In this document: positions 1-64,000 of the stretch, one piece after another | Layout of the letters: each line of letters starts with the position of its first letter | How positions within the stretch are numbered: position 1 is the stretch's first letter | DNA from: Dehalococcoidia bacterium | Lineage (GTDB): Bacteria > Chloroflexota > Dehalococcoidia > Lucifugimonadales > UBA1123 | NCBI GenBank assembly: GCA_965214745.1 | Contig: OZ243978.1 | Coordinates: 2,722,491 to 2,786,490, forward strand | Direction of reading: 5' to 3' | DNA length: 64,000 nucleotides | Program-made: the position numbers and the translations under genes | The notes under the pieces: generated by a model | What the model saw: only the letters and a program-made list of their open reading frames with translations | Told to the model about the DNA's origin: nothing | Database searches by the model: none

Positions 1-1701
1 GCGGGCAAGCTCGCCAAGCTGCGCTCCTCGCTAAACGGCGCGCTGCCGGAAGGCGGCGTGGGCATCGGACATACGCGCTGGGCTACGCACGGCGCGCCGA
101 CAGACGCCAACGCGCACCCGCACGCCGATTGCGGCGGCGAAACGCTCGTAGTCCACAACGGCATCGTCGAGAATTACGGCGATCTGCGGCGCGAGCTTGC
201 CGCGCGCGGGCATGAGTTCAGCTCGCAGACCGATTCGGAGTGCATCCCTCACCTGATAGAAGAGCATATGGGGGAGGGGCGAACTCTGACGGAAGCGGTG
301 CGCCTGACGGCGCGAAAGGTTCGGGGCGCGAACGCCATAGTCGCGCTTTCGACGCGGGAGCCGGGCAAGATAGTCGGCGCGCGGCTCGGCAACGCGGGCG
401 GCATAGTGGTCGGCGCGACGGCGGGCGGCGGCGTGCTCTCCTCGGACCTGCCCGCTATCCTCCCGCATACGCGCGACGTCGTCTACTTGGCGGACGGCGA
501 AATCGTCTCGCTCGGCGGCGGCGAATTGTCTTTCGAAGACCTAGACGGCGCGCCGCTCAGCAAGCCACCCATCCGCATCGCGCACAGCGCGATGTCCGCC
601 GCCAAGGGCGAACACAAACACTTCATGCACAAGGAGATATGCGAGCAGCCGGAGGCTATCATCGCCGCGCTGAGCGGCAGAGTGTCGTTCGACGACCTCA
701 CGGTGGATCTGTCTGAGCTAGAGCTGCCGCCCGATCTGTTCGACACCGTTCAGCGCGTCATATTCGTGGGCATGGGCACGAGCCTTCACGCCGCGATGCT
801 CGGCAGGCGGTGGATGGAGACGCTGGCGCGGCTGCCATCCGAGTACGACAATTCTTCTGAATTCAGATACCGCGAACCGCCGCTGGACGATAGAACGCTC
901 GTCGTGTCCGTCGGGCAGTCCGGCGAGACGGTGGACACGCTGGCGGCGATGGAGCTTGCGCGCGAGCGCGGCGCGCGACAGATTACGCTGTGCAACTATC
1001 CCGGAACGCAGGCGACACGGCTCGCCGACCACACGCTGCCGCTGCGCGCGGGCTTGGAAATTGGCGTCGCCGCAACCAAAACGTTCATGTGCTCGCTCGT
1101 GGGGCTGCTGCTGCTCGCCATAGAGTTCGGGACGCGCAGGGGCGCGCTAGGCGACGCCGAGCGGCGCGCGCTGGTTTCGGAGATAGCGTCTCTGCCGGAT
1201 ATGGTCGGCTCACTGATAGCGGACGAAAGCCGCTGCGCCGACATCGCGCGAAAGTACGCGCGCCGCTCGGACTTCCTCTATCTGGGCAGGGGATACGGCT
1301 TTCCGCTGGCTATGGAGGGGGCGCTCAAGCTCAAGGAGATAAGCTACATCCACGCGGAAGGCTACCCGGCTGGCGAAATGAAGCATGGACCCATTTCGCT
1401 GATAGACGAGCGTATGCCGACGGTAGCCATCGCGCCGCGCGACTCGATGCGCGACAAGATGCGCTCCAATATCAACGAGGCGCTGGCGCGCGGCGGCAGC
1501 GTCATCGCGGCGCTCACGCGCGGCGATGACGAGATAGCCGAGCTTGCAAACGACGCGATACCCTTGCCGCCGGCGTCCGAACCTATCTTGCCTATCCTCG
1601 TCGCCGTGCCGATGCAGATGCTCGCCTACCACATCGGCGTTCTGCGCGGATGCGACGTGGACCAGCCGAGAAACCTCGCAAAGACGGTTACGGTGGAATA
1701 A
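1..1701 (+). CDS. glmS: glutamine--fructose-6-phosphate aminotransferase (isomerising), 5' end cut by window edge
   Basis: Frame 1 is open from nt 1 (AGKLAKLRSSLNGALPEGGVGIGHTRWATHG...). GATase-2 motif GHTRWATHG, SIS-domain region, GlmS-type C-terminus ...DVDQPRNLAKTVTVE. Confidence 0.95.
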   Translation, partial: AGKLAKLRSSLNGALPEGGVGIGHTRWATHGAPTDANAHPHADCGGETLVVHNGIVENYGDLRRELAARGHEFSSQTDSECIPHLIEEHMGEGRTLTEAVRLTARKVRGANAIVALSTREPGKIVGARLGNAGGIVVGATAGGGVLSSDLPAILPHTRDVVYLADGEIVSLGGGELSFEDLDGAPLSKPPIRIAHSAMSAAKGEHKHFMHKEICEQPEAIIAALSGRVSFDDLTVDLSELELPPDLFDTVQRVIFVGMGTSLHAAMLGRRWMETLARLPSEYDNSSEFRYREPPLDDRTLVVSVGQSGETVDTLAAMELARERGARQITLCNYPGTQATRLADHTLPLRAGLEIGVAATKTFMCSLVGLLLLAIEFGTRRGALGDAERRALVSEIASLPDMVGSLIADESRCADIARKYARRSDFLYLGRGYGFPLAMEGALKLKEISYIHAEGYPAGEMKHGPISLIDERMPTVAIAPRDSMRDKMRSNINEALARGGSVIAALTRGDDEIAELANDAIPLPPASEPILPILVAVPMQMLAYHIGVLRGCDVDQPRNLAKTVTVE

Positions 1702-1790
1702 TAGGCGCGCGGCGCAAAGCGCGATTGCGAGCGCGGCTCTTCGCCAATACAATGCGCGAAACCGCCTAGCCGCGCGGAGGAGATTCGCCG

Positions 1791-2516
1791 ATGTCCGCCC
1801 AAGACCAAATCCCAGAAGAAACGCTGCTGACGCTGAAAGGCATCCCAACCCAGACTCTGATAGACGCGCTCTGGGTAAAAGGCTGGCCTCAAGGATACAT
1901 CGAGGGCGCGCGTCCGCTCACGCTGGGGCAGCGCATGGCGGCGCGCGCGGTAACGCTGCGATTCGTGCCGCACAGACCAGACCTTGCGGACGACAAGCCG
2001 AAGGGAGACCGCTCGGCGGAGTACGTCGCAATCGAAATGTGCGGCCCAAGCGAGGCGCTGGTTGTGGACGCGATGGGCTGGAAGTACAGCTCAATCGGCG
2101 GAGACATCAAGTTCTTCAGGCTGATGCAGCGCGGCGTCGGCGGGCTGGTCACGGATGGCGCGGTCAGAGACAGCGTCGCGCTGCGCGAATACGGCTTCCC
2201 CGTGTTCAGCGCGTCTACCACCGCCAAGCAGGGGCCAGCGGAGTTCTGGCCGTGGCAGGTGGGCGACGCCATCCAGTGCGGCGGCGCGCTGGTGCGGCCG
2301 GGAGACGCCGTAGTGGGCGACGACGATGGCGTTGTAGTAGTGCCTAAGTCCGAAGTGAACGACGTAATCGCAATCGCCCGCCAGCGGGAAGAGGTCGAGG
2401 AGATAGTCAAGGCGCAGCTGGAAATCGAGCGCTGCTCGCCCGGCAAATACTACCCATTCAACGAAGAGACTTGGAAGCTGTACGAGGCGAAAACCGGGAA
2501 GAAGAGGCCAAACTAA
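1791..2516 (+). CDS. RraA-family protein (RraA / 4-hydroxy-4-methyl-2-oxoglutarate aldolase-like)
   Basis: 241-aa ORF with GGAGGAG upstream. RraA-type core ...GGDIKFFRLMQRGVGGLVTDGAVRDS...GDAVVGDDDGVVVVP. Confidence 0.65.
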   Translation: MSAQDQIPEETLLTLKGIPTQTLIDALWVKGWPQGYIEGARPLTLGQRMAARAVTLRFVPHRPDLADDKPKGDRSAEYVAIEMCGPSEALVVDAMGWKYSSIGGDIKFFRLMQRGVGGLVTDGAVRDSVALREYGFPVFSASTTAKQGPAEFWPWQVGDAIQCGGALVRPGDAVVGDDDGVVVVPKSEVNDVIAIARQREEVEEIVKAQLEIERCSPGKYYPFNEETWKLYEAKTGKKRPN

Positions 2517-2523
2517 AAGGATC

Positions 2524-2733
2524 ATGGACAACGCGCCGCAAGAGACGACGAAACTAACCGCCAAAGACATCGCAACGCTTGGCGGGACAGTCGGCATGGA
2601 GATAGAGCGCTCGCGCGCCGAGACCGCCGCGCCGCGTCTGAGCGGAATGCTGGACGAGCTGTGCCGCCTGCCGGAGCGTCGGCTGGCGGCGGCCGATCCG
2701 GCGATGCGGTTCGGCGTCGAGCGAGACGAGTAG
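2524..2733 (+). CDS. AtzG-like / DUF4089-like small protein (GatC-like partner of the downstream amidase)
   Basis: 69-aa ORF ending 1 nt before the amidase start codon. The size, position and Ala/Arg/Leu-rich helical sequence match the small subunit that accompanies AtzE-type amidases. Assigned from context and memory of the family. Confidence 0.45.
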   Translation: MDNAPQETTKLTAKDIATLGGTVGMEIERSRAETAAPRLSGMLDELCRLPERRLAAADPAMRFGVERDE

Positions 2734-2734
2734 C

Positions 2735-4156
2735 ATGGCGAACCCAGACCTCCACCACCTAGCCATCTCCGAGCTTGCCGCGCTGATTCGCGGCGGAGAG
2801 CTGTCGCCCGTCGAGCTTACCCGCGCCTACCTAGACCGCATCGAGCGGCTGGATGACACGCTGGGCGCATATGTCACCGTCATGGCGGATTCCGCGCTGG
2901 CGGAAGCGTCGCGCGCCGAGTCGGAGATAGCCGGCGGCGGTCGCTTGGGCGCTCTTCACGGCATCCCCATCGCGGTGAAAGACATCATCTACACGAAGGG
3001 AACGCTCACGAGCGCGGGATCGCGCGCGCTTGCCGACCACGTTCCAGAGTGCGACTCTACCATCGTCGAACGTCTGCGCTCGGCGGGCGCGGTGCTGCTG
3101 GGCAAGCTGAACCTGAGCGAATTCGCCATGGGCGGCACTATAGACCACCCATACGGAACGCCGCGCAACCCATGGAACGTCGCGCGCTCGGCGGGCGGCT
3201 CCAGCAGCGGCTCGGCGGTTGCGGTGGCTGGCGGGCTGTGCGGCGGCGCGCTCGGATCGGACACGGGCGGCTCTATACGAGGCCCAAGCGCGTTCTGCGG
3301 CATAGTGGGGCTTCGCCCAACATACGGGCGCGTAACGCGGTACGGCGTGTTTCCCATGAGCTGGAGTCTCGACACCGTGGGGCCTATGGCGCGCAGCGTC
3401 GAAGACTGCGCCATCATATTGCGGGCAATCGCGGGGCGGGACGCGCGAGACGCCTCCACGAGCGCGGCGGACGTGGAGGACTACGCGGGGGCGCTCGGCG
3501 ACGCTCGGACGACAGCCCGCATAGCCCTGCCCCGAGAGGCGTTCGAGTACGACGGGCTGGACGCCGAAGTCCGCGCGGCGACGCTGGCGGCGACGGACAC
3601 GCTCGCCGAGCTTGGCGCGGAAGTCGAAGAAGTCAGCATGCCCGCGCTGCCGCAGAGCGGCGCGGCGTTCCTCGCAACCGCGGATGTGGATGCGGCGACG
3701 CATCACCGCCGCAGGCTAGCGGAGCGCGGAGAGCTGTACGACTGGAACACGCGGACGCGGCTGGAGACGGCGGCGCTCACCCCGGCGACCGCCTACCTGC
3801 GCGGGCTGCGAGCGCGCTCGCTAATCAGGGACGAGATGCGAGCCGCTCTGCGGCGGGCGGACTTCATCGTCCTGCCGTCCGCGCCCACCGTCGCGCCGCC
3901 GATAGAGCAATCCACCGGCTCGCCCGGCGGATACTATCAGGGGCGGCTCGATCTGGGACGGCGGAGATACACAAGCCCCGCCGCGCTCGCGGGGCTGCCC
4001 GCCATCTCGGCGCCGTGCGGATTCGACGCGAACGGCATGCCCATCGGCTTGCAGATAGTGGGACGCCCGTTCGCGGAAGCCGAACTGCTCCGCGTCGCCC
4101 ACGCCTACGAGCTTGCCGCCGGCTGGCGGGATAGGCGCGCGGGAGCGGCGGTTTAG
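2735..4156 (+). CDS. amidase-signature family amidohydrolase (AtzE/GatA-like)
   Basis: 473 aa. Amidase signature GGSSSGSAVAVAGGLCGGALGSDTGGSIRGPSAFCGIVGLRPTYGRV with a Ser-cisSer-Lys-type context (IAVKD). Confidence 0.9.
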   Translation: MANPDLHHLAISELAALIRGGELSPVELTRAYLDRIERLDDTLGAYVTVMADSALAEASRAESEIAGGGRLGALHGIPIAVKDIIYTKGTLTSAGSRALADHVPECDSTIVERLRSAGAVLLGKLNLSEFAMGGTIDHPYGTPRNPWNVARSAGGSSSGSAVAVAGGLCGGALGSDTGGSIRGPSAFCGIVGLRPTYGRVTRYGVFPMSWSLDTVGPMARSVEDCAIILRAIAGRDARDASTSAADVEDYAGALGDARTTARIALPREAFEYDGLDAEVRAATLAATDTLAELGAEVEEVSMPALPQSGAAFLATADVDAATHHRRRLAERGELYDWNTRTRLETAALTPATAYLRGLRARSLIRDEMRAALRRADFIVLPSAPTVAPPIEQSTGSPGGYYQGRLDLGRRRYTSPAALAGLPAISAPCGFDANGMPIGLQIVGRPFAEAELLRVAHAYELAAGWRDRRAGAAV

Positions 4157-4195
4157 CCTTTACCCGCAAACCCCGAAAGCGTTAGGCTATATCAA

Positions 4196-4270
4196 CGGGG
4201 TGTGGCGCAGCGGGAGCGCGCCTGTTTTGGGAACAGGAGGTCGGCGGTTCGATCCCGCCCACCCCGACCA
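4196..4270 (+). tRNA. tRNA-Pro (anticodon TGG), CCA encoded
   Basis: Hand-folded cloverleaf. Acceptor CGGGGTG/CACCCCG, D stem GCGC/GCGC, anticodon stem CCTGT/ACAGG with loop TTTGGGA (TGG, G37), T arm GGCGG-TTCGATC-CCGCC, discriminator A, then CCA. Confidence 0.9.
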
Positions 4271-4320
4271 CGCTTTCTTCACTAGCGCAAAGCCTTTCGC
4301 GTCGTTCGCGCATCGGATAT

Positions 4321-4977
4321 ATGGACGCTCCAATTGCCGAAACGAACGCCGCTCCGCCCGGTTCGGATGTCTTCGCGCCGAACGACTGGTGGAAGCGCCC
4401 GTTCGATCTTACGATACTCGTTCTAGCTCACGTCGCGCTCGCGCCGCTGTGGGCGGTTCTCTGGACTGCGATACCGCTTGCCATCTGGCTGCACGACCGG
4501 GGACCCGTGTTCTACACTCAAGCGCGGCTGGGCAAGGGCGGGCGCGTGTTCAAGATGTACAAGTTCCGCTCGATGGCGCCGGATGCCGAAGCGGTCAGCG
4601 GCGCGGTGTGGGCGGCGGAAGACGACCCCCGCATTACGCCTGTGGGCAGGTTTCTGCGCGCAAGAGCGCTCGACGAGCTGCCGCAGGTAATCAACATGTG
4701 GCGAGGCGACATCAGCCTCGTGGGTCCGCGAGCCGAGCGCCCCGAGCTTGCCGCGCGCTTTGCCGAGGAGCGCCCCTCGTTCCGGAACCGCTTGGCGGTG
4801 CGTCCCGGCATGACAGGCGTCGCGCAGGTATACGGGCGCTACTCCACCCTGCCCCGCAACAAGCTGCGGTACGATTTCCTGTACATCAAGCGAATGTCGC
4901 CATGCCTAGACATTCGCCTAGCGGTCATGTCGATTGCGCTCACGGTTCGCGGGCGCTGGCAGTCCGGAGATCGGTAG
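4321..4977 (+). CDS. undecaprenyl-phosphate sugar phosphotransferase (bacterial sugar transferase family, WbaP/EpsL-like C-terminal domain type)
   Basis: 218 aa with one N-terminal TM segment. Motifs GKGGRVFKMYKFRSM, PRITPVGRFLRARALDELPQ, NMWRGDISLVGPRAERPE. Confidence 0.85.
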   Translation: MDAPIAETNAAPPGSDVFAPNDWWKRPFDLTILVLAHVALAPLWAVLWTAIPLAIWLHDRGPVFYTQARLGKGGRVFKMYKFRSMAPDAEAVSGAVWAAEDDPRITPVGRFLRARALDELPQVINMWRGDISLVGPRAERPELAARFAEERPSFRNRLAVRPGMTGVAQVYGRYSTLPRNKLRYDFLYIKRMSPCLDIRLAVMSIALTVRGRWQSGDR

Positions 4978-5000
4978 TCGGCGGGATTTCGCGCGGCGGC

Positions 5001-7040
5001 TCACCTTCCCGACCGCGCCGCCTCCAACTCTTCCTGCCATTGCGCCACCCGCTTGGACTGCCGCAGATTAGGCGCCATGCGGATAAGCTCGTCCGTGTAC
5101 AGCCGCGCCGCATCCATCTGCGAAGGATCTCGCAGCGCGGCTTGCTGGTAGAACCTCGCGAGCGCCGCGAGCGCCTGCCAACTGAACGGCTCCGCCTCTA
5201 TCGCAATGCCGCCCTCGGCTTCGACGACTTGCAAGGCGAGCGCATACTCCTCATCCGGCATGTCCGGCGCTTCTCGCGCCGCGCTTTCTATTAGCCGTAT
5301 CCGCTCGTAATTCCCCAACGGCGGAAAGCGATCGATCCCCGCTGTGGAGATTTCCAATCGATCCGTCCACGTCCCGCTATGCAGATTGGCGTTTCTGAGA
5401 ATTCGGGCGGCAGCCATCGGCTGGTAGCTGTACGCGACAGTCGCGGCTGCGAGCGCCGCTATGACTGCCGCCGCCAAGACGCGCGCCCGCCAAGCGCCTG
5501 CGAATAGCGGGGGCGGTTCCGAATCCCGCTCGCCTGACTTGCTCCCCCTCGGTTGGGAAGGGCGATTCCAACGGCTGATTTTCCGCCACGCAGCGTCTGC
5601 CCATGCAGGCGCGGAGCGCCATCCCCATCCCGCGTCGCCAGCCGCCTCGCGCTCCTCCTGCGCGAAGTACGCCACGATGAGCGCGAACATCAGCATTGAC
5701 GTCGGCGTCTCCACCTGAACCATGCTTTGGGCGAAGAACGCCGCGCCCGCCGCGCAGTAGGCGGCGATCTCCGCGCGCCCGCCCGCCCTTTCGCGCCGCA
5801 GCGCAAGCGCAGCCGCGCGCGCCATCGCGAGCCATAGGATGATGAAAGCGGCAAAACCCGCCGCCCCCTTGCCGGACAGCTCTTCCACCGCCTTGTTGTG
5901 CGCGTAGTCGAGGTTTTGGTTGGAAACATGACCGGGTTCTAAGAATTTACCCCACATCGCGGAGAAATTCTCAGGCCCCCAGCCGAGGATCGGACGCTCG
6001 GCAAACGCTTTCAGCCCAATCTCGACGGCGGCGATCCTATCCTGAACGCTTCCCCCGTCGTCGCGTATCCGCACAAGCACCTGACTGCTCTGAACCAGAG
6101 GATCGAAATTGTCGGTGAAGACTATCGCGGCGATAGACGCCGCGCCTACTAGAACGAATACTACGGCGGCGGCGGCGGCCCACTTCATCCTCGTGGATAC
6201 TGGTCCAACCAGCAGAGCGACGCCGAACACGAGCAGCGCGACGATGAGCGCGATCAGCCCTGCGCGAGAGCCTGTCAGCCACAGCGCCCATAAGTTCAGC
6301 AGTATAGCCGCGAATATCAGAACGCGGACTGCAAGCATCCAGCCAATGAGCGGAGTCGCGCTCCTCTCACTCTTGCCGCGCCGCGCCGCGCGACGGCGGC
6401 GGTGGCGGCGGGAGATAGCCGAGCGCGGCGGCGGCTGAGACTTGCGGCGCGAGGGTCGAATCAGAAGCCCGAGACCGATTGTCACGCTGACCAAGGCATA
6501 CGTTCCTAAGAAGGTGGCGTTTCCCAGCGTGGAGTGAACCCTGTCTTCGTGCAGCGCGATTCCCAGGTCGATCATCCCGTGCCACGCGGCTACGCCCACT
6601 GCGGACACGACGGCGCTCATGAAGAGGTTGGCGGTGAACAGCAGCCTCCATTCCGACCGCGCGCGAAACACGGACGACACGACCAAGACGAACGCGAACC
6701 AGTGCGCGAGGTCGACGACGCCCTGCATCCGCTCGTAGTTCGACCAGAAGCTGCGCGTTGGGCTTGCGCCGAACAAAGCGGCGACGGCGGAGATAGCCAG
6801 CCAGAGCGCGAACGCGATGAGAATGCGAGACTTGGACGGGCGCAGATCCGGGAAGATAATTATGGCTATCAGCCAGAGCGCGAACGCGATTTCTATCAGC
6901 AGCCGCATATAGACTGCCTTTCCCACGATGAGCGGGAACAGGGAGCTAGGCGTGACTATGAGCGGGGAAACCAGAGTCAGCACAACGACGAGCTGTATCG
7001 CCAAAAGCAGAGCTTGGCGATACGCGAAGCCTCCGTTCAT
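5001..7040 (-). CDS. O-antigen ligase / Wzy_C-family polytopic membrane protein with C-terminal soluble helical (TPR-like) domain
   Basis: Many TM segments and a Wzy_C-like motif ...LDYAHNKAVEELSGKGAAGFAAFIILWL. Start placed at MNGGFAYRQ (7040) because the longer ORF (to 7211) would run into the glyQS promoter region. Contains an Arg-rich low-complexity loop (RKSQPPPRSAISRRHRRRRAARRGKSER). Confidence 0.65.
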   Translation of the reverse strand: MNGGFAYRQALLLAIQLVVVLTLVSPLIVTPSSLFPLIVGKAVYMRLLIEIAFALWLIAIIIFPDLRPSKSRILIAFALWLAISAVAALFGASPTRSFWSNYERMQGVVDLAHWFAFVLVVSSVFRARSEWRLLFTANLFMSAVVSAVGVAAWHGMIDLGIALHEDRVHSTLGNATFLGTYALVSVTIGLGLLIRPSRRKSQPPPRSAISRRHRRRRAARRGKSERSATPLIGWMLAVRVLIFAAILLNLWALWLTGSRAGLIALIVALLVFGVALLVGPVSTRMKWAAAAAVVFVLVGAASIAAIVFTDNFDPLVQSSQVLVRIRDDGGSVQDRIAAVEIGLKAFAERPILGWGPENFSAMWGKFLEPGHVSNQNLDYAHNKAVEELSGKGAAGFAAFIILWLAMARAAALALRRERAGGRAEIAAYCAAGAAFFAQSMVQVETPTSMLMFALIVAYFAQEEREAAGDAGWGWRSAPAWADAAWRKISRWNRPSQPRGSKSGERDSEPPPLFAGAWRARVLAAAVIAALAAATVAYSYQPMAAARILRNANLHSGTWTDRLEISTAGIDRFPPLGNYERIRLIESAAREAPDMPDEEYALALQVVEAEGGIAIEAEPFSWQALAALARFYQQAALRDPSQMDAARLYTDELIRMAPNLRQSKRVAQWQEELEAARSGR

Positions 7041-7218
7041 CGCTGTCGTCCGGCTTGCCAACGAGATTCCTCCAGGGGCGCGGTATGAGAGAATTATACA
7101 AAAATCAGGCGTCTGGGATTCGCGCGCCCTTGTTTGCGGCAAGCCCCGCTTGCAAGCTCGCGCGGCGAGCAGCCGCCCTTGCCTATGGGGGGCGGCATTC
7201 TCTATCCTCAATTCGAGA

Positions 7219-8598
7219 ATGCCGCCCCACTATAGTGACCGAGAGACGGAAGTGAAGCAGACGAACGACCGCGTAGACCTCGAAAAGATAGTGTCGCTGT
7301 GCAAGCGTCGCGGGTTCATCTTCCAGAGCAGCGAGATCTACGGCGGTTTGGCAAGCACCTGGGACTATGGGCCTCTCGGCGTCGAGCTGAAGAAGAACGT
7401 CAAGGATTCGTGGTGGCGAACCTTCGTCTGGGAGCGCGATGACGTCGTCGGGCTGGACGCGGCGATTCTGATGCACCCGGACGTTTGGCGCGCCAGCGGG
7501 CATGTCGCCAGCTTCGCCGATCCGCTCGTCGAATGCCGCAGATGCCACCGCCGCTTCCGCGAAGACCACATAGAAGGCGACGGCTGCCCGGACTGCGGCG
7601 GCGCGCTCACAGAAGCGCGACAGTTCAACCTGATGTTCAAGACGTTCATAGGGCCTGTGGAAGATCAGGCGTCCGAAGTATACCTGCGCCCCGAAACCGC
7701 GCAAGGCATATTCGTAAACTTCGACAACGTGCTGACCGCCACGCGCAAGCGGCTTCCGTTCGGGATAGCCCAAATCGGCAAGGTTTTTAGGAACGAGATA
7801 ACGACGGGCGGCTTCATCTTCCGAACGCGCGAGTTCGAGGCGATGGAGATAGAATACTTCGTGACGCCGGGCGAGGACGAAGCCTTCCATGAGCGCTGGA
7901 TAGAAGACTGCGTTGGCTGGTACACGCGGCTCGGCGTCGCGCCGGAGCGGCTTCGCGTGCGCGAACACGAGGCGGAGGAGCTTTCGCACTACTCCAAGGC
8001 GACGTCGGACATCGAATACCTCTACCCGTGGGGATGGGGCGAGATTCAGGGAATCGCCAACCGCACCGATTACGACCTGCGCGCGCACGCCGAAGCCAGC
8101 GGGCATCGGCTGACGTACTTCGATCAGGCGGCGGGCAAGCACATAGTCCCATACGTAATCGAGCCGGCGGCGGGCGTGGACCGCTCCGCCATGACGTTCC
8201 TAGTGGACGCCTACAGCGAGGAAGAGGTCGAGACGCCCGCCGGCAAGACGGAGACGCGCGCGCTGCTGAAGCTGCACCCGGAGATAGCGCCCGTAAAGGT
8301 CGCGATACTGCCGCTGAGCAGAAACGCGCGGCTTGCGCCCACCGCGCGCGAAACGTTCGAGGCGGTGCGGCGGTCGGGACTCATCCCCGGCTTCGTGCAG
8401 TACGACGACACGCAGAGCATAGGACGCCGCTACCGCCGACAAGACGAGATAGGCACCCCGCTGTGCGTTACGGTGGATTTCGACACGATAGACGACCGCG
8501 CGGTTACGATTCGGGATAGGGATACGATGCTGCAAACGCGCGTTCCAATAGACGCGCTGCCTTCGGAGCTGTCGCGTCGGCTGGCGGCGGCGGAGTGA
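7219..8598 (+). CDS. glyQS: glycine--tRNA ligase (dimeric class II GlyQS type)
   Basis: Start chosen at MPPHYSDRE... (ATG 7219), giving 459 aa. Motifs KRRGFIFQSSEIYGG, WDYGPLGVELKKN, FRNEITTGGFIFRTREFEAMEIEYF, GVDRS. Confidence 0.93.
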   Translation: MPPHYSDRETEVKQTNDRVDLEKIVSLCKRRGFIFQSSEIYGGLASTWDYGPLGVELKKNVKDSWWRTFVWERDDVVGLDAAILMHPDVWRASGHVASFADPLVECRRCHRRFREDHIEGDGCPDCGGALTEARQFNLMFKTFIGPVEDQASEVYLRPETAQGIFVNFDNVLTATRKRLPFGIAQIGKVFRNEITTGGFIFRTREFEAMEIEYFVTPGEDEAFHERWIEDCVGWYTRLGVAPERLRVREHEAEELSHYSKATSDIEYLYPWGWGEIQGIANRTDYDLRAHAEASGHRLTYFDQAAGKHIVPYVIEPAAGVDRSAMTFLVDAYSEEEVETPAGKTETRALLKLHPEIAPVKVAILPLSRNARLAPTARETFEAVRRSGLIPGFVQYDDTQSIGRRYRRQDEIGTPLCVTVDFDTIDDRAVTIRDRDTMLQTRVPIDALPSELSRRLAAAE

Positions 8599-8659
8599 CG
8601 TTCGGCGATGGCTCGGCGAACCCGTCGCCGGCTTCGCGGCATCGAATATCCGAACGCCA

Positions 8660-9193
8660 ATGAAACGCTTGCGCCCCACAACGAGAATCGCGATGAGCGC
8701 GCTTGTCGCCGCAGCCGTCGCGCTGACGCTCGCGTCATGCGGCGGGGACGGCGAGGCGGCGCCGGACTTTGAGCTGACGCTGTTCGCCAACGCCGAGCAT
8801 TCGAGCGGGGATACGGCGCGACTTTCGGACTTCGAGGGGATGCCGGTGGTGCTGAACTTCTGGTTTCCGTCTTGCCCGCCGTGCGTGGCGGAGATGCCGG
8901 ACTTCGAGCTGGCGCATCAACGCTACAAGAGCGAGGGCGTGAGATTCATCGGCGTTCAGCTAATCGGGCTGGACACGGCGGAGGACGGGCAAGCGTTCGT
9001 GGAGCGGCTCGGCGTGAACTACATGCTCGGACCCGACCGCAGCGGGAATACGCTCGGCGGAATCGTCAAAGACTACGCCGTGGCGGGCTTCCCCACGACG
9101 GTGTTTATCGACAGGCGGCATCGAATCGCGCGGCAGTGGACGGGTTCGCTCGATCTGGAGAAGCTCGAAGAGTTCATCGCGGAGATACTTTAG
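8660..9193 (+). CDS. TlpA/ResA-like thiol:disulfide oxidoreductase lipoprotein
   Basis: Signal peptide plus lipobox LTLASCGG. Thioredoxin-fold motif NFWFPSCPPCVAEMP. Confidence 0.85.
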   Translation: MKRLRPTTRIAMSALVAAAVALTLASCGGDGEAAPDFELTLFANAEHSSGDTARLSDFEGMPVVLNFWFPSCPPCVAEMPDFELAHQRYKSEGVRFIGVQLIGLDTAEDGQAFVERLGVNYMLGPDRSGNTLGGIVKDYAVAGFPTTVFIDRRHRIARQWTGSLDLEKLEEFIAEIL

Positions 9194-9215
9194 CCACAGA
9201 TGGAACGGAGCGCAG

Positions 9216-9710
9216 TTGTCCGCTAACGACGTGTTCATGCTCGTCGTGCGTTGGCTCCACGTGACCGCGTCCGCCGCGTGGGTCGGCGGCAGCATATTCT
9301 ACCTAGTCGCGCTTAGGCCCGCGCTCCGCAAGAGCGGCGAAGGCGGGCGAATCGTCAACCGCCACACGGCGGCTGAATTTCGCGTTCTGGTGGACATATG
9401 CTTCTTCATCATCGTCGTCACCGGCGTAAGCCTGACGTTCGACAGGCTGGAAGGCAGCGCGGCGGGGCCTGTGTACGTGGCGGTTCTCGCGCTCAAAGCG
9501 GCGCTCAGCGTATGGATGTTCCTGCTTGCGAGACGCCGGCGGCGCGGCGCGACGCTCGAAGCCTACAGACAGCGCCCCAAGCCGCCGACTAGCAGGCTGG
9601 GACGCGCAATCCGCGCTATCTCCGGCTACAATACGGTCGTAATCCTCGGCGTCGCAATCTTCCTGCTTGCCGACTTGCTGAACGAGCTTTACGAGATGGC
9701 GCTGAGCTGA
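9216..9710 (+). CDS. CopD-like four-TM membrane protein (hypothetical)
   Basis: 164 aa, TTG start (alternative ATG at 9237), 4 predicted TM helices. N-terminus VRWLHVTASAAWVGGSIFYLVALRP resembles CopD/YcnJ-type domains. Confidence 0.4.
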   Translation: MSANDVFMLVVRWLHVTASAAWVGGSIFYLVALRPALRKSGEGGRIVNRHTAAEFRVLVDICFFIIVVTGVSLTFDRLEGSAAGPVYVAVLALKAALSVWMFLLARRRRRGATLEAYRQRPKPPTSRLGRAIRAISGYNTVVILGVAIFLLADLLNELYEMALS

Positions 9711-9739
9711 GCGCGACAACCGCTAAAGGGGCAGCTGGC

Positions 9740-9961
9740 TTGCGAATAGAGTTGATGGAAATTCTGGTCTGCCCGATGTGCAGGGGGGATCTGGAACTGA
9801 GCGCGACCGAGCGGGACGGCGAGGAGATAGTGTCCGGCAGCCTGCGCTGCGTGGAGTGCGGCGAGGTCTACCCAATCGAAGACACTATCCCGAACATGCT
9901 GCCGCCGTCGCTCAGGGAGACGCCGCGGGATGGCGGCGAATCCGAATCCCCCTCGCCCTAA
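9740..9961 (+). CDS. Trm112-family zinc-ribbon protein
   Basis: LVCPMCRGDLEL...LRCVECGEVYPIEDTIPNML is the Trm112/DUF343 signature. TTG start at 9740; alternative ATG at 9755. Confidence 0.8.
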   Translation: MRIELMEILVCPMCRGDLELSATERDGEEIVSGSLRCVECGEVYPIEDTIPNMLPPSLRETPRDGGESESPSP

Positions 9962-9983
9962 CCCGCGCTCGCTCCCCAAGAGC

Positions 9984-11411
9984 TTACGAGAATCCCGCGT
10001 ACAGCTTGCTCTCGGATAGATCCACCACTTCATGCGGCAAGCCGCTGTTCGCGGCGTACTCCGCGCCTTTCTCGGTTACCAGCAGCGTTCCGCCCTTCCC
10101 TAGCGGACGTCCCTTGCGCATGATGAGCGAGCCGGCTACGAAGCTCATCGCGGCGCGCCCGCGCTCTCGGTCCAGCACGGTGATGTCAGCGTCCGCGCCC
10201 GGCGTGAGATGCCCCTTGCGAGCCAACCCCATCATGCGCGCGGGCGCCCAGCTCAGCTTTTCCGCCATCTCCAGAGGCGTCAGCGCGCCGAACGCCACGA
10301 GCGCCATGGTGCTTTCTATGGCGACGTTTCGCGGATGCGATCCGCCGTCTGTGCTTACGGCGTCTACGATGAACTCTCCGGCGGCGTTCTTCGCCACGCT
10401 GAGCGTGAACGCGCTCGACGGCGTGTTGACTGGGAAGCTCATGCCGACGTTGCTTCGCGCTTCCTCGAACAGCCGCAGCGCCTCGCCGCGCCGCGCGTAG
10501 TACACCTGCCCGCCGCGCTGAGCAACCACCGAGCCATAGCCATCCATGATCGCCTGCCGCATCCCGTCGTATGTCGGCTCGTATCCGCGCAGCCGCAGGC
10601 AGTTGCGCGGAACGTCCGCCATGACGTTTCCCCTCGCGTCGCATCGTCCGCTGGTGCCGTTCTGCGGCGCGTGGTAAACCTCCGACACTAGCCGCTCGCC
10701 CATCGAATCCAGCATGTCCAGCGCCTCCGCGCACTCAGACGCGGGGTCTTCGATAACGCCTCGGCAGTAGCTGTTGATGTGGCAGACATGCAGCCGCCCA
10801 TCGCCTACGATGGCGGGAATCTCGCGCAGCCCCTCCAATTGGCTGCCCGATTCGGTCGTGCCGACGTGGTACGCCACATAAGCGCGCTGAGCGTTGGATT
10901 CCGCTATTATCTCGCCCGTAGTCTCCGGGCTGAAGGGATAGTATCCGCCGAGAATCTTCACGCCGTAGCAGCCTTGCTTCAGCGCGTCGGCGACGACGTC
11001 GCGGATGACAGGCGCGGACATCTTCCCGTTGGGGATGGAGAAGCCGGGGATGAGCGCGAAGTTGCAGGCTACGTTCAGCCCCGCGCCGCGCCGCTCGATG
11101 CCGTCCACGAGCGAGCCGCCGTCCCCTCCCATATCCATGACGGTGGTGGTTCCGGCTTGCGCCAGCATTCGGTATCCGAGCGCCGGGTCCCAGCTGCGGG
11201 AAAGCCCCGCCACATGCGCGTGGGTGTCTATGTGGCCCGGCATCACCCAAGCGCCGGATACGTCTATCACGTCGTCGGCGCGCGACGGGTCCAGCTCAGG
11301 CTCGACGCGCTCTATCCTACCGCGATGGATGGCGACGTCTGCGCGGCCCTCGAAGCCATTCTTGGGGTCCAGCGCGACGCCGCCGGAAAGTATCAGGTCC
11401 CAGTTCGCCAT
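9984..11411 (-). CDS. metal-dependent amidohydrolase (D-aminoacylase/dihydroorotase-like superfamily)
   Basis: 475 aa. N-terminal beta-sandwich followed by the metal-binding GHIDTHAHV motif. C-terminal ...GADADITVLD typical of the composite domain. Confidence 0.8.
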   Translation of the reverse strand: MANWDLILSGGVALDPKNGFEGRADVAIHRGRIERVEPELDPSRADDVIDVSGAWVMPGHIDTHAHVAGLSRSWDPALGYRMLAQAGTTTVMDMGGDGGSLVDGIERRGAGLNVACNFALIPGFSIPNGKMSAPVIRDVVADALKQGCYGVKILGGYYPFSPETTGEIIAESNAQRAYVAYHVGTTESGSQLEGLREIPAIVGDGRLHVCHINSYCRGVIEDPASECAEALDMLDSMGERLVSEVYHAPQNGTSGRCDARGNVMADVPRNCLRLRGYEPTYDGMRQAIMDGYGSVVAQRGGQVYYARRGEALRLFEEARSNVGMSFPVNTPSSAFTLSVAKNAAGEFIVDAVSTDGGSHPRNVAIESTMALVAFGALTPLEMAEKLSWAPARMMGLARKGHLTPGADADITVLDRERGRAAMSFVAGSLIMRKGRPLGKGGTLLVTEKGAEYAANSGLPHEVVDLSESKLYAGFS

Positions 11412-11602
11412 ATGCTCGGGCGCTCCCTCCGCTGTCTGTATTCGCCGCCCGCGTATAGTACACTATCGGCATTGGGCGGCGGCGCGCGCGGACGGCGCGG
11501 ACATATGCGAGCCAATCGCGTAAGCTCCAACGCCATTCATCATTTTGGCGCGCGCTAGAATCCGAGCGGAGCGTCGAGGACTTATTCGAGGAGCGAAATC
11601 GC

Positions 11603-12469
11603 ATGAAACTTGGGGTAGTGTTTCCACAAACTGAGATAGGCAGCGACGCGGGCGGCGTGCGCGAGTACGCTCAGGCGGCGGAGGGCATGGGCTACAACCA
11701 CATCATAGCGTTCGACCACGTGCTGGGCGCGAACGCCGAATCCCGCCCCGGCTGGAGCGGCGCGTACCGGCATACCGACGCCTTCCACGAACCGTTCGTG
11801 CTGTACGGCTTCTTGGCGGGGCAGACGAGCCGCGTGGAGCTGGTTACGGCGGTTATCATCCTGCCGCAGCGCCAGACGGCGCTGGTGGCGAAGCAGGCGG
11901 CGGCGGTGGACGTGCTGAGCGGCGGACGGCTGCGGCTAGGCATCGGCATCGGCTGGAACGCGGTGGAGTACGAGGCGCTGGGCGAGAACTTCCACGACCG
12001 GGGGCGGCGCTCGGAAGAGCAGATAGACTTGATGCGGAAGCTGTGGACGAACGAGCTGGTTACCTACGAAGGCAGGTGGCACAAGGTTACGGACGCGGGG
12101 CTGAACCCGCTGCCGACGCAGCAGCCAATACCGATATGGTTCGGCGGCGCGGCGCCGCAGACGGTTCGGCGCGTAGCCACTATCGGCGACGGCTGGTTCC
12201 CGCTCTTCCGCCCGGACGAGCGCGGTCAGGCGCTGATTGCGAGTATGCGGGAGCAGGCGGAAGCGGCGGGGCGCGATCCGGCATCTATCGGCGTTGAAAG
12301 CTGGGTGTCCATCGGGGGCGCGTCGGAGGACGAACAGCGTCGGCAGGTGGAGACGTGGCGCGGTTTGGGCGCGACTCACATCTCGGTGAACACGATGAAC
12401 GCGGGCATAGACTCGGTGGACGGACACATCGAGGCGATTCGGCGGTTCAAGGAGATGGCGGAGGGGTAG
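11603..12469 (+). CDS. LLM-class F420-dependent oxidoreductase (luciferase-like)
   Basis: 288 aa. MKLGVVFPQTEIG..., ...RLRLGIGIGWNAVEYEALGENFHDRGRRSEEQIDLMRKLW... matches the Rv2161c-type LLM pattern. Confidence 0.8.
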   Translation: MKLGVVFPQTEIGSDAGGVREYAQAAEGMGYNHIIAFDHVLGANAESRPGWSGAYRHTDAFHEPFVLYGFLAGQTSRVELVTAVIILPQRQTALVAKQAAAVDVLSGGRLRLGIGIGWNAVEYEALGENFHDRGRRSEEQIDLMRKLWTNELVTYEGRWHKVTDAGLNPLPTQQPIPIWFGGAAPQTVRRVATIGDGWFPLFRPDERGQALIASMREQAEAAGRDPASIGVESWVSIGGASEDEQRRQVETWRGLGATHISVNTMNAGIDSVDGHIEAIRRFKEMAEG

Positions 12470-12520
12470 CCTCTAGCGAACGGGCGATCTTGCCGACGCC
12501 CAAGGACAGACGCCACAACC

Positions 12521-13243
12521 CTACGGCGCCGCCGCGTCTGTGGCGTCTGTCTCAGCGGAGAGGCGCAAGTCGAAGATTCGGCGGCGAACCTCGAACGCGA
12601 AGCCGGGCATCACGGATTCGCCCGATACGGTCTCAGGATATTCCAGAATCTCAGGCTCGGCGTCGGGGCGGTAGACGTGGACTTGCCGTCGATAGAGGTC
12701 TATCAGCCAGCCGAGCCGCGCGCCGTTGGCGATGTAGCGCCTCATCTTGTCGCGCAGAGGGGGAAGCCTGTCTGTGCTGGAAACTATCTCCGCGACGAAG
12801 GCGGGGCAGAATCTGATTGCGCCGCCCTCGGCTATCGGCGGATGCTCCGCCATCTGCTCCGCCGACAGCCAAGCCGCGTCGGGGCGAGGGCGAGACCCGT
12901 CCGGCAGGCGCGCTATGGCGCCCGCCCCGACAGCGCAGCCCCCGTGCCTTCTCGCCCACCAGTTCAAATCAGTACTCAGCTCCACTTCCGCCTTTGCGCT
13001 GTCGAAGTTCGACATGGGGTTTATCGCTAGCTCCCCGCCGCAGGTTAGCTCTAGGTAGAAGCCACGCTCCTCGTTGGCGCGGTCGAGTCTCTCGAACCAG
13101 CTGTCTATCTCGTCGTCCGCGAGCAAGCCCGCGACGGATTCCAGCATGGGGCGGATGTCGACGAAGAGGGTGCGCGACAGGGGGAAGTCGTCAGCATCCT
13201 CGACGACGGTGGGAGCGGCTTTCGGCAACGCGGCGGTGGTCAT
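12521..13243 (-). CDS. Uma2-family (DUF820) putative endonuclease
   Basis: 240 aa. PD-(D/E)xK-like core ...RPDAAWLS...PAFVAEIVSSTDRLPPLRDKMRRYIANGARLGWLIDLYRRQVHVYRPD. Confidence 0.75.
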   Translation of the reverse strand: MTTAALPKAAPTVVEDADDFPLSRTLFVDIRPMLESVAGLLADDEIDSWFERLDRANEERGFYLELTCGGELAINPMSNFDSAKAEVELSTDLNWWARRHGGCAVGAGAIARLPDGSRPRPDAAWLSAEQMAEHPPIAEGGAIRFCPAFVAEIVSSTDRLPPLRDKMRRYIANGARLGWLIDLYRRQVHVYRPDAEPEILEYPETVSGESVMPGFAFEVRRRIFDLRLSAETDATDAAAP

Positions 13244-13360
13244 GTACGCGCAATTCCTTCATGAGCAAAAGCCCGCGACGGGATCCCCGTTATGGGGCGG
13301 GCATCGAAGCGATTCTGCGGTTCGAGGAGGTTGCGGATGAGCAGCCGCGCCAACCGCCTG

Positions 13361-14433
13361 TCAGTCTTCCGACTCTACGAGAACCCTGCGAGTCCGCAAC
13401 GGGATGTCGGCGCGGATATCCACTGGCAGCGAGTCGTAGGTTTCCAGCAGCCTCTCTACCAACTCATATGGACCCCAGAGCCGTATCTGGAAGAACGAGC
13501 GCTCGTTTTCTTTGCGGACCGCGCTGGTAAAGTCCGCCAAGCTGACCAACAGCCCGTACTGCGCTCCGAAGCCCTGAATGTTCCCTTGCAGCCGATTGTA
13601 GTCGGGCAATCCAATCGGAGCGGCGCCGGACTTGACCTGAACGCACAGCCTAGGCTCGCCGAAACCCATATCGCCCATGCCCGCCACGACGTCGATGCCG
13701 CCATCGGGACCTAGCCTTGTCTGAGCGGCGCTGTAACCGGACGCCTTCAGTATCTCCGCGACCAAGTACTCCAGCCGCGTTCCCGGAAATCTTTGCCTGA
13801 TTCTCTGGACGATGCGGTCTTCGATCTGCTCGTCCAAGTTGCTGTCAGGGACGTCGTCGTCGGGAATGAGTGTCTGCGGTTCGGACTCGATTGTCGGCTG
13901 CTCAGATGCCGGCTGCCCGTCTAAATGGGCGTTTACGACCCTTTCGATTCGAGATGCCGCGTTGTCTATATTGACCCTGAACACGGTGCGCCTGTAGCCA
14001 AACGAGGAGAGCAGGTCCTGGTCGAAATTCGGGCGAGGCACATCGGACACCCGCCAATCTACTCTGCGAATGTGGGGGACGCGGGTATCTGCTAGGTAGG
14101 GGCAGTCGGGGCGGTAGAGGTAACCGCCGGCGACTCGTCCGACCGCAACCACCCTCGGGGTTTTCCTAGGCAGAACGACCATATCGCCGTTCTCTATCTC
14201 GTTGGCGAATCGCCAAAGCTGCCCCGCCGCCGTCGACACCTGATGGGCGCTTGCGGCAGGCTTCGAGCTGGACAGACACTCGCGCAGCTCGTTCATGTCA
14301 GCGAAGTCCGCGACGCTTCGCCAAAATTCGTAGCGATCGCCGCAATGCCCTCCTGGAGAACGAATTCTTCGAGCGCTAGTCCTCGTTTTCGTCCTTCATT
14401 TCCGCCGCTCGCTCTGACAACCCAAACGTTCAT
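13361..14433 (-). pseudogene. Mrr-type restriction endonuclease (COG4127-like N-terminal domain + Mrr_cat), copy A, N-terminus frameshifted
   Basis: ORF 13361..14296 carries Mrr_cat motifs (GPDGGIDVVAG...LCVQVKSG...LLVSLADFTS). The first ~46 codons (ATG 14433, MNVWVVRASGG...) are in another frame and end at a TGA overlapping ATG 14296. Compared with copy B there is a 1-nt deletion (atcgctacg versus atcggctacg) and a 21-nt insertion. Confidence 0.65.
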
Positions 14434-14458
14434 TCCGTTCATCTCCCCCGATTCGGCG

Positions 14459-14559
14459 TCAGTTGGCGGGCGCGGCTGCGGGCGGGCTGCCGAAGATGTC
14501 GGCGAACTGCTCCCCTTCGATGGTTTCGTTCTCGATGAGGTAGTTGGATACGTGTTCTA
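14459..14559 (-). pseudogene. duplicated 3' fragment of ftsH (last ~33 codons plus stop)
   Basis: Encodes ...[32 protein letters not shown]. By eye the nucleotides are identical to the real ftsH 3' end at 15118..15218. Confidence 0.8.
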
Positions 14560-15093
14560 AATGAGTGTCTGCGGTTCGGACTCGATTGCCGGCTGCCCGT
14601 CCAAATGGGCGTTTACGACCCTTTCGATTCGAGATGCCGCGTTGTCTATATTGACCCTGAACACGGTGCGCCTGCCGCCAAACGAGGAGAGCAGGTCCTG
14701 ATCGAAATTCGGGCGAGGCACGTCGGACACCCGCCAATCTACGCTACGAATGTGGGGGACGCGAGTGTCTGCTAGGTAGGGGCAGTCGGGGCGGTAGAGG
14801 TAACCGCCGGCGACCCGTCCGACCGCAACCACCCTCGGCTTTTTCCTAGGCAGAACGACCATATCGCCGTTCTCTATCTCGTTGGCGAACCGCCAAAGCT
14901 GCCCCACCGCCGTCGACACCTGACGGGCGCTTGCGGCGGGCTTCGAGCTGGACAGACACTCACGCAGCTCGTTCACGTCAGCGAAGTCCGCAACGCTCCG
15001 CCAAAAGCCGTAGCCGATCGCCGCAATGCCCTCCTGAAGAACGAATTCTTCTAGTCCTCCATCTCCGCCCGCTCTGACGACCCAAACGTTCAT
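14557..15093 (-). pseudogene. Mrr-type restriction endonuclease copy B: intact N-terminal domain, nuclease domain missing (truncated at duplication junction)
   Basis: 178-aa ORF MNVWVVRAGGDGGLEEFVLQEGIAAIGYGFWRS...IESEPQTLI*. Collinear with copy A residues but stops (TAG 14557-14559) exactly where the repeat unit ends. No Mrr_cat domain. Confidence 0.6.
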
Positions 15094-15117
15094 TCCGTTA
15101 TCTCCCCCGATTCGGCG

Positions 15118-16935
15118 TCAGTTGGCGGGCGCGGCTGCGGGCGGGCTGCCGAAGATGTCGGCGAACTGCTCCCCTTCGATGGTTTCGTTCTCGATGAGGT
15201 AGTTGGATACGTGCTCTAGGCGAGCCTTGTTGTCCGTCAGGATGCTCATGGCGGTTTCGTACGCGCCGCCTATGAGGGAGTGAACTTCGTCGTCTATCTG
15301 CTCCGCGATGCTGTCGGAGTAGTCGCGCTGTTCGGAGATCTCGCGTCCGAGGAACACCAGCTCATCGCGCTTGCCGAAGGTGCGCGGGCCTAGCTTGTCG
15401 CTCATGCCGAAGCGGGTAACCATCGTGCGCGCGATGTTCGTCGCCTGCTCTAAGTCGTTGCTGGCGCCGGTGGTGACTTCGCCGAACACTAGCTCTTCAG
15501 CCGCCCTGCCGCCCATCGCCATGGCGAGCCGCGCTTCGAGCTGATCGCTGGTTATCAAGGTGCGGTCTTCTTCTGGCATCGTCTTGGTGTAGCCGCCCGC
15601 CTGCCCGCGCGCGATGATGGTCACTTTGGCTACCGGATCGGCGTCCGGGAGCATGTGTGCGACGACGGCGTGCCCCGCCTCGTGGTAGGCGGTAACCGCC
15701 TTCTCGCGGTCGCTGATGACGCGGCTTCGGCGCTCAGGACCCGCGGTGACGCGGTCTATGCTCTCGGAGAACTCCGAGAAGCCAATCAGCTTCTTGTCGC
15801 GGCGGGCGGTGAGGATAGCAGCCTCGTTCACCAAGTTGGCGAGGTCGGCGCCGCTGAAGCCCACCGTCTGCTTAGCCACACGCTCCAAGTCCACATCCTC
15901 GTCCAGAGGCTTGCCGTTGGAGTGAACCTTGAGGATAGCCTCACGCCCGCGAACGTCTGGGTTGTCTATTATCACGCGGCGGTCGAACCTGCCGGGGCGC
16001 AGCAGCGCGGGGTCTAGGATGTCCGGGCGGTTCGTAGCCGCCATGACGATGACGTTAGAGCCGGTGTCGAAGCCGTCCATCTCGACCAGAATCTGGTTCA
16101 GCGTCTGCTCCCGCTCGTCGTGTCCGCCGCCCAGACCCGCGCCGCGGTGTCTGCCCACGGCGTCTATCTCGTCCACGAACACGATGCAAGGCGAGTTGCG
16201 CTTGGCTTGGTCGAACAGGTCTCGAACGCGGCTTGCGCCCACGCCTACGAACATCTCGACGAACTCGGAGCCGCTTATGTTGAAGAACGGCACACCCGCT
16301 TCGCCCGCGACCGCGCGCGCCATGAGCGTTTTGCCGGTGCCGGGGGGGCCAACCAGCAGAACGCCTTTGGGTATCTTCGCGCCCAGCGCTAGGAATCGCT
16401 CCGGGAATTTCAGGAACTCGACGACTTCCTGAAGCTCCTCTTTAGCTTCTTCGACGCCAGCGACGTCCGAGAAGCTCACGTCTGGGCTGTTGCCCATCAT
16501 CATGCGCGCGCGGCTGCGCCCGAAACTGAAGGTCTGGTTGGAGTTGCCCTGCGCCTGCCGCATCATGAACAGCAGGATAGCGGCGAAGAGGATGAGCGGC
16601 AGGAAGTTGAACATCAGCCCCAAGAAAGTCGATAAGCCGCTCTGCCCTCTCGGTTCGATGCTCACGTTGGCGTTCACCATGTCCACGCCCGCTTGCTGGA
16701 GTATCCCGACAATGGTGGAGCCGGACTCTTTGCGAGCGGCGAGCGCCTCGCCTGAGCGCGTTATGACCGTGAGCGAGTCTCCCTTGACCTCGATGGTTTC
16801 AACGTCGCCGCGCTTGGTCATGGCGATGACTTCGTTGATGGAGATTTCCCGCCCGCCGACGGCGCTGGAAAGCAGGTTGAATGCAATTGCGGTTATGGCT
16901 ACGACTATAAGCAGGTATATGAGGGTCTTCCGCAT
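15118..16935 (-). CDS. ftsH: ATP-dependent zinc metalloprotease FtsH
   Basis: Start set at [14 protein letters not shown] (16935; alternative 16971). Walker A GPPGTGKT, Walker [12 protein letters not shown] region, zinc site HEAGHAV. The 898-aa tracked ORF is an artefactual upstream extension. Confidence 0.93.
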
Positions 16936-17224
16936 CGCTCGCCCGTTCGTCCTCCCGCGCGCTCGTCGCATGTGGGCTTGTGGCTGATTGGCTAAGTATA
17001 GCAGATATGCGCGGGCAACACGCGCCGCGCGGCGTCCGCTGAAGCAAAACTGCTGAATTCGAGGGGTATATACATATTGACATCTGTGGTATGTTTTGGC
17101 GCAAGCAAGCCCGCGTGCGGATTTTGCGCCGATTTTGACGAATGTTCGAGCGGCGGCGGGCAAAAATAGCCAACTGCGGCCGCCGCGCCGAGTTGGATTT
17201 TCGCTGTACTCTTGGAGGCGCTTT

Positions 17225-19234
17225 ATGAGAGCGGCAATTGGTTCTGTTGCGCTGGTCATGATATTGGCTCTGCTGGCGGCGGGCTGCACCAGAGAAGTAG
17301 AGGTGCCGGGTGAAACCGTCATCAAGGAAGTCGTCGTCGAGAAACCGGTCGAGGTAGTCAAGGTAGAGACGGTGGAGGTGCCGGGCGAGACTGTCATCAA
17401 GGAAGTCGTCAAGGTGGAGACGGTAGAGGTGCCGGGCGAAACCGTCATCAAGGAAGTCGTCAAGGAGGTAGTCGTCGAGAAGCCTATCGAGGTAGTCAAG
17501 ACCGAGATCAAAGAGGTAATCGTCGAGAAGCCGATAACCCAGCTCAAGGAAGTGGTTATCATAGCGACCCCCTCCCCCGCCGACATGGCGCCCACCCAGA
17601 TAGTGCCGAGCGGCACGTTCAACGGCGCGATAGGCAGCTTCTCCCCGGTGTCCGGCTGGGGTCCGTCCTGCACCGCGTGTTCGCAGCTGGTGGGGGCGAG
17701 CGTAGGCGAGGCGCTATTCGCCACCGCGCGAGACGAAGAGGGCGCAATCGGGCTGTCCCCGTGGCTGGTGACTAGCTGGACGCTTGCGGACGACGCCTCG
17801 TACAGCGACTTCACCCTTCAAGAAGGCGTGCAGTTCCATCAAGACTTCGGCGAGATGACCGCCGACGATGTGGCGTGGTACTTCAACCTTATCAACACGA
17901 ACACGAACCCCGAATCCAAGCACGACACCGGCGTTCAGATTTTCGACCTAGACGGCGCGGAGGCTATAGACCGCTACACGGTGCGGTTCAACTGGCGCGG
18001 ATACGGCGGCTACACCCTGATGCAGGAGTTCACCGACCTGCAAGAGGGCGTAGAGGTGATGTCCAAGCGCGCCTTCGACACGAGGGGGCAAGAGTGGATG
18101 TCTGAGAACGTGCCTATAACCACAGGCCCGTTCGAGGTGCAGAAGTGGACGCAGGGCGAAGAGATTCGGCTGATTGCGGTTCCCGACCACTGGCGAAAGA
18201 CATCGTACATCGCTAGGGTGAGCGTCTTGGCGGTGCCGGAAGGCACGACGCGGCGCGCGATGCTCGAGTCCGGGCAGGCGCACGCGGCGCACATATCGCT
18301 GAACGATATGCCGCAGCTCATCAACTCCGGCTTCAAGCTGGCGCCGGAGATCATTCAAGGGCAGCTCAACCTAGGCTTCGGCGGCAACTACTGGGAAGAC
18401 ACCCACGCCAAGACGGGCGAGCCACTGGAGCGGGCGCGCGACACGTCCGTTCCATGGGTGGGCGATCCGTTCGAGAACGGTGGCGCATATGACGAGAACA
18501 CGCCCTCCATGCAGCGCTCCAAGAAGGTCCGCTGGGCGCTCTCGCAATCCATAGACCGCGACCTGCTAGCCGATACGGTGCTGAACGGCCTAGGCTGGGG
18601 CATCACCGTTGGGCATATGTCCACCGACGATCCGCTCTACCTACAGAACCCCGGCAGGTGGGACGTGCCATACGACCCCGACGCGGCGAACGCGCTGCTG
18701 GACGAAGCGGGATACGGCGGATGCGAGGGGCTGACGCCCAAGGTGTGGACGGGTCCCAGCGGCACGGTCGTACAACTCTGGGACGCCGTGGGCGTAATGT
18801 GGCAGACCGATTTGGGATGCACGGCTGAGTTCGACCGCACGGACTACTACGCGCAGCACAGACCCGGCATCGTGGCGCGAACGAGCGTGAACATCTACAG
18901 CGGCTGCTGCCCGGGCATGGGCATTTGGCCCATGGAGTGGAGCTTCACTTCACACAACTACCCGGGCGGGTTTGGCGTAGGAATCGAAACGCCCACCCAC
19001 ACGCGGCTGTACCTCGCCAAGCAGCAGGCTGCCGCCACAGGCGCGGACCCCGTGGCTCTGGGGCTGGAACAGCACGACTTCAACCACGAGTGGCAGCTGT
19101 TCTCCGGCATCGTCAGGTTCCCGGATGGCGCGATGTACGACCCGAACGCCATGTACTGGGAAGACATGCGCCCGTACCAGTGGGGCAAGATAGGCGGCTT
19201 GCGCAGCTTCGAGGACATCCAGCTGGTCAGGTAG
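17225..19234 (+). CDS. ABC transporter substrate-binding lipoprotein, family 5 (peptide/nickel/opine type) with long repetitive V/E/K-rich N-terminal linker
   Basis: Start at [21 protein letters not shown] (lipobox). About 90-aa repeat linker, then an SBP_bac_5-like body (...[27 protein letters not shown]...). Confidence 0.8.
17297..17540 (+). repeat. in-frame tandem/interspersed coding repeats (three 39-nt copies encoding [13 protein letters not shown] plus VVEKP(V/I)EVVK copies)
   Basis: Copies at 17297-17335, 17372-17410 and 17423-17461 (gt(a/g)gaggtgccggg(t/c)ga(a/g)ac(c/t)gtcatcaaggaagtcgtc). Related gtcgtcgagaa(a/g)cc motifs continue up to ~17540. Confidence 0.75.
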
Positions 19235-19315
19235 CGGGATATGGCGGCGGACGGGGCGTCGACGCGCTCCGTCCGCCCGACCCGCTGATTCCACAGGCTG
19301 AGATGGATAGGGCGC

Positions 19316-20251
19316 GTGGCAAAGTTCATCGCTAGAAGAATAGTTACTTCGACGCTGGCTATCATCGCGTCCGCGATGCTGGTGTTCGGCTTGTCGCGCG
19401 GGCTTGCCGACCCTCGCTACACGCTCATCGGGCAGGCGGGCTACGGCATGTCGCCGGAGACGTGGGAGCGGCTCGGCAAAGAGCTTCATCTTGACAAGCC
19501 CGTGCCGATACAGTTCGCCTACTGGACAATCAGCATGGCGCAGGGCGACTTCGGCAAAGACCTAATAGACGACAAGCCTGTTCTGCCCAAGCTGCGCGAA
19601 AAGATTTTGCCTACCGCCAAGCTCGGCTTGGTGGCGTGGGTTATCGCTACTATCATTGGGATTCCGCTGGGCGTAGTATCCGCGATAAACCGCGCTTCTA
19701 CGCTGGACTACCTGAGCAGGGGATTCGCGCTGTTCGGGCAGGCGGTGCCTACGTTCTGGGCGGGCATTCTGGCGATACTGCTGTTCACCGTGTGGCTGGA
19801 CTGGCTCCCGGCGGCGGGAATGGGCGAGGGGTTCGCGGTTCGCAACTACATCATGCCGGCGGTAGTGCTGGCGTGGCTGCCTGCGGCGGGATACCTGCGT
19901 TTCACGCGCTCCGCCATGCTGGAAGTGCTGGATTCCGAATTCGTCAAGCTGGCGCGCGCCAAGGGCGTGCCATACCGCTCCATCATCTGGAAGCACGCTT
20001 TCCGCAACGCCTCGCTGGTTCCGCTAACCGCCACCGCGCTGGTGCTTGCCGGCTTCATCACCGGATCCGTGCTGGTGGAGGCAGTGTTCGCGTGGCCCGG
20101 CATAGGTCAATACGCGGTGCAGGCGGTGGCGACCAACAACATCAACGTCCTCGTGCCGATAGTCTTGATATTCACCATCCTGTTCATCATCGCCAACTTC
20201 GTCGTAGACATCATGTACGGGCTGCTCGACCCGAGGATTAGATACTCGTGA
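19316..20251 (+). CDS. ABC transporter permease (DppB/OppB-like)
   Basis: 311 aa, GTG start, 6 TM segments, BPD_transp_1 EAA-like region ...SEFVKLARAKGVPYRSIIWKHAFRNA. Confidence 0.9.
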   Translation: MAKFIARRIVTSTLAIIASAMLVFGLSRGLADPRYTLIGQAGYGMSPETWERLGKELHLDKPVPIQFAYWTISMAQGDFGKDLIDDKPVLPKLREKILPTAKLGLVAWVIATIIGIPLGVVSAINRASTLDYLSRGFALFGQAVPTFWAGILAILLFTVWLDWLPAAGMGEGFAVRNYIMPAVVLAWLPAAGYLRFTRSAMLEVLDSEFVKLARAKGVPYRSIIWKHAFRNASLVPLTATALVLAGFITGSVLVEAVFAWPGIGQYAVQAVATNNINVLVPIVLIFTILFIIANFVVDIMYGLLDPRIRYS

Positions 20252-21141
20252 TCGCGGATGAGCTGACTCCGTCCGGTTCGCTGGGAGCGGGGGGCGCGCT
20301 TGCGCGCGCTTGGGCGTTCTTCACGAGATGGCCTATCATCCCGATAGCCATTCTAATAGCGCTTATCTTGCTGGCGCTGCTCGCGCCCATAGTTACGGCA
20401 TACGAGCCGTTGGACGGCAACTTGCGAGAGCGTCTGCTGCCGCCGATGGGAGAGTCTGCGGGCGCGGCGCATCTGTTCGGCACCGATCACGTCGGGCGAG
20501 ACGTGTTCAGTCGCGTGGCGTATGGCTCGCGCGTCTCTCTGCTCGTCGCCGCGGTCGCGCTCGTAACGGGAACCGTGTTAGGCACGTTCCTAGGCTTAGT
20601 CGCGGGCTACTTCGGCGGGATTATAGATGAAGTGATAATGCGGATCGTGGATATATGGTTCGCGTTTCCGTTCCTGATGATAGCGCTGCTGATAGCGGCA
20701 GTTGTCGGACAGGGCATGTCCACCATCATGGGGCTGCTGGCGCTGCTGGTGTGGGCGAGCTATGTGCGCTACGTGCGCGCGGAGGTTCTGACGCTGCGAG
20801 AGCGCGACTTCGTGGCGCTTGCGCGCGTGGCGGGCGCGTCGACGACTCGCATACTGCTGAAGCACCTGCTGCCGGGCGTCACCAACACGGTGGTGGTCGT
20901 GGCGACTCTCAGGGCGGGCCAGCTCGTGCTGGCGGAGGCGTCTCTGAGCTTCCTGGGCGCGGGCATCCCGCCGCCGACCCCCACGCTCGGCTCGATGATA
21001 GCGGACGGACGCGATTTCATACGCGAAGCGTGGTGGATTTCGGTGTATCCGGGCATTACCATATTCTTGATGGTGATGTCGCTGAACTTCCTAGGCGACT
21101 GGCTGCGCGATAGGATAGATCCGCGCCTGCGCCAGCTCTAA
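20248..21141 (+). CDS. ABC transporter permease (DppC/OppC-like)
   Basis: 297 aa, 4-nt overlap with the upstream permease. ...RERDFVALARVAGASTTRILLKHLLPG motif. Confidence 0.9.
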   Translation: MIADELTPSGSLGAGGALARAWAFFTRWPIIPIAILIALILLALLAPIVTAYEPLDGNLRERLLPPMGESAGAAHLFGTDHVGRDVFSRVAYGSRVSLLVAAVALVTGTVLGTFLGLVAGYFGGIIDEVIMRIVDIWFAFPFLMIALLIAAVVGQGMSTIMGLLALLVWASYVRYVRAEVLTLRERDFVALARVAGASTTRILLKHLLPGVTNTVVVVATLRAGQLVLAEASLSFLGAGIPPPTPTLGSMIADGRDFIREAWWISVYPGITIFLMVMSLNFLGDWLRDRIDPRLRQL

Positions 21142-21475
21142 ACGACGCCTGCTCCGTTCGGCGGTTTCCAACGGCGATGCGGCAGGCGCCGCTTGCCTGA
21201 AGTCTGGATCTGCGCTACGCTTTTCGTAGCGTGCCTGTTCGAGCCTCGATTGCAGACAGCTTCTATAAACGTATCGAACATCGCCAATATAACCCACATG
21301 TAGCCCCTAGACTTCAGCTCATCCCCTCGCGTTTCGATTTTTCTGACAACCTCATCAATACGTTGAGGCCGGGCGAACGAGTTTTAGCTCGGCTGATTGC
21401 GAGTTATTTTCAAGATACTAAAGGACTCTCTCGACACATTTATAATAAGCAACCGAGGTCATCAAACTGTAGTTT

Positions 21476-21982
21476 ATGACACAACCCACATTGACAAAAG
21501 CCTTACGTTCGATGGTTCGGCGATATGGTTTCGAGCAGGTCGAATTGTCTCTACGTGAGATCGGTCCTGAAACATCGAAGCAGGGTGCAAGATCGCTCCA
21601 CGAAACCACTGCGCCAAAAGCAAGGAAGATCGGGAGACGCAGAGCTACGGCTCCGGAATACGTTGCTAAACTGAAACTTTCTTCTGAGAAAGAGGCTGTA
21701 GCAGTAGAGCTTGCCAGAAGATTCGAGAACAAGTCTTTCCTGCCCTCATTCCACGATATTGCGTACTTCTGCCAAATATACGGCATCGCTATACCAGCAT
21801 CCAGATCGCGCGCAAGCGCCATCCCGCGGGTGTTCAAGTTCATAGCCGCAATGGACCTCGCCGACTCTCAGAAGATATTGGACTACGGCATGTTCTCTGG
21901 CCCGTCTCGCCTAGGCCCCATTGCGGATGCAATACGACGCAACGGCAGGGCAGACAATGCGGGAGCATACTCCGAAAGCTAA
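21476..21982 (+). CDS. hypothetical protein (orphan, AT-rich gene)
   Basis: 168-aa ORF in a visibly AT-richer stretch (~21240-21990). Stop lies 7 nt before the gcvT ATG. No motif I can recognise. Confidence 0.4.
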   Translation: MTQPTLTKALRSMVRRYGFEQVELSLREIGPETSKQGARSLHETTAPKARKIGRRRATAPEYVAKLKLSSEKEAVAVELARRFENKSFLPSFHDIAYFCQIYGIAIPASRSRASAIPRVFKFIAAMDLADSQKILDYGMFSGPSRLGPIADAIRRNGRADNAGAYSES

Positions 21983-21988
21983 CGCAGA

Positions 21989-23095
21989 ATGCCTAACGAA
22001 TCCCAACCCCGCCGCACCCCGCTATACGATGTCCACGTCGCCCAAGGCGCGCGGCTCATGCCGTTCGCGGGATGGGAGATGCCGATTCGGTACGGCGAGG
22101 GCATCATCGAGGAGACGCGCGCCGCGAGAACGGGCGCGGGGCTGTTCGACGTGTCGCACATGGGGCGGCTGGATGTGTCGGGCGCGGACGCGGCGGCTCT
22201 GCTGAGCGCGGTTCTCAGCGTAGACGCGCGCAGTCTGCGGCGCGGGCGGGCGCGATACAACGTCATCTGCGACGAGCGCGGCGGCATCATCGACGATTGC
22301 ATCGTCTACAGACGCGGCGAGGAACGCTTCTTGCTCATCCCGAACGCGGCTAACGCGGCTGCGGTACTCGCTTGGCTAGCGCGCTGGACGCCGCGCGGCG
22401 CGGACGTAAGCGTCGCAGACACGACGGCGGACGTGGCGATGATAGCCTTCCAAGGTCCGCGCGCGGCGCAGACGCTCCAGCGGCTTTCGGACGACGACCT
22501 CTCGAAGATACGCCCGTTCCGCGCCGCGCCCGCGACGGTGAACGGCGGAGCGGCTTACTTGGCGCGAACCGGCTACACGGGCGAGGATGGCTTCGAGATA
22601 ATGCTGCCCAGCGAGAACGCGGCGGCGCTGTGGCTCGCGCTCTCGGAGCTTGGCGCGAAACCTTGCGGACTCGGCGCGCGCGATGTCTTGCGGCTCGAAG
22701 CGGGATTGCTGCTGCACGGAAACGACATGGATACGTCGGTAGACCCCTACGAAGCGGGCTTGGGCAAGTTCGTAGAGGCGGACAGAGAAGATTACGTCGC
22801 GGGCGCGGCGCTAAGGGCTGTTCGCGACGCGGGCGCCGCCCGAAAGCTGGCGGCGTTCACGATGGTCGGCAGGGGCATCGCGCGGCGCGGGTACGCCATC
22901 CTCGCGGACGGACGCCGCATCGGGGAAGTTTCGTCCGGGGGGCCATCGCCGACGCTTGACTTGAACATAGGCTTGGGCTATGTTCCAATCGCCTACGCGA
23001 AAGCGGGCGCTCGCATCGACATAGAGATACGAGGCCGCCCGGTGGAGGCGAAGATAGCCACCCTACCCTTCTATCGACGGAGAAGGCGCGCATGA
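21989..23095 (+). CDS. gcvT: glycine cleavage system aminomethyltransferase T protein
   Basis: 368 aa. RTPLYDVHVAQGARLMPFAGWEMPIRY..., ...ARTGYTGEDGFEI... Confidence 0.93.
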   Translation: MPNESQPRRTPLYDVHVAQGARLMPFAGWEMPIRYGEGIIEETRAARTGAGLFDVSHMGRLDVSGADAAALLSAVLSVDARSLRRGRARYNVICDERGGIIDDCIVYRRGEERFLLIPNAANAAAVLAWLARWTPRGADVSVADTTADVAMIAFQGPRAAQTLQRLSDDDLSKIRPFRAAPATVNGGAAYLARTGYTGEDGFEIMLPSENAAALWLALSELGAKPCGLGARDVLRLEAGLLLHGNDMDTSVDPYEAGLGKFVEADREDYVAGAALRAVRDAGAARKLAAFTMVGRGIARRGYAILADGRRIGEVSSGGPSPTLDLNIGLGYVPIAYAKAGARIDIEIRGRPVEAKIATLPFYRRRRRA

Positions 23096-23478
23096 ACCCG
23101 GAGAACCTACGTTACTCCAAAGAACACGAATGGCTTGCCGTCGATGACGACGGCGCGGCGGTAATCGGCATCACCCACTTCGCGCAAGACAGCCTTGGCG
23201 ACGTGGTGTTCGTCGAGCTGCCGGAGGTGGGGGCGGACGTCAGCCAGTTCGGGAAGATGGGCGAGATAGAATCCGTCAAAGCCGTATCAGATCTGTACTC
23301 TCCGGTCAGTGGCAAAGTCGCGGCGCGCAACGACGCGCTAGAAGACCTGCCTGAGCTTGTGAACGACAGCCCATACGAAGATGGCTGGATGCTGCGCGTG
23401 GAAATGGCGGACTCGTCCGAGCTGGACAGCCTGCTGAGCGCGTCGGAGTACGAAGCCTTCTTGGCGTCGGAAGCGTAG
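23092..23478 (+). CDS. gcvH: glycine cleavage system H protein
   Basis: 128 aa. YSKEHEWL..., lipoyl-lysine motif GEIESVKAVSDLYSPVSG. Confidence 0.93.
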   Translation: MNPENLRYSKEHEWLAVDDDGAAVIGITHFAQDSLGDVVFVELPEVGADVSQFGKMGEIESVKAVSDLYSPVSGKVAARNDALEDLPELVNDSPYEDGWMLRVEMADSSELDSLLSASEYEAFLASEA

Positions 23479-23487
23479 GCGCGCGCG

Positions 23488-24822
23488 GTGTCGGCGGACA
23501 CATTCCAGTCTCCCTACGCGCCCAACACCGACGACGACAGGCGCGCCATGCTCGCCGCCATAGGCGTCGACTCAGTGGACGAGCTTTTCGCGGACGTTCC
23601 GGCGGGGCATCTGAACTTCGATCTCGATCTGCCATCGGCGCGGGACGAGATGGAGCTGATCCGGCGCGCGGCTCGGCTGGCTGCGAAGAATCGCGCGCCG
23701 GGCGAGTACGCCTGCTTCCTTGGCGGCGGCGCGTACAGGCATCACGTCCCGGCGGTGGTGCGGCATATAGCGTCGCGCAGCGAGTACATGACCGCGTACA
23801 CGCCCTATCAGCCGGAGGTGTCGCAAGGCACGCTGCAAACCGGCTTCGAGTTCCAGAGTATGATCTGCCAGCTCACGGGCATGGACGTAGCCAACCTAGG
23901 CATGTACGATGGATCGACCTCGCTGGCGGAGGCAGCGCTGATGGCGGCGCGCATAACGCGGCGCGAGCGGGTGGCGGTCATGGATACGGTGTCGCCGCTG
24001 TACCGCGACGTTCTGGATACATACACGCAGGCGCCGGGCATCGCGGTGGACACGATAGGCGGCGCGGACGGCGCGGGCATAGGCGCGGATACGGCGTGCG
24101 TCATCGTTCAGCAGCCGAACTTCTTTGGCTGCATGGAGGACGCGCGCGCGCTTGCGAACGCCGCCCACGCCAACGGCGCGCTGCTCATCGTCAGCGTAGA
24201 TCCGGTGTCGCTCGGCATGTTCGAGCCGCCGTCGGGTTACGGCGCGGACATCGTAGTTGGCGAAGGGCAGCCGCTCGGCGTCCCGCCCACGTTCGGGGGC
24301 CCTTACGTGGGGCTGTTCGCTTGCAAGCGGCAGTACATCCGCCAAATGCCGGGCCGCATCGTGGGGCGCACGGTGGATACGCGCGGACGCGAAGCGTTCG
24401 TGCTGACGCTCCAGACCCGCGAACAGCACATCAGGCGCGAGCGCGCCACCTCCAACATATGCACGTCCGTCGCGCTCATCGCGCTCATGTCCACCGTATA
24501 TCTGGCGTCGTTCGGCAAGCGCGGGCTTAGGCGCGTGGCGGAGCTGTGCTACCACAAATCGCACTACGCGGCTCGGCTCATAGCGGATATTCCGGGATAC
24601 AGCCTGCCTATGAACGGCGTGTTCTTCCAAGAGTTCGTCGTAAGCTGCCCGAAGCCGCCCTCGGAGATCAACGAGCGGCTGTTGGACTACGGCATCATCG
24701 GCGGGCTGGACATCAGCGACTCGACGCCGAACGGGATGCTCGTGTGCGTAACCGAAGCGAACCCGCGCGAAGAGATAGAACGGCTGGCAGCGGCTCTGGC
24801 GGAAATCGGCGGGAGGGCGTAG
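23488..24822 (+). CDS. gcvPA: glycine dehydrogenase (decarboxylating) subunit 1
   Basis: 444 aa, GTG start. ...SEYMTAYTPYQPEVSQGTLQ..., ...REQHIRRERATSNICT... Confidence 0.93.
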   Translation: MSADTFQSPYAPNTDDDRRAMLAAIGVDSVDELFADVPAGHLNFDLDLPSARDEMELIRRAARLAAKNRAPGEYACFLGGGAYRHHVPAVVRHIASRSEYMTAYTPYQPEVSQGTLQTGFEFQSMICQLTGMDVANLGMYDGSTSLAEAALMAARITRRERVAVMDTVSPLYRDVLDTYTQAPGIAVDTIGGADGAGIGADTACVIVQQPNFFGCMEDARALANAAHANGALLIVSVDPVSLGMFEPPSGYGADIVVGEGQPLGVPPTFGGPYVGLFACKRQYIRQMPGRIVGRTVDTRGREAFVLTLQTREQHIRRERATSNICTSVALIALMSTVYLASFGKRGLRRVAELCYHKSHYAARLIADIPGYSLPMNGVFFQEFVVSCPKPPSEINERLLDYGIIGGLDISDSTPNGMLVCVTEANPREEIERLAAALAEIGGRA

Positions 24823-26295
24823 ATGAACGATCTGCTCCAGAGATCCGAGCTGGACAAGCGAAAGCTGCTGATGGACCGCAGCCGCGCCGGCCGCGTCGGA
24901 ACTACGCTCCCGCCGCTGGACGTTCCGCCGTCCGAGCTTCCCGACGCCTCGATGCTGCGCGACGATCTAGAGCTGCCGGAAGTGTCGGAAGGCGAAATCG
25001 TGCGCTATTTTTCGCAGATAAGCCAGCTCAACTTCTCAATAGACCACAACTTCTACCCGCTCGGCAGCTGCACGATGAAGTACAACCCGAAGCTGAACGA
25101 CGAGATAGCGTCGCTTGCGGGGTTCTCGCAGATACACCCGCTTCAGCCGGAGTCCACCGCGCAGGGCGCGATAGAATTGCTGTGGGAGTTGCAAGAGCAG
25201 ATCAACGAGATAACCGGCATGGCGGGCTGCTCGCTCGCGCCGATGGCGGGCGCGGACGGCGAGCTTGCGGGGATGCTGATGGCGCGCGCGTACCACCTAG
25301 AGCGCGGCGACGACAAGCGCGACAAGGTTCTGATTCCGGATTCGGCGCACGGCACTAACCCCGCGTCGGCGGCAATGGCGGGGTTCGAGGTGGTGACGCT
25401 GCCATCCAACGCCAACGGCGACACGGATTTGGACGCGCTGCGCGACTCGGTGAACGAAGAGCTTGCGGGGCTGATGATTACGCTTCCCAGCACGCTTGGG
25501 CTGTTCGACACGAACATACTGGAGGTTACGCGGATAGTTCGGGACGCGGGCGGCATAGTGTACGGCGACGGCGCGAACCTGAACGCCATAGTCGGGCGGG
25601 TGAAGTTCGGCGATCTGGGATTCGACGTCATCCACTCGAACCTGCACAAGACGTTCACGCAGCCGCACGGCGGGGGCGGCCCCGGCGCGGGTCCGGTAAT
25701 CGCGGGCGAGCGGCTCGTCGACTACCTGCCCACGCCCGTCGCCGCCAAGCGCGACGGCGACGGCTTCACGCTCGCCGCGCCGCCCAAGTCCATAGGCAGG
25801 ATGGGAGCGTTCCACGGCAACTTCGGCGCGCTCGTTCGCGCGTGGGCGTACATATCCACGCTCGGCAAGGAAGGCATCCCGCGTATAAGCGAAGACGCGG
25901 TTATCAACGCCAACTACATCCTCGCCAAGCTGCGCGGCGTTTACGATCTGCCATACGACCGCAGCTGCATGCACGAGGTGGTCTTTTCGGCGTCGAATCT
26001 TCGGCGCGGGCACGGCGTGAAGGCGCTGGACGTAGCCAAGCGTCTGATAGACTACGGCATCCACCCGCCGACGATGTACTTTCCGCTCATCGTCGACGAG
26101 GCGCTGATGATAGAGCCGACGGAGACCGAATCGAAAGAGACGCTCGATTACTTCATCGAGGTGATGAAAACTATAGCGGCGGAGGCGGCGAGCGACCCCG
26201 ATCTCCTGCTCGAAGCGCCGCACGACACGCCGAACACGCGGCTCGACGAGGCGCGCGCGGCGCGGAGGCCCGATCTGCGGTGGCGACGGGAGTGA
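24823..26295 (+). CDS. gcvPB: glycine dehydrogenase (decarboxylating) subunit 2
   Basis: 490 aa. ...YPLGSCTMKYNPK..., PLP-Lys context HSNLHKTF. Confidence 0.93.
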   Translation: MNDLLQRSELDKRKLLMDRSRAGRVGTTLPPLDVPPSELPDASMLRDDLELPEVSEGEIVRYFSQISQLNFSIDHNFYPLGSCTMKYNPKLNDEIASLAGFSQIHPLQPESTAQGAIELLWELQEQINEITGMAGCSLAPMAGADGELAGMLMARAYHLERGDDKRDKVLIPDSAHGTNPASAAMAGFEVVTLPSNANGDTDLDALRDSVNEELAGLMITLPSTLGLFDTNILEVTRIVRDAGGIVYGDGANLNAIVGRVKFGDLGFDVIHSNLHKTFTQPHGGGGPGAGPVIAGERLVDYLPTPVAAKRDGDGFTLAAPPKSIGRMGAFHGNFGALVRAWAYISTLGKEGIPRISEDAVINANYILAKLRGVYDLPYDRSCMHEVVFSASNLRRGHGVKALDVAKRLIDYGIHPPTMYFPLIVDEALMIEPTETESKETLDYFIEVMKTIAAEAASDPDLLLEAPHDTPNTRLDEARAARRPDLRWRRE

Positions 26296-26426
26296 ATAGG
26301 ATGGAGTGAGTAGGATATTGAGGATTGCGAAATCTCTCCCAACTGCGTAACGCTTAGCCCGAATATCCTGTTCATCCCGTACATCTATGCAAGCAAGCCA
26401 TGAACCAAACCAATGGAGAACGAACC

Positions 26427-26888
26427 ATGTCAGAAGTAGGCGAAGCGGCGCCGGATTTCACCCTGCCCGCCCACAACGGCAGCGCGATAACGCTTAGCGA
26501 CTATCGCGGGAAGAAGAACGTCGTCCTGTCGTTCCACATCTTTTCGTTTACGGGCGGTTGAACGCATCAGGTCTCCTCGATGCGTATCCACAACGCGCTG
26601 TTCGAGGAGAACGATGCCCAGGTGCTGGGCATTAGCTGCGACTCCCGCCCGACGCAGGTCGCGTTCGCGTCCTCTCTGGGGTCCATCCCCTACCCGCTGC
26701 TTGCGGATTTCTGGCCGCACGGCAAGGTGTGCGGCGACTTCGGCGTTCTGAACGAGAACCTCGGCGCGCCGCTGCGCGCTATCGTCATAATCGACAAGCA
26801 AGGCGTCATCCGATTCAAACAAACATACGCCGCCGCGGACGCTCTCGACCCGCGCGACGTAATGGCTGAAGTCGAGAAGCTGGCGTAG
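26427..26888 (+). CDS. peroxiredoxin (AhpC/TSA-BCP type) with in-frame TGA (26559-26561) at the peroxidatic Cys position: probable selenocysteine peroxiredoxin
   Basis: ATG 26427 with GGAG upstream. MSEVGEAAPDFTLPAHNGSAITLSDYRGKKNVVLSFHIFSFTGG-[TGA]-THQVSSMRIHNALFEENDAQVLGISCDS... is in frame with tracked ORF 26580..26888. Joined length is 153 aa. Confidence 0.65.
26562..26585 (+). promoter_or_regulatory. candidate bacterial SECIS hairpin
   Basis: ACGCATC-AGGTCTCCTC-GATGCGT is a perfect 7-bp stem starting at the nucleotide after the TGA. The loop contains AGGUCU, as in the E. coli fdhF SECIS apex. The spacing to the UGA is shorter than in fdhF. Confidence 0.5.
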
Positions 26889-26913
26889 CGGCGCTAGCTG
26901 GATTGGCTCCGAG

Positions 26914-27738
26914 ATGATGCTGGACAGGCGTGGCGCGTTCCGCGAGGGCGAGCATATTCAGCTGCTCGACCGTCGCGGGCGCAGCTACCTGTTTCTACTT
27001 GCGCCCGGGCGGCTGTTCGAGTCGCACATCGGCAGCGTTCCCGCGTCGGAAATCATCGGGCGCGAAGAAGGCAGCTGGCTGACGACGAGCAGGGGGCATC
27101 GCCTAATGGCGGTTCGCCCCACGCTCGCCGAGCTGACGCTGCGAATGCCGCGACTGGCTGCGGTGATGTATCCCAAAGACCTCGCCGCGATGCTGGTGTA
27201 CGCCGACGTGTTTCCGGGCGCGCGCGTTCTGGAGGCGGGCGCAGGCTCGGGCGCGACGACGATGACGCTGCTGCGAGCCGTGGGCGACGCGGGGCGCGTG
27301 TTCACATACGACGTTCGGCAAGACATGTTGGAACGCGCCGAGACGAACGTCGCGCGCTACTTCGAGCGGTTCGACAACCTAGAGCTGAAGCTGGGCGACG
27401 TGTACGAGGGCTTCGAGGAGCGCGACATAGACAGGGTCATCCTAGACCTGCCCGAGCCGTGGCACGTCGCGCCTCACGCATCCGAGCGCATGACTGCGGG
27501 CGGCGTGTTCTTCGGGTTCGTCCCCACCGTGCCGCAGGTGGAAGAGCTCGTGCGGACGCTCCGCGCTCTACGCACCTTCGGCATGATAGAGATTATGGAA
27601 GTGATGATGCGGCAATGGAACGTGAGCGGGCGCAGCGTCCGCCCATCGCACCGCATGGTTGGGCATACGGGCTTCATCGTCACGGCGCGCCGAACCTCTC
27701 CGCGAGAGTCGGCAAACGCTCCCGACGGCAACGGGTAG
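26914..27738 (+). CDS. trmI: tRNA (adenine(58)-N1)-methyltransferase (TrmI/GCD14 family)
   Basis: 274 aa. N-terminal beta domain (GEHIQLLDRRGRSYLFLLAPG...), YPKDLAAM, SAM motif VLEAGAGSGATT, DLPEPW. Confidence 0.85.
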   Translation: MMLDRRGAFREGEHIQLLDRRGRSYLFLLAPGRLFESHIGSVPASEIIGREEGSWLTTSRGHRLMAVRPTLAELTLRMPRLAAVMYPKDLAAMLVYADVFPGARVLEAGAGSGATTMTLLRAVGDAGRVFTYDVRQDMLERAETNVARYFERFDNLELKLGDVYEGFEERDIDRVILDLPEPWHVAPHASERMTAGGVFFGFVPTVPQVEELVRTLRALRTFGMIEIMEVMMRQWNVSGRSVRPSHRMVGHTGFIVTARRTSPRESANAPDGNG

Positions 27739-27771
27739 CCGTCCGCCCCCGCCCGGCGGACGCGGCTAGCG

Positions 27772-29046
27772 CTACTCCGCTGAGAAATGCCACAGGCTTT
27801 CTAGCGCAATGCCGCCGGACGGTGGCGACGGCGGGAGATGCCGCGCGCCCAACATCGGCGCGGCTAGCCGCTCGACGATGCAGGCGGGCGCGTCCAAATC
27901 CGTCGAGCGCGATATTCCGCTGTCCTTCTCCTGAAAAAGCGCCCTGAACGCGCCGAGTCCATCGGGCGCGGCTAGCCTACGGATGGCGCGCAGGTTGGCA
28001 AGCTCGGCAGCGCGATCCAACCCGGCAGACGCGATATAGCTCTCCATGCGGCGGATGCCGAGCGAGGTCAGCAACTCCGCCTGCGTGGTCAGGAACACGG
28101 GCGCGAGTCCGACGGCTCTCCCCGACTCTATCAGCGCGCTGAAGTCGACGCGCGCCGTGATGTCTTGGCGTCCGACGCGCTGGTATGGGCTGCCGCCGGC
28201 TGTGTGGCGGTAGTGCGTCTGAAGCGTCCCGCCGGCGCGGCGCGGCGAGTACAGCTCTCCAGCCTCGTCTCCGTAGTCGATGGTGAGCGCGAACCCGCGA
28301 TCCAGCGCGGCGGCGGCGCTGGCGGCCCAACCGTCTATGCCCGCGTTCACCTCGCCGCGATAGCCGTCCGGAAGGCGCGCCAGCGCGGGCGCGAGCCGCT
28401 CCGCAATGAGCGGCGTAGTAGGCTCGCGCAGCCGCTCCGTGAAGCTGCCGTCAGCGCCTGCCGCGACGAAGACTTCGAGCGGACGGCCGCCTTCTATCTG
28501 GAAGCGATGAACGGGGAAGGCGTCTATCAGCTCGTTGGAGACGACACACCCGACTACGCCTCGCAGAGGCAGCGCCGTAGACGCCGCCCACGAGACGCCG
28601 GCGGGCGTGGACGGACGGGAGCGCGCGGACATGCGGTCTATGGCGACGTATCGGACGGCGCGCGCGAAGTCCGGCAGCTGCCGTTCCGCAAACTCCATCA
28701 GATCGACGGCGAGGATGCCATCGCCCGCGCCGCACTCGACTATCCAGAACGGGGATGGGCAGCCTAACGCGCGCCACATGGCGAATATCTGCGCTGCGAG
28801 CAACGCGCCGAAGGCCGGATGCGCCGTCGGGCTGGTGAAGTAGTCCCCACCCGCGCCGATCCGCCCGCGCCGCGCATAGTAGCCGTCGGGGTAGTAGAGC
28901 GCTATCTCCATGAACTCGGCGAACGGGATGCCGCCCGAATCCGCGATTCGGCGGCGGATCTCCCTTTCGGCGCCTGTCGGCTCGGGGGCAGGCGCGCGCG
29001 TGGACAGCAGGGCGCGGATGCTAACTTCGGCGCGAAGGCGGCTCAT
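27772..29046 (-). CDS. SAM-dependent methyltransferase, MidA/NDUFAF7 (DUF185) family
   Basis: 424 aa. IPFAEFMEIALYYPDGYYARRG..GAGGDYFTSPTAHPAFG, ...IVECGAGDG..., ...VVSNELIDAFPVHRF. Confidence 0.8.
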   Translation of the reverse strand: MSRLRAEVSIRALLSTRAPAPEPTGAEREIRRRIADSGGIPFAEFMEIALYYPDGYYARRGRIGAGGDYFTSPTAHPAFGALLAAQIFAMWRALGCPSPFWIVECGAGDGILAVDLMEFAERQLPDFARAVRYVAIDRMSARSRPSTPAGVSWAASTALPLRGVVGCVVSNELIDAFPVHRFQIEGGRPLEVFVAAGADGSFTERLREPTTPLIAERLAPALARLPDGYRGEVNAGIDGWAASAAAALDRGFALTIDYGDEAGELYSPRRAGGTLQTHYRHTAGGSPYQRVGRQDITARVDFSALIESGRAVGLAPVFLTTQAELLTSLGIRRMESYIASAGLDRAAELANLRAIRRLAAPDGLGAFRALFQEKDSGISRSTDLDAPACIVERLAAPMLGARHLPPSPPSGGIALESLWHFSAE

Positions 29047-29113
29047 GGCAATGCGCGCAACGCGGGCGAGCTAAGAATGTATTTCCAACGCCCTTTGCGG
29101 GCGATGGGGAAGC

Positions 29114-29314
29114 CTAGCGTCTGCCGGCGCTCTTCCGCTGACGCGCCGCGCGTCTCCGCCTGCCGTCCCTGTCCCAGCCCGAACCTTGTATGGAGTTCTT
29201 GAACTCTTGCGACGCCCCGCACTTCTTGCATGTTCCCATGCTCGTGGGCCCGTTCGGCTGATCTATCATCCAGTGATGCGTGCAGTCGGATACGACTACG
29301 GACTCGTCAGTCAA
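29114..29314 (-). CDS. small zinc-ribbon-like protein with basic tail (hypothetical)
   Basis: 66 aa. CTHHW...CKKCG four-ligand pattern and a C-terminal RRRRAARQRK tail. Same strand and tightly spaced between gltA and the MidA-type gene. Confidence 0.4.
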   Translation of the reverse strand: MTDESVVVSDCTHHWMIDQPNGPTSMGTCKKCGASQEFKNSIQGSGWDRDGRRRRAARQRKSAGRR

Positions 29315-29344
29315 TTGCGGCTTCCTTCCTCCGTGCGCGATAAG

Positions 29345-30484
29345 CTAGGCTCTCTCTTCTATCGGGACGTACTCGACATCCATGGGGCCTGTGTAGAGCA
29401 GCCTGGGCCTAAGCAGAATGTTGTTGTCGAATTGCTCGATCACTTGCGCCGTCCAACCCGGCACCCGCCCCATGGCGAATATGGAGATGAAGAGGTCATC
29501 GGGAATGCCGAGCAGGTAGTATATCGCGCCGGAGAAGAAGTCTACGTTCTGGTAGATTCCTCGGCGTCGGTACGGCTCCATCACCTCGATTACAGCCTGA
29601 AGAATCTGGAACCACTCCGGTTCGCCCTTGCGCTCGCCCAGCTCTTTGGCGTCGTCTTGCAGGTGTAGCGAGCGCGGGTCTACGGCTTTGTAGACGCGAT
29701 GCCCGAAGCCCATGATGCGCCCGCCGCCGCGGATGCGCTCGCGGACGTAGTTTTCGGCGTTCTCCTCGCTGCCTATCTCCTGCGTCATCTTCATCACTTC
29801 TTCAGCCGCGCCGCCGTGCGACGGTCCCTTGAGAACGGCTATGCCGGTGGTTACGGCGCAGTGGAGATCCGCTTGGGTGGACGCGGCTACGCGCGCGCCG
29901 AACGCGGAAGCGTTGATGCCATGCTCGGCGTGCAGAACGAAGTCTTTGTCTATGAGCGCGGCGTCTTGCTCCGTAGGCTCTTCGCCGAAGAGCATATACA
30001 GGAAGTTGGCGGCGTGGTTGAGATTGGGGTTCGGCGCGAGCGGCTCGTTGCCGTCTCTGATGCGCGCGTGAGCCGCGACTATCGTAGCCGCCTGAGCGGT
30101 GAGGCGTATGCCCTTGCGAAGCGTCGCCTCGGACGAGTTGTCTTCGGTGTCCGGGTCGTATGCGGAGAGGGCGGATATCGCTGAGCGAAGCACATCCATC
30201 GGGTGGGAGTTTCGGGTTAGGCGGATGATGTCGAGTATCTCGCCGGGAAGCTCCCGCGCCGCCTTGAGGTCGGCGTCGAAGGCGTCGAGCCGCGTCTGCG
30301 TGGGAAGCTCGCCGTTCATCACGAGGTAAGCCGTCTCTTCGAAGTTGGACTTTTCGGCGAGGTCGTGGATGTCGTACCCGCGATAGAGCAGCTTGCCGAT
30401 GCCGCCGTCGATGAAACTGGACTTCGTTCTGTCGATGTACACTTCGCGAAGGCCGCGATGAAGCTGCACCTTCTGTTCCGTCAT
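29345..30484 (-). CDS. gltA: citrate synthase
   Basis: 379 aa. ...HAEHGINAS..., ...GFGHRVYK..DPR..., ...NVDFFSG... Confidence 0.93.
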   Translation of the reverse strand: MTEQKVQLHRGLREVYIDRTKSSFIDGGIGKLLYRGYDIHDLAEKSNFEETAYLVMNGELPTQTRLDAFDADLKAARELPGEILDIIRLTRNSHPMDVLRSAISALSAYDPDTEDNSSEATLRKGIRLTAQAATIVAAHARIRDGNEPLAPNPNLNHAANFLYMLFGEEPTEQDAALIDKDFVLHAEHGINASAFGARVAASTQADLHCAVTTGIAVLKGPSHGGAAEEVMKMTQEIGSEENAENYVRERIRGGGRIMGFGHRVYKAVDPRSLHLQDDAKELGERKGEPEWFQILQAVIEVMEPYRRRGIYQNVDFFSGAIYYLLGIPDDLFISIFAMGRVPGWTAQVIEQFDNNILLRPRLLYTGPMDVEYVPIEERA

Positions 30485-30757
30485 ATCGTGTCCTCCCGGG
30501 CTATGCTTAGCGCCGTCTCAACAGCCTAAGCATGCGCCAAGACAGTTTGCGGCAAGTGTCAGCGGGATGCTCGGTCGCCATCGGGAACCGCCCCCCGCGG
30601 AAGCAAGGGAATTCTAGCATTGGGCAGGTATAGTGTCAAGAAATCCGCGCCATTGCGGAGCGTGATAAAGGCGGCGCTTGCGGCGCGCCGAGCGCCGCGC
30701 CCCCACGACTGCGTTGCGTTGTTCACAATAGACAGCTCACAGTATATACTCCTGTGG

Positions 30758-30847
30758 GTTCCTCCCCCGCGCGCGGGGCGGAGGCGAGGATTCGACACGC
30801 GAACTATTGCCTGAGACAGTTCCTCCCGCGCGCGCGGGGCGGAGGCG
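30758..30847 (+). CRISPR. candidate orphan mini-CRISPR (2 repeats of 29 nt, 1 spacer of 32 nt; type I-E-like geometry)
   Basis: R1 30758-30786 GTTCCTCCCCCGCGCGCGGGGCGGAGGCG. Spacer 30787-30818 AGGATTCGACACGCGAACTATTGCCTGAGACA. R2 30819-30847 GTTCCTCCCGCGCGCGCGGGGCGGAGGCG (28/29 identical). AT-richer sequence lies upstream. No cas genes in the window. Confidence 0.35.
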
Positions 30848-30870
30848 GGCGAGCGGCGCGAGGCGTACAG

Positions 30871-31509
30871 ATGAATTCTATGCAGCCAGACGAGGCTCCG
30901 GAGGTCGTCGTCCTCAGGCTTCCGCTGTATGTGCGCGCGCTGACCCAGCTCCAACGCGAAGGAAGCTCCGTAGTCAGCTCTCAGCATCTGGGCGAGCGGC
31001 TTCAGATGACGCCCGCGCAGATACGAAAAGACCTAAGCTATTTCGGCAGGTTCGGCAAACAGGGGCGCGGATACAGCATCCAGTTCCTGCTGGACGAACT
31101 TCGCGTGATTCTGGGGCTTACGCGCGAATGGCGCGCGTGTCTCGTGGGCGTGGGCAGGCTGGGACGCGCTATCATCAACTACACGGGATTCGCGCCCGAG
31201 GGGTTCTCTATCGTAGCGGCGTTCGACAGCTCGAACGATCAGGTGGGCGCGTGCGTGGGCGATCTGCATGTGCGCTCTATGGACGCGCTGCCGACGGCGG
31301 TTCGAGAGCTGGACGTGAGCATCGGCATCGTGGCGGTGCCGGCGGCACAGGCGCAATCGGTCATCGACAAGCTGGTAGAGAACGGCGTTCACGGCATACT
31401 GAACTACGCGCCCGTCGCGCCCTACGTGCCGCGCGGCGTGGTGGTTCGGAACATAGACCCGGTGCTGTCGCTCCAGTCCATGACGTTCTACTTGGCGAAG
31501 ACGCGATAG
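30871..31509 (+). CDS. rex: redox-sensing transcriptional repressor Rex
   Basis: Start at MNSMQPDEAPEVVVLRLPLYVRAL (ATG 30871), 212 aa. Winged-helix region ...SSQHLGERLQMTPAQIRKDLSYFG..G..GRGY, then Rossmann motif CLVGVGRLG. Confidence 0.9.
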   Translation: MNSMQPDEAPEVVVLRLPLYVRALTQLQREGSSVVSSQHLGERLQMTPAQIRKDLSYFGRFGKQGRGYSIQFLLDELRVILGLTREWRACLVGVGRLGRAIINYTGFAPEGFSIVAAFDSSNDQVGACVGDLHVRSMDALPTAVRELDVSIGIVAVPAAQAQSVIDKLVENGVHGILNYAPVAPYVPRGVVVRNIDPVLSLQSMTFYLAKTR

Positions 31510-31526
31510 CCGCGCGGCGGACGACG

Positions 31527-31985
31527 CTACGCGCTCGGCGCGCCGCCGCCCCCGGCGGGTCCCGCCGCCTGCCGCCGCCTGCGCGGGCGGCGGCGCGCTA
31601 CGCCGAGCCGCGCGGCGGAGCGGCGCATCGACGCCAGCGCGCGCTCCAAATCCAGGTCCGATTCGGCGGATTCGATCTGCTCCTCCGCCCGCCTGAGCGC
31701 GTCTTCGGCGCGGTCGATGTCTATCTCGTCGGCGTGTTCCGCGGTGTCCGCGAGTATCGTAGCCTTGTTGCCGATGACTTCTAGGAAGCCGCCGCTGACC
31801 GCGATATAGGACTCTTCGCCGTCTTTGGTTACCCTGATCTCGCCCGGCGCGAGTATCGTAAGCAGCGGCGAATGGTTGGGCAGAATGCCGAGCTGCCCCG
31901 CCGCGCCCGGCGCGACGAGAAAGCTCACCGGCTCCGAGTACACTACCCGTTCGGCGGTTACGATTTCTAGTGTGAAGTCTGCCAT
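31527..31985 (-). CDS. atpC: F0F1 ATP synthase subunit epsilon
   Basis: Start at MADFTLEIVTAERVVYSEPVSFLVAPGAAGQLGILPNHSPLLT. Arg/Ala-rich C-terminal tail. Confidence 0.85.
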   Translation of the reverse strand: MADFTLEIVTAERVVYSEPVSFLVAPGAAGQLGILPNHSPLLTILAPGEIRVTKDGEESYIAVSGGFLEVIGNKATILADTAEHADEIDIDRAEDALRRAEEQIESAESDLDLERALASMRRSAARLGVARRRPRRRRQAAGPAGGGGAPSA

Positions 31986-32066
31986 GTAGAAATTACCCTC
32001 GCGCCCTGCCTGCGACGGGGCAGGCTGCAACCCTCTCCCGCATGGGAGAGGGAGCGTCGACCGCCT

Positions 32067-34381
<2,315 letters not shown>

Positions 34382-34450
34382 GAGCGGCTATCCTGTCCTT
34401 GCCCGCTCGGTTAGAGCGAGCTCCATTCTTGTCTCGATATGCCTAATTGC

Positions 34451-34903
34451 CTAATTATCGCTCTGAACGCGGCCGAGGGGGGAGCTAATCTCGTCAACCT
34501 CGATTTTCACCTCAGGGATTCGGTGTATATGCCAGCCCATTTGCAAGTCTATCATAATGTTGCCTTCCACGACGTCTTTCAGGTTTTCGCGCGCTTCCTC
34601 ATAGGTTTCGCCATATGTGAAAGCGCCGTTCATGTCCGGCACGATGGCGGTTATTGTTCCATCTTCCTCGCGGGTATACTCGGCGAGTTCCAACGCAGCC
34701 TGTATGTACTCGGGTAGAGAGAATCCGACGAGCTTCTTGGGGAAGGCGGGCAGGTCTTTAGGGTCTTGTACGTTGTCGGACTGGGCGCGTTCGAGATAGA
34801 AGTCGTATTCCCGCTTGTGGCGTTCCAGCAGCCGCGCAAGCGCGACCGACTCCGCGCTCGACGGGGCATCGGTTAGCTCCGGCCGTGTTATGGAAGCGGG
34901 CAT
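34451..34903 (-). CDS. HicB/UPF0150-like domain protein (no HicA partner seen)
   Basis: 150 aa. Core ...DGTITAIVPDMNGAFTYGETYEEARENLKDVVEG... matches the HicB N-terminal (UPF0150) pattern vPdlpG..t.GeT.eEA. About 80-aa N-terminal extension of unknown type. Lies in the lower-GC insert. Confidence 0.45.
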   Translation of the reverse strand: MPASITRPELTDAPSSAESVALARLLERHKREYDFYLERAQSDNVQDPKDLPAFPKKLVGFSLPEYIQAALELAEYTREEDGTITAIVPDMNGAFTYGETYEEARENLKDVVEGNIMIDLQMGWHIHRIPEVKIEVDEISSPLGRVQSDN

Positions 34904-34975
34904 GGTCTTACTATCCTAATAAGAATCGGTGAACGGTATCGAATCTTGGGGCGCTCTTTCCTTAGTTCGCGCGTT

Positions 34976-35311
34976 TTAGAAACTCAGGCATAGGCGGGCG
35001 GCGGTGGCGTGGTTGCGCTTCATCCAATCGACCATCTCGCTGAAGAAGTTTTCCGCCCGTGATCTGTCCTCATCGGAAACTTGGCGTCCATAGTCAGCCT
35101 CGCCGCCGACGTACTCGTTCATCAAGTGGGTGAGATAGGCATCATAATCCACCGAGCCGGTGTTAGCGTCGCGGAGCGCGTTCCAGTCCATTTCAAAGAC
35201 GATGATGCCATCCTCTCCGGGTTCGTAAGTCTCTATCAGTTGACATGTCAAACGGCGCGGCGGACGCGGAAGCCAACCATCCACCTTCAATATGCCGTAG
35301 TCTATCGCCAT
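34976..35311 (-). CDS. hypothetical small acidic protein
   Basis: 111-aa ORF rich in D/E (…YEPGEDGIIVFEMDWNALRD…GGEADYGRQVSDEDRSRAENFFSEMVDW…). Same strand, between the GmrSD-like gene and the HicB-like gene. Confidence 0.4.
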   Translation of the reverse strand: MAIDYGILKVDGWLPRPPRRLTCQLIETYEPGEDGIIVFEMDWNALRDANTGSVDYDAYLTHLMNEYVGGEADYGRQVSDEDRSRAENFFSEMVDWMKRNHATAARLCLSF

Positions 35312-35351
35312 TTTCGCTTGTCCTTGGCGTTTGCGTGGGTTTTCGTTATCG

Positions 35352-37040
35352 CTAGAGTCGCCACTCGGTTTTGAGCGCGTCTATCAGCGCCTCTTGTCGG
35401 CGTTTCAGAACCCTCGGCGTCCACGCGGTTTCGCTCACTACCTGAGTAGTTATAGCGAAGTTTGTGACGTTGCTTCTTTGGAAGTATTCGGTCTTCTTTC
35501 GGCGGAAATCATAGTTGTTGGCTCTGGAATTTTTACTGCGGGACAGCAGAACCAAGTTCGCCAGCCGATGCGTCCACTCTTCACGGTCATCTTCATTGAA
35601 GGTTCGCACCCACTCGGATTCATCATCAGGCGATTGCGGGAGGACGTGTTCCACCGTAATGATCTTGTGGTCATAGGTCGCGCCATCCGCCCTAGCTAAA
35701 ACGCTGTCTAGACGCAATAGCAGCGGACGCGCGAATCGGGAGACGGGACGCGGACGATAAATCGGATCATCCAAAAGCGCTACAACGTCCCTGCGCTCGT
35801 CGTCGGATAGTTGAATCTTTTCGATCGTCTCGGCTAGATCCGATTCTTCACGAAGGGCAGATGACAAAACCGGCCTGTATCGCAGAATCCTGGGGTCGCG
35901 CCTAGTTCCGATGACAAGCATCGCATAGGCGAGTCGGTCGAGTTCCGTAAGCAGTCTCAGCAGAGTCGCGGGGGCGTCCTTGTGCTTGTCGTAAAACACC
36001 ATCGCAACCGGAATCCAGTCCTCATTGTCGAGTCTGTTGAGGTATCCGAGCATACGGTTCACGTCTTCGGCATGTACATTGCTTTCGTATTCTTCCACGC
36101 CGGTGACAACCTTGAACGCTTTGGCATATGGAACCAGTGTTTCATCGACGAACTCAATCCCGTTGACTCTGACCAGCACATCTTCCTTGAACGCCTTAGA
36201 CAATTCTCTGTGAAACCTGTTCCCAGTTTCGATTACGAATATGTGGGCGAATAGTTCTCGGAATTTATCCCTGCCAAGTTCGTCTTCGATGTCTTCCCAC
36301 AGATTGGTGTATTCGTCCGCGCGATTGCCGGGTATCTCACCGATAACGTCGGATTTGAGTATATCGGTTGGAGTCAGGTCTCTGCCTCTGGCGTTGAGTA
36401 CGGAGAATATCCTATGCGCGGAATCGCGGTTGTAAGCCGATACTACAACGAGATAACACCTAGTAATTACAAACTGCGATAGAGCGTCGCGTTGTTCGTG
36501 ACTCAACCCAGACAGTTTGGAATAGAGGAAGTGAGCATTGTCGAATATCAGTTTACGGCTGTCGGAAACATGCACAGAACCTTTTTCGACGAAGTCGGCT
36601 ATTTTGCCGGACACCTGCACGTTGTCGTGAAAGAAATCTTGATCTCGTTCCCTGATCTCCAGACGAAAGCGGTCTCTGCGCCCTGCGAACACATCCCGTC
36701 TTTCACGAATACGCTCATCGAGACTGCTGCGTTTGTCATCGTCGTCGGTCAACTCGCGCAGAACACAGAACAGCATCGTCAACGTCGTCAAACGCTGCTG
36801 TCCGTCTATGACTTCATGCTTCCGAGAGTCCGGGCGGGCAATCAGAACGATGCTGCCGAGAAAGTACGGCTCGGCGGTCGTCTCATCCTCCATAGCGCCT
36901 AGAAGGTCATTCAGGAGCTCTTCGGTCTCTTCGGGCGTCCAGGAGTAAGGCCTCTGATACACAGGCATGCGGAAGAGATAGTCGTTATCGAACAACTTGC
37001 CAAGCGCGACTTCTTTGGCTTCGAAGGTGTTCTGCACCAA
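35352..37040 (-). CDS. DUF262 + DUF1524 protein (GmrSD/BrxU/SspE-type, putative modification-dependent type IV restriction nuclease)
   Basis: 562 aa. N-terminal ParB-like DUF262 motifs FRMPVYQRPYSWTPEE and VIDGQQRLTTL. C-terminal His-Me-finger DUF1524 motifs ITVEHVLPQSP...WTHRLANLVLLSRSKNSRANN. Confidence 0.85.
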   Translation of the reverse strand: MVQNTFEAKEVALGKLFDNDYLFRMPVYQRPYSWTPEETEELLNDLLGAMEDETTAEPYFLGSIVLIARPDSRKHEVIDGQQRLTTLTMLFCVLRELTDDDDKRSSLDERIRERRDVFAGRRDRFRLEIRERDQDFFHDNVQVSGKIADFVEKGSVHVSDSRKLIFDNAHFLYSKLSGLSHEQRDALSQFVITRCYLVVVSAYNRDSAHRIFSVLNARGRDLTPTDILKSDVIGEIPGNRADEYTNLWEDIEDELGRDKFRELFAHIFVIETGNRFHRELSKAFKEDVLVRVNGIEFVDETLVPYAKAFKVVTGVEEYESNVHAEDVNRMLGYLNRLDNEDWIPVAMVFYDKHKDAPATLLRLLTELDRLAYAMLVIGTRRDPRILRYRPVLSSALREESDLAETIEKIQLSDDERRDVVALLDDPIYRPRPVSRFARPLLLRLDSVLARADGATYDHKIITVEHVLPQSPDDESEWVRTFNEDDREEWTHRLANLVLLSRSKNSRANNYDFRRKKTEYFQRSNVTNFAITTQVVSETAWTPRVLKRRQEALIDALKTEWRL

Positions 37041-37087
37041 TTTACTCTACATCCGGCTTTATCGATCGTCGTTGCGTTTCACTTGCC

Positions 37088-38599
37088 CTAGTAAGGCACG
37101 CTCGCCTTGAAGTCTTCCAGCGCGGCGTTCAGCGCCTCTCCGGTTTCGTCGCTTATCGTCTTCTCGTCGCGGATAGTCGTCAGCAGCTCGGGGCGGCTGG
37201 CGTCCATGTAGCTGTGGAGCGCGCTCTCGAACGCGATGACGCGCGGTATCTCCACGTCGTCTAGGAAGCCGTTGACCAGCGCGTAGATGGCAATTACTTG
37301 CTTCTCGAACGGCAGCGGCACGTTTTGGCCCTGCTTGAGTATCTCGGTGGCTCGCTGTCCGCGCTCCAGCTGGCGGCGGGTGGCGGGGTCCAGATCCGAG
37401 GTGCCGAACTGGGCGAACGTGACCAGCTCTCGATACTGCGCGAGGTCTAGCCGCAAGGTGCCGGCTACGGAGCGCATGGCGCGCGTCTGCGCGGAGCTGC
37501 CGACGCGGGAGACGGACAGCCCGGCGTTCACGGCGGGGCGGATGCCGGAGTTGAACAGCTCGGTCTCTAGGTATATCTGCCCATCGGTAATCGATATGAC
37601 GTTGGTAGGCACGTATGCGGACACGTCTCCCGCCTGCGTCTCGATTATGGGCAGCGCAGTTATGGAGCCGCCGCCGTGCTCTTCGTCCATCTTGGCGGCG
37701 CGCTCCAGCAGGCGGCTGTGCAGGTAGAACACGTCGCCGGGGTACGCCTCGCGTCCGGGCGGGCGGCGCAGCAAGAGAGACATCTCGCGGTACGCCCATG
37801 CGTGCTTGGATAGGTCGTCGTAGACTACGAGCGCGTCTTTGCCGTCTTCCATGAACCGCTCCGCCATGGCGCAGCCGGCGTATGGGGCTAGGTACTGCAT
37901 CGGCGCGGGGTCGGCGGAGTTGGCGGCGACGACGATTGTGTGTTCCATCGCGCCGTATCCGTCCAGCAGCGCGACGGTCTGCGCCACCTTGCTCGCCTTC
38001 TGCCCGATTGCCACGTAGATGCAGATGAGGTCTCCGCCGCGCTGGTTGATGATGGTGTCTAACGCGATGGCGGATTTTCCGGTGGAGCGGTCGCCGATGA
38101 TAAGCTCGCGCTGTCCGCGCCCTATGGGTATCATGGCGTCTATAGCCTTGATGCCGGTCTGCACGGGCGTGTCTACGGACATGCGCGTGGAGACGTCCGG
38201 CGCGACTACTTCCACCGGGCGGTTTTCGGATGTGTCTATCGGGCCTTTGCCGTCTATCGGTTCGCCTAGCGCGTTGACTACGCGCCCCAGCAGCGCTTCG
38301 CCTACGGGGACTTCTACGATGCGGCCTGTGCTGCGAACGCGGGAGCCTTCCTTGACGGCGAGCGGGTCGCCCATGATGACTGAGCCAACCGAGTCTTCTT
38401 CTAGGTTGAGCGCCATGCCCATGACGCCGCCCTCGAATTCGAGCAGCTCGGTATAGGCTGCGCCAGCCAGCCCGTGAACTTGGGCTACGCCGTCGCCGAC
38501 TTCTATCACAGTGCCTTCGTCTACAGCTTCGAGCTGCTGCTCCCAGTTCTCGATTTGGCTCCGTATTACGGAGGCTATGTCTTGCCCTCTGACCGCCAT
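37088..38599 (-). CDS. atpA: F0F1 ATP synthase subunit alpha
   Basis: 503 aa. Walker A GDRSTGKS, ...[43 protein letters not shown]... Confidence 0.96.
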
Positions 38600-38685
38600 T
38601 TATGCCTCCCCGCCGAACGCGGCGCGCTCGGTCCGGTTGTCGGTTGTTTCATGGTGAATGCGCGAGCGGTCGCGCCGCCGCTCGG

Positions 38686-39225
38686 CTATCGCCTCTGAAC
38701 CAGCTCTCGGCGCATGTCTCGCAGTCGCGCGCGCGCGCTTCCGTCTATAACCTTGTCGCCAATGCGTATGACGATGCCGCCGAGCAGATCCGAATCGACC
38801 CGCGTGGTTACGCGAACGTCTTTGTCGGACATCCGGGAGAGCGACTCCGCAGCCTGCCGCAGCTGGTCGTCCGACAGCGGCGCGGCGGAAACTATCTCGG
38901 CGCGCTCTATGCCGTTGTGGTCGTCCAGCATCTCCTGATAGCGGTCCGCTATTTCGGGGAGGATGTGGACGAGGTTTCGGCTGGTGAGCAGCGCCATGAG
39001 GTTGAGCGCGAGCGGAGACACTGAGCCGCCGAGGCTCTCGCGGATGACGCGCTCTTTGCGCGCGAGCGAGATGCGCGGCGCGCTGAGCGTCTGCCGCAGC
39101 TGCTGGCTGGCTGCCGAGTCCGCCAGCAGCGTCAGGTCGTCTAGCCAGCGCTCCAGCTCGCCGCTGTCTGCTGCAAGCTCGAACACTGCTTGGGCGTATC
39201 TTCTTGTCGAGGCGCCTGCGGGCAT
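38686..39225 (-). CDS. atpH: F0F1 ATP synthase subunit delta
   Basis: 179 aa. ...RRYAQAVFELA... OSCP/delta pattern, and its position between atpF and atpA. Confidence 0.85.
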   Translation of the reverse strand: MPAGASTRRYAQAVFELAADSGELERWLDDLTLLADSAASQQLRQTLSAPRISLARKERVIRESLGGSVSPLALNLMALLTSRNLVHILPEIADRYQEMLDDHNGIERAEIVSAAPLSDDQLRQAAESLSRMSDKDVRVTTRVDSDLLGGIVIRIGDKVIDGSARARLRDMRRELVQRR

Positions 39226-39273
39226 AGGTTGTTGCCTGCCTTTGCTGGGCGGCTGCGGAGACGGCGGCGCGCG

Positions 39274-39777
39274 CTAGTTGCGGCTGGCGACGCGCTCGCC
39301 CTCTTCGAGCGTCTGGCTGATTAGTTCCGCGTGTGTGGATTCGTCTATCGAGGTTCGGATGACGCGCTCGGCGGCTACTATGGCGAGCGCCGCGAATTCG
39401 CGCCGCACTTCTTCTACCGCGGCGTCGCGTTCGCGCTGGATGTTCGCTTCGGCGCGGGCGCGCTCGGCGGCTATCTCCTCGCGCGCCTTGGCAAGCTCTT
39501 CTTCGCGGAAGCGGTCCGCCACCTCGCGCGCCTGCGCGATCAGCTGCTGCCCTTCGGCGCGGGCGGATTCGATCTGCGACTGCATCTCGTCGCGCGCGGC
39601 GGCGGCTTCTTGCTGGGCGCGCTCGGACGCCTCTAGGCTCTCCCGAATGCGCTCCGAGCGCGCGTCCAGCGCGTTGATGACCGGCCTGTACAGCAGAAAG
39701 GTCAGCAGCCCAACGAGGACGACGAAGCTGATGAGCTGCGTCACCAGACCGCTAAGGTTTATTCCCAGCGCTTCCAT
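39274..39777 (-). CDS. atpF: F0F1 ATP synthase subunit b
   Basis: 167 aa. A single N-terminal TM segment followed by a long charged Ala/Glu/Arg helix. Confidence 0.85.
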   Translation of the reverse strand: MEALGINLSGLVTQLISFVVLVGLLTFLLYRPVINALDARSERIRESLEASERAQQEAAAARDEMQSQIESARAEGQQLIAQAREVADRFREEELAKAREEIAAERARAEANIQRERDAAVEEVRREFAALAIVAAERVIRTSIDESTHAELISQTLEEGERVASRN

Positions 39778-39881
39778 GCTTGCTTCACCTCGCCCGATTC
39801 GCGCTTGCCGATGGTGTCTTGCGCCCTCTTCCCGCGCGGCGGGGACGCTCCGTTAGACGAATTTGGATTTAAGCCGCGTCG

Positions 39882-41265
<1,384 letters not shown>

Positions 41266-41313
41266 GTTCAGAAACCCCGTCGCGCGTCGGCATCGCCGCC
41301 TCGATTAGCCTTT

Positions 41314-41535
41314 CTATGGTTCCGCCTGCGCCCTGAGCGCGGCCATCAGCATCCTGTACATGCCCGCGACGCCGGCGGCTATGCCGACGCCCAGCCCCAA
41401 GAGGGTGAGCAGCGGCGCGACTCCTAGCCAGCGATCCGCCAGCCAGCCGCCAGCCGCTCCCCCGCCGATACAGATAGCCACGAACCAGCCGACTCCGACC
41501 AGCCGCAGTATCAGGGCGGCTTTTCTCCCTCGCAT
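41314..41535 (-). CDS. AtpZ/AtpI-family small membrane protein
   Basis: 73 aa with two TM helices, immediately upstream of atpB on the same strand. Confidence 0.6.
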   Translation of the reverse strand: MRGRKAALILRLVGVGWFVAICIGGGAAGGWLADRWLGVAPLLTLLGLGVGIAAGVAGMYRMLMAALRAQAEP

Positions 41536-41716
41536 CAGGGTTCGCTCAAGAGCTTGTTCAGCATATCACAATCGAAAATTCACGGTCAACGCGAACCCGC
41601 CGCCCCGCGGCGAACCCGCTAGAGCTTTGCGGACAGCGTGCAGTAGTTGTAGAATGTCAGCCGCGCTCAGTATATATATCCACGACAAGCGAACCAAGCC
41701 GACGGAGGGGTTAAAG

Positions 41717-42436
41717 ATGACAGCCCAGCAATACAGCGTCCCATACGGCAGAGACCGCGCGAACGCCATCTACACCGACGCGATGGCGCGCATGTACTCG
41801 CTAGTCGCGCTCGGCATCATGGTGACCGGCGCGGCGATATGGGTCGGCGACATGTTCGGCATCGGCTTGGCGATATACGAACTCGGATTCATCGGCATCA
41901 TCCTGTTCTTCGGCGCGACGCTGGGGCTTCTCTTCGGCGCGAACGCCGCCGTCGGCGCGGGAAACATCGCGCTGGGGACGGCGCTGTACATAGCGTTCAC
42001 CACCGTCGAAGGGCTGTTCATCTCGCCGATTCTGAAAGCCTACGATCTGGACACGATTGGGTTGGCGTTCCTGATGACAGGCGGGCTGTTCATCGCCATG
42101 AGCGCCATCGGCATGACGACGAAGAAGGACCTATCCAAGCTAGGCTCGATGCTGCTGATCGGCTTGGTCGGCGTTCTGATAGTCAGCTTAGTCAACGTAT
42201 TCCTCATCGGATCGGGAATGCTGGCGCTTCTGATCAACATCATCCTGCTGCCCATATTCCTAGGCCTGACCGTGTGGCAGACCAAGCAAGTGAAGGAGCT
42301 GGCGCAAGAGGCGGCGATGAACGGGGACGACAAGGCGGCGACGCAGATAGCCGTAATCGGCAGCATCGGCCTCTACGTGAACGTGCTGAACATCTTCCTC
42401 ATCATCCTGAGCCTGCTAGGCGGCTCGCGCGAGTGA
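41717..42436 (+). CDS. BAX inhibitor-1/YccA family membrane protein
   Basis: Start at MTAQQYSVPYG (GGAGGGG upstream), 239 aa, 7 TM segments. ...MARMYSLVALGI..., ...AFLMTGGLFIAMSAIGMTTKKDLSKLGSML..., ...IGLYVNVLNIFLIIL. Confidence 0.85.
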   Translation: MTAQQYSVPYGRDRANAIYTDAMARMYSLVALGIMVTGAAIWVGDMFGIGLAIYELGFIGIILFFGATLGLLFGANAAVGAGNIALGTALYIAFTTVEGLFISPILKAYDLDTIGLAFLMTGGLFIAMSAIGMTTKKDLSKLGSMLLIGLVGVLIVSLVNVFLIGSGMLALLINIILLPIFLGLTVWQTKQVKELAQEAAMNGDDKAATQIAVIGSIGLYVNVLNIFLIILSLLGGSRE

Positions 42437-42484
42437 GCGGGCGTTCCCGGGCGGCTCGGCTCGCTCGTTTGCTCGTTTCGAGCC

Positions 42485-43348
42485 TCAGCGCTCCTCTTCG
42501 AGGGTGAATACTTCCACATCGATTGAGCTTGCCAGTCGCCTGTCTTCCTCGCGTATCGAGTAGCCCATAACCGCCGCTATGGAACGCTCGGCGAACACGC
42601 TCTCCAGCGCGTCCGCCGACGCCCGCGCCCGCTCTATATCACGCGCGTTGATAACGCTGGACGCCTCGACCGCCACCCATACAGTGGTTCGGTCGATCTG
42701 GCGCTGCGCGCGCAGGACGAGGTCGGTCGCCGCTAGGCGCGTCTCTTGGCTAGGCGTAATCACGCCATCGTCGACGGCGTCGTATATGGGGTCGCGCATC
42801 TCCGGCTCGGCATCGATGGACACGGCGCTCTGCATGATGCGCGCCCTGCGAAGCCCCATCTTCTGGCTCAAGTAGGGCCTGATCCTGCGTGGCAGCTTGA
42901 CCTCTAAGCTGTCTCCTTTTAGAACGGCTACGTCTTGTTCGACGTTGGTGAGCCTGCCTTTGACCTCCACCATGTCCTCTTCGACGTTGGTGAGCCTGCC
43001 CTCTACGCCAGTGAGCCTGTCCTCTACGCCAGTGAGCCTGTCCTCTACGCCAGTGAGCCTGCCCTCCACGCCAGTGAGCCTGCCCTCCACGCCAGTGAGC
43101 CTGCCCTCCACGCCAGTGAGCCTATCCTCCACGCCGGTAAACCTGCCCTCCACCCCGGTGAGCCTGCCCTTGATCTCCGCCACGTCCGCCTCGATTGCGT
43201 CGAGATGCGCGGGCATTCCCAAGAACTCGTTGGTGAGCATTGCGCGCAGGAGCATACGTTGAGCGACGGGGTTCTCGTTCAGTTCGGCGATAATCCGCGC
43301 CACTAGGGACGAGGGATCTAGTTGTTCTACTGTCTGAGACATGGACAT
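42485..43348 (-). CDS. coiled-coil protein with nine RLTGVE(G/D) heptads and a C-terminal PD-(D/E)xK-like domain (hypothetical; paralogue of 48648..49340)
   Basis: 287 aa. N-terminal ...ELNENPVAQRMLLRAMLTNEFLGMP..., then the heptad array, then C-terminal ...DLVLRAQRQIDRTTVWVAVEASSVINARDIERA... Starts 5 nt after the stop of the upstream hotdog gene. Confidence 0.6.
   Translation of the reverse strand: MSMSQTVEQLDPSSLVARIIAELNENPVAQRMLLRAMLTNEFLGMPAHLDAIEADVAEIKGRLTGVEGRFTGVEDRLTGVEGRLTGVEGRLTGVEGRLTGVEDRLTGVEDRLTGVEGRLTNVEEDMVEVKGRLTNVEQDVAVLKGDSLEVKLPRRIRPYLSQKMGLRRARIMQSAVSIDAEPEMRDPIYDAVDDGVITPSQETRLAATDLVLRAQRQIDRTTVWVAVEASSVINARDIERARASADALESVFAERSIAAVMGYSIREEDRRLASSIDVEVFTLEEER
42990..43178. 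repeat. nine tandem 21-bp repeats (coding, heptad register)
   Basis: Plus-strand unit gtgagcctg(c/t)cctc(t/c)acgcca repeated from 42990. The last two units are degenerate, and two further diverged units lie upstream (~42945-42989). Confidence 0.9.
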
Positions 43349-43352
43349 ATCC

Positions 43353-44252
43353 TTACACCGCCGCGCTTGCCGTTCCGACTATGGCGACGGTTCCGTCTTC
43401 CTTCTCCATCCACACGGCTGCGTTGGCGCGGCGCGCGCCGTCTTCGACGGACTCGCCGGTTACGACGGCTTTGGCGACGACCACGTCTTCGGGCCAGACT
43501 ATGTTGGTGAACTTGATATCCAGCTCGCCGCCCTCGAACCATCCGCGTCCGAAGCGCTTGTCCATCAAGTCGCCGATGTAAGACATGGTCATCCGTCCGC
43601 CTACGACTACCTCCTCGAAGCCAAGCTCTTCGGCGGCGCGTCTGTCGGTGTGGTAGTTGGCGTTGCCGTGGAAGAACGTGCCGCACATCTCTAGGCTGAT
43701 CCTGCGCGCGTCGCCCTCTATGGCGTCCCCCTCAGGCACCTCGAAGCGGCGCGCGCCGCCCTTCGCCTTCGGGTCGCGCAGGGCAACCTTGCCGGAAGAC
43801 TGGCTCAGCAGGTAGCTCTGATGGTGGTATCCAACCGCCATGCGCTCGCTTTCCGGAGACCACAGCGCAACCTCGCTGTTGACCAGCGTTCGGTTGCGGT
43901 GATCGTATATGTCCACCACCTTAGAAGTGGCGGTGAGCCGCTCGCCCGGGACTATCGGCGCGAACATGCGCCACTGCTGGCGCATCCACAGGTTGCCGAA
44001 GGCGTTCTTGAAGCCGCCGCCAGCGAAGCCGCCGTCCACCGCCGAGAGCGTCATAGACGGCGCGACCGGCGATCCGTATGGGTTCTCATCGTACCAGCTC
44101 GCGTCTATCTCCAGCCCCTCGAAGTAGTCGTTCAGAATGCTATCGTCCGCGACGAACTCCCGCGAGCCTAGCTCCTTGCCGATTCGCGCCTCGTCCGGAT
44201 CGTTGGATACGTATGCCACTTGCGCCTCCTTGTCTGCGCTCTTTGCCCGCAA
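43353..44252 (-). CDS. double hotdog-fold protein (MaoC-like dehydratase family)
   Basis: 299 aa. The two-halves architecture, adjacency to CoA-transferase and TPP genes, and C-terminal ...VVGGRMTMSYIGDLM...IKFTNIVWPEDVVVAKAVVTG resemble MaoC/hotdog folds. Assignment is moderate. Confidence 0.55.
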   Translation of the reverse strand: MRAKSADKEAQVAYVSNDPDEARIGKELGSREFVADDSILNDYFEGLEIDASWYDENPYGSPVAPSMTLSAVDGGFAGGGFKNAFGNLWMRQQWRMFAPIVPGERLTATSKVVDIYDHRNRTLVNSEVALWSPESERMAVGYHHQSYLLSQSSGKVALRDPKAKGGARRFEVPEGDAIEGDARRISLEMCGTFFHGNANYHTDRRAAEELGFEEVVVGGRMTMSYIGDLMDKRFGRGWFEGGELDIKFTNIVWPEDVVVAKAVVTGESVEDGARRANAAVWMEKEDGTVAIVGTASAAV

Positions 44253-44310
44253 TGCGCGCGACGCCGCGATTGGGCAGCGTCGCGCGCGTTCGTCTTTCGC
44301 GCTCGGTCAG

Positions 44311-45975
44311 CTAGTACTGCCGCGACTGCCGCGAGCGCCCGCCCATGGCGGCGTATGCCACTTCAGGGTCTATAACCACGTCCAGCAGCGCCGCCTTGCC
44401 CGAGCCGAAAGCGCGCTCCAGCGCCGGGCGGATCTCGTCGGGATCGACAACCCGCTCGCCGTAGCCGCCGAGTCCGCGCATTATCTGGGCGTAATCGGTC
44501 TCCTGCGACAGGTACGTGCCGACGCCGCTGCCGCCTCTGCGAACCACGCCTTGCGTAGTCTGGTTCCACGCGCCGTTGTTGCCAACGATGGAGACGATGG
44601 GCAGGTTGTGGCGAACGTAGCTTTCCACGTCGAACCCGGTCAAGCCGAATCCGCCGTCGCCGTATATGATGCAGACCTGCTTGCCCGGACGCGCCAGCTG
44701 CGCCGCCGCCGCGAAGCCGGACCCCGCGCCGAGGCAGCCGAACTGTCCCGGGTCCAGCCAGTGGCCGGGCCCGTTGATATCCAGCACGCGCGCGGCGAAG
44801 GTTACGATGTCGCCGCCGTCGCCTATCACCGTCGCGTCGTAGTCGAGGAAGTCGCGCACCTCGCGCACCAGCCGCATCGGGTGGATAGGCGTCTGCGAGC
44901 TGTTGAGCATCTCTTCGTCCGCCGCCTGAAGCGCGCGGTCTTCGGTCAGCACCTCTTCCACCCACGCCTTGCCCGGCGAGCGGTACCCGCGCGCCTTCAA
45001 CTCGTCCATCAACTGGCGCAATATCGCCTTGGAGCTGCCCACGACGCCGACGTCGATGTCGCGGTTCTGCCCTATCTTGGAGGCGTCCATCATTATCTCG
45101 ACGAGCTTGGGACTCTGCGGGAACATGTAGTCCGAGCCGTAGCCGAGCCTGAAGTCTATGGGCGTTCCGATGAGCAGCACCGTGTCGGAGTGAACCAGTC
45201 CGTACCGCCGCCCTAGGCTGCCGAGGTTGGGATGGTCGGCAGGAATCGAGCCGCGCCCCATAGCGTTTAGGAACACTGGCGAATCTATCATCTCGACGAA
45301 CTCGCGCAGCTCTTCCGCCGCGTCGTTCCACCAGATATCCGACCCCGCGAGAATCATCGGCTTCTCGGTTTGCATGAGGATGTCGGCTATTTGGCTGACG
45401 TACTCCGGGTCTCCATAGGCTTGCGCCTCGGTGCGGTATCGCTGCGGGTAGCGCACCTCGCCTTCGTCGGTTCGCCCGTTCACTAGGTCTATGGGTATTT
45501 CGAGGTACGCGGGGCCGGGGACTCCTGAAGTGGCGTGTCTGAAGGCGATGGCGACGTACTCCGGAATGCGCTCGACGCGCTTGACTTGCTCGGAGAACTT
45601 GGTTACGGGTTTCAGGAACGTGGCGGAGTCGAAGTCTTGCAGCCCGCCTCGCAGGTGGTCTGTTATGCCGGCGTTGCCGCCGATGAGTATCATCGGGCTA
45701 GGCGCTTGAAAGGCGTTGGCGATGCCGGTGACCGCGTCGGTAACGCCGGGGCCAGCGGTTACGATGGCAACGCCCGGCTTGCCGGTAACCTTCGCCCAGC
45801 CCTCCGCCGCGTGCGCCGCAACCTGCTCGTGCCTGAAGTCTATTATCTCGATTCCCTCAGCCACGCAGCCTTCGTAGAGGTTGTATATGTGACCGCCGTT
45901 GAGGGTGAAAATGTATTCGACGCCCTCCCTCTTGAGCGCCTTGGCGAACAGCCGTCCGCCGTCTATCTCCGCCAT
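44311..45975 (-). CDS. thiamine-pyrophosphate-dependent enzyme (acetolactate synthase / oxalyl-CoA decarboxylase-like)
   Basis: 554 aa. N-terminal FRHEQVAAHAAEGWAKVTGKPGV. TPP motif IYGDGGFGLTGFDVESYVRHNLPIVSIVGNNGAWN. Confidence 0.88.
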   Translation of the reverse strand: MAEIDGGRLFAKALKREGVEYIFTLNGGHIYNLYEGCVAEGIEIIDFRHEQVAAHAAEGWAKVTGKPGVAIVTAGPGVTDAVTGIANAFQAPSPMILIGGNAGITDHLRGGLQDFDSATFLKPVTKFSEQVKRVERIPEYVAIAFRHATSGVPGPAYLEIPIDLVNGRTDEGEVRYPQRYRTEAQAYGDPEYVSQIADILMQTEKPMILAGSDIWWNDAAEELREFVEMIDSPVFLNAMGRGSIPADHPNLGSLGRRYGLVHSDTVLLIGTPIDFRLGYGSDYMFPQSPKLVEIMMDASKIGQNRDIDVGVVGSSKAILRQLMDELKARGYRSPGKAWVEEVLTEDRALQAADEEMLNSSQTPIHPMRLVREVRDFLDYDATVIGDGGDIVTFAARVLDINGPGHWLDPGQFGCLGAGSGFAAAAQLARPGKQVCIIYGDGGFGLTGFDVESYVRHNLPIVSIVGNNGAWNQTTQGVVRRGGSGVGTYLSQETDYAQIMRGLGGYGERVVDPDEIRPALERAFGSGKAALLDVVIDPEVAYAAMGGRSRQSRQY

Positions 45976-46163
45976 CGTTCCTCCTGTGTTTTGCTTATCG
46001 ACTCATCGCAAAACCGACGCCGCGCTAGGCGAACGTCAGCCTGCCTTTGGGTTTTGGAATCGGTCTCGTCATGCGCGTCGCGTCCGGGAAGCTCGGGGAC
46101 TTCGGCATAATCGGCAATAGTCGCCGCCCCCCGGGAAGTCGTCGCTCGCTTTCCATCGCGAGA

Positions 46164-47465
46164 TTACAGTATAACCCCCTTGTCTTGGAGCGCGGTTATG
46201 TCGTCCCAGCCATACCCCAGCTCATCGACGAGTATCTCCTCGGTGTGCTGCCCCAGCTCGGGCGCCTCCCTGAAGATGCCGGACGGCGTTTCGCTGTAGA
46301 TGTTCGGGTGGTTGGTCATCTTTATCGATCCTATCACGGGGTGATCGAACGTGGTGATGTAGTCGTTGGCTATCACCTGCGGGTCGTCCACAAGCTCGTC
46401 GGGAGACTGCACCTTCGCGTAGATGAAGTCGCCTGTGGCGCGGAAGTGCGCGTCCCACTCGTCCGCAGTGCGCGTCATGAATTGCGCGTCCATCACGCGC
46501 ACCAGCTCTTCTTTGCTCTCGGAGCGCGCCTCCATTGTGGCATACTTCGGGTCATCGACGACGCTCTCCAAGCCGAGCGCGCTCATGAAGGATTCCCAGT
46601 ACCTATCCGGCTGAAGGTGCATGAGCTGAATCCAGCGGCCATCCTTGCACTTGTAGAGGTTGGCGAGAACGTTCCAAGCGGATTTGCGGTCGTATGCGCC
46701 GAAGCGGGTTCCGCCCATGATTAGGCTCATGCTCAGCCCCATGCCTTGAAGCCACATGTTGGCGCTTAGGTGCGATGCGTCCACCTTTTGGCCTACGCCC
46801 TGCACGTGGCGGGCGACGAGCGCGGCGAGGACGCCTTGGCAGAGCATGATGGCGCCCATTTGGTCGGACACGCCCTGCGAGACGCGCACTGGCTCATCCA
46901 AGCCGGCGGGGGTGGCGGAGATCATCAACCCGCCGCGCGCCTGCCCGCATCCGTCGAACGAGGGCAGCGCGGAGTCCGGACCGTTAGGTCCGTAGCCTGT
47001 CGCCGAGCCGTACACCAGCATCGGGTTGATCTCCCGCAGCGTCTCGTAGCCTATATCCAGACGCTCGGCGACCCCCTGACGGAAGTTCTCTATGAACACG
47101 TCGGCAGTCGCCACCAGCTTGTGGACTATCTCGCGCCCCTCCGCCGTCTTGAGGTTGACGGCGATGCCGCGCTTGTTGCGGTTGTTCGCCTCGAAGTATG
47201 CGTTGCGGCCTCCGGGCAGCCCCGGCATGATCGACGACGCGCGCGCCAGCGCCCGCCCCGCGTCTCCGTCGAGCGCCTCTATCTTGATAACGTCCGCGCC
47301 CATGTCGCCCATCATCGCGCTCGCCATTGGGCCGAACTGCCACATCGTCCAATCCAAAACGCGAATGCCCTTCAGCGGTCCCGTAGCGCCGTTATCCCCA
47401 TTCTGGAACACGAGCCACCCCCTCTTTCTGAGCCTTCCTGCAAGATTGGCGCGATTGTAGCACAC
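46164..47465 (-). CDS. family III CoA-transferase (CaiB/BaiF/Frc-like)
   Basis: GPLKGIRVLDWTMWQFGPMASAMMGDMGADVIKIE... The start is uncertain: ATG 47465 gives a ~27-aa leader, and an in-frame GTG lies further downstream. Confidence 0.85.
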   Translation of the reverse strand: MCYNRANLAGRLRKRGWLVFQNGDNGATGPLKGIRVLDWTMWQFGPMASAMMGDMGADVIKIEALDGDAGRALARASSIMPGLPGGRNAYFEANNRNKRGIAVNLKTAEGREIVHKLVATADVFIENFRQGVAERLDIGYETLREINPMLVYGSATGYGPNGPDSALPSFDGCGQARGGLMISATPAGLDEPVRVSQGVSDQMGAIMLCQGVLAALVARHVQGVGQKVDASHLSANMWLQGMGLSMSLIMGGTRFGAYDRKSAWNVLANLYKCKDGRWIQLMHLQPDRYWESFMSALGLESVVDDPKYATMEARSESKEELVRVMDAQFMTRTADEWDAHFRATGDFIYAKVQSPDELVDDPQVIANDYITTFDHPVIGSIKMTNHPNIYSETPSGIFREAPELGQHTEEILVDELGYGWDDITALQDKGVIL

Positions 47466-47601
47466 GCATCGCCGGCTTTCGCGGAATCGCGGCGCGCCTT
47501 TCCGCTCCCGATTCCGCTCTACCCATTCGCCCGCGCGAATTTACGTCCACGCCGCATCCCGTATATCCTTACGCATACATGCAGGAGAGGAGCGCGCCGC
47601 C

Positions 47602-48099
47602 ATGTCTACCCGCATCATCGCAATATCGGATACGCATCTCTACCGTTGGGAGGAGGTTCACGCCGACATCCGCGCGGCGGTGCGCGACGCCGACATCGCC
47701 GTCCACTGCGGCGACATCGTGCGGCAGGACGTGGTCGACGGGATGCGCCGGGAAGCCAAGCGCGCCGTCATCGTTCACGGCAACTCGGACCCGCCCGATC
47801 TGCGGCGGACGCTTCCATACACCAGCGTCATAGAAGTAGAGGGCGCGCGCATCGGCGTAACCCACCCCGCGTGGGGAGGACCCGAGTTTCCGCTGGAGGA
47901 GCTTCTGCCGGACTTCCCAGAGCCTGTGGACGTCATCCTTTTCGGGCACTTCCACGAGACTATCATCGAAACCCGAAACGGAACGCTCTTCGTGAACCCG
48001 GGGCAAGCGTACAAGTCTTTCATGGTGCCTGCCACCATCGCCGCGCTCACCGTCGACGGCGGGCGGCTGACGGCGGAGATAGTAACCATCGAGGAGTGA
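47602..48099 (+). CDS. YfcE/MJ0936-family metallophosphoesterase
   Basis: 165 aa. IIAISDTHL, HCGDIV, VHGNSD, LFGHFH motifs. Confidence 0.8.
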   Translation: MSTRIIAISDTHLYRWEEVHADIRAAVRDADIAVHCGDIVRQDVVDGMRREAKRAVIVHGNSDPPDLRRTLPYTSVIEVEGARIGVTHPAWGGPEFPLEELLPDFPEPVDVILFGHFHETIIETRNGTLFVNPGQAYKSFMVPATIAALTVDGGRLTAEIVTIEE

Positions 48100-48128
48100 C
48101 TCGGTGAAAGCCGTGCTAGAATGGGGCT

Positions 48129-48632
48129 ATGGCGGCTAGACGCGACAATCGAAACAGGCGCAGGGGCAAACGAGGCGGCGGGCGCAACTACTGGATGTTC
48201 GTAGAGACGCCCGCGAACTACGCTATCATCCGCGAGATGGGGGTTACGCTGTTCGGCATGGGGCGTCGATTCAAGCGGCGCGCCGACCGCATGGCGCCGG
48301 GCGACAGGGCGCTGTTCTACGTTGCCGGAATGCGGAAGTGGCCCGCGACGGCTACGCTGGCGTCGCACAAGTTCGAGGACGACACGCCAGCGTTCACCCA
48401 CCACGACCCGAATGAGAGCTTCCCCTACCGCGTAAAGCTAAAGCCGGACATAGTGTTGGACGAACCCGACTACATCGACGCGATGCTGCTGGCGCCCCGC
48501 CTCTACTACCTGCGCCGTTGGACGCCCGAAAACTGGCCGCTGGCTTTCTTCGACCGTCTGCACCTGCTGCCGCAAAGAGACTTTCGGCTGATAGAGGGAG
48601 AGATGACGCGGCTGACGCGGCGCAGGAGATGA
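48129..48632 (+). CDS. EVE (PUA-like) domain protein with Arg-rich N-terminal tail
   Basis: 167 aa. RNYWMFVETPANYAIIRE...MAPGDRALFYVAGMRKWPATATLAS... fits the EVE pattern (yW..v..p......M..GD....Y.s......i.a). Call made from motif memory only. Confidence 0.55.
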   Translation: MAARRDNRNRRRGKRGGGRNYWMFVETPANYAIIREMGVTLFGMGRRFKRRADRMAPGDRALFYVAGMRKWPATATLASHKFEDDTPAFTHHDPNESFPYRVKLKPDIVLDEPDYIDAMLLAPRLYYLRRWTPENWPLAFFDRLHLLPQRDFRLIEGEMTRLTRRRR

Positions 48633-48647
48633 AGGCGGTTTGGACGC

Positions 48648-49340
48648 CTAGCTCGGTTCCATCAGGCGGCGAGGCAGACGGTGCCAGTGAACTTCGTCGG
48701 AATCGACGAGTTCCTGAACCCTGTTGTCGATTTCGACCCCCGACACGGAAGCTAGCGCGGAAGCGCCTGTTGCCCGCGCGACGTAGCCCGCGTTGCGGAT
48801 CGCCCTGCGCGTATCCCGATCGTCGATAGTGAACGACGCTTCGACGGCTATATAGCTCCGCTCGCCTTGCGCGTCTTCAGCCTCGATTATCATGTCCGCG
48901 TCGCGGAAGCTCTCGTACTGAGATCTCGAAATCTCCCCCGTCTCGCGCAGATCTCGCGCCATCCTCCTGATCTCGAGCGCTGGCAGAACGCGCGTCGCCG
49001 AAAGCCCCAGGTCATCCGCGATCAAGTCATACCGTTCCACCGTCTTGTCCAGCGCATGATATCCCTTGAGGATGCCAAGATCTACGAGAATGCCCCGCAT
49101 GTCGCGCTCTATTCGGTCGAACCGCTGGTTGGCTTCCCCGAACCGCTGATCGACTTCCTCAAACCGCCGGTTCGTAGTCTCTATGAATCGGGCGAGCGTG
49201 TTCGGCATCTCCAGAAGCTCGCGGGTGAGCAAACGTTGGCGCAAGGCTTCCAACCACTCCGGATTGTCGTCCAGAATTCGAATCAAGTCTTCGATTGTGT
49301 TTATCGTCGTTTTCGTTGTCAAAGTCGATCCTCCGCGCAT
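48648..49340 (-). CDS. coiled-coil / PD-(D/E)xK-like protein (hypothetical; paralogue of 42485..43348)
   Basis: 230 aa. Shares ...LDDNPEWLEALRQRLLTRELLEMP... with the N-terminus of the paralogue, and shares the C-terminal ...DADMIIEAEDAQGERSYIAVEASFTIDDRDTRRA... motif. The coiled-coil segment is non-repetitive here. Confidence 0.55.
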   Translation of the reverse strand: MRGGSTLTTKTTINTIEDLIRILDDNPEWLEALRQRLLTRELLEMPNTLARFIETTNRRFEEVDQRFGEANQRFDRIERDMRGILVDLGILKGYHALDKTVERYDLIADDLGLSATRVLPALEIRRMARDLRETGEISRSQYESFRDADMIIEAEDAQGERSYIAVEASFTIDDRDTRRAIRNAGYVARATGASALASVSGVEIDNRVQELVDSDEVHWHRLPRRLMEPS

Positions 49341-49355
49341 TATTATAGCGCACTG

Positions 49356-50318
49356 CTACAGCCCATCGTCGAACGCTTCGAACGCCCGCTCCGCCATTTC
49401 GCGCGGCATGTCGGCGCGATCGGCTATGTCCGCAAGCCGAAGCAGAGTCGCATACGAGGCAACTATGGGCAGCGTCGACGCCACCGTCGGCGACGCGAGC
49501 GCGAACTTGATAGCCCACATATCCACATCGCCGCCGAACTCGCGCAGAGCGGCGGATATAGCGCGCCGTTCCGCCTGCCGAGCTTCGTATGCCGCCAGTT
49601 TCGCGCGTTCGCTCGCGCTGGCGGCGGGCGCGGCGCCCCGGGCGGGGGCGCCTTCCAACGCGCCGCTCGCCGTTGGGTCGTAGGCGATGATCGCGGTCTC
49701 CGACTCCTGAGCGCGCTCCAGCAGACGCCTACCCGGCTGCTGGTCTAGCAGCCCGAAGCGCGTCTGCACCGCGGATACGCGCCGCTCGCCGATTGCGCCC
49801 TCGCCCGTCTCCTCGCTCTCCGGCGCGTCGTCCAGCGCTACGCCGTAGTAGCGTATCTTCCCCGCGGCGACCAGATCGTCCAACCTGCCGAAAAGCTCGT
49901 CGTCCTCGATAACTTCCGGGCTTGGGTGGTGAAGCTGAAGCAGATCTATGTAGTCCGTATCCAGCCGGCGCAGGCTTTGCTCGCAAGCGTACTGGATATA
50001 GCCCGGAGTCCAGCGGGTGGACTTTCCCCGCTTGGACGGGTCTATGACTGGACGATAGAAGTCGTAGCCCGCTTTCGTGGAGATGACTATGTCGTGCCGT
50101 CGCCGTCCGAGCGCTCGCGCCAGCGTCCGCTCGCCGTAGCCCTCGCTGTACGAATCCGCCGTGTCGAAGTAGGTTATCCCCATATCGAACGCGCGGCTCA
50201 GCAGATTGAGCGTATCCTGTTCCGTAACGTGTCCGTAGTCGTTCGTGGCGAGCGGGCGCATCGGCAGCCCTATCTCCGAGACCGTCAGTTCCGTTTCGCC
50301 GATTCGTCTGTACTTCAT
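49356..50318 (-). CDS. aldo/keto reductase
   Basis: 320 aa. MKYRRIGETELTVSEIGL..., ...GITYFDTADSYS.G..E..., ...YIDLLQLH... Confidence 0.88.
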   Translation of the reverse strand: MKYRRIGETELTVSEIGLPMRPLATNDYGHVTEQDTLNLLSRAFDMGITYFDTADSYSEGYGERTLARALGRRRHDIVISTKAGYDFYRPVIDPSKRGKSTRWTPGYIQYACEQSLRRLDTDYIDLLQLHHPSPEVIEDDELFGRLDDLVAAGKIRYYGVALDDAPESEETGEGAIGERRVSAVQTRFGLLDQQPGRRLLERAQESETAIIAYDPTASGALEGAPARGAAPAASASERAKLAAYEARQAERRAISAALREFGGDVDMWAIKFALASPTVASTLPIVASYATLLRLADIADRADMPREMAERAFEAFDDGL

Positions 50319-50324
50319 GCTTGG

Positions 50325-50918
50325 CTACGCGGGCATTGGAACTGCGCCTAGCGCGGCGCGAATCTCATCCGCGCGCGCCTCGAAGTCGGCGTCGGACAGC
50401 GCGGGCGTCATAGCGCCAAGCGGGACATCCTGCCCAAGCTCCACCCAGCTTTTGCAGCCAAGATACTCGTCCAGCACGGGCAGCGCCTGCGGCTGCTGAA
50501 GCCTGTATACGCGCAGGATGGCCACCGTCAGCGGCTGCTTGGGACGCCAGTGAAGCCGCTTGCGCGCGTAGTCCCCTGTCCAGATGTGGAAGCCGTCGAG
50601 CGTGTCCAGCGCGTCCTCGTCTCGTATCTCGAACTTGTCCACGATCTGGCAGAAGTACGTCAGATCTACGAGGTCAGGCACGTCGTTTTCCGCAATCGAG
50701 CGGCGGAGCGCGGCATGGTATTGCGGCTCTATCAGCTCCGGCTTCTGGTGAAGGAACGTCGGGAAGAGCAGGAACTCCGGGTTAACCAGCCGGAATTCGC
50801 GATCGTCGCGGTGAATGCCGCCCTTTCTGAGAATGAGCGTCTGAGCGCCGCTTCCGAGCGCGTCTACGGCAACCGCCCACTCTTTGAGCGCCATATCGGA
50901 TACTGGGGGAAGAAGCAT
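50325..50918 (-). CDS. DUF1802-family protein
   Basis: 197 aa. ALKEWAVAVDALGSGAQTLILRKGGIHRDDREF...FLLFPTFLHQ matches my memory of DUF1802. Confidence 0.55.
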   Translation of the reverse strand: MLLPPVSDMALKEWAVAVDALGSGAQTLILRKGGIHRDDREFRLVNPEFLLFPTFLHQKPELIEPQYHAALRRSIAENDVPDLVDLTYFCQIVDKFEIRDEDALDTLDGFHIWTGDYARKRLHWRPKQPLTVAILRVYRLQQPQALPVLDEYLGCKSWVELGQDVPLGAMTPALSDADFEARADEIRAALGAVPMPA

Positions 50919-51045
50919 ATCGGCATCCTTTCGAGTCGAGCGTAGATTTGGCCGCTACCCTAGATTATATCCGAATCGCGCGCGCGGTGTTACAATTGCG
51001 CTGAAACGACACCAGCCGAAACGAGGCGAAACAGGAGGCGCAAGC

Positions 51046-51795
51046 ATGAGACTGCAAGGCAAGGTGGCGCTCATCTCCGGCGGCGCGCGCGGACAGGGCG
51101 CGACCGAAGGCGAACTGTTCGCCAAGGAGGGCGCGAAAGTGGCGCTCGCGGATATACTGGACGCGGAGGGCGAGGCAGTCGCCGCGCGGATACGCGCCGA
51201 CGGCGGCGAGGCTATCTACATACACCTAGACGTTGCGAGCGAAGACGATTGGCGAAACGCCGTCGAAACCGTAGTGAAAACTTTTGGCGGGCTGCACGTT
51301 CTCATCAACAACGCCGCCATCTACAGCCGCGTACCGATAGTCGATACAGACGTGGAGGAGTGGCGGCGGATAATGGAGATAAACTCCACCGGCGTTTTTT
51401 TGGGGTCCAAACACGCCATCCCCGCAATGCAGGCAAGCGGCGGCGGCTCCATCATCAACATATCGTCCACCGCCGGGCTTGTCGGGTCTGGAAGAGGAAG
51501 CGCGTATGGCGCGTCCAAGGGCAGCGTGCGGCTTTTTACGAAGTACACCGCCGTTCAGCACGCCAAAGAGGGCATCCGCGCCAACTCCATCCATCCCGGA
51601 CCCATCGACACCGATATGATCGCCGACAACCTCGCCGATCCCGAAAGTCGCGCCGAGTCCGAAGCTCGGGTGCCGCTAGGACGCATCGGCAGCGTAATGG
51701 ATGTGGCGTACGGCGCGCTGTTCCTAGCGTCTGACGAGGCTTCCTACATGACGGGCGCGGAGCTCGTCATCGACGGCGGCGTCACCGCGCAGTAG
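51046..51795 (+). CDS. SDR-family oxidoreductase
   Basis: Start at MRLQGKVALISGGARGQG (AGGAGG upstream), 249 aa. NNAAI, S...YGASK catalytic motif. Confidence 0.9.
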   Translation: MRLQGKVALISGGARGQGATEGELFAKEGAKVALADILDAEGEAVAARIRADGGEAIYIHLDVASEDDWRNAVETVVKTFGGLHVLINNAAIYSRVPIVDTDVEEWRRIMEINSTGVFLGSKHAIPAMQASGGGSIINISSTAGLVGSGRGSAYGASKGSVRLFTKYTAVQHAKEGIRANSIHPGPIDTDMIADNLADPESRAESEARVPLGRIGSVMDVAYGALFLASDEASYMTGAELVIDGGVTAQ

Positions 51796-51799
51796 CGAT

Positions 51800-52906
51800 T
51801 TGACGCTCCAACAAGTAGACAGCCACCAAGGGGCGGAGCGCGTCGAGGCGGTGGAGCCGCGTCTGCGCGATGGCGCCGCGCTCGCCGCGCGGTTCAGGAC
51901 GTTCGCGGATGTGGAATGCTCAGGAGAGAGCGGGTTGAACGTCGAATCGCCCACATACGAAGCCCTCTCCCGAGCGATAGCCGACGACGCAAAGCTGCTT
52001 GGCTTGGCGCGCGAATGCCGCATCGGGCAGCCGCTGCCCAACTTGTTCTTTGCCGCCGTCAAGCGCGCGCTGGCGGACGATACTCGCGCGGAGCTTGCGC
52101 GCCACTACGAGCGAGCGGCGAGCGGCGAGCCTCCCTCGCCCACAATCGGGTCCGCGTTCGCGGACTTCTGCGCCGACAACCGCGGGCGAATCGCCCGCCT
52201 AGCGCGCAGTCGCCTCGTCCAGACGAACGAGATTCGCAGGTGCGCCTACCTCATGCCCGCGTTCGGCGTCGTCGCGCTCGACGCTCCGCGCCGTCCGCTC
52301 GCGCTGATCGACGTGGGCGCGAGCGCGGGGCTGAACCTGCTGTGGGACAGATACCGCTACCGATACTCCGACGGCTCGCGCTACGGACCTTCCGGCTCCG
52401 CCGTTGTCGTGGAGAGCGAAACGCGGACGCCGATGCCGCCGCTTCCAGCGCGATTTCCGCGCGTCGCCTTCCGCGTCGGGATAGACCTATCGCCCGTGAA
52501 CCTGCGCGACGATGAGGAATACGCTTGGATGCGCGCGTTGGTGTGGCCCGACCATCCCGACCGCGCCGCGCTGCTCGACGCCGCGCGCGATATATGGCTG
52601 GAAGACCCGCCCGAAATCCGCGCCGGCGACGCGCTCGACCTGCTGCCCGCGGCGCTCGCGGACGCTCCGCCGGACGCCGCGCTGTGCGTGTTCCACTGCC
52701 ACACGCTGAATCAGCTGCCGCCGTCGGCGCGCGGCGAGCTGTACGCCTTGCTGGAGAGCGAATCGCATCGGCGAACGGTGTATCATATCCCATCCGAAGG
52801 CGAGCGCATGGAGACGCTGCGAATCGAACGCGGGCGGTCTGCGACGCTGCTATCCGCAATCCGCAGCGCGCACGGGCGCTGGATAGAGTGGGAGACTGCG
52901 CCATGA
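51800..52906 (+). CDS. DUF2332-family protein
   Basis: ...FADVECSGESGLNVESPTYEALSRAIADDAKLLGLARECRIGQPLPNLFFAAV... resembles DUF2332. The TTG start at 51800 is uncertain. The stop overlaps the ATG of the next gene (ATGA). Confidence 0.55.
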   Translation: MTLQQVDSHQGAERVEAVEPRLRDGAALAARFRTFADVECSGESGLNVESPTYEALSRAIADDAKLLGLARECRIGQPLPNLFFAAVKRALADDTRAELARHYERAASGEPPSPTIGSAFADFCADNRGRIARLARSRLVQTNEIRRCAYLMPAFGVVALDAPRRPLALIDVGASAGLNLLWDRYRYRYSDGSRYGPSGSAVVVESETRTPMPPLPARFPRVAFRVGIDLSPVNLRDDEEYAWMRALVWPDHPDRAALLDAARDIWLEDPPEIRAGDALDLLPAALADAPPDAALCVFHCHTLNQLPPSARGELYALLESESHRRTVYHIPSEGERMETLRIERGRSATLLSAIRSAHGRWIEWETAP

Positions 52907-53409
52907 AACCGAGCATAGTCCGCGTGAACATCGCAGTAAACGGGCGCTCGCTCGCGCTGGACGTCGATACGCGCTGGACGCTGCTCGACGCGCTGCGAAA
53001 CGAGCTTGGGCTGACGGGCGCGAAGCGCGGATGCGACCGCGGCGAGTGCGGCGCCTGCACCGCGCTTGTCGGCGATGCGCCCGTCAACTCCTGCATGACG
53101 CTCGCCGCCACGCTAGACGGCGCGTCCATCCGAACCGTCGAGGGGCTGGCTGACGGCGATTGCGGCGGCGGCTCGGTCGAGTCGCTCCACCCGATACAGC
53201 GCGCGTTTCTCGAAAACGACGGCGCGCAGTGCGGATTCTGCACCCCCGGCATCCTGATGAGCGCCGTCGCGCTGCTCGAATCGAACCCTGCGCCGTCCGA
53301 CGACGAAATCCACGCCGCGCTTGCGGGCAACATCTGCCGATGCAATGCCTACGGACGCATCATCGCATCCGTGCGAGCGGCTAGCGACGCTATGGAGCGA
53401 CGCCCATGA
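52903..53409 (+). CDS. (2Fe-2S)-binding small subunit of a xanthine-dehydrogenase-family molybdenum hydroxylase
   Basis: Start at MKPSIVRVNIAVNG, 168 aa. CDRGECGACT and QCGFCTPG...CRC cluster motifs. Confidence 0.9.
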   Translation: MKPSIVRVNIAVNGRSLALDVDTRWTLLDALRNELGLTGAKRGCDRGECGACTALVGDAPVNSCMTLAATLDGASIRTVEGLADGDCGGGSVESLHPIQRAFLENDGAQCGFCTPGILMSAVALLESNPAPSDDEIHAALAGNICRCNAYGRIIASVRAASDAMERRP

Positions 53410-55667
53410 CCGCCAACACGATGAACGTCGTCGGCGCGTCGGCAATCCGGCGCGATTTGCCGCCCAAGCTCACCGGCGCGGCTCAGTACGCCGCCGACGT
53501 TCGCTTGCCGGGAACGCTCGTCGGCAAAATTCTTCGCAGCCCGCATCCCCACGCGCGCATCGTGTCCGTCGACGCGCGCGCGGCGGCGCGCGCGGAAGGC
53601 GTTCGCGCCACGCTGACGCCATTCGACGTCCCAGACGGGAGCATCGCGCCGGACGCGCCCATACTCGATACCGAAGTACGTTTCGTTGGCGACGAGGTTG
53701 CCGCGCTCGCAGCCGAAGACGAATACGCAGCGCAGCGCTCGCTCGCGCTAATCGAGGTGGAGTACGAGCCGCTGCCGTTCGTAACCGACGCGGAAGCCGC
53801 TATCTCCCCAGACGCGCCGCCGGTTCACGCGGGCGGCAACCTAGTCGGCAGAGAGCCGCTCACGCTGGAGCGCGGCAGCGTGGAAGACGGGTTCGCAAAC
53901 GCGGACTTCATCGTGGAAGACACGTTCGCCACCCCCGCCCACTCAGGCGCAGCGCTCGAACCGCGAGCCGCGCTCGCAAGCTGGGACGGCGAGCGGCTCA
54001 CCGTGTGGAAGTCCACTCGCGGCGCGCACCAAGATCAGCTGCTGCTGTCGCTCGCGCTCGGCATCCCGCGCGAACGGGTTCGCGTTATAGGCGCGCATAT
54101 GGGCGCGGGATACGGCAACAAAGACGAAACGCGGCTGTCCGTCATAGCCGCCATCCTCGCGCGGCGCGCCCGCCGTCCGGTTCTCATAGAGGCGACGCGG
54201 GAGGAAGAGTTCATCGCCGGGAGGCACCGCCACGCCACGCGCACCCGCGTTCGCATGGGCGTTCGGCGCAATGGCGAGATAACCGCCGTCCACGCATCCA
54301 CCATCATGGACACGGGCGCGTATCTGTCATCCGGACCGGGCGTTATTCGTCGCGCGGGGCAGGCGGCGCTGTACCTATACCGCTGCCCCAACGTTCGTTA
54401 CGATGGCTATCTCGCATACACCAACACGCCGTCGGGCGGCTCGTACCGCGCGCTCGGAGCGCCGCAAGGGCACTTCGCGTTGGAGCTGATAGCCGACCGC
54501 GCCGCGCGCGAGCTTGGCATGGACGCGCTGGAGTTTCGGCTAAAGAACCACGTCGGCATCGAGGGGCAGCCCGGCGAGCGCTCCACGCCCGCGAACCAGA
54601 TTGTGGACACGCAGCCGGTGGAAGGCGGCATCCCGTTTTCCAGCAACGGGCTGCGCGAGTGCATAGAGCGCGGCGCGGCTGAGTTCGGCTGGGGCGAAGG
54701 GCTAGAGCAACCCGCCAACCCCGCCCTGCGGCGCGGCAATGGCATGGCTATATTCATATACCGCGGCGGACCCGGCGGACGCTCTATCGCGCGGATGCGG
54801 CTGGAGGAAGATGGGACGCTGCGGCTGCTCTCCGGCATGATGGACGTTGGCGAGGGCAGCATAACCGTGCTGACGCAGATAGCCGCCGAGACGCTCGGCG
54901 TTCGATACGACCAGATAGCCGCCACGTTCGGCGACACAGCCACGACGCCCGACTCTCCCATCACAGCGGGATCCACCGGCACGTTCTCCGCCGGGCAAGC
55001 CGTCGAGCGCGCCGCCGCCAAGCTGCGCCGCCGCCTGCTGGACACGGCAAGCGGTCTGCTAGGCGCGCCCAAAGGCAAGCTGACGCTGGACGCGGATGGC
55101 ATAGCCGGGCGGGGCGCCCCGCCCCTCGCGTTCGAGCGTCTCGCCGCGCTCGCCGGGGAGATCGAGGTCGAAGCGGCAGTGTCGCCGGGAAGCGCGGATT
55201 ACATCGTCAACTCGTTCGGCGCGCACTTCGCGGAAGTCGAAGTGGACACCGACACCGGCGAAGTTCGCGTCGTTCGATACGTCGCCGCGCACGACTCGGG
55301 ACGCATCATCAATCCCACGCTGGCTGCGAACCAAGTAGAGGGCGGCATCTCGCAGATGCTCGGATTCACGCTCGGCGAGCAGATGCACACCGACCCGCTC
55401 AGCGGAGTGACGCTCAACGCCAACTTCCTAGACCACAAAAGCCCTACGATACTGGAGTACCCAGACATTCGCGTACTGTTCGCGGACGTGGCGGACCCCA
55501 TCGGACCCTACGGCGCCAAGGCGCTCGGCGAGCCGCCCAGCATCGGCGTCGCGCCCGCAGTCGTCAACGCCATCCGCGACGCGGCGGGCATAGAGCCGCG
55601 AGACCTGCCGGCGACGCCTGACAAGATTCTCGATCTGCTGGCTGAGAGAGACGAGCGCAACCCATGA
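53406..55667 (+). CDS. molybdopterin-binding large subunit (xanthine dehydrogenase / aldehyde oxidoreductase family)
   Basis: 753 aa. ...KLTGAAQYAADV..., ...GAHMGAGYGNK..., ...GGSYRALGAPQG..., ...GAKALGEPP... No CO-dehydrogenase AYRCSFR-type loop seen. Confidence 0.9.
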   Translation: MTANTMNVVGASAIRRDLPPKLTGAAQYAADVRLPGTLVGKILRSPHPHARIVSVDARAAARAEGVRATLTPFDVPDGSIAPDAPILDTEVRFVGDEVAALAAEDEYAAQRSLALIEVEYEPLPFVTDAEAAISPDAPPVHAGGNLVGREPLTLERGSVEDGFANADFIVEDTFATPAHSGAALEPRAALASWDGERLTVWKSTRGAHQDQLLLSLALGIPRERVRVIGAHMGAGYGNKDETRLSVIAAILARRARRPVLIEATREEEFIAGRHRHATRTRVRMGVRRNGEITAVHASTIMDTGAYLSSGPGVIRRAGQAALYLYRCPNVRYDGYLAYTNTPSGGSYRALGAPQGHFALELIADRAARELGMDALEFRLKNHVGIEGQPGERSTPANQIVDTQPVEGGIPFSSNGLRECIERGAAEFGWGEGLEQPANPALRRGNGMAIFIYRGGPGGRSIARMRLEEDGTLRLLSGMMDVGEGSITVLTQIAAETLGVRYDQIAATFGDTATTPDSPITAGSTGTFSAGQAVERAAAKLRRRLLDTASGLLGAPKGKLTLDADGIAGRGAPPLAFERLAALAGEIEVEAAVSPGSADYIVNSFGAHFAEVEVDTDTGEVRVVRYVAAHDSGRIINPTLAANQVEGGISQMLGFTLGEQMHTDPLSGVTLNANFLDHKSPTILEYPDIRVLFADVADPIGPYGAKALGEPPSIGVAPAVVNAIRDAAGIEPRDLPATPDKILDLLAERDERNP

Positions 55668-56650
55668 CCCCCTTCCGCATTCTGCGCCCCGACACGCTGC
55701 CAGCCGCGCGCGACATGCTTGCCGCCGAAGCCGACGCGAAGATTCTCGCGGGCGGCAGCGACCTGCTGGGCGAGATGAAGGAGGGCGTCATCCGTCCAGC
55801 CACGCTAGTGGACATCGGCGGCGTAAGCGACATAGACGGCATTCGGACTTCAGCGCGCGGCGCGACCATTGGCGCGCTGGCGACGCTGGCGAGCGTCGAG
55901 CGACACGCGGACATCTCCCAGCGCTGGACGGCGCTCGCGCAGGCGGCGGCATCCGTAGCCACGCCGCAGATTCGCAACGTCGGCACGCTTGGCGGCAATC
56001 TCTGCCAGCGTCCGCGCTGCTGGTACTACCGCAATCCGCTGTTCGACTGCTTCAAGAAAGGCGGCGACGCCTGCCCCGCCATAGGCGGCATGAACAAATA
56101 TCACGCGATACTCGGCGCGGAATCCGGCGGATGCTGCATCGTCCACCCGTCGGATGTCGCCGTCGCGCTCGTCGCTCTGGATGCCGAGTTCGAGACGTTC
56201 GGAGCGCGAGGCGCCCGGCGGATGCCGGCCGAGCGGTTCTTCGCAAGCCCCACGCAAAACCCGCTTGCCGAAACGACGCTCGGCGCGGGGGAGATGTTCG
56301 CGCGCGCCCACCTGCCGCCGCCCGCCGACGGCGCGCGCAGCGTCTACATCAAGGCGAAAGAGCGGCGCGCCTACGATTTCGCGCTAGCCAGCGTCGCCGC
56401 GCGCATAGACGTGGAGGACGGCGCAATAGTAGGCGCGCGATTCGCGCTCGGCGGCGTCGCGCCCACGCCCTACCCTCTGCCGGCGGTATCCGAAGCCGTC
56501 ATCGGCTCCGAAACGGCAAGCGTCGACGCGAGAGCGCTCGGCAGGTTGGCCGTGCAAGACGCGCGCCCGCTCAGCCGCAACGTCTACAAAGTCCGCCTGT
56601 CCGCCAACTTGGTGTCTAGGGCGATAGAAACGCTAATCCGAAAGTCCTGA
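55664..56650 (+). CDS. FAD-binding medium subunit (CoxM/XdhB-like)
   Basis: 328 aa. ...ILAGGSDLLGEMKEG..., ...IRNVGTLGGNLCQ... ATGA overlap with the large subunit. Confidence 0.88.
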   Translation: MTPFRILRPDTLPAARDMLAAEADAKILAGGSDLLGEMKEGVIRPATLVDIGGVSDIDGIRTSARGATIGALATLASVERHADISQRWTALAQAAASVATPQIRNVGTLGGNLCQRPRCWYYRNPLFDCFKKGGDACPAIGGMNKYHAILGAESGGCCIVHPSDVAVALVALDAEFETFGARGARRMPAERFFASPTQNPLAETTLGAGEMFARAHLPPPADGARSVYIKAKERRAYDFALASVAARIDVEDGAIVGARFALGGVAPTPYPLPAVSEAVIGSETASVDARALGRLAVQDARPLSRNVYKVRLSANLVSRAIETLIRKS

Positions 56651-56666
56651 GTATCCCGCGTATACT

Positions 56667-57449
56667 GTGAAACTCTCCGCAGATCTGCGCTCTGTCGCCG
56701 AATCAGCCCGCCCCGGCATCGCGCTAGACTTCGACGGCACGCTCTCCGAGGTTGCGCCCACGCCGCAAGCCGCTGTGATTCATCCGCGCTGCGCGACGGC
56801 GCTGAGGCTGGTCTTGCGCGAGTATCCTATCGTGGCGGTGGTGTCCGGGCGAGCCGCGCGAGACGTGGCGAGCAAGGTCGGAGAGCGCGACGCCGTATAC
56901 GTCGGCAGCCACGGCGCGGAGTGGATGGAAGGCGGCATCGTCCGCGAGGCTGCACCCCCGCCCGCTCAGCTCGACGCCGCCGTAGCCCGGCTGCGGGAGG
57001 AGCTCGACGCGCCCGGCATTATAGTCGAACACAAACGCTTCAGCGCGTCCGTCCACTACCGGCTTGCCAACAACCAAGCCGCGGCTCGACGGCGCATCGA
57101 ACGCGCGCTTGCCGACATCCCCCTAGACGGGCTGGAGACGTTCTGGGGGCGGATGCTTCTGGAGATACGCCCGGCGCGCGCGCCCACGAAAGGCGACGCC
57201 ATAGCAGCGCTGGCGGAAGAGCGCTCGCTAGACGCGCTCCTGTTCATCGGCGACGACACGACGGATATCGACGCTATGCGGCGATTGCGCGCGCTGCCCG
57301 ACATCGCCGCCGTCGGCGTGGCGGTGGCGTCTCCCGAAACCCCGCCGGCGCTCATCGAAGCGGCGAGATGCGCGGTGAACGGCGTCCCGCGAGTGGCAGA
57401 GCTGCTAGAGCTTATGGCTGCTGCGCGACGCGAAAGCAAGATCGCATAG
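56667..57449 (+). CDS. otsB: trehalose-phosphatase (HAD superfamily)
   Basis: 260 aa, GTG start. HAD motif I ALDFDGTLS. ...IEHKRFSASVHYR..., ...LEIRP....KG.A..., ...FIGDDTTD... Confidence 0.7.
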   Translation: MKLSADLRSVAESARPGIALDFDGTLSEVAPTPQAAVIHPRCATALRLVLREYPIVAVVSGRAARDVASKVGERDAVYVGSHGAEWMEGGIVREAAPPPAQLDAAVARLREELDAPGIIVEHKRFSASVHYRLANNQAAARRRIERALADIPLDGLETFWGRMLLEIRPARAPTKGDAIAALAEERSLDALLFIGDDTTDIDAMRRLRALPDIAAVGVAVASPETPPALIEAARCAVNGVPRVAELLELMAAARRESKIA

Positions 57450-57492
57450 GCGAACGGGATATCCCGTTCATCCTGCAAATCCATGCAATCCC

Positions 57493-57963
57493 CTAAGCCT
57501 CGGCAACCTCTACCCCCGTCATTGCCGTGATGGACGCTATGAAGCTGCCCGCGCCGTATCGTTTCACCTGCCAGCGGCGCAAGTCGCGCTCCTCCATGCC
57601 GCGCGCCTTTAGCTGGTAGTACGCCGGGCGCCCCACCGAGCCTTGCAGGATGACGAGCGCGCCCATGACGATGGCGACTATCGGCGCGATTAGATACCAC
57701 GCGAACAGCGTCAGCGTTCCGCCGATGAGCAGCGCCGCGCCCAGCGCCAGCCGCTTGCGGTCGGACACTCGCACCTCGCTTATGCTCTCCAAGTCTTCGT
57801 AGCGCAGCTCGTAAGTTCGGCTGCCGTCGCCGCGCTCGCTCAGCAGCAGCACGCGGCGCGACGTTGCGAGATATGGGCCAAAGCCGGACACGACGCGCTC
57901 GCCCGCGTCCAGATGCGGCGCGACGCGCTCCGCGGGCAGCGGCTCGGGCAGCATCTCCAGCAT
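57493..57963 (-). CDS. membrane protein with bacterial PH-like N-terminal domain (hypothetical)
   Basis: Start at MLEMLPEPL (57963), overlapping the cyclase stop by 1 nt (TGATG), 156 aa. Soluble N-terminal part followed by two TM helices. The longer tracked ORF overlaps the cyclase gene and is rejected. Confidence 0.45.
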   Translation of the reverse strand: MLEMLPEPLPAERVAPHLDAGERVVSGFGPYLATSRRVLLLSERGDGSRTYELRYEDLESISEVRVSDRKRLALGAALLIGGTLTLFAWYLIAPIVAIVMGALVILQGSVGRPAYYQLKARGMEERDLRRWQVKRYGAGSFIASITAMTGVEVAEA

Positions 57964-58934
57964 CAGAATATGGCTATCGGGTTCACAGGCGAGCCAGTCG
58001 TGTTGTTGAGCCGCAGCGGTCCTATCGACAGCATGAACTCCCACCGCCCGCGCTCGCGGCAAGCTTGCGCCAGCTCCTCTAGGTTGGCGTTGTCGAGAAT
58101 CCACAGCCCCATCGCCACGATGCCCACTTGGTGGATGGGGTTGGACATGCTGGGATACCCGCTGGGCATTACGTCGTTTCCCGTATCGCTGCCTATCATG
58201 GCGATGCCGCGCTCGTGGAACAGCGGCAGGCAAGCCGCCTGACACGCCGACGAGCCTTCCTCGCGCGGGTTCCAAGGTCCTTCGACGTTGCGGCGGTGGA
58301 GGTTGCCCGTGCGAACCAGCAGAACGTCGCCTTCTTCCACGCGGAAGCCGCAGCGCTCTTCAGCCGCTAGGATGTCTTCCGGCATCACGCCTTCGCCGCG
58401 CTCCAGCCAGTCGACGCCGCGAATCATCGGCGCGTCCACCAGAACGCCGCGCGTAACTATGCCCTCCTTGGCAAGCTCTATGGATTCGACCGTCGCGCCC
58501 AGCCCGGTGGATACCAGATGCGCGGGCTGGTCGTTGTACATCTTGCCGTTCCAAAAGAAATGGGCAAGGCTGTCTACATGCGTAATCGCATAGCCGTGGA
58601 ATATCATTCCGAAGAAGTCCGTCGAGCCTTGAGCCGTGCGGGTAGTTACCTTCTCGCCGCTCGCCCACCCTTCGCCGCTCTCCGTCATGAAGTGGATTGG
58701 CGGGATGGGTATGTCGGGCGCAGGCTCGAACATCACCGTGCGAGCGCAGGATACCGTCGTCCCCTCCTCCACTAGCGACACCGCGCGCCGGACCTTGTCA
58801 GCCCCCAGGAAGTTGAGCGTGCCCATCTGGTCGTCGCCGCCCCACCTGCCCCAGTTGGAGAGCGAATCGAAGTATCCGAGAACTTCCCGCTCGGACGGAA
58901 TGTTGCCTGTAGTCATGGCGGATGCCCCTTTCAC
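57963..58934 (-). CDS. cyclase-family protein (kynurenine-formamidase-like fold)
   Basis: 323 aa. ...SNWGRWGGDDQMGTLN..., ...HGYAITHVDSLAHF..., ...GSDTGNDV... GTG start at 58934; alternative ATG at 58916. Confidence 0.8.
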   Translation of the reverse strand: MKGASAMTTGNIPSEREVLGYFDSLSNWGRWGGDDQMGTLNFLGADKVRRAVSLVEEGTTVSCARTVMFEPAPDIPIPPIHFMTESGEGWASGEKVTTRTAQGSTDFFGMIFHGYAITHVDSLAHFFWNGKMYNDQPAHLVSTGLGATVESIELAKEGIVTRGVLVDAPMIRGVDWLERGEGVMPEDILAAEERCGFRVEEGDVLLVRTGNLHRRNVEGPWNPREEGSSACQAACLPLFHERGIAMIGSDTGNDVMPSGYPSMSNPIHQVGIVAMGLWILDNANLEELAQACRERGRWEFMLSIGPLRLNNTTGSPVNPIAIF

Positions 58935-59122
58935 CTAACGCGGATTCTGTGTCAGCGCAGTATACAACATAGGCGGCTAGGCTTCGGGGGGATTGCTGCG
59001 AGCGAGCTTCGGAGTCTTGCCCCGCCCCGCTCGGTATCATTGAGCTTCGCCGCGCTCGTCCATTATAGTTATAATCTCTCGTAGACTGTCGGATCGAGTA
59101 CAATGGTGCCTTTTGCGATACT

Positions 59123-59142
59123 CCCCCCCCCCCCCCCCCCCC
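59123..59142 (+). repeat. poly(C) homopolymer, 20 nt
   Basis: Read directly: ctCCCCCCCCCCCCCCCCCCCCgcgg. Lies 16 nt upstream of the TTG start at 59159 and 17 nt downstream of ATG 59103-59105. Confidence 0.95.
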
Positions 59143-59158
59143 GCGGCTCTGGAATAAA

Positions 59159-60622
59159 TTGGCCAAGCTGACATTCGCGGCTCTGCTTGTCGCGCTTGCC
59201 TTCAGCATAACTTACACCTCATCCGCGACAGCGTTTTCCGACTACGATCTCAGGCAAATCATCCTATTCGGCGCCGCCGTCAACGCCGCTCTCCTGCTCG
59301 GAGCGCTGCTCCTGCCGCGCCCCAGAGTCGACGCCGCCGTCCTGTCGCTGATAGTTCTGGCGGGCGTGGGCACGGCGCACGTCGTTCACACCGACATCTA
59401 TCTTGGCGGCAGCCGCGTGGTTCTCGTTCTGTTGTGCGTCGCGCTATATTTCGGGCTGTTCACCGCCTTTCGCGCCATAGACGATCTACGCTGGGGCGGC
59501 GCGGCGTTCTCGGCGGCGACGCTTCTGGCGCTTGCGGCTGTCGTAGTCCCCCACTGGGCGGGCGGCGCCGGCACAGTGGAAGGAGATACGTCGAACATTC
59601 GAGAAATCACATTCCAAGAGACGCCGAATCTGTATTTCGTCTCTTTCGAGTCATTGGCGCCAATATCTCTGCTCGACAAACACATGGGTTTAGAAACCAC
59701 CAAATTTCACGATGTTTTCGAGTCGAACTTCCGCCGTTTTCCTAATTTCTTCGCCGACCTATCCTCCACAGAGGCTTCCCTCAACTCGCTTCTGTCGTTG
59801 GAAGTAGATGTGTACAGTTCGTTGCGCCGAGAGTTGCACAGTCGGGGCTACGATTCTAATCCGTACCTCTTCGCTGGCCAAAATCCCAGCCCATTGCTGG
59901 GAATCCTGCGTAAAAACGGCTATGAAACCACCACGGCATACGGTACCTTCTACTTTGGAAAGCGCAAAGGCGCTTATGTCGATAACTACTTCGTATCCCA
60001 GAAAAACTCCGTCTGCAATTTATTGGACGCCGAGGCGCGAAATCTGGCTTTCTGGGGATACTGCCAATTCTTCGACGGAGGTTTTGTCCGGGACGCTCCC
60101 ATAATCGAGCATATCGCGAAAGTGTACGACAACGACAAGCCTCAATTCGTGATGGCGCATCTGTCCGTGCCGGGGCATACGGGAAAATCTTTCAGGCACG
60201 ACGATACGGAACATCTGGAAGAATTCAGGCTTTGGTACAGCAGTAGGATCGAAGAAAGAGCTGTCAGCTATCTGGAGCCAATCATCCAGAATTTGGAAGA
60301 AAACGACCCCAGCGCCATCCTGTTAGTGTACGGCGATCATGGACCAATTCTGTCAAGAGGCGTGGAGTTCGAGGACAACCCGGAGTTCGTCGTTCAGGAC
60401 AAGTATGGCATTCTAGGCGGCGTCTATCCCTCCGACGCCTGCGCCGTTTGGTTCGACGAAGCATCGGCGCAAGGCTACATGACTATCTTGAATGCCGTTC
60501 ACGCCCTGCTTCGCTGCCTGTCCGGCGGTGAAAGCGCGCTTGTCGAACCGCTGAAGCACAGGCTGGGCCGGTATAGTTCAATTCCCAACAATCTTGACTA
60601 CAAGGAGTTTGTGTATGAATGA
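59159..60622 (+). CDS. membrane-anchored sulfatase-like / alkaline-phosphatase-superfamily protein (LtaS/EptA-like)
   Basis: 487 aa, TTG start, ~5 N-terminal TM segments. Then NLYFVSFESLAP, STEASLNSLLS, MAHLSVPGH, LLVYGDHGP motifs. Visibly lower GC than the flanks. Confidence 0.6.
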   Translation: MAKLTFAALLVALAFSITYTSSATAFSDYDLRQIILFGAAVNAALLLGALLLPRPRVDAAVLSLIVLAGVGTAHVVHTDIYLGGSRVVLVLLCVALYFGLFTAFRAIDDLRWGGAAFSAATLLALAAVVVPHWAGGAGTVEGDTSNIREITFQETPNLYFVSFESLAPISLLDKHMGLETTKFHDVFESNFRRFPNFFADLSSTEASLNSLLSLEVDVYSSLRRELHSRGYDSNPYLFAGQNPSPLLGILRKNGYETTTAYGTFYFGKRKGAYVDNYFVSQKNSVCNLLDAEARNLAFWGYCQFFDGGFVRDAPIIEHIAKVYDNDKPQFVMAHLSVPGHTGKSFRHDDTEHLEEFRLWYSSRIEERAVSYLEPIIQNLEENDPSAILLVYGDHGPILSRGVEFEDNPEFVVQDKYGILGGVYPSDACAVWFDEASAQGYMTILNAVHALLRCLSGGESALVEPLKHRLGRYSSIPNNLDYKEFVYE

Positions 60623-60824
60623 GTCGCCGACAATCATCCTCGCCTACGTAGACCCCGGCGCCGCCGGCTTCATCGTAGTATCCGTTCTGGGCTTCTTGGC
60701 TGCGATTGGATACACCATTCGTTCGCACTTCGCGCGCCTCAAAGCGCTCGTATTCCGCAGCGCCCGAAACGGGAGCGAAGACACGGCTGCCGACACGGAA
60801 CGCGAGCCGCGCGTTGGCGCCTGA
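60615..60824 (+). CDS. small membrane protein (hypothetical)
   Basis: 69 aa from ATG 60615, overlapping the stop of the upstream gene (ATGAATGA). MNESPTIILAYVDPGAAGFIVVSVLGFLAAIGY..., one TM helix. Confidence 0.4.
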   Translation: MNESPTIILAYVDPGAAGFIVVSVLGFLAAIGYTIRSHFARLKALVFRSARNGSEDTAADTEREPRVGA

Positions 60825-62244
60825 CATCGAGCCGGACGCCGGCTCGTTCAAGGACCCGGCGGGGCGGGTGTACCGCGTCTCCGGCGAATCGGGCTGCGAA
60901 CGCATCGTTCGCGGCCTGAATCGGGACGCGGCCTCGACGATTCGACGGCTGCTCGCCGAGCCGTTCTTCAGGGAGCTGATTGCCGACGGCAGCGTCGTCG
61001 CTACCCGTCTGCTCGACGCCGAGCGCGCGGATGTTCAGCGCATACTGGCGGACGGCTGGAGCGCGGCGGTGGAGCACGAGCCGCTGGACTTCATTACCTA
61101 CCCTTACGAGTGGGCGTTCTCGATGCTCAGGGACGCGGCTCTGCTTCAGCTGCGCCTGCTGAAAGCGAGCGTTCGGAACGGCTGGACGCTCAAAGACGCC
61201 ACGCCCTTCAACATCCAGTGGGCGGGCGCTCGCCCCGTGTTCATAGACGCGCCGTCGTTCGTCCCGCGGGATGACGGCGAATACTGGCGCGGCTACCGCC
61301 AGTTCTGCGCGATGTTTCTTACGCCCCTTCTGCTGACCGCGCATCTGGGCATACCGTTCCAACCGCTGCTTCGCTCGCGGCTCGAAGGCATCCCGCCGGA
61401 TGAGGCGGCAAGATACTTCTACGGACTGCGGCGATTCAAGCGCGGCGTCATGTCTCACATCTGGTTTCCCGCCAAAGCCGAGAGCCGCGCCCGGCGGCGC
61501 GGGAGCGATGAACGCCGCCCGCGCGCGCGCAGGCGCCGCCGCCGACAGCCGAAGACGAATCTGCTGGCTCTTCTGGACAGCCTAGAGAGGCTCGTCGCCA
61601 AGCTCTCTTACGGACGAACGCGCTCGGACTGGGCGCGGTACGCCTCGACCCACTCCTACGAGGAAGCGGACTTCGAGCTAAAGAGGGGCTTCGTTCTGCG
61701 TCACATAGAGTCGCGCCGTCCGCGTCTGACGTGGGACTTGGGCGCGAACACGGGTGAAATATCGCGCGTAGCAGCCCAGCATTCGGGAACCGTCGTAGCG
61801 GTGGACGCGGACGCGGACGCCGTAGAGCTTCTCTACCGCGAGACGCGGGCGCGCGGACCGCGCAACATCATCCCCCTGGTGATGGACTTGGCGAACCCCT
61901 CGCCGGCGCAGGGTTGGGCTGGCGGCGAGCGCGCGGCGCTCGACCAGCGTCGAAGCCCAGACGCGGCGCTCTGCCTCGCGCTGGTCCATCACATGCGCGT
62001 TTCCGCCAACATCCCCCTGCCGATGTTCATCCAGTGGCTTCGCAGCCTGAACGCGGCTATCGTCTTGGAGTTCGTCGGGCGCGAGGATGAGATGTTCCAG
62101 CGGCTTATCGAAAACAAGGAGGAAGATTACGCCGACTACACCGCGGAGAACTTCGAGGCGGAAATAGGCAAGCGCTTCACAACGCGCGATCGCCTGAAGC
62201 TGAAGGGCGGCTTGCGGGAGCTGTTCTTGCTGGAACCGGTCTGA
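60814..62244 (+). CDS. class I SAM-dependent methyltransferase with N-terminal uncharacterised domain
   Basis: ORF open from 60706. Likely start is TTG 60814 (LAPDIEPDAGSFKDPAGRVYRV...). C-terminal SAM motif I TWDLGANTGEIS and ...VVAVDADADAV. Confidence 0.6.
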   Translation: MAPDIEPDAGSFKDPAGRVYRVSGESGCERIVRGLNRDAASTIRRLLAEPFFRELIADGSVVATRLLDAERADVQRILADGWSAAVEHEPLDFITYPYEWAFSMLRDAALLQLRLLKASVRNGWTLKDATPFNIQWAGARPVFIDAPSFVPRDDGEYWRGYRQFCAMFLTPLLLTAHLGIPFQPLLRSRLEGIPPDEAARYFYGLRRFKRGVMSHIWFPAKAESRARRRGSDERRPRARRRRRRQPKTNLLALLDSLERLVAKLSYGRTRSDWARYASTHSYEEADFELKRGFVLRHIESRRPRLTWDLGANTGEISRVAAQHSGTVVAVDADADAVELLYRETRARGPRNIIPLVMDLANPSPAQGWAGGERAALDQRRSPDAALCLALVHHMRVSANIPLPMFIQWLRSLNAAIVLEFVGREDEMFQRLIENKEEDYADYTAENFEAEIGKRFTTRDRLKLKGGLRELFLLEPV

Positions 62245-62335
62245 TTCCTAGAAAATCGCGCGTGTCAACCCATTTTTCGATACATTTGTGATAAAATTTC
62301 GCCGTCTAGCGTAAAAGCCAGGATGGTGTCCGCCC

Positions 62336-62941
62336 ATGACGGCGCGCTTGGGGCTGAACATAATTCTCGTCGCCGCGATATTTGCCAGCGCGGGCGGCGC
62401 CGCTGCGATTATGCTCCGAGACGCCGGCGCGCAAGACGGGGTTGCGGTGATACTCCCCGAAGCGCCGACAGCGGACTACGCCGACGCGCCAAGCGCGTCT
62501 TCAGCGGCGGCATACGTCTACGTCTCCGGCGAAGTCGCGCTGCCCGGCGTATACCGCATGGAGGACGGCTCCCGCGTATCGGACGCGCTCTCAGCCGCCG
62601 GAGGACCTACGCGAGACGCGAACCTGAACGGCGTGAACCTAGCCGCCAAGCTATCCGACGAGCAGCGGCTACACTTCCCATCTCTGTCCGCATCCGCTCC
62701 CGGCGACACCGCCGCCGCGGCGCGTCCGCTCGCGGCATCCGCAAGCGCCGCCATCGACATCAACACCGCCACTGTCGACGAGCTTCGCGCCCTGCCCGGC
62801 ATCGGCGCCGCGCGCGCGGCGGCAATCGCCGAGCATCGCCGCGCCAATGGGCGGTTCGACAGCGTCGACGAGCTTGCTCAGGTAAACGGCATCGGAGACG
62901 GCATAGTGAATTCTATCCGCAGCCGAGTCGTCGCGCGCTGA
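62336..62941 (+). CDS. comEA: ComEA-family DNA-binding protein (SLBB + tandem helix-hairpin-helix)
   Basis: 201 aa, N-terminal TM segment. VYVSGEVALPGVYRMEDGSRVSDALSAAGG, INTATVDELRALPGIGAARAAAIAEHR..NGRFDSVDELAQVNGIG. Confidence 0.85.
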   Translation: MTARLGLNIILVAAIFASAGGAAAIMLRDAGAQDGVAVILPEAPTADYADAPSASSAAAYVYVSGEVALPGVYRMEDGSRVSDALSAAGGPTRDANLNGVNLAAKLSDEQRLHFPSLSASAPGDTAAAARPLAASASAAIDINTATVDELRALPGIGAARAAAIAEHRRANGRFDSVDELAQVNGIGDGIVNSIRSRVVAR

Positions 62942-62949
62942 GAGCGCCT

Positions 62950-63765
62950 CTACTCCCCGATTATCGGGTACGGCGACAGGTCCGTAATCCCCGCTTCAGC
63001 CAAAACGTCTTCATCGTAGACTATCTTGCCCGTGTAGCTTTGCGGATCGCGCTCGCATATGACAGCGCCCGCGTCGCCCATGATGATGCCGTCTTCCCGC
63101 GCGCCCGCGTAGGGGCGGTCGCCGCGGAACCAGCGCTGACCTTCGGAGGCTATCGCGCCGCGCGGCGAGAGCGCGTTGACCGCGATGTTGTGTTCGTAAA
63201 GCTCGCTCGCCAGCCCCTGCGTGAACCGCTCTAGGTGCGCCTTGCCCGCGCCGTATGCGACGCCGTCGGGCCTAGCCGATTCGTAGGGACCCTCGCCGGG
63301 GCCTATCGCGCCCACCGAGCTGATGTTGACGATATGCCCCCATCCGCGCTCCTTCATGTACGGGATTACCAGCTTGCACCCCAAGAAGGGGCCTCGGATG
63401 TTGACGCGGTATAGCAAGTCCCAATGCCGAACTTGCATCGACTCCACCGCGCCGGGTATCAGGATAGCGGCGTTGTTCACTAGGATGTCGATACGCCCGA
63501 ATTGCTCGGCTGTCCGCTCGAACATCGCGGCTATGTCTTCTTCCCGCGTGACGTCGCATCGGACGCCGACAGCCGTTCCGCCCTCGCCGCGAATGCGCTT
63601 CACCGCGGTTTGGACGCTTCCGGGAATGCGGAAGTCTCCCTCGTTCATCGTGCGCGCCGACACGACGACGCTCGCGCCCTCGCGCGCGAACACGACAGCC
63701 ATATCCCTGCCTATGCCGCGGCTCGCGCCGGTGATTACAGCCACTTTTCCATCCAGCTTGCCCAA
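62950..63765 (-). CDS. SDR-family oxidoreductase
   Basis: 271 aa. GKVAVITGASRGIG, NNAAI, catalytic Y..GAGK. Confidence 0.88.
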   Translation of the reverse strand: MGKLDGKVAVITGASRGIGRDMAVVFAREGASVVVSARTMNEGDFRIPGSVQTAVKRIRGEGGTAVGVRCDVTREEDIAAMFERTAEQFGRIDILVNNAAILIPGAVESMQVRHWDLLYRVNIRGPFLGCKLVIPYMKERGWGHIVNISSVGAIGPGEGPYESARPDGVAYGAGKAHLERFTQGLASELYEHNIAVNALSPRGAIASEGQRWFRGDRPYAGAREDGIIMGDAGAVICERDPQSYTGKIVYDEDVLAEAGITDLSPYPIIGE

Positions 63766-63914
63766 TGTTCGCCTCCTGTGCGTTTCGCATGCACGCGGAG
63801 TCTATTATATCCCGCGTCATTCCGCATGCCATGCCCGTGAATTCCCGCCAACCCATGCAAAACCCCGCCGCGCGGCGTACAATGGCAAGCGCACGACAAC
63901 GCGGGAGGCTCGAT

Positions 63915-64000
63915 ATGAAACTTGCGCTGCAATACGAGATGCAAAGACCCACGCTGGACGATCACCTAGTGCTTACGGAAACTATGGAACAGTGCATCTT
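63915..64000 (+). CDS. LLM-class (luciferase-like) oxidoreductase, 3' end beyond window
   Basis: GGGAGG then ATG 63915. MKLALQYEMQRPTLDDHLVLTETMEQCI resembles the LLM N-terminus (MKFGLFYE.Q.P). Only 28 codons are visible. Confidence 0.45.
   Translation, partial: MKLALQYEMQRPTLDDHLVLTETMEQCI

Follow-up and report, generated by a model that had tools for sequence, protein, structure and literature searches.

What is a HicB-like gene doing behind a type IV restriction nuclease gene when no hicA gene stands beside it, and what is the short acidic open reading frame (ORF) that separates the two? These questions arise from a locus on contig OZ243978.1 of a Dehalococcoidia bacterium, within the 64,000-nucleotide stretch of DNA that was analyzed here and is referred to as the window. 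The preliminary description of this DNA had proposed that the 111-codon ORF (orf111) could be a replacement toxin partner for the HicB-like protein or, alternatively, a DNA-mimic-like regulator or immunity factor for the nuclease, and that the trio may act as one unit. The reading that we consider probable is a different one, in which the locus is made up of three separable elements: a GmrSD nuclease gene, a solitary hicB gene whose hicA has been deleted, and a dispensable orf111 that is inherited with GmrSD and is not a toxin replacing HicA.

A cassette inside the ATP synthase operon

The three genes are encoded on the minus strand in the order that had been described (Table 1), and they occupy the interval between atpA and atpG. 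This 2.7-kb cassette has a GC content of 0.48 to 0.57, versus 0.63 around it, which we counted in favor of a foreign origin. Its genes are co-oriented, with intergenic gaps of 40 to 72 nucleotides (nt), and a promoter and terminator scan returned nothing on the coding (minus) strand within the cassette. Given the shared strand, the short gaps, and the absence of a terminator-like site, GmrSD, orf111, and hicB would likely be read through from the atp operon.

Table 1. Features of the atpA-atpG interval and its boundaries (positions in the window)
Feature	Position	Strand	Basis
atpG (F1 gamma subunit), downstream cassette boundary	33518..34381	-	ORF; 82-90% identity across the family
hicA pseudogene stub, last 19 codons plus stop (AFRAIIRQLGISRQEWSSL, then stop)	34411..34470	-	DNA alignment A5 and translation
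Solitary HicB-family antitoxin gene, 150 aa	34451..34903	-	PF21748, PDB profile matches, AF2/Foldseek, alignment A5
Conserved hicB leader (GxTTxGATACC...ATTAGGAT...CCATG)	34904..34945	-	Alignment A4
orf111, protein-coding ORFan, 111 aa	34976..35311	-	Homologues, alignment A3, dN/dS, synteny
GmrSD-family type IV restriction nuclease gene, 562 aa	35352..37040	-	PF03235, PF07510, PADLOC, motifs
atpA (F1 alpha subunit), upstream cassette boundary	37088..38599	-	ORF; 88-92% identity to related loci; ATP-synt_ab on orthologues

When the stretch upstream of atpG was surveyed in 30 genomes of the family, the window included, the gap was empty in 15 of the 30, with atpG directly after atpA. Seven genomes carried hicB and hicA in one to four tandem modules, which stood alone in five of them and had a restriction-modification pair upstream in the other two. 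Four genomes, the window among them, had hicB but no hicA; one (G024) had GmrSD alone, and three had other content. Metagenome contigs provided additional variants of the site: GmrSD with two HicB genes, either accompanied by HicA or not; two HicB genes with a restriction-modification pair (N6_N4 methyltransferase/CfrBI-like); and an additional methyltransferase gene lying between atpG and atpD. Taken together, the survey and the contig variants indicate that the site is polymorphic and that GmrSD, the restriction-modification pair, and hicB(A) occupy it as separable cargo. In one Dehalococcoidia genus, then, hicBA modules and restriction genes have landed at a polymorphic site within the essential ATP synthase operon. 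A literature search returned no paper on toxin-antitoxin genes located within an ATP synthase operon. The unusual aspect of the locus is this placement of hic and restriction cargo; the novelty of the pair is low.

The first gene of the cassette encodes a 562-aa protein with both DUF262 and DUF1524 at full length (PF03235, E = 3.6e-37; PF07510, E = 4.5e-27), and it matched the Orf5 model of PADLOC (E = 4.5e-152). Its translation contains the GmrSD motifs, namely, an N-terminal DGQQR (within IDGQQRLTT) and a C-terminal His-Me finger, EHVLPQS...HRLANLVLLSRSKNSRANN (EHVLPQS...HRLANLVLL...N). GmrSD/BrxU-type single-protein type IV enzymes are known to act alone. The window enzyme resembles them in having both domains and the motifs, and GmrSD is likewise found partnerless at two related loci (L058 and L059); it differs from them in being lodged in the ATP synthase operon and, in one sub-lineage, in having the ORFan orf111 behind it. 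No paper functionally linking GmrSD with HicB was found in the literature.

The HicB-like gene and the fate of its toxin gene

The assignment of a HicB/UPF0150 core to the 150-aa ORF, on which the earlier proposal depended, withstood both profile and fold searches. PF21748 matched residues 65 to 125 (E = 1.7e-14; 53.9 bits, cut-off of 27.3), and PF15919 (HicB_lk_antitox) scored 25.0 bits, just below its cut-off of 27; among PHROGs, the HicB-like phrog_497 was matched (E = 1.5e-7). A profile of 19 homologues (A1) matched TTHA0281, Burkholderia pseudomallei HicB, and TTHA1756 among the PDB sequences. The AF2 model, with a pLDDT of 75 overall and 90 to 96 in the core, superimposed on TTHA0281 (2DSY) with a Foldseek TM score of 0.82 to 0.85 and a root mean square deviation of 1.5 Å. 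The next-best structures (6G1C, 6G26, 4P78, and 6HPB) were the HicB proteins of B. pseudomallei, Y. pestis, and E. coli. The modeled protein has the HicB fold, a partial RNase H-like beta-beta-beta-alpha-beta arrangement, so that it shares both fold and sequence family with the HicB/UPF0150 antitoxins of known structure.

The protein (pI 4.52) consists of a clade-specific, well conserved N-terminal helix (about residues 17 to 42) followed by the UPF0150/HicB core (about residues 57 to 138). [quoted passage not shown] Fusion to an RHH or HTH domain is common in HicB proteins but not obligatory (PMC2701414). Unlike HicB proteins with a C-terminal RHH or HTH domain, the window HicB has in its place a clade-specific N-terminal helix segment of about 60 residues. 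The leader of the gene is kept in every aligned locus (A4), whether orf111 or GmrSD lies upstream; it holds the hicB ribosome-binding site and may also contain a promoter or operator.

The idea of a replacement toxin drew on the rule that hicA normally precedes hicB, a rule that this subfamily does not follow. At more than 20 related loci, hicA comes after hicB, whose 3' end it overlaps by ~20 nt (examples are L011, L012, L029, L030, L032, L037, L040, L054, and L091). The HicA genes of related genomes encode ~74 aa, and the hicB-then-hicA order is found in the atp operon as well as elsewhere; the intact HicA orthologue of L091 matches PF07927 with an E value of 3.1e-12. Since this order holds in the Dehalococcoidia lineage under study, the missing toxin gene is to be expected downstream of hicB rather than upstream, and the gene-order argument does not apply to this HicB subfamily.

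Downstream of hicB is where the remains of hicA lie. The earlier statement that this is a HicB without HicA is correct insofar as no intact hicA is adjacent, but a 3' stub of the gene persists between hicB and atpG. We aligned the 3' end of the window hicB and the spacer to atpG with the hicB-hicA-atpG regions of L002, L005, L091, and L029 (alignment A5). The alignment revealed one deletion of ~160 bp: homology runs through "...EISSP," breaks at a junction at about positions 34471 to 34474, and resumes within the 3' end of hicA. The translated stub matches the C terminus of L002 HicA (GVIRAIVRQMGISREEWNSL, then stop) at 14 of 19 positions, and the last 6 to 7 codons of the window HicB (GRVQSDN) are hicA-stub DNA read in another frame. 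The deletion thus took the first two-thirds of hicA from a hicB-then-hicA module and left its last 19 codons in place. Whereas the orthologous loci carry an adjacent, co-oriented hicA, the window retains 60 nt of its 3' end.

The nearest relatives of the window HicB are the two HicB proteins of L002 (76% and 68% identity), each of whose genes is followed by hicA. Elsewhere in the same genome, there are four complete hic pairs, in which each HicA has its own HicB-like neighbor. The stub, the hicA-partnered nearest relatives, and these other pairs together lead us to conclude that the 150-aa gene is a solitary antitoxin gene produced by toxin-gene decay. The window hicB is therefore a member of the HicB family by descent, yet it stands outside any working pair, and the apparent anomaly of a HicB without HicA resolves into a decayed hicBA module whose hicA stub can still be read. 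The orphan HicB may have been kept as a harmless leftover; alternatively, given the four complete pairs elsewhere in the genome, it may buffer related HicA toxins.

Compared with the solved HicB antitoxins, the window hicB has orthologues that are similarly paired with, and overlap, a PF07927 HicA gene; the differences from known HicB systems lie in the hicB-then-hicA order and, in the window, in the reduction of the toxin gene to a stub. The locus also resembles decaying chromosomal type II toxin-antitoxin loci and solitary antitoxins, in that the toxin gene was lost by internal deletion and the antitoxin gene remained intact. Every stage of such decay can be seen among the relatives, which include intact pairs, an interrupted hicA (L086), and hicB only (L073 and L081). 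In contrast with those decaying loci, the site described here lies within a single operon, between two of its essential genes, and the modules have undergone tandem amplification, up to four in one relative (L032).

orf111 as a gene family

No match to orf111 was found in Pfam, NCBIfam, PADLOC, or PHROGs, and a profile search of the PDB sequences likewise gave no matches. A single-sequence search recovered one homologue and a profile search recovered five more, which brings the family to seven members with the window copy included (104 to 111 aa; 47 to 61% identity to the window copy). No copy beyond that of the window was found in 35 genomes of the family, in about 400 further genomes from the class, or in a pattern scan of metagenome contigs. 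The family alignment (A3) has an invariant N terminus (MAIDxxILxxDxWLPRPP), a variable acidic middle, and a conserved C terminus (FFxxMxxWMKRK-ATxxRL).

The tiny distribution of orf111 and its lack of known domains could indicate a chance or decaying ORF without function. Against this, the seven orthologues hold length and frame down to 47% identity, their termini are invariant, and orf111 has its own Shine-Dalgarno sequence (AAGGA at positions 35321 to 35325). Between the window and L001 copies, changes at third codon positions are about twice as frequent as those at first or second positions. Pairwise dN/dS values range from 0.19 to 0.51 and are below 1 in all 10 pairs, compared with 0.11 to 0.25 for GmrSD at the same loci. 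orf111 is almost certainly not a chance ORF; it is a real, fast-evolving gene that is very rare and confined to this cassette lineage.

The ORF had been called strongly acidic. It is indeed acidic (pI 4.51; 18% D+E; net charge of about -9), and all seven members have a pI of 4.4 to 4.8 and a net charge of -7 to -10, but these values match those of its neighbors (HicB-like protein, pI 4.52; AtpD, pI 4.51; AtpA, pI 4.69). The observation that it has no HicA-like motif held up, since PF07927 gave no match up to an E value of 10 and the protein is not basic; we accordingly rejected an identity as HicA, a small basic dsRBD-like protein. An AF2 model of orf111, built from a 2-sequence alignment, reached a pLDDT of 68, and with this low-confidence model Foldseek returned nothing better than an E value of 0.28 from the PDB or the viral library BFVD.

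Further leads were tried and set aside. A phmmer match to a multi-PAS histidine kinase (E = 2.7e-8) was inflated by three repeats in the kinase: the local match amounts to 38 bits, falls to 21 bits with the orthologue P0002, and is accompanied by no Pfam PAS match, and we took the similarity as chance because it fades in the orthologue. The second weak match, the low-complexity repeat protein P0023, was considered spurious. Loci L005, L006, and L008 had suggested that orf111 substitutes for the first HicB paralogue "slot," but L091 and L094 have orf111 together with two HicB genes.

Neighbors and possible roles of orf111

The context of orf111 was read at seven loci (the window, L001, L091, L092/L093, L094/L095, L096/L097, and L098). 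GmrSD ends 32 to 40 nt upstream of it in all seven, and a HicB-like gene lies 51 to 72 nt downstream wherever the contig extends far enough, with no gene overlap. The 111-aa ORF is thus conserved and co-occurs with both neighbors, as the preliminary description required. All of these loci, however, lie in the atpA-atpG gap of one genus and represent the same cassette at the same site, and they therefore amount to one inherited association rather than independent co-occurrence. The proposed link of orf111 to GmrSD, which is based on synteny in this single cassette, likewise counts as one evolutionary observation. Synteny by itself leaves orf111 equally linked to HicB, as the HicB-like gene is found just as constantly downstream.

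A comparison of L006 with L091 separates orf111 from its surroundings. The two loci are 97.6% identical over 3.7 kb (atpA to GmrSD), and a precise indel of 354 bp, which corresponds exactly to orf111 and its Shine-Dalgarno sequence, sets them apart; GmrSD of L006 is near-identical (98%) to those of L001 and L091 and is intact without orf111. orf111 is thus a discrete, dispensable unit. Such presence or absence of a self-contained element (Shine-Dalgarno sequence plus ORF) between near-identical cassettes recalls phage "morons" and the small accessory ORFs of defense islands, although orf111 has no detected promoter or terminator of its own and a phage context is absent. The proposal that the trio acts as one unit was not borne out, given that GmrSD occurs alone in L058, many genomes have hicB(A) by itself, and the orf111 loci are one syntenic cassette.

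Could orf111 nevertheless be a new toxin, with the downstream HicB-like protein as its antitoxin, in a noncanonical pair that replaces hicA? A HicB-like gene follows orf111 at the spacing given above in every sufficiently long locus, hicA is missing from the window, and no HicA match was found in L092 or L094; absence of the toxin gene, as in L006, would always be tolerated. However, the hicA stub already accounts for the missing partner of the window HicB, and in L091 orf111 is present alongside hicB-hicB-hicA. The HicB proteins beside orf111 come from different subclades: in the HicB tree, the window copy groups with the HicA-partnered HicB proteins of L002, whereas those behind orf111 in L091 and L094 cluster with two HicA-partnered copies that lack orf111, L006_1 and L005_2. 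HicB1 is unchanged with or without orf111 (92.7% nucleotide identity). In addition, orf111 and hicB show neither overlap nor translational coupling, their products are both acidic (pI 4.5), and searches of the family, the class, and metagenomes detected the orf111-HicB pair at this one site only. orf111 and the HicB-like gene therefore lack the recurrence in different contexts and the co-evolution of a type II toxin-antitoxin pair. HicA and HicB have been reported to form strictly exclusive pairs (PMC2701414). Taken together, the coexistence, subclade, indel, and pairing results disfavor an orf111/HicB toxin-antitoxin pair, which we regard as highly improbable, and they leave the trio unsupported as a unit.

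The second proposal, that orf111 is an acidic, DNA-mimic-like inhibitor or immunity factor that restrains or tunes the adjacent GmrSD, retains the physical linkage in its favor, with GmrSD directly upstream in every context. The net negative charge of all seven members and the evolution of orf111 at about twice the rate of GmrSD are also consistent with it. Yet the acidity of orf111 equals that of the neighboring housekeeping proteins, whereas the DNA mimics Ocr and ArdA are far more acidic; its 18% D+E and net charge of -9, which are the same as in the neighbors, led us to reject an Ocr- or ArdA-like mimic. The low-confidence model has no fold match in the PDB or the viral library. Moreover, GmrSD is found without orf111 in L005, L006/L007, L008, L058, and L059, its absence being clean beside an intact, near-identical GmrSD in L006, and orf111 is kept intact in L094/L095, where GmrSD is split into two frames and appears frameshifted. 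This last observation argues against a strict dependence of orf111 on GmrSD. On balance, an inhibitory or immunity role is quite improbable, albeit less so than a toxin role.

A different origin would make orf111 a highly diverged HicB-fold paralogue, derived from the tandem hicB array of the site and serving as neither toxin nor GmrSD factor. Up to four tandem hicB copies occur at the site in relatives, and the predicted order of strands and helices in orf111 (beta, beta, beta, alpha ... beta) would fit the HicB fold. When the orf111 and HicB families were compared with hhalign, residues 27 to 41 of orf111 (TYExDExGIIVxxM) aligned with the beta1-beta2 motif of HicB (AEYERDEDGxIVAxV). The alignment scored 22, compared with ~12 for reversed controls, and only one of 200 column-shuffled controls attained 22. 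An hmmsearch of 6,101 local ORFs with the orf111 profile gave sub-threshold matches that were almost all HicB-like ORFs, but these are mutually homologous proteins and are not independent of one another. On the other side, the hhalign probability was 5% over 10 to 15 columns, the Pfam UPF0150/HicB families did not match orf111 even at an E value of 10, no HicB appeared among the top 50 Foldseek matches for the orf111 model, and HicB has nothing that corresponds to the invariant N- and C-terminal motifs. We consider descent from a hicB copy unlikely.

Within the reading that we favor, of three separable elements with orf111 inherited alongside GmrSD, orf111 may be an accessory of GmrSD, for example, a modulator or a partner of the nuclease. 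We know of no described GmrSD accessory that corresponds to it. More speculatively, and in a reading that we regard as unlikely, orf111 might found a new family of small GmrSD partners (a host-encoded brake, sensor, or specificity factor) or, less likely, be the first non-HicA toxin under a HicB-fold antitoxin. As a seven-member ORFan family that occurs only behind GmrSD, it is a cheap candidate for the first host-encoded GmrSD accessory protein.

Two insertion sites in the atp operon

In this Dehalococcoidia family, the gap between atpA and atpG is a landing site with polymorphic content (loci L061-L090 and the window; see table). Of the 30 genomes of the family, 15 carried no insert in the gap, 7 had hicBA there, 4 had hicB without hicA, and 1 had GmrSD as its sole insert; the remaining 3 genomes (loci L072, L079 and L084) had other content. 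In some relatives, ORFs of 123 to 146 aa with no significant Pfam match lie between atpA and GmrSD. These ORFs are missing from the window, in which atpA and GmrSD are separated by 47 nt.

The gap between atpG and atpD is a second insertion site in the same operon, where relatives carry an N6_Mtase/Eco57I-type methyltransferase gene encoding 491 to 507 aa. The methyltransferase gene of locus L004 is preceded by a 229-aa ORF for which there was no Pfam match. The window lacks the methyltransferase gene, and its atpG-atpD gap is 53 nt. Since an RHH-PIN (vapBC-like) pair is located directly 3' of atpC in relatives, toxin-antitoxin genes flank the atp operon as well as interrupt it.

Coordinates of features in the window and in related loci (L)
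Feature	Locus	Coordinates
atpA-atpG gap	window	34382-37087
HicB-like gene	window	34451-34903
hicB leader block	window	34904-34945
123-146-aa ORF	L091	3859-4299
123-146-aa ORF	L006	3162-3533
123-146-aa ORF	L058	3268-3696
Methyltransferase gene	L004	6408-8581 (with the 229-aa ORF)
Methyltransferase gene	L005	7545-9023
Methyltransferase gene	L006	7425-8912
Methyltransferase gene	L008	4433-5908
Methyltransferase gene	L091	8356-9843
Methyltransferase gene	L092	8218-9741
RHH-PIN pair	L005	11131-11878
RHH-PIN pair	L008	8018-8768
Four tandem hicB	L032	G019:C1:107897-111289
HicB fusion	L092	6367-7083
Split GmrSD	L094	1-1342
Split GmrSD	L095	1-1504
Two-piece atpA match	L063 (G031)	2-1464

The hicB leader and variants of the gene

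A conserved block of ~42 nt (TTTGATACC...ATTAGGAT) precedes hicB in every locus of the leader alignment (A4) and is kept regardless of the upstream gene. This block could be the hicB module's own promoter or operator, although no recognisable DNA-binding domain is present in the window HicB.

One genome carries four hicB genes in tandem between atpA and atpG, three of them followed by hicA; the toxin-antitoxin module is thus amplified inside an essential operon. Directly 3' of an orf111 homologue in another locus, a single 238-aa ORF is a fusion of two HicB-like units.

The model of the window HicB-like protein (mb9b1beb41323) also matched Acb4 of phage SPO1 (PDB 9E4W), an anti-CBASS protein that binds cyclic nucleotides. 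This match was weak (probability, 0.25-0.72; TM, 0.34-0.43) and ranked below the HicB matches; given this weak resemblance, related-fold proteins can serve non-antitoxin roles.

Possible split reading frames in relatives

In two independent assemblies, GmrSD was matched by two overlapping segments, one reaching query residue 387 and the other starting at residue 362. This suggests that GmrSD is a pseudogene there, either frameshifted or rearranged, whereas orf111 is intact, as are two HicB genes beside it. In genome G031, atpA was likewise matched by two overlapping segments (query residues 16-128 and 123-503), possibly reflecting a frameshift in the alpha subunit or an assembly error.

Follow-up and report, generated by a model that had tools for sequence, protein, structure and literature searches.

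A 20-nt poly(C) tract as a candidate on/off switch of an EptA/LtaS-like enzyme gene in a Dehalococcoidia bacterium

The C20 tract, its operon and the encoded enzyme

A homopolymer scan of the window, that is, the whole 64-kb stretch of DNA analyzed here (G+C 63.3%), located an uninterrupted, slippage-prone run of 20 C residues (59123..59142, plus strand, as are all features described below). The next longest homopolymers of the window are 7 nt, and from the window base counts only ~1e-5 C or G runs of 20 nt or more would be expected in 64 kb. The run is positioned between a start codon and the body of a long ORF, 20 nt after the ATG at 59103; this ATG and its 20-nt leader (59103..59122), encoding MVPFAI-, were assigned from the sequence and from the N-terminus of a paralogue, P0002. 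At the assembled length, the frame of the ATG reads MVPFAILPPPPPPRGSGINWPS and is a dead end of 22 codons (59103..59171) closed by TGA 59169-59171. The frame of the long ORF is open from 59075 on and across the tract, and its first ATG, GTG or TTG is the weak TTG 59159, inside the last codons of the 22-codon frame and 10 nt upstream of its TGA. A preliminary description of this DNA had placed the tract at exactly these coordinates, and re-reading of the frames confirmed its statements that ATG 59103 runs out of frame with the long ORF into this TGA and that the long ORF, as assembled, can start only at TTG 59159, there being no earlier start codon in the open frame.

One C gained or two lost would join ATG 59103 to the long ORF. 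When tract lengths from C14 to C26 were simulated, the ATG was fused to the ORF at C15, C18, C21 and C24, giving proteins of 504-507 aa, and the other lengths gave products of 16-24 aa; gain or loss of repeat units shifts the ORF into and out of frame with its start. The preliminary description had named 18, 21 and 24 Cs, to which the simulation adds C15. At C16, C19, C22 and C25, a weak alternative start, TTG 59113, whose frame differs from that of ATG 59103, comes into frame instead. Read in frame, C20 encodes poly-proline.

Upstream of the ATG lies a promoter-like region (59040..59075). The TATAAT hexamer described there previously was found at 59070-59075, and a consensus scan ranked above it the adjoining or overlapping pair TTGAGC-N18-TATAGT (59040-59069), a promoter predicted from its consensus match only. 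The tract lies downstream of these hexamers and of the ATG, and a promoter-spacer switch was therefore rejected. No Rfam family matched between 58700 and 59500, which excludes a known riboswitch or leader RNA as the explanation.

The enzyme gene (59159..60622, 487 aa as assembled from the TTG fallback start) is the first of an overlapping three-gene operon. The second gene (60615..60824), whose ATG overlaps the enzyme stop codon (ATGAATGA), encodes a 69-aa small membrane protein with a conserved AYVDPGsAGF sequence and one helix. The third (60814..62244, 476 aa) starts with a TTG overlapping the end of the 69-aa ORF and was assigned by AF2, Foldseek and Pfam a tentative kinase-like N-terminal fold and a class I SAM methyltransferase domain. 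It was considered as a defence system and rejected, since PADLOC gave only a weak mad2 match (26.7 bits) in the methyltransferase region, read as generic similarity. It comes after the enzyme gene or genes in most loci with DNA available downstream. Across the family, the proposed cassette comprises between one and five EptA/LtaS-like enzymes in tandem, together with the small membrane protein and the kinase-like/methyltransferase fusion. Because the starts and stops of the operon genes overlap, a switch at the tract would probably also lower the small membrane protein and the kinase-like/methyltransferase protein, and may thus gate more than one protein of the operon.

The preliminary description had called the enzyme a sulfatase-like membrane protein. 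This holds insofar as Pfam Sulfatase (PF00884) matches residues 178-407 with 29.9 bits against a cut-off of 25, and the AF2 model yielded Foldseek matches to EcEptC (best, E = 3e-10), followed by PbgA, NmEptA, CjEptC and LtaS/LtaP; both results point to a catalytic alkaline-phosphatase/sulfatase fold. The C/S-x-P-x-R formylglycine motif, in comparison, is absent from the window protein and occurs anywhere in only 18 of 120 relatives, i.e., it is not conserved, and since the best structural matches are phosphoethanolamine transferases, a formylglycine-dependent sulfatase was rejected. AF2 placed five N-terminal helices (2-21, 28-51, 55-77, 86-110 and 114-133, with pLDDT below 50) before the predicted extracytoplasmic domain. 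T204, at a helix start in the model, and D393-H394 (in GDHG) are invariant, their assignment as catalytic residues being by position only. No NCBIfam model and no other Pfam family matched, which leaves the protein outside the curated EptA, LtaS and OpgE families, and a profile search of PDB sequences gave nothing at E <= 1. On the strength of the structural model, we describe the enzyme as an EptA/LtaS-like member of the alkaline-phosphatase superfamily with five predicted helices. The catalytic part of its gene is low in G+C, which suggests recently acquired DNA. No relative of the enzyme was found among IMG/VR viral contigs, leaving a phage-borne cassette unsupported.

The tract across the enzyme family

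P0002, which is 88% identical to the window enzyme and, coming from a contig equal in length to that of the window (2,927,413 bp), apparently encoded in the same genome, starts with MPFAIPPPPPRLWNKLAKLTFAALL (MPFAI-P5-RLWNKLAKLTF). This is the predicted in-frame fused product with a shorter tract, and supports ATG 59103 as the real start. An exact look-up of the 487-aa product and of P0002 matched no contig, and P0002 is known from its protein alone.

Comparison with related MAGs, proposed in the preliminary description, showed that the tract recurs at the homologous position with differing lengths and frames. Among 79 family copies taken from MAGs labelled as about 12 phyla, 19 had a run of at least 9 nt (18 of C, one of G) at the homologous spot directly before the first membrane helix, and 14 of these 19 were C17-C36. 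Only C3-C7 was present in 58 copies, so the switch would be optional for the family. Homologous tracts in relatives range from C6 to C36 and are constant in position, the PNLYFVSF motif following 470-580 nt downstream. For example, tracts of C26, C35, C18, C36, C12, C11, C19, C17, C28, C23, C22 and C21 were observed, with MAG labels including Dehalococcoidia, Gammaproteobacteria, Entotheonella, Vicinamibacterales, Nitrospirales, Pedosphaera and Longimicrobiales. The 519 kb of family loci contain 25 homopolymers of at least 9 nt, most of which are this 5′ tract of the enzyme family. The tract was also considered as a cassette boundary or integration site, which was rejected since tandem copies are 88-98% identical for 300 nt upstream.

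Tract length differs among close alleles. Copies that are 93-99% identical over the 600 nt downstream vary as C26/C28/C18, C35/C6, C17/C6/C6/C23 and C36/C6/C7/C11, and further alleles of one lineage carry C19 and C9 in the DNA, making its set C35/C19/C9/C6. At the protein level, alleles within clusters at 90% identity carry P2 to P9 in two reading frames, and include truncated gene calls consistent with an off state. One cluster at 90% protein identity, with 16 members on 16 contigs, contains MQMAQLSRKYQRC followed by P3, P4, P5 or P6, M followed by P3, P4, P5 or P7 from a second ATG in another frame, MRNH... with P9, and truncated calls beginning with MAFAATYTSS.

Of the 19 copies whose run reaches 9 nt or more, 6 have the ORF in frame with an upstream ATG, 4 only with an upstream TTG or GTG and 8 with neither, the remaining copy being disrupted elsewhere; these on/off calls rest on guessed start codons. 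In-frame and out-of-frame states are about equally frequent, the pattern of a freely drifting tract. At the level of the gene family, close alleles are thus polymorphic in length and occupy both in-frame and out-of-frame states. A slipped-strand switch of frame by tract length had been put forward for the window on its own sequence, and the paralogue, the conserved position and the polymorphism of alleles now support it strongly.

The proposed switch and its alternatives

We consider it likely, from these sequence comparisons, that C20 acts as a slippage-driven on/off switch of the membrane-anchored EptA/LtaS-like enzyme. The tract would be a hypermutable simple-sequence repeat near the 5′ end of the coding region, after ATG 59103 and ahead of the first membrane helix, and slipped-strand mispairing at replication could add C residues to it or remove them. 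At lengths of 15, 18, 21 and 24 the ORF would be read from the ATG, and the resulting protein of 504-507 aa would begin with a cytoplasmic leader of the form M-VPFAI-Pn-R. With the assembled 20 Cs, translation from the ATG would stop after 22 codons, and the gene body could be reached only via the weak TTG 59159, leaving the enzyme off or low. Such switching may be reversible within a population, may affect expression with polarity on the downstream genes, and may serve cell-surface modification.

The alternative that survives best, unlikely as it is, would have the tract tune expression rather than switch it. Slippage of RNA polymerase on the C run, together with fallback starts and starts in two frames, would yield some full-length protein at every length, and the length of the tract and its poly-proline would only set how much is made, by way of a need for EF-P, an elongation factor that resolves stalls at proline runs. 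Both the slippage of polymerase at long homopolymers and the stalling of ribosomes at runs of proline are well established. A protein started at TTG 59159, 10 nt before the TGA, would keep its first helix intact, so that "off" may mean "low", some other loci also have fallback starts past the tract, and in one lineage the tract is directly preceded by ATGs in two frames, so that two of every three lengths would give full-length protein. However, six relatives (L003, L005, L021, L038, L057 and L059) have no in-frame ATG, GTG or TTG within ~100 nt past the tract, which must therefore be translated there, and out-of-frame alleles appear as truncated gene-caller products. Such tuning modifies a switch by DNA slippage and does not replace it.

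Neutral decay is less probable again. The tract would be a non-adaptive mutational hotspot, and the C20 allele a frameshifted, dying copy of a redundant paralogue. The genome does appear to hold an intact paralogue with 88% identity, the family includes remnants and disruptions (a deletion remnant at L034, a second frameshift at L045 and split matches at L051 and L062), and the low G+C of the catalytic part is suggestive of recent acquisition. The 487-codon ORF, however, is intact apart from the tract and 56-63% identical to full-length relatives, and the operon genes that follow it are likewise intact, with 59-74% conservation. Moreover, pure C17-36 runs, uninterrupted by point mutations, persist at one and the same codon position across seven or more phylum-level groups, which is hard to explain without maintenance.

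We assign very little probability to a constitutive poly-proline segment, in which the protein would always truly be in frame and out-of-frame calls would be homopolymer sequencing errors. It is true that P3-P11 directly precede the first helix in many relatives, and that four of the clearest out-of-frame loci, namely the window, L004, L034 and L042, all lack exactly one C, a pattern that a systematic under-call of homopolymers would also give. Yet short runs that ought to be read reliably are out of frame as well (C9 at L068, C6-C7 at L004 and L051), alleles more than 90% identical differ in their number of prolines, from 2 to 11, and 77 of 120 relatives lack a proline run of at least two residues. 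The tract also consists of CCC codons only, although window proline codons are 51% CCG and 30% CCC, so that selection for proline alone would not yield it.

Long homopolymers are error-prone on every sequencing platform, and the caution raised earlier about their length in assemblies stands: the C20 of this assembly could be off by one base. Two Illumina assemblies of the same strain, found via neighbouring genes, yielded no tract length, their contigs breaking off at the tract or short of it. That Illumina contigs from other samples stop at the tract, as L009 does, speaks for the switch. JGI metagenome contigs contained no match to a 26-nt pattern from downstream of the tract, and no other assembly was found that spans the window's own tract. 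The upstream flank recurs in two independent Illumina assemblies of the same strain, one of which stops 2 nt before the tract, and the same order of leader, tract and body returns in P0002 and in dozens of further loci; from both we conclude that the join across the tract is not chimeric. A spurious poly-G/poly-C insertion or chimeric join, to which the weakness of homopolymers on all platforms and the adapter-like sequence finishing the other-sample Illumina contigs beside the site would lend themselves, is accordingly very improbable, given this identity of independent assemblies to 2 nt before the tract and the presence of that order of leader, tract and body in assemblies whose contigs are named in differing styles.

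Known switches and the hosts of the family

By analogy, the mechanism proposed for C20 matches that of Neisseria pptA and eptA, and is a known kind of switch in an unexpected setting. In pptA, a poly-G tract in the ORF is on at 8G and off at 7, 9 or 10G (PMC3656113). The gene, encoding pilin phospho-form transferase A in N. meningitidis and N. gonorrhoeae, is like the window gene in that the length of an in-ORF homopolymer shifts the frame, which in pptA turns a surface decoration on and off, and its product is a membrane phospho-form transferase, the enzyme class that provides the best structural matches of the window protein. It differs in that its tract, a poly-G of 7-11 nt coding for glycine, lies away from the extreme N-terminus, whereas the window tract is C20 (up to C36 in relatives) and lies 20 nt past the start codon; the tracts described here are two to four times as long. 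It is also a single-copy core gene of one genus, unlike the window family, which forms tandem arrays in many phyla and is without curated annotation. Pfam, NCBIfam and the PDB profile search detected no relationship at the sequence level between pptA and the window enzyme. Neisseria eptA (lptA), for a lipid A phosphoethanolamine transferase, also carries a homopolymeric tract inside its ORF (PMC10525099). Its full-length structure, 5fgn, is among the best Foldseek matches of the window enzyme, the match being weak (TM about 0.36-0.39, 12% identity), and the window enzyme matches no EptA-specific sequence model.

Many hosts of the family are labelled Chloroflexota, which to our knowledge are generally thought to be without lipid A. 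Homopolymer contingency loci are regarded as typical of pathogens adapted to a host, such as Neisseria, Campylobacter, Haemophilus and Bordetella, and the poly-G tracts of Campylobacter jejuni are typically about 8-13 nt. In C. jejuni, paralogous surface-modification genes (e.g., Cj1295), each with its own in-gene G/C homopolymer as in the window family, give combinatorial surface states (PMC3068675, PMC8355987), but they belong to other protein families and to one pathogen genus, in contrast to a cassette common to several phyla. A homopolymer at the 5′ end of a gene, such as the poly(A) of Listeria monocytogenes inlA, gives a very short product when out of frame and reverts at high frequency, as reported in a survey of 99 genomes (PMC2831843). 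That survey found short poly(A) and poly(T) runs to be enriched, whereas the window tract is a very long poly(C) in genomes of ~63% G+C.

The hosts are probably sponge-associated, as judged from taxon labels and the Entotheonella literature, since marine sponges are suggested by the mix of taxa, among them Entotheonella, Caldilineaceae, Dehalococcoidia, Latescibacteria, Nitrospirales and Binatia. We suggest, tentatively and with less than even confidence, that the poly-C belongs, as an inherited and functional element, to a mobile three-gene cassette that has spread horizontally among co-resident uncultured symbionts of ~12 phyla. If so, a contingency locus of the pathogen type would operate in mutualists, where independently switching paralogues could produce combinatorial cell-surface states, with escape from host phagocytosis or from phages as a possible gain. 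In a full-text literature search, no study of phase variation driven by repeats in sponge symbionts came up. The same device is seen here in uncultured bacteria of many phyla, Chloroflexota among them, that are represented by complete MAGs. The tract also poses a problem for annotation, as its length makes gene callers truncate or re-start the ORF, and alleles of one gene are consequently called as 480 to 530 aa with differing N-termini.

The poly(C) tract and the start of the enzyme gene

An uninterrupted run of 20 cytosines (C20) lies on the forward strand at 59123-59142, at the 5′ end of the membrane-enzyme gene. No other homopolymer exceeded 7 nt in a scan of the whole 64 kb (63.3% G+C), where about 1e-5 runs of this class would be expected by chance, as estimated from base counts. 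On the same strand, the short ORF from ATG 59103, which reads MVPFAILPPPPPPRGSGINWPS, stops at TGA 59169-59171 and is out of frame with the long ORF. The frame of the latter is free of stops from 59075 across the tract, and its earliest ATG, GTG or TTG is the weak TTG 59159, from which a forward-strand ORF of 487 aa runs to 60622. These readings reproduce the preliminary description, which had also predicted that 18, 21 or 24 Cs would bring the ATG in frame. In-silico tract lengths from C14 to C26 agreed: those divisible by three joined ATG 59103 to the long ORF, giving 504-507 aa, those of 3n+1 left the weak TTG 59113 as the only in-frame start, and those of 3n+2, C20 included, reached a dead end after 20-24 codons. 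Upstream on the forward strand, a consensus scan found a promoter-like TTGAGC-N18-TATAGT at 59040-59069, overlapping the TATAAT already recognized at 59070-59075. TTG 59159 sits 10 nt 5′ of the stop codon of the 22-codon frame, and fallback starts between tract and first helix are present at several loci, the window among them. Because this fallback TTG follows the tract, the C20 state may be one of low expression rather than off.

Tract length and frame among relatives

Protein searches matched the window's own product and P0002, a protein 88% identical to it; since their contigs have the same length, 2,927,413 bp, P0002 would presumably be a paralogue encoded at another site of that genome. 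Its N-terminus, MPFAIPPPPPRLWNKLAKLTFAALL with five prolines, is the one that had been predicted for the in-frame window gene. Many other relatives, 56-63% identical and about 500-515 aa long, begin with a short variable leader, then P3 to P11, then a conserved first helix (FKFVFA...TYTSS), and the DNA of two of them carried C26 and C35. The locus scan, with one genome per species, yielded 60 loci from MAGs labelled Dehalococcoidia, Chloroflexota, Caldilineaceae, Gammaproteobacteria, Pseudomonadales, Ectothiorhodospiraceae, Azotimanducaceae, Entotheonella, Latescibacteria, Gemmatimonadota, Longimicrobiales, Vicinamibacterales, Syntrophobacterales, Nitrospirales, Pedosphaera, Acidimicrobiales, Binatia and Spirochaetia. 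In this comparison with relatives and MAGs, which the preliminary description had proposed, a run of at least 9 occupied the homologous position in 19 of the 79 copies with a complete 5′ region (18 C and one G), across many labelled phyla. Tract lengths were bimodal, with C3-7 in 58 copies, runs of 9-12 in five and C17-36 in 14, and the 519 kb of family loci held just 25 homopolymers of at least 9 nt, the majority of them the 5′ tract.

Copies that share 93-99% identity over the 600 nt 3′ of the tract differed widely in tract length: three Dehalococcoidia MAGs had C26, C28 and C18, another near-identical set had C35 and C6 (with further C19 and C9 alleles in the C35 lineage), a single gammaproteobacterial genome carried C17, C6, C6 and C23, and a tandem pair with 99.2% identity had C36 and C6. 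The cluster of relative P0041 at 90% protein identity (16 members on 16 contigs) showed four N-terminal classes, namely MQMAQLSRKYQRC before P3, P4, P5 or P6; M before P3, P4, P5 or P7, initiated at a second ATG that abuts the tract and is in a different frame; MRNH... followed by P9; and shortened gene calls starting within the first helix. Of the 19 copies with runs of at least 9, six had an upstream ATG in frame and four had an in-frame TTG or GTG only; in eight, no upstream start codon was in frame, and one was disrupted elsewhere. Since window proline codons favor CCG (51%) over CCC (30%), a pure CCC run would not be expected from selection for proline alone. Together, these observations are what would be expected of a slippage-prone repeat drifting in length through all three frames. 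Separately, loci L002, L010, L067 and L068 and the P0041 cluster form one lineage with ATGs in two frames directly 5′ of the tract, so that two-thirds of tract lengths would yield full-length protein with different leaders.

At the window, L004, L034 and L042, four of the clearest out-of-frame loci, a single additional C would restore the frame in each case, a pattern that could be mimicked if long homopolymers were systematically under-called. Some alleles with short runs are out of frame too (C9 in L068, C6-C7 in L004 and L051), and the 6-36 range in length cannot be attributed to sequencing error. An identical copy of the flank upstream of the window's tract is present in two Illumina assemblies made from other samples: in one contig the match runs to 59120, 2 nt 5′ of the tract, and gives way to adapter-like sequence, and the other contig ends 84 nt before that point. 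L009, an Illumina contig of a relative, starts within its own tract. Because these contigs end or begin there, short-read assemblies are seen to break at the tract, confirming the flank and giving no tract length. The leader-tract-body arrangement is confirmed as real by sequence homology; the count of 20 is that of the assembly and could be off by a base. Adapter-like ends (AGATCGGAAGAGCACACGTCTGA...) beside the tract region in L065 (1-30) and L066 (1-50) are untrimmed adapter in deposited Illumina assemblies.

Several family loci showed unusual repeats. Coding-strand poly-G replaces poly-C at the 5′ end in L023 (G9, 1020-1028; Syntrophobacterales label) and L061 (G10, 3469-3478; Acidimicrobiales label). 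The copy in L045 has C22 immediately followed by (AC)8 at its 5′ end (3392-3430) and a second frameshift further 3′. L052 has C14 (3861-3874) inside the gene, where the last membrane helix is linked to the catalytic domain, and the stretch reads GVPPPPPVSGD. In L034, the usual leader and C18 (7202-7219) are joined straight to the C-terminal third of the enzyme, a deletion remnant in a tandem array. L038 has C16 (8367-8382) about 1.7 kb downstream of the cassette and just 5′ of another hydrophobic, possibly membrane-protein, frame, and the locus stops short of its identifiable extent.

The encoded enzyme and its cassette

The product had been described as a sulfatase-like membrane protein. Pfam gave a weak Sulfatase match only, and neither NCBIfam nor a profile search of PDB sequences gave any match. 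The formylglycine motif C/S-x-P-x-R was not found in the enzyme, and structural comparison favored phosphoethanolamine transferases. The AlphaFold model was confident in the catalytic domain, with five poorly resolved N-terminal helices, and its best Foldseek matches, at modest TM-scores, were EcEptC, NmEptA (full length) and CjEptC, followed by PbgA/YejM and LtaS/LtaP, all above true sulfatases. T204 and the Asp-His pair of GDHG are invariant. The protein is probably a membrane phospho-form transferase-like enzyme, and by sequence it lies outside the curated EptA or LtaS families. A search of 1.84 billion cluster representatives gave 283 members at E ≤ 1e-30, which makes this a distinct family of moderate size.

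The stop codon of the enzyme gene and the ATG of the next gene, which encodes a 69-aa membrane protein, overlap (ATGAATGA at 60615-60622), and the end of this small ORF overlaps the TTG start (60814) of a 476-aa protein. In most loci with DNA downstream of the enzyme gene, this third gene is found 3′ of a single enzyme gene or a tandem series of them, and it is 59-74% identical across phyla. Its model has a protein-kinase-like N-terminal fold, with weak matches to RIO and CK2 kinases and invariant D128-x4-N133 and D145, and its C-terminal domain is a class I SAM methyltransferase. The overlaps suggest translational coupling between the enzyme gene and the two genes that follow it, in which case the tract may gate the whole cassette.

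The third gene (60814-62244; residues 288-401 of its product, P0121) also gave a weak PADLOC match to mad2 of the MADS defence system (26.7 bits), probably generic methyltransferase similarity. Tandem arrays comprise five enzyme copies in L049 and three each in L008 and L016, with one third-gene copy 3′ of the array in L008. L064 (1-612), an Illumina contig from another sample, matches window 60011-60622 except in its last ~130 nt, which hold 12 clustered mismatches, and its last ~25 residues are as in paralogue P0002, so that either the paralogues have undergone gene conversion or the contig is chimeric.

Known switches and origin of the family

Neisseria pptA contains an in-ORF poly-G tract, on at 8G and off at 7, 9 or 10G (PMC3656113), and Neisseria eptA likewise has a homopolymeric tract inside its ORF (PMC10525099). 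The window locus, as known from its sequence, would use the same mechanism, an in-ORF homopolymer shifting the frame, and resembles 5′ homopolymeric-tract gene inactivation in general (PMC2831843). In contrast to pptA and eptA, the tract here is C20 (up to C36 in relatives) and merely 20 nt after the start codon, paralogues form tandem arrays with one tract per copy, one lineage has starts in two frames, and the enzyme family spans many phyla of uncultured bacteria. Full-text literature searches turned up no paper describing phase variation driven by repeats in sponge symbionts. The tract-length-dependent switch proposed in the preliminary description is supported by the family tract lengths and by the frames among near-identical copies, which argue for phase variation of a surface-enzyme gene through a homopolymer switch; its wider context is interesting and testable.

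The catalytic part of the enzyme gene (59400-60600) has 49-54% G+C, compared to 63-70% in the flanking genes, which suggests acquired DNA. Identity within the family is high across phyla (55-63%), and some loci adjoin transposase or mobile-element genes; none of the IMG/VR viral contigs carries the enzyme gene. The G+C contrast, cross-phylum identity and mobile-element neighbors together suggest horizontal spread among bacteria sharing a habitat. Because Entotheonella, described as uncultivated sponge symbionts (e.g. PMC12858407), is among the labels, the taxon list suggests a marine sponge habitat. Upstream of the cassette, L001 has four tandem Uma2-family genes (1-2519), with a DDE transposase downstream, and L002 has helicase, RadC and Toprim genes. 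Elsewhere in the window, a tandem repeat at 42990-43170 (21-nt unit, 8.6 copies, 91% matches) may encode an in-frame 7-residue protein repeat.
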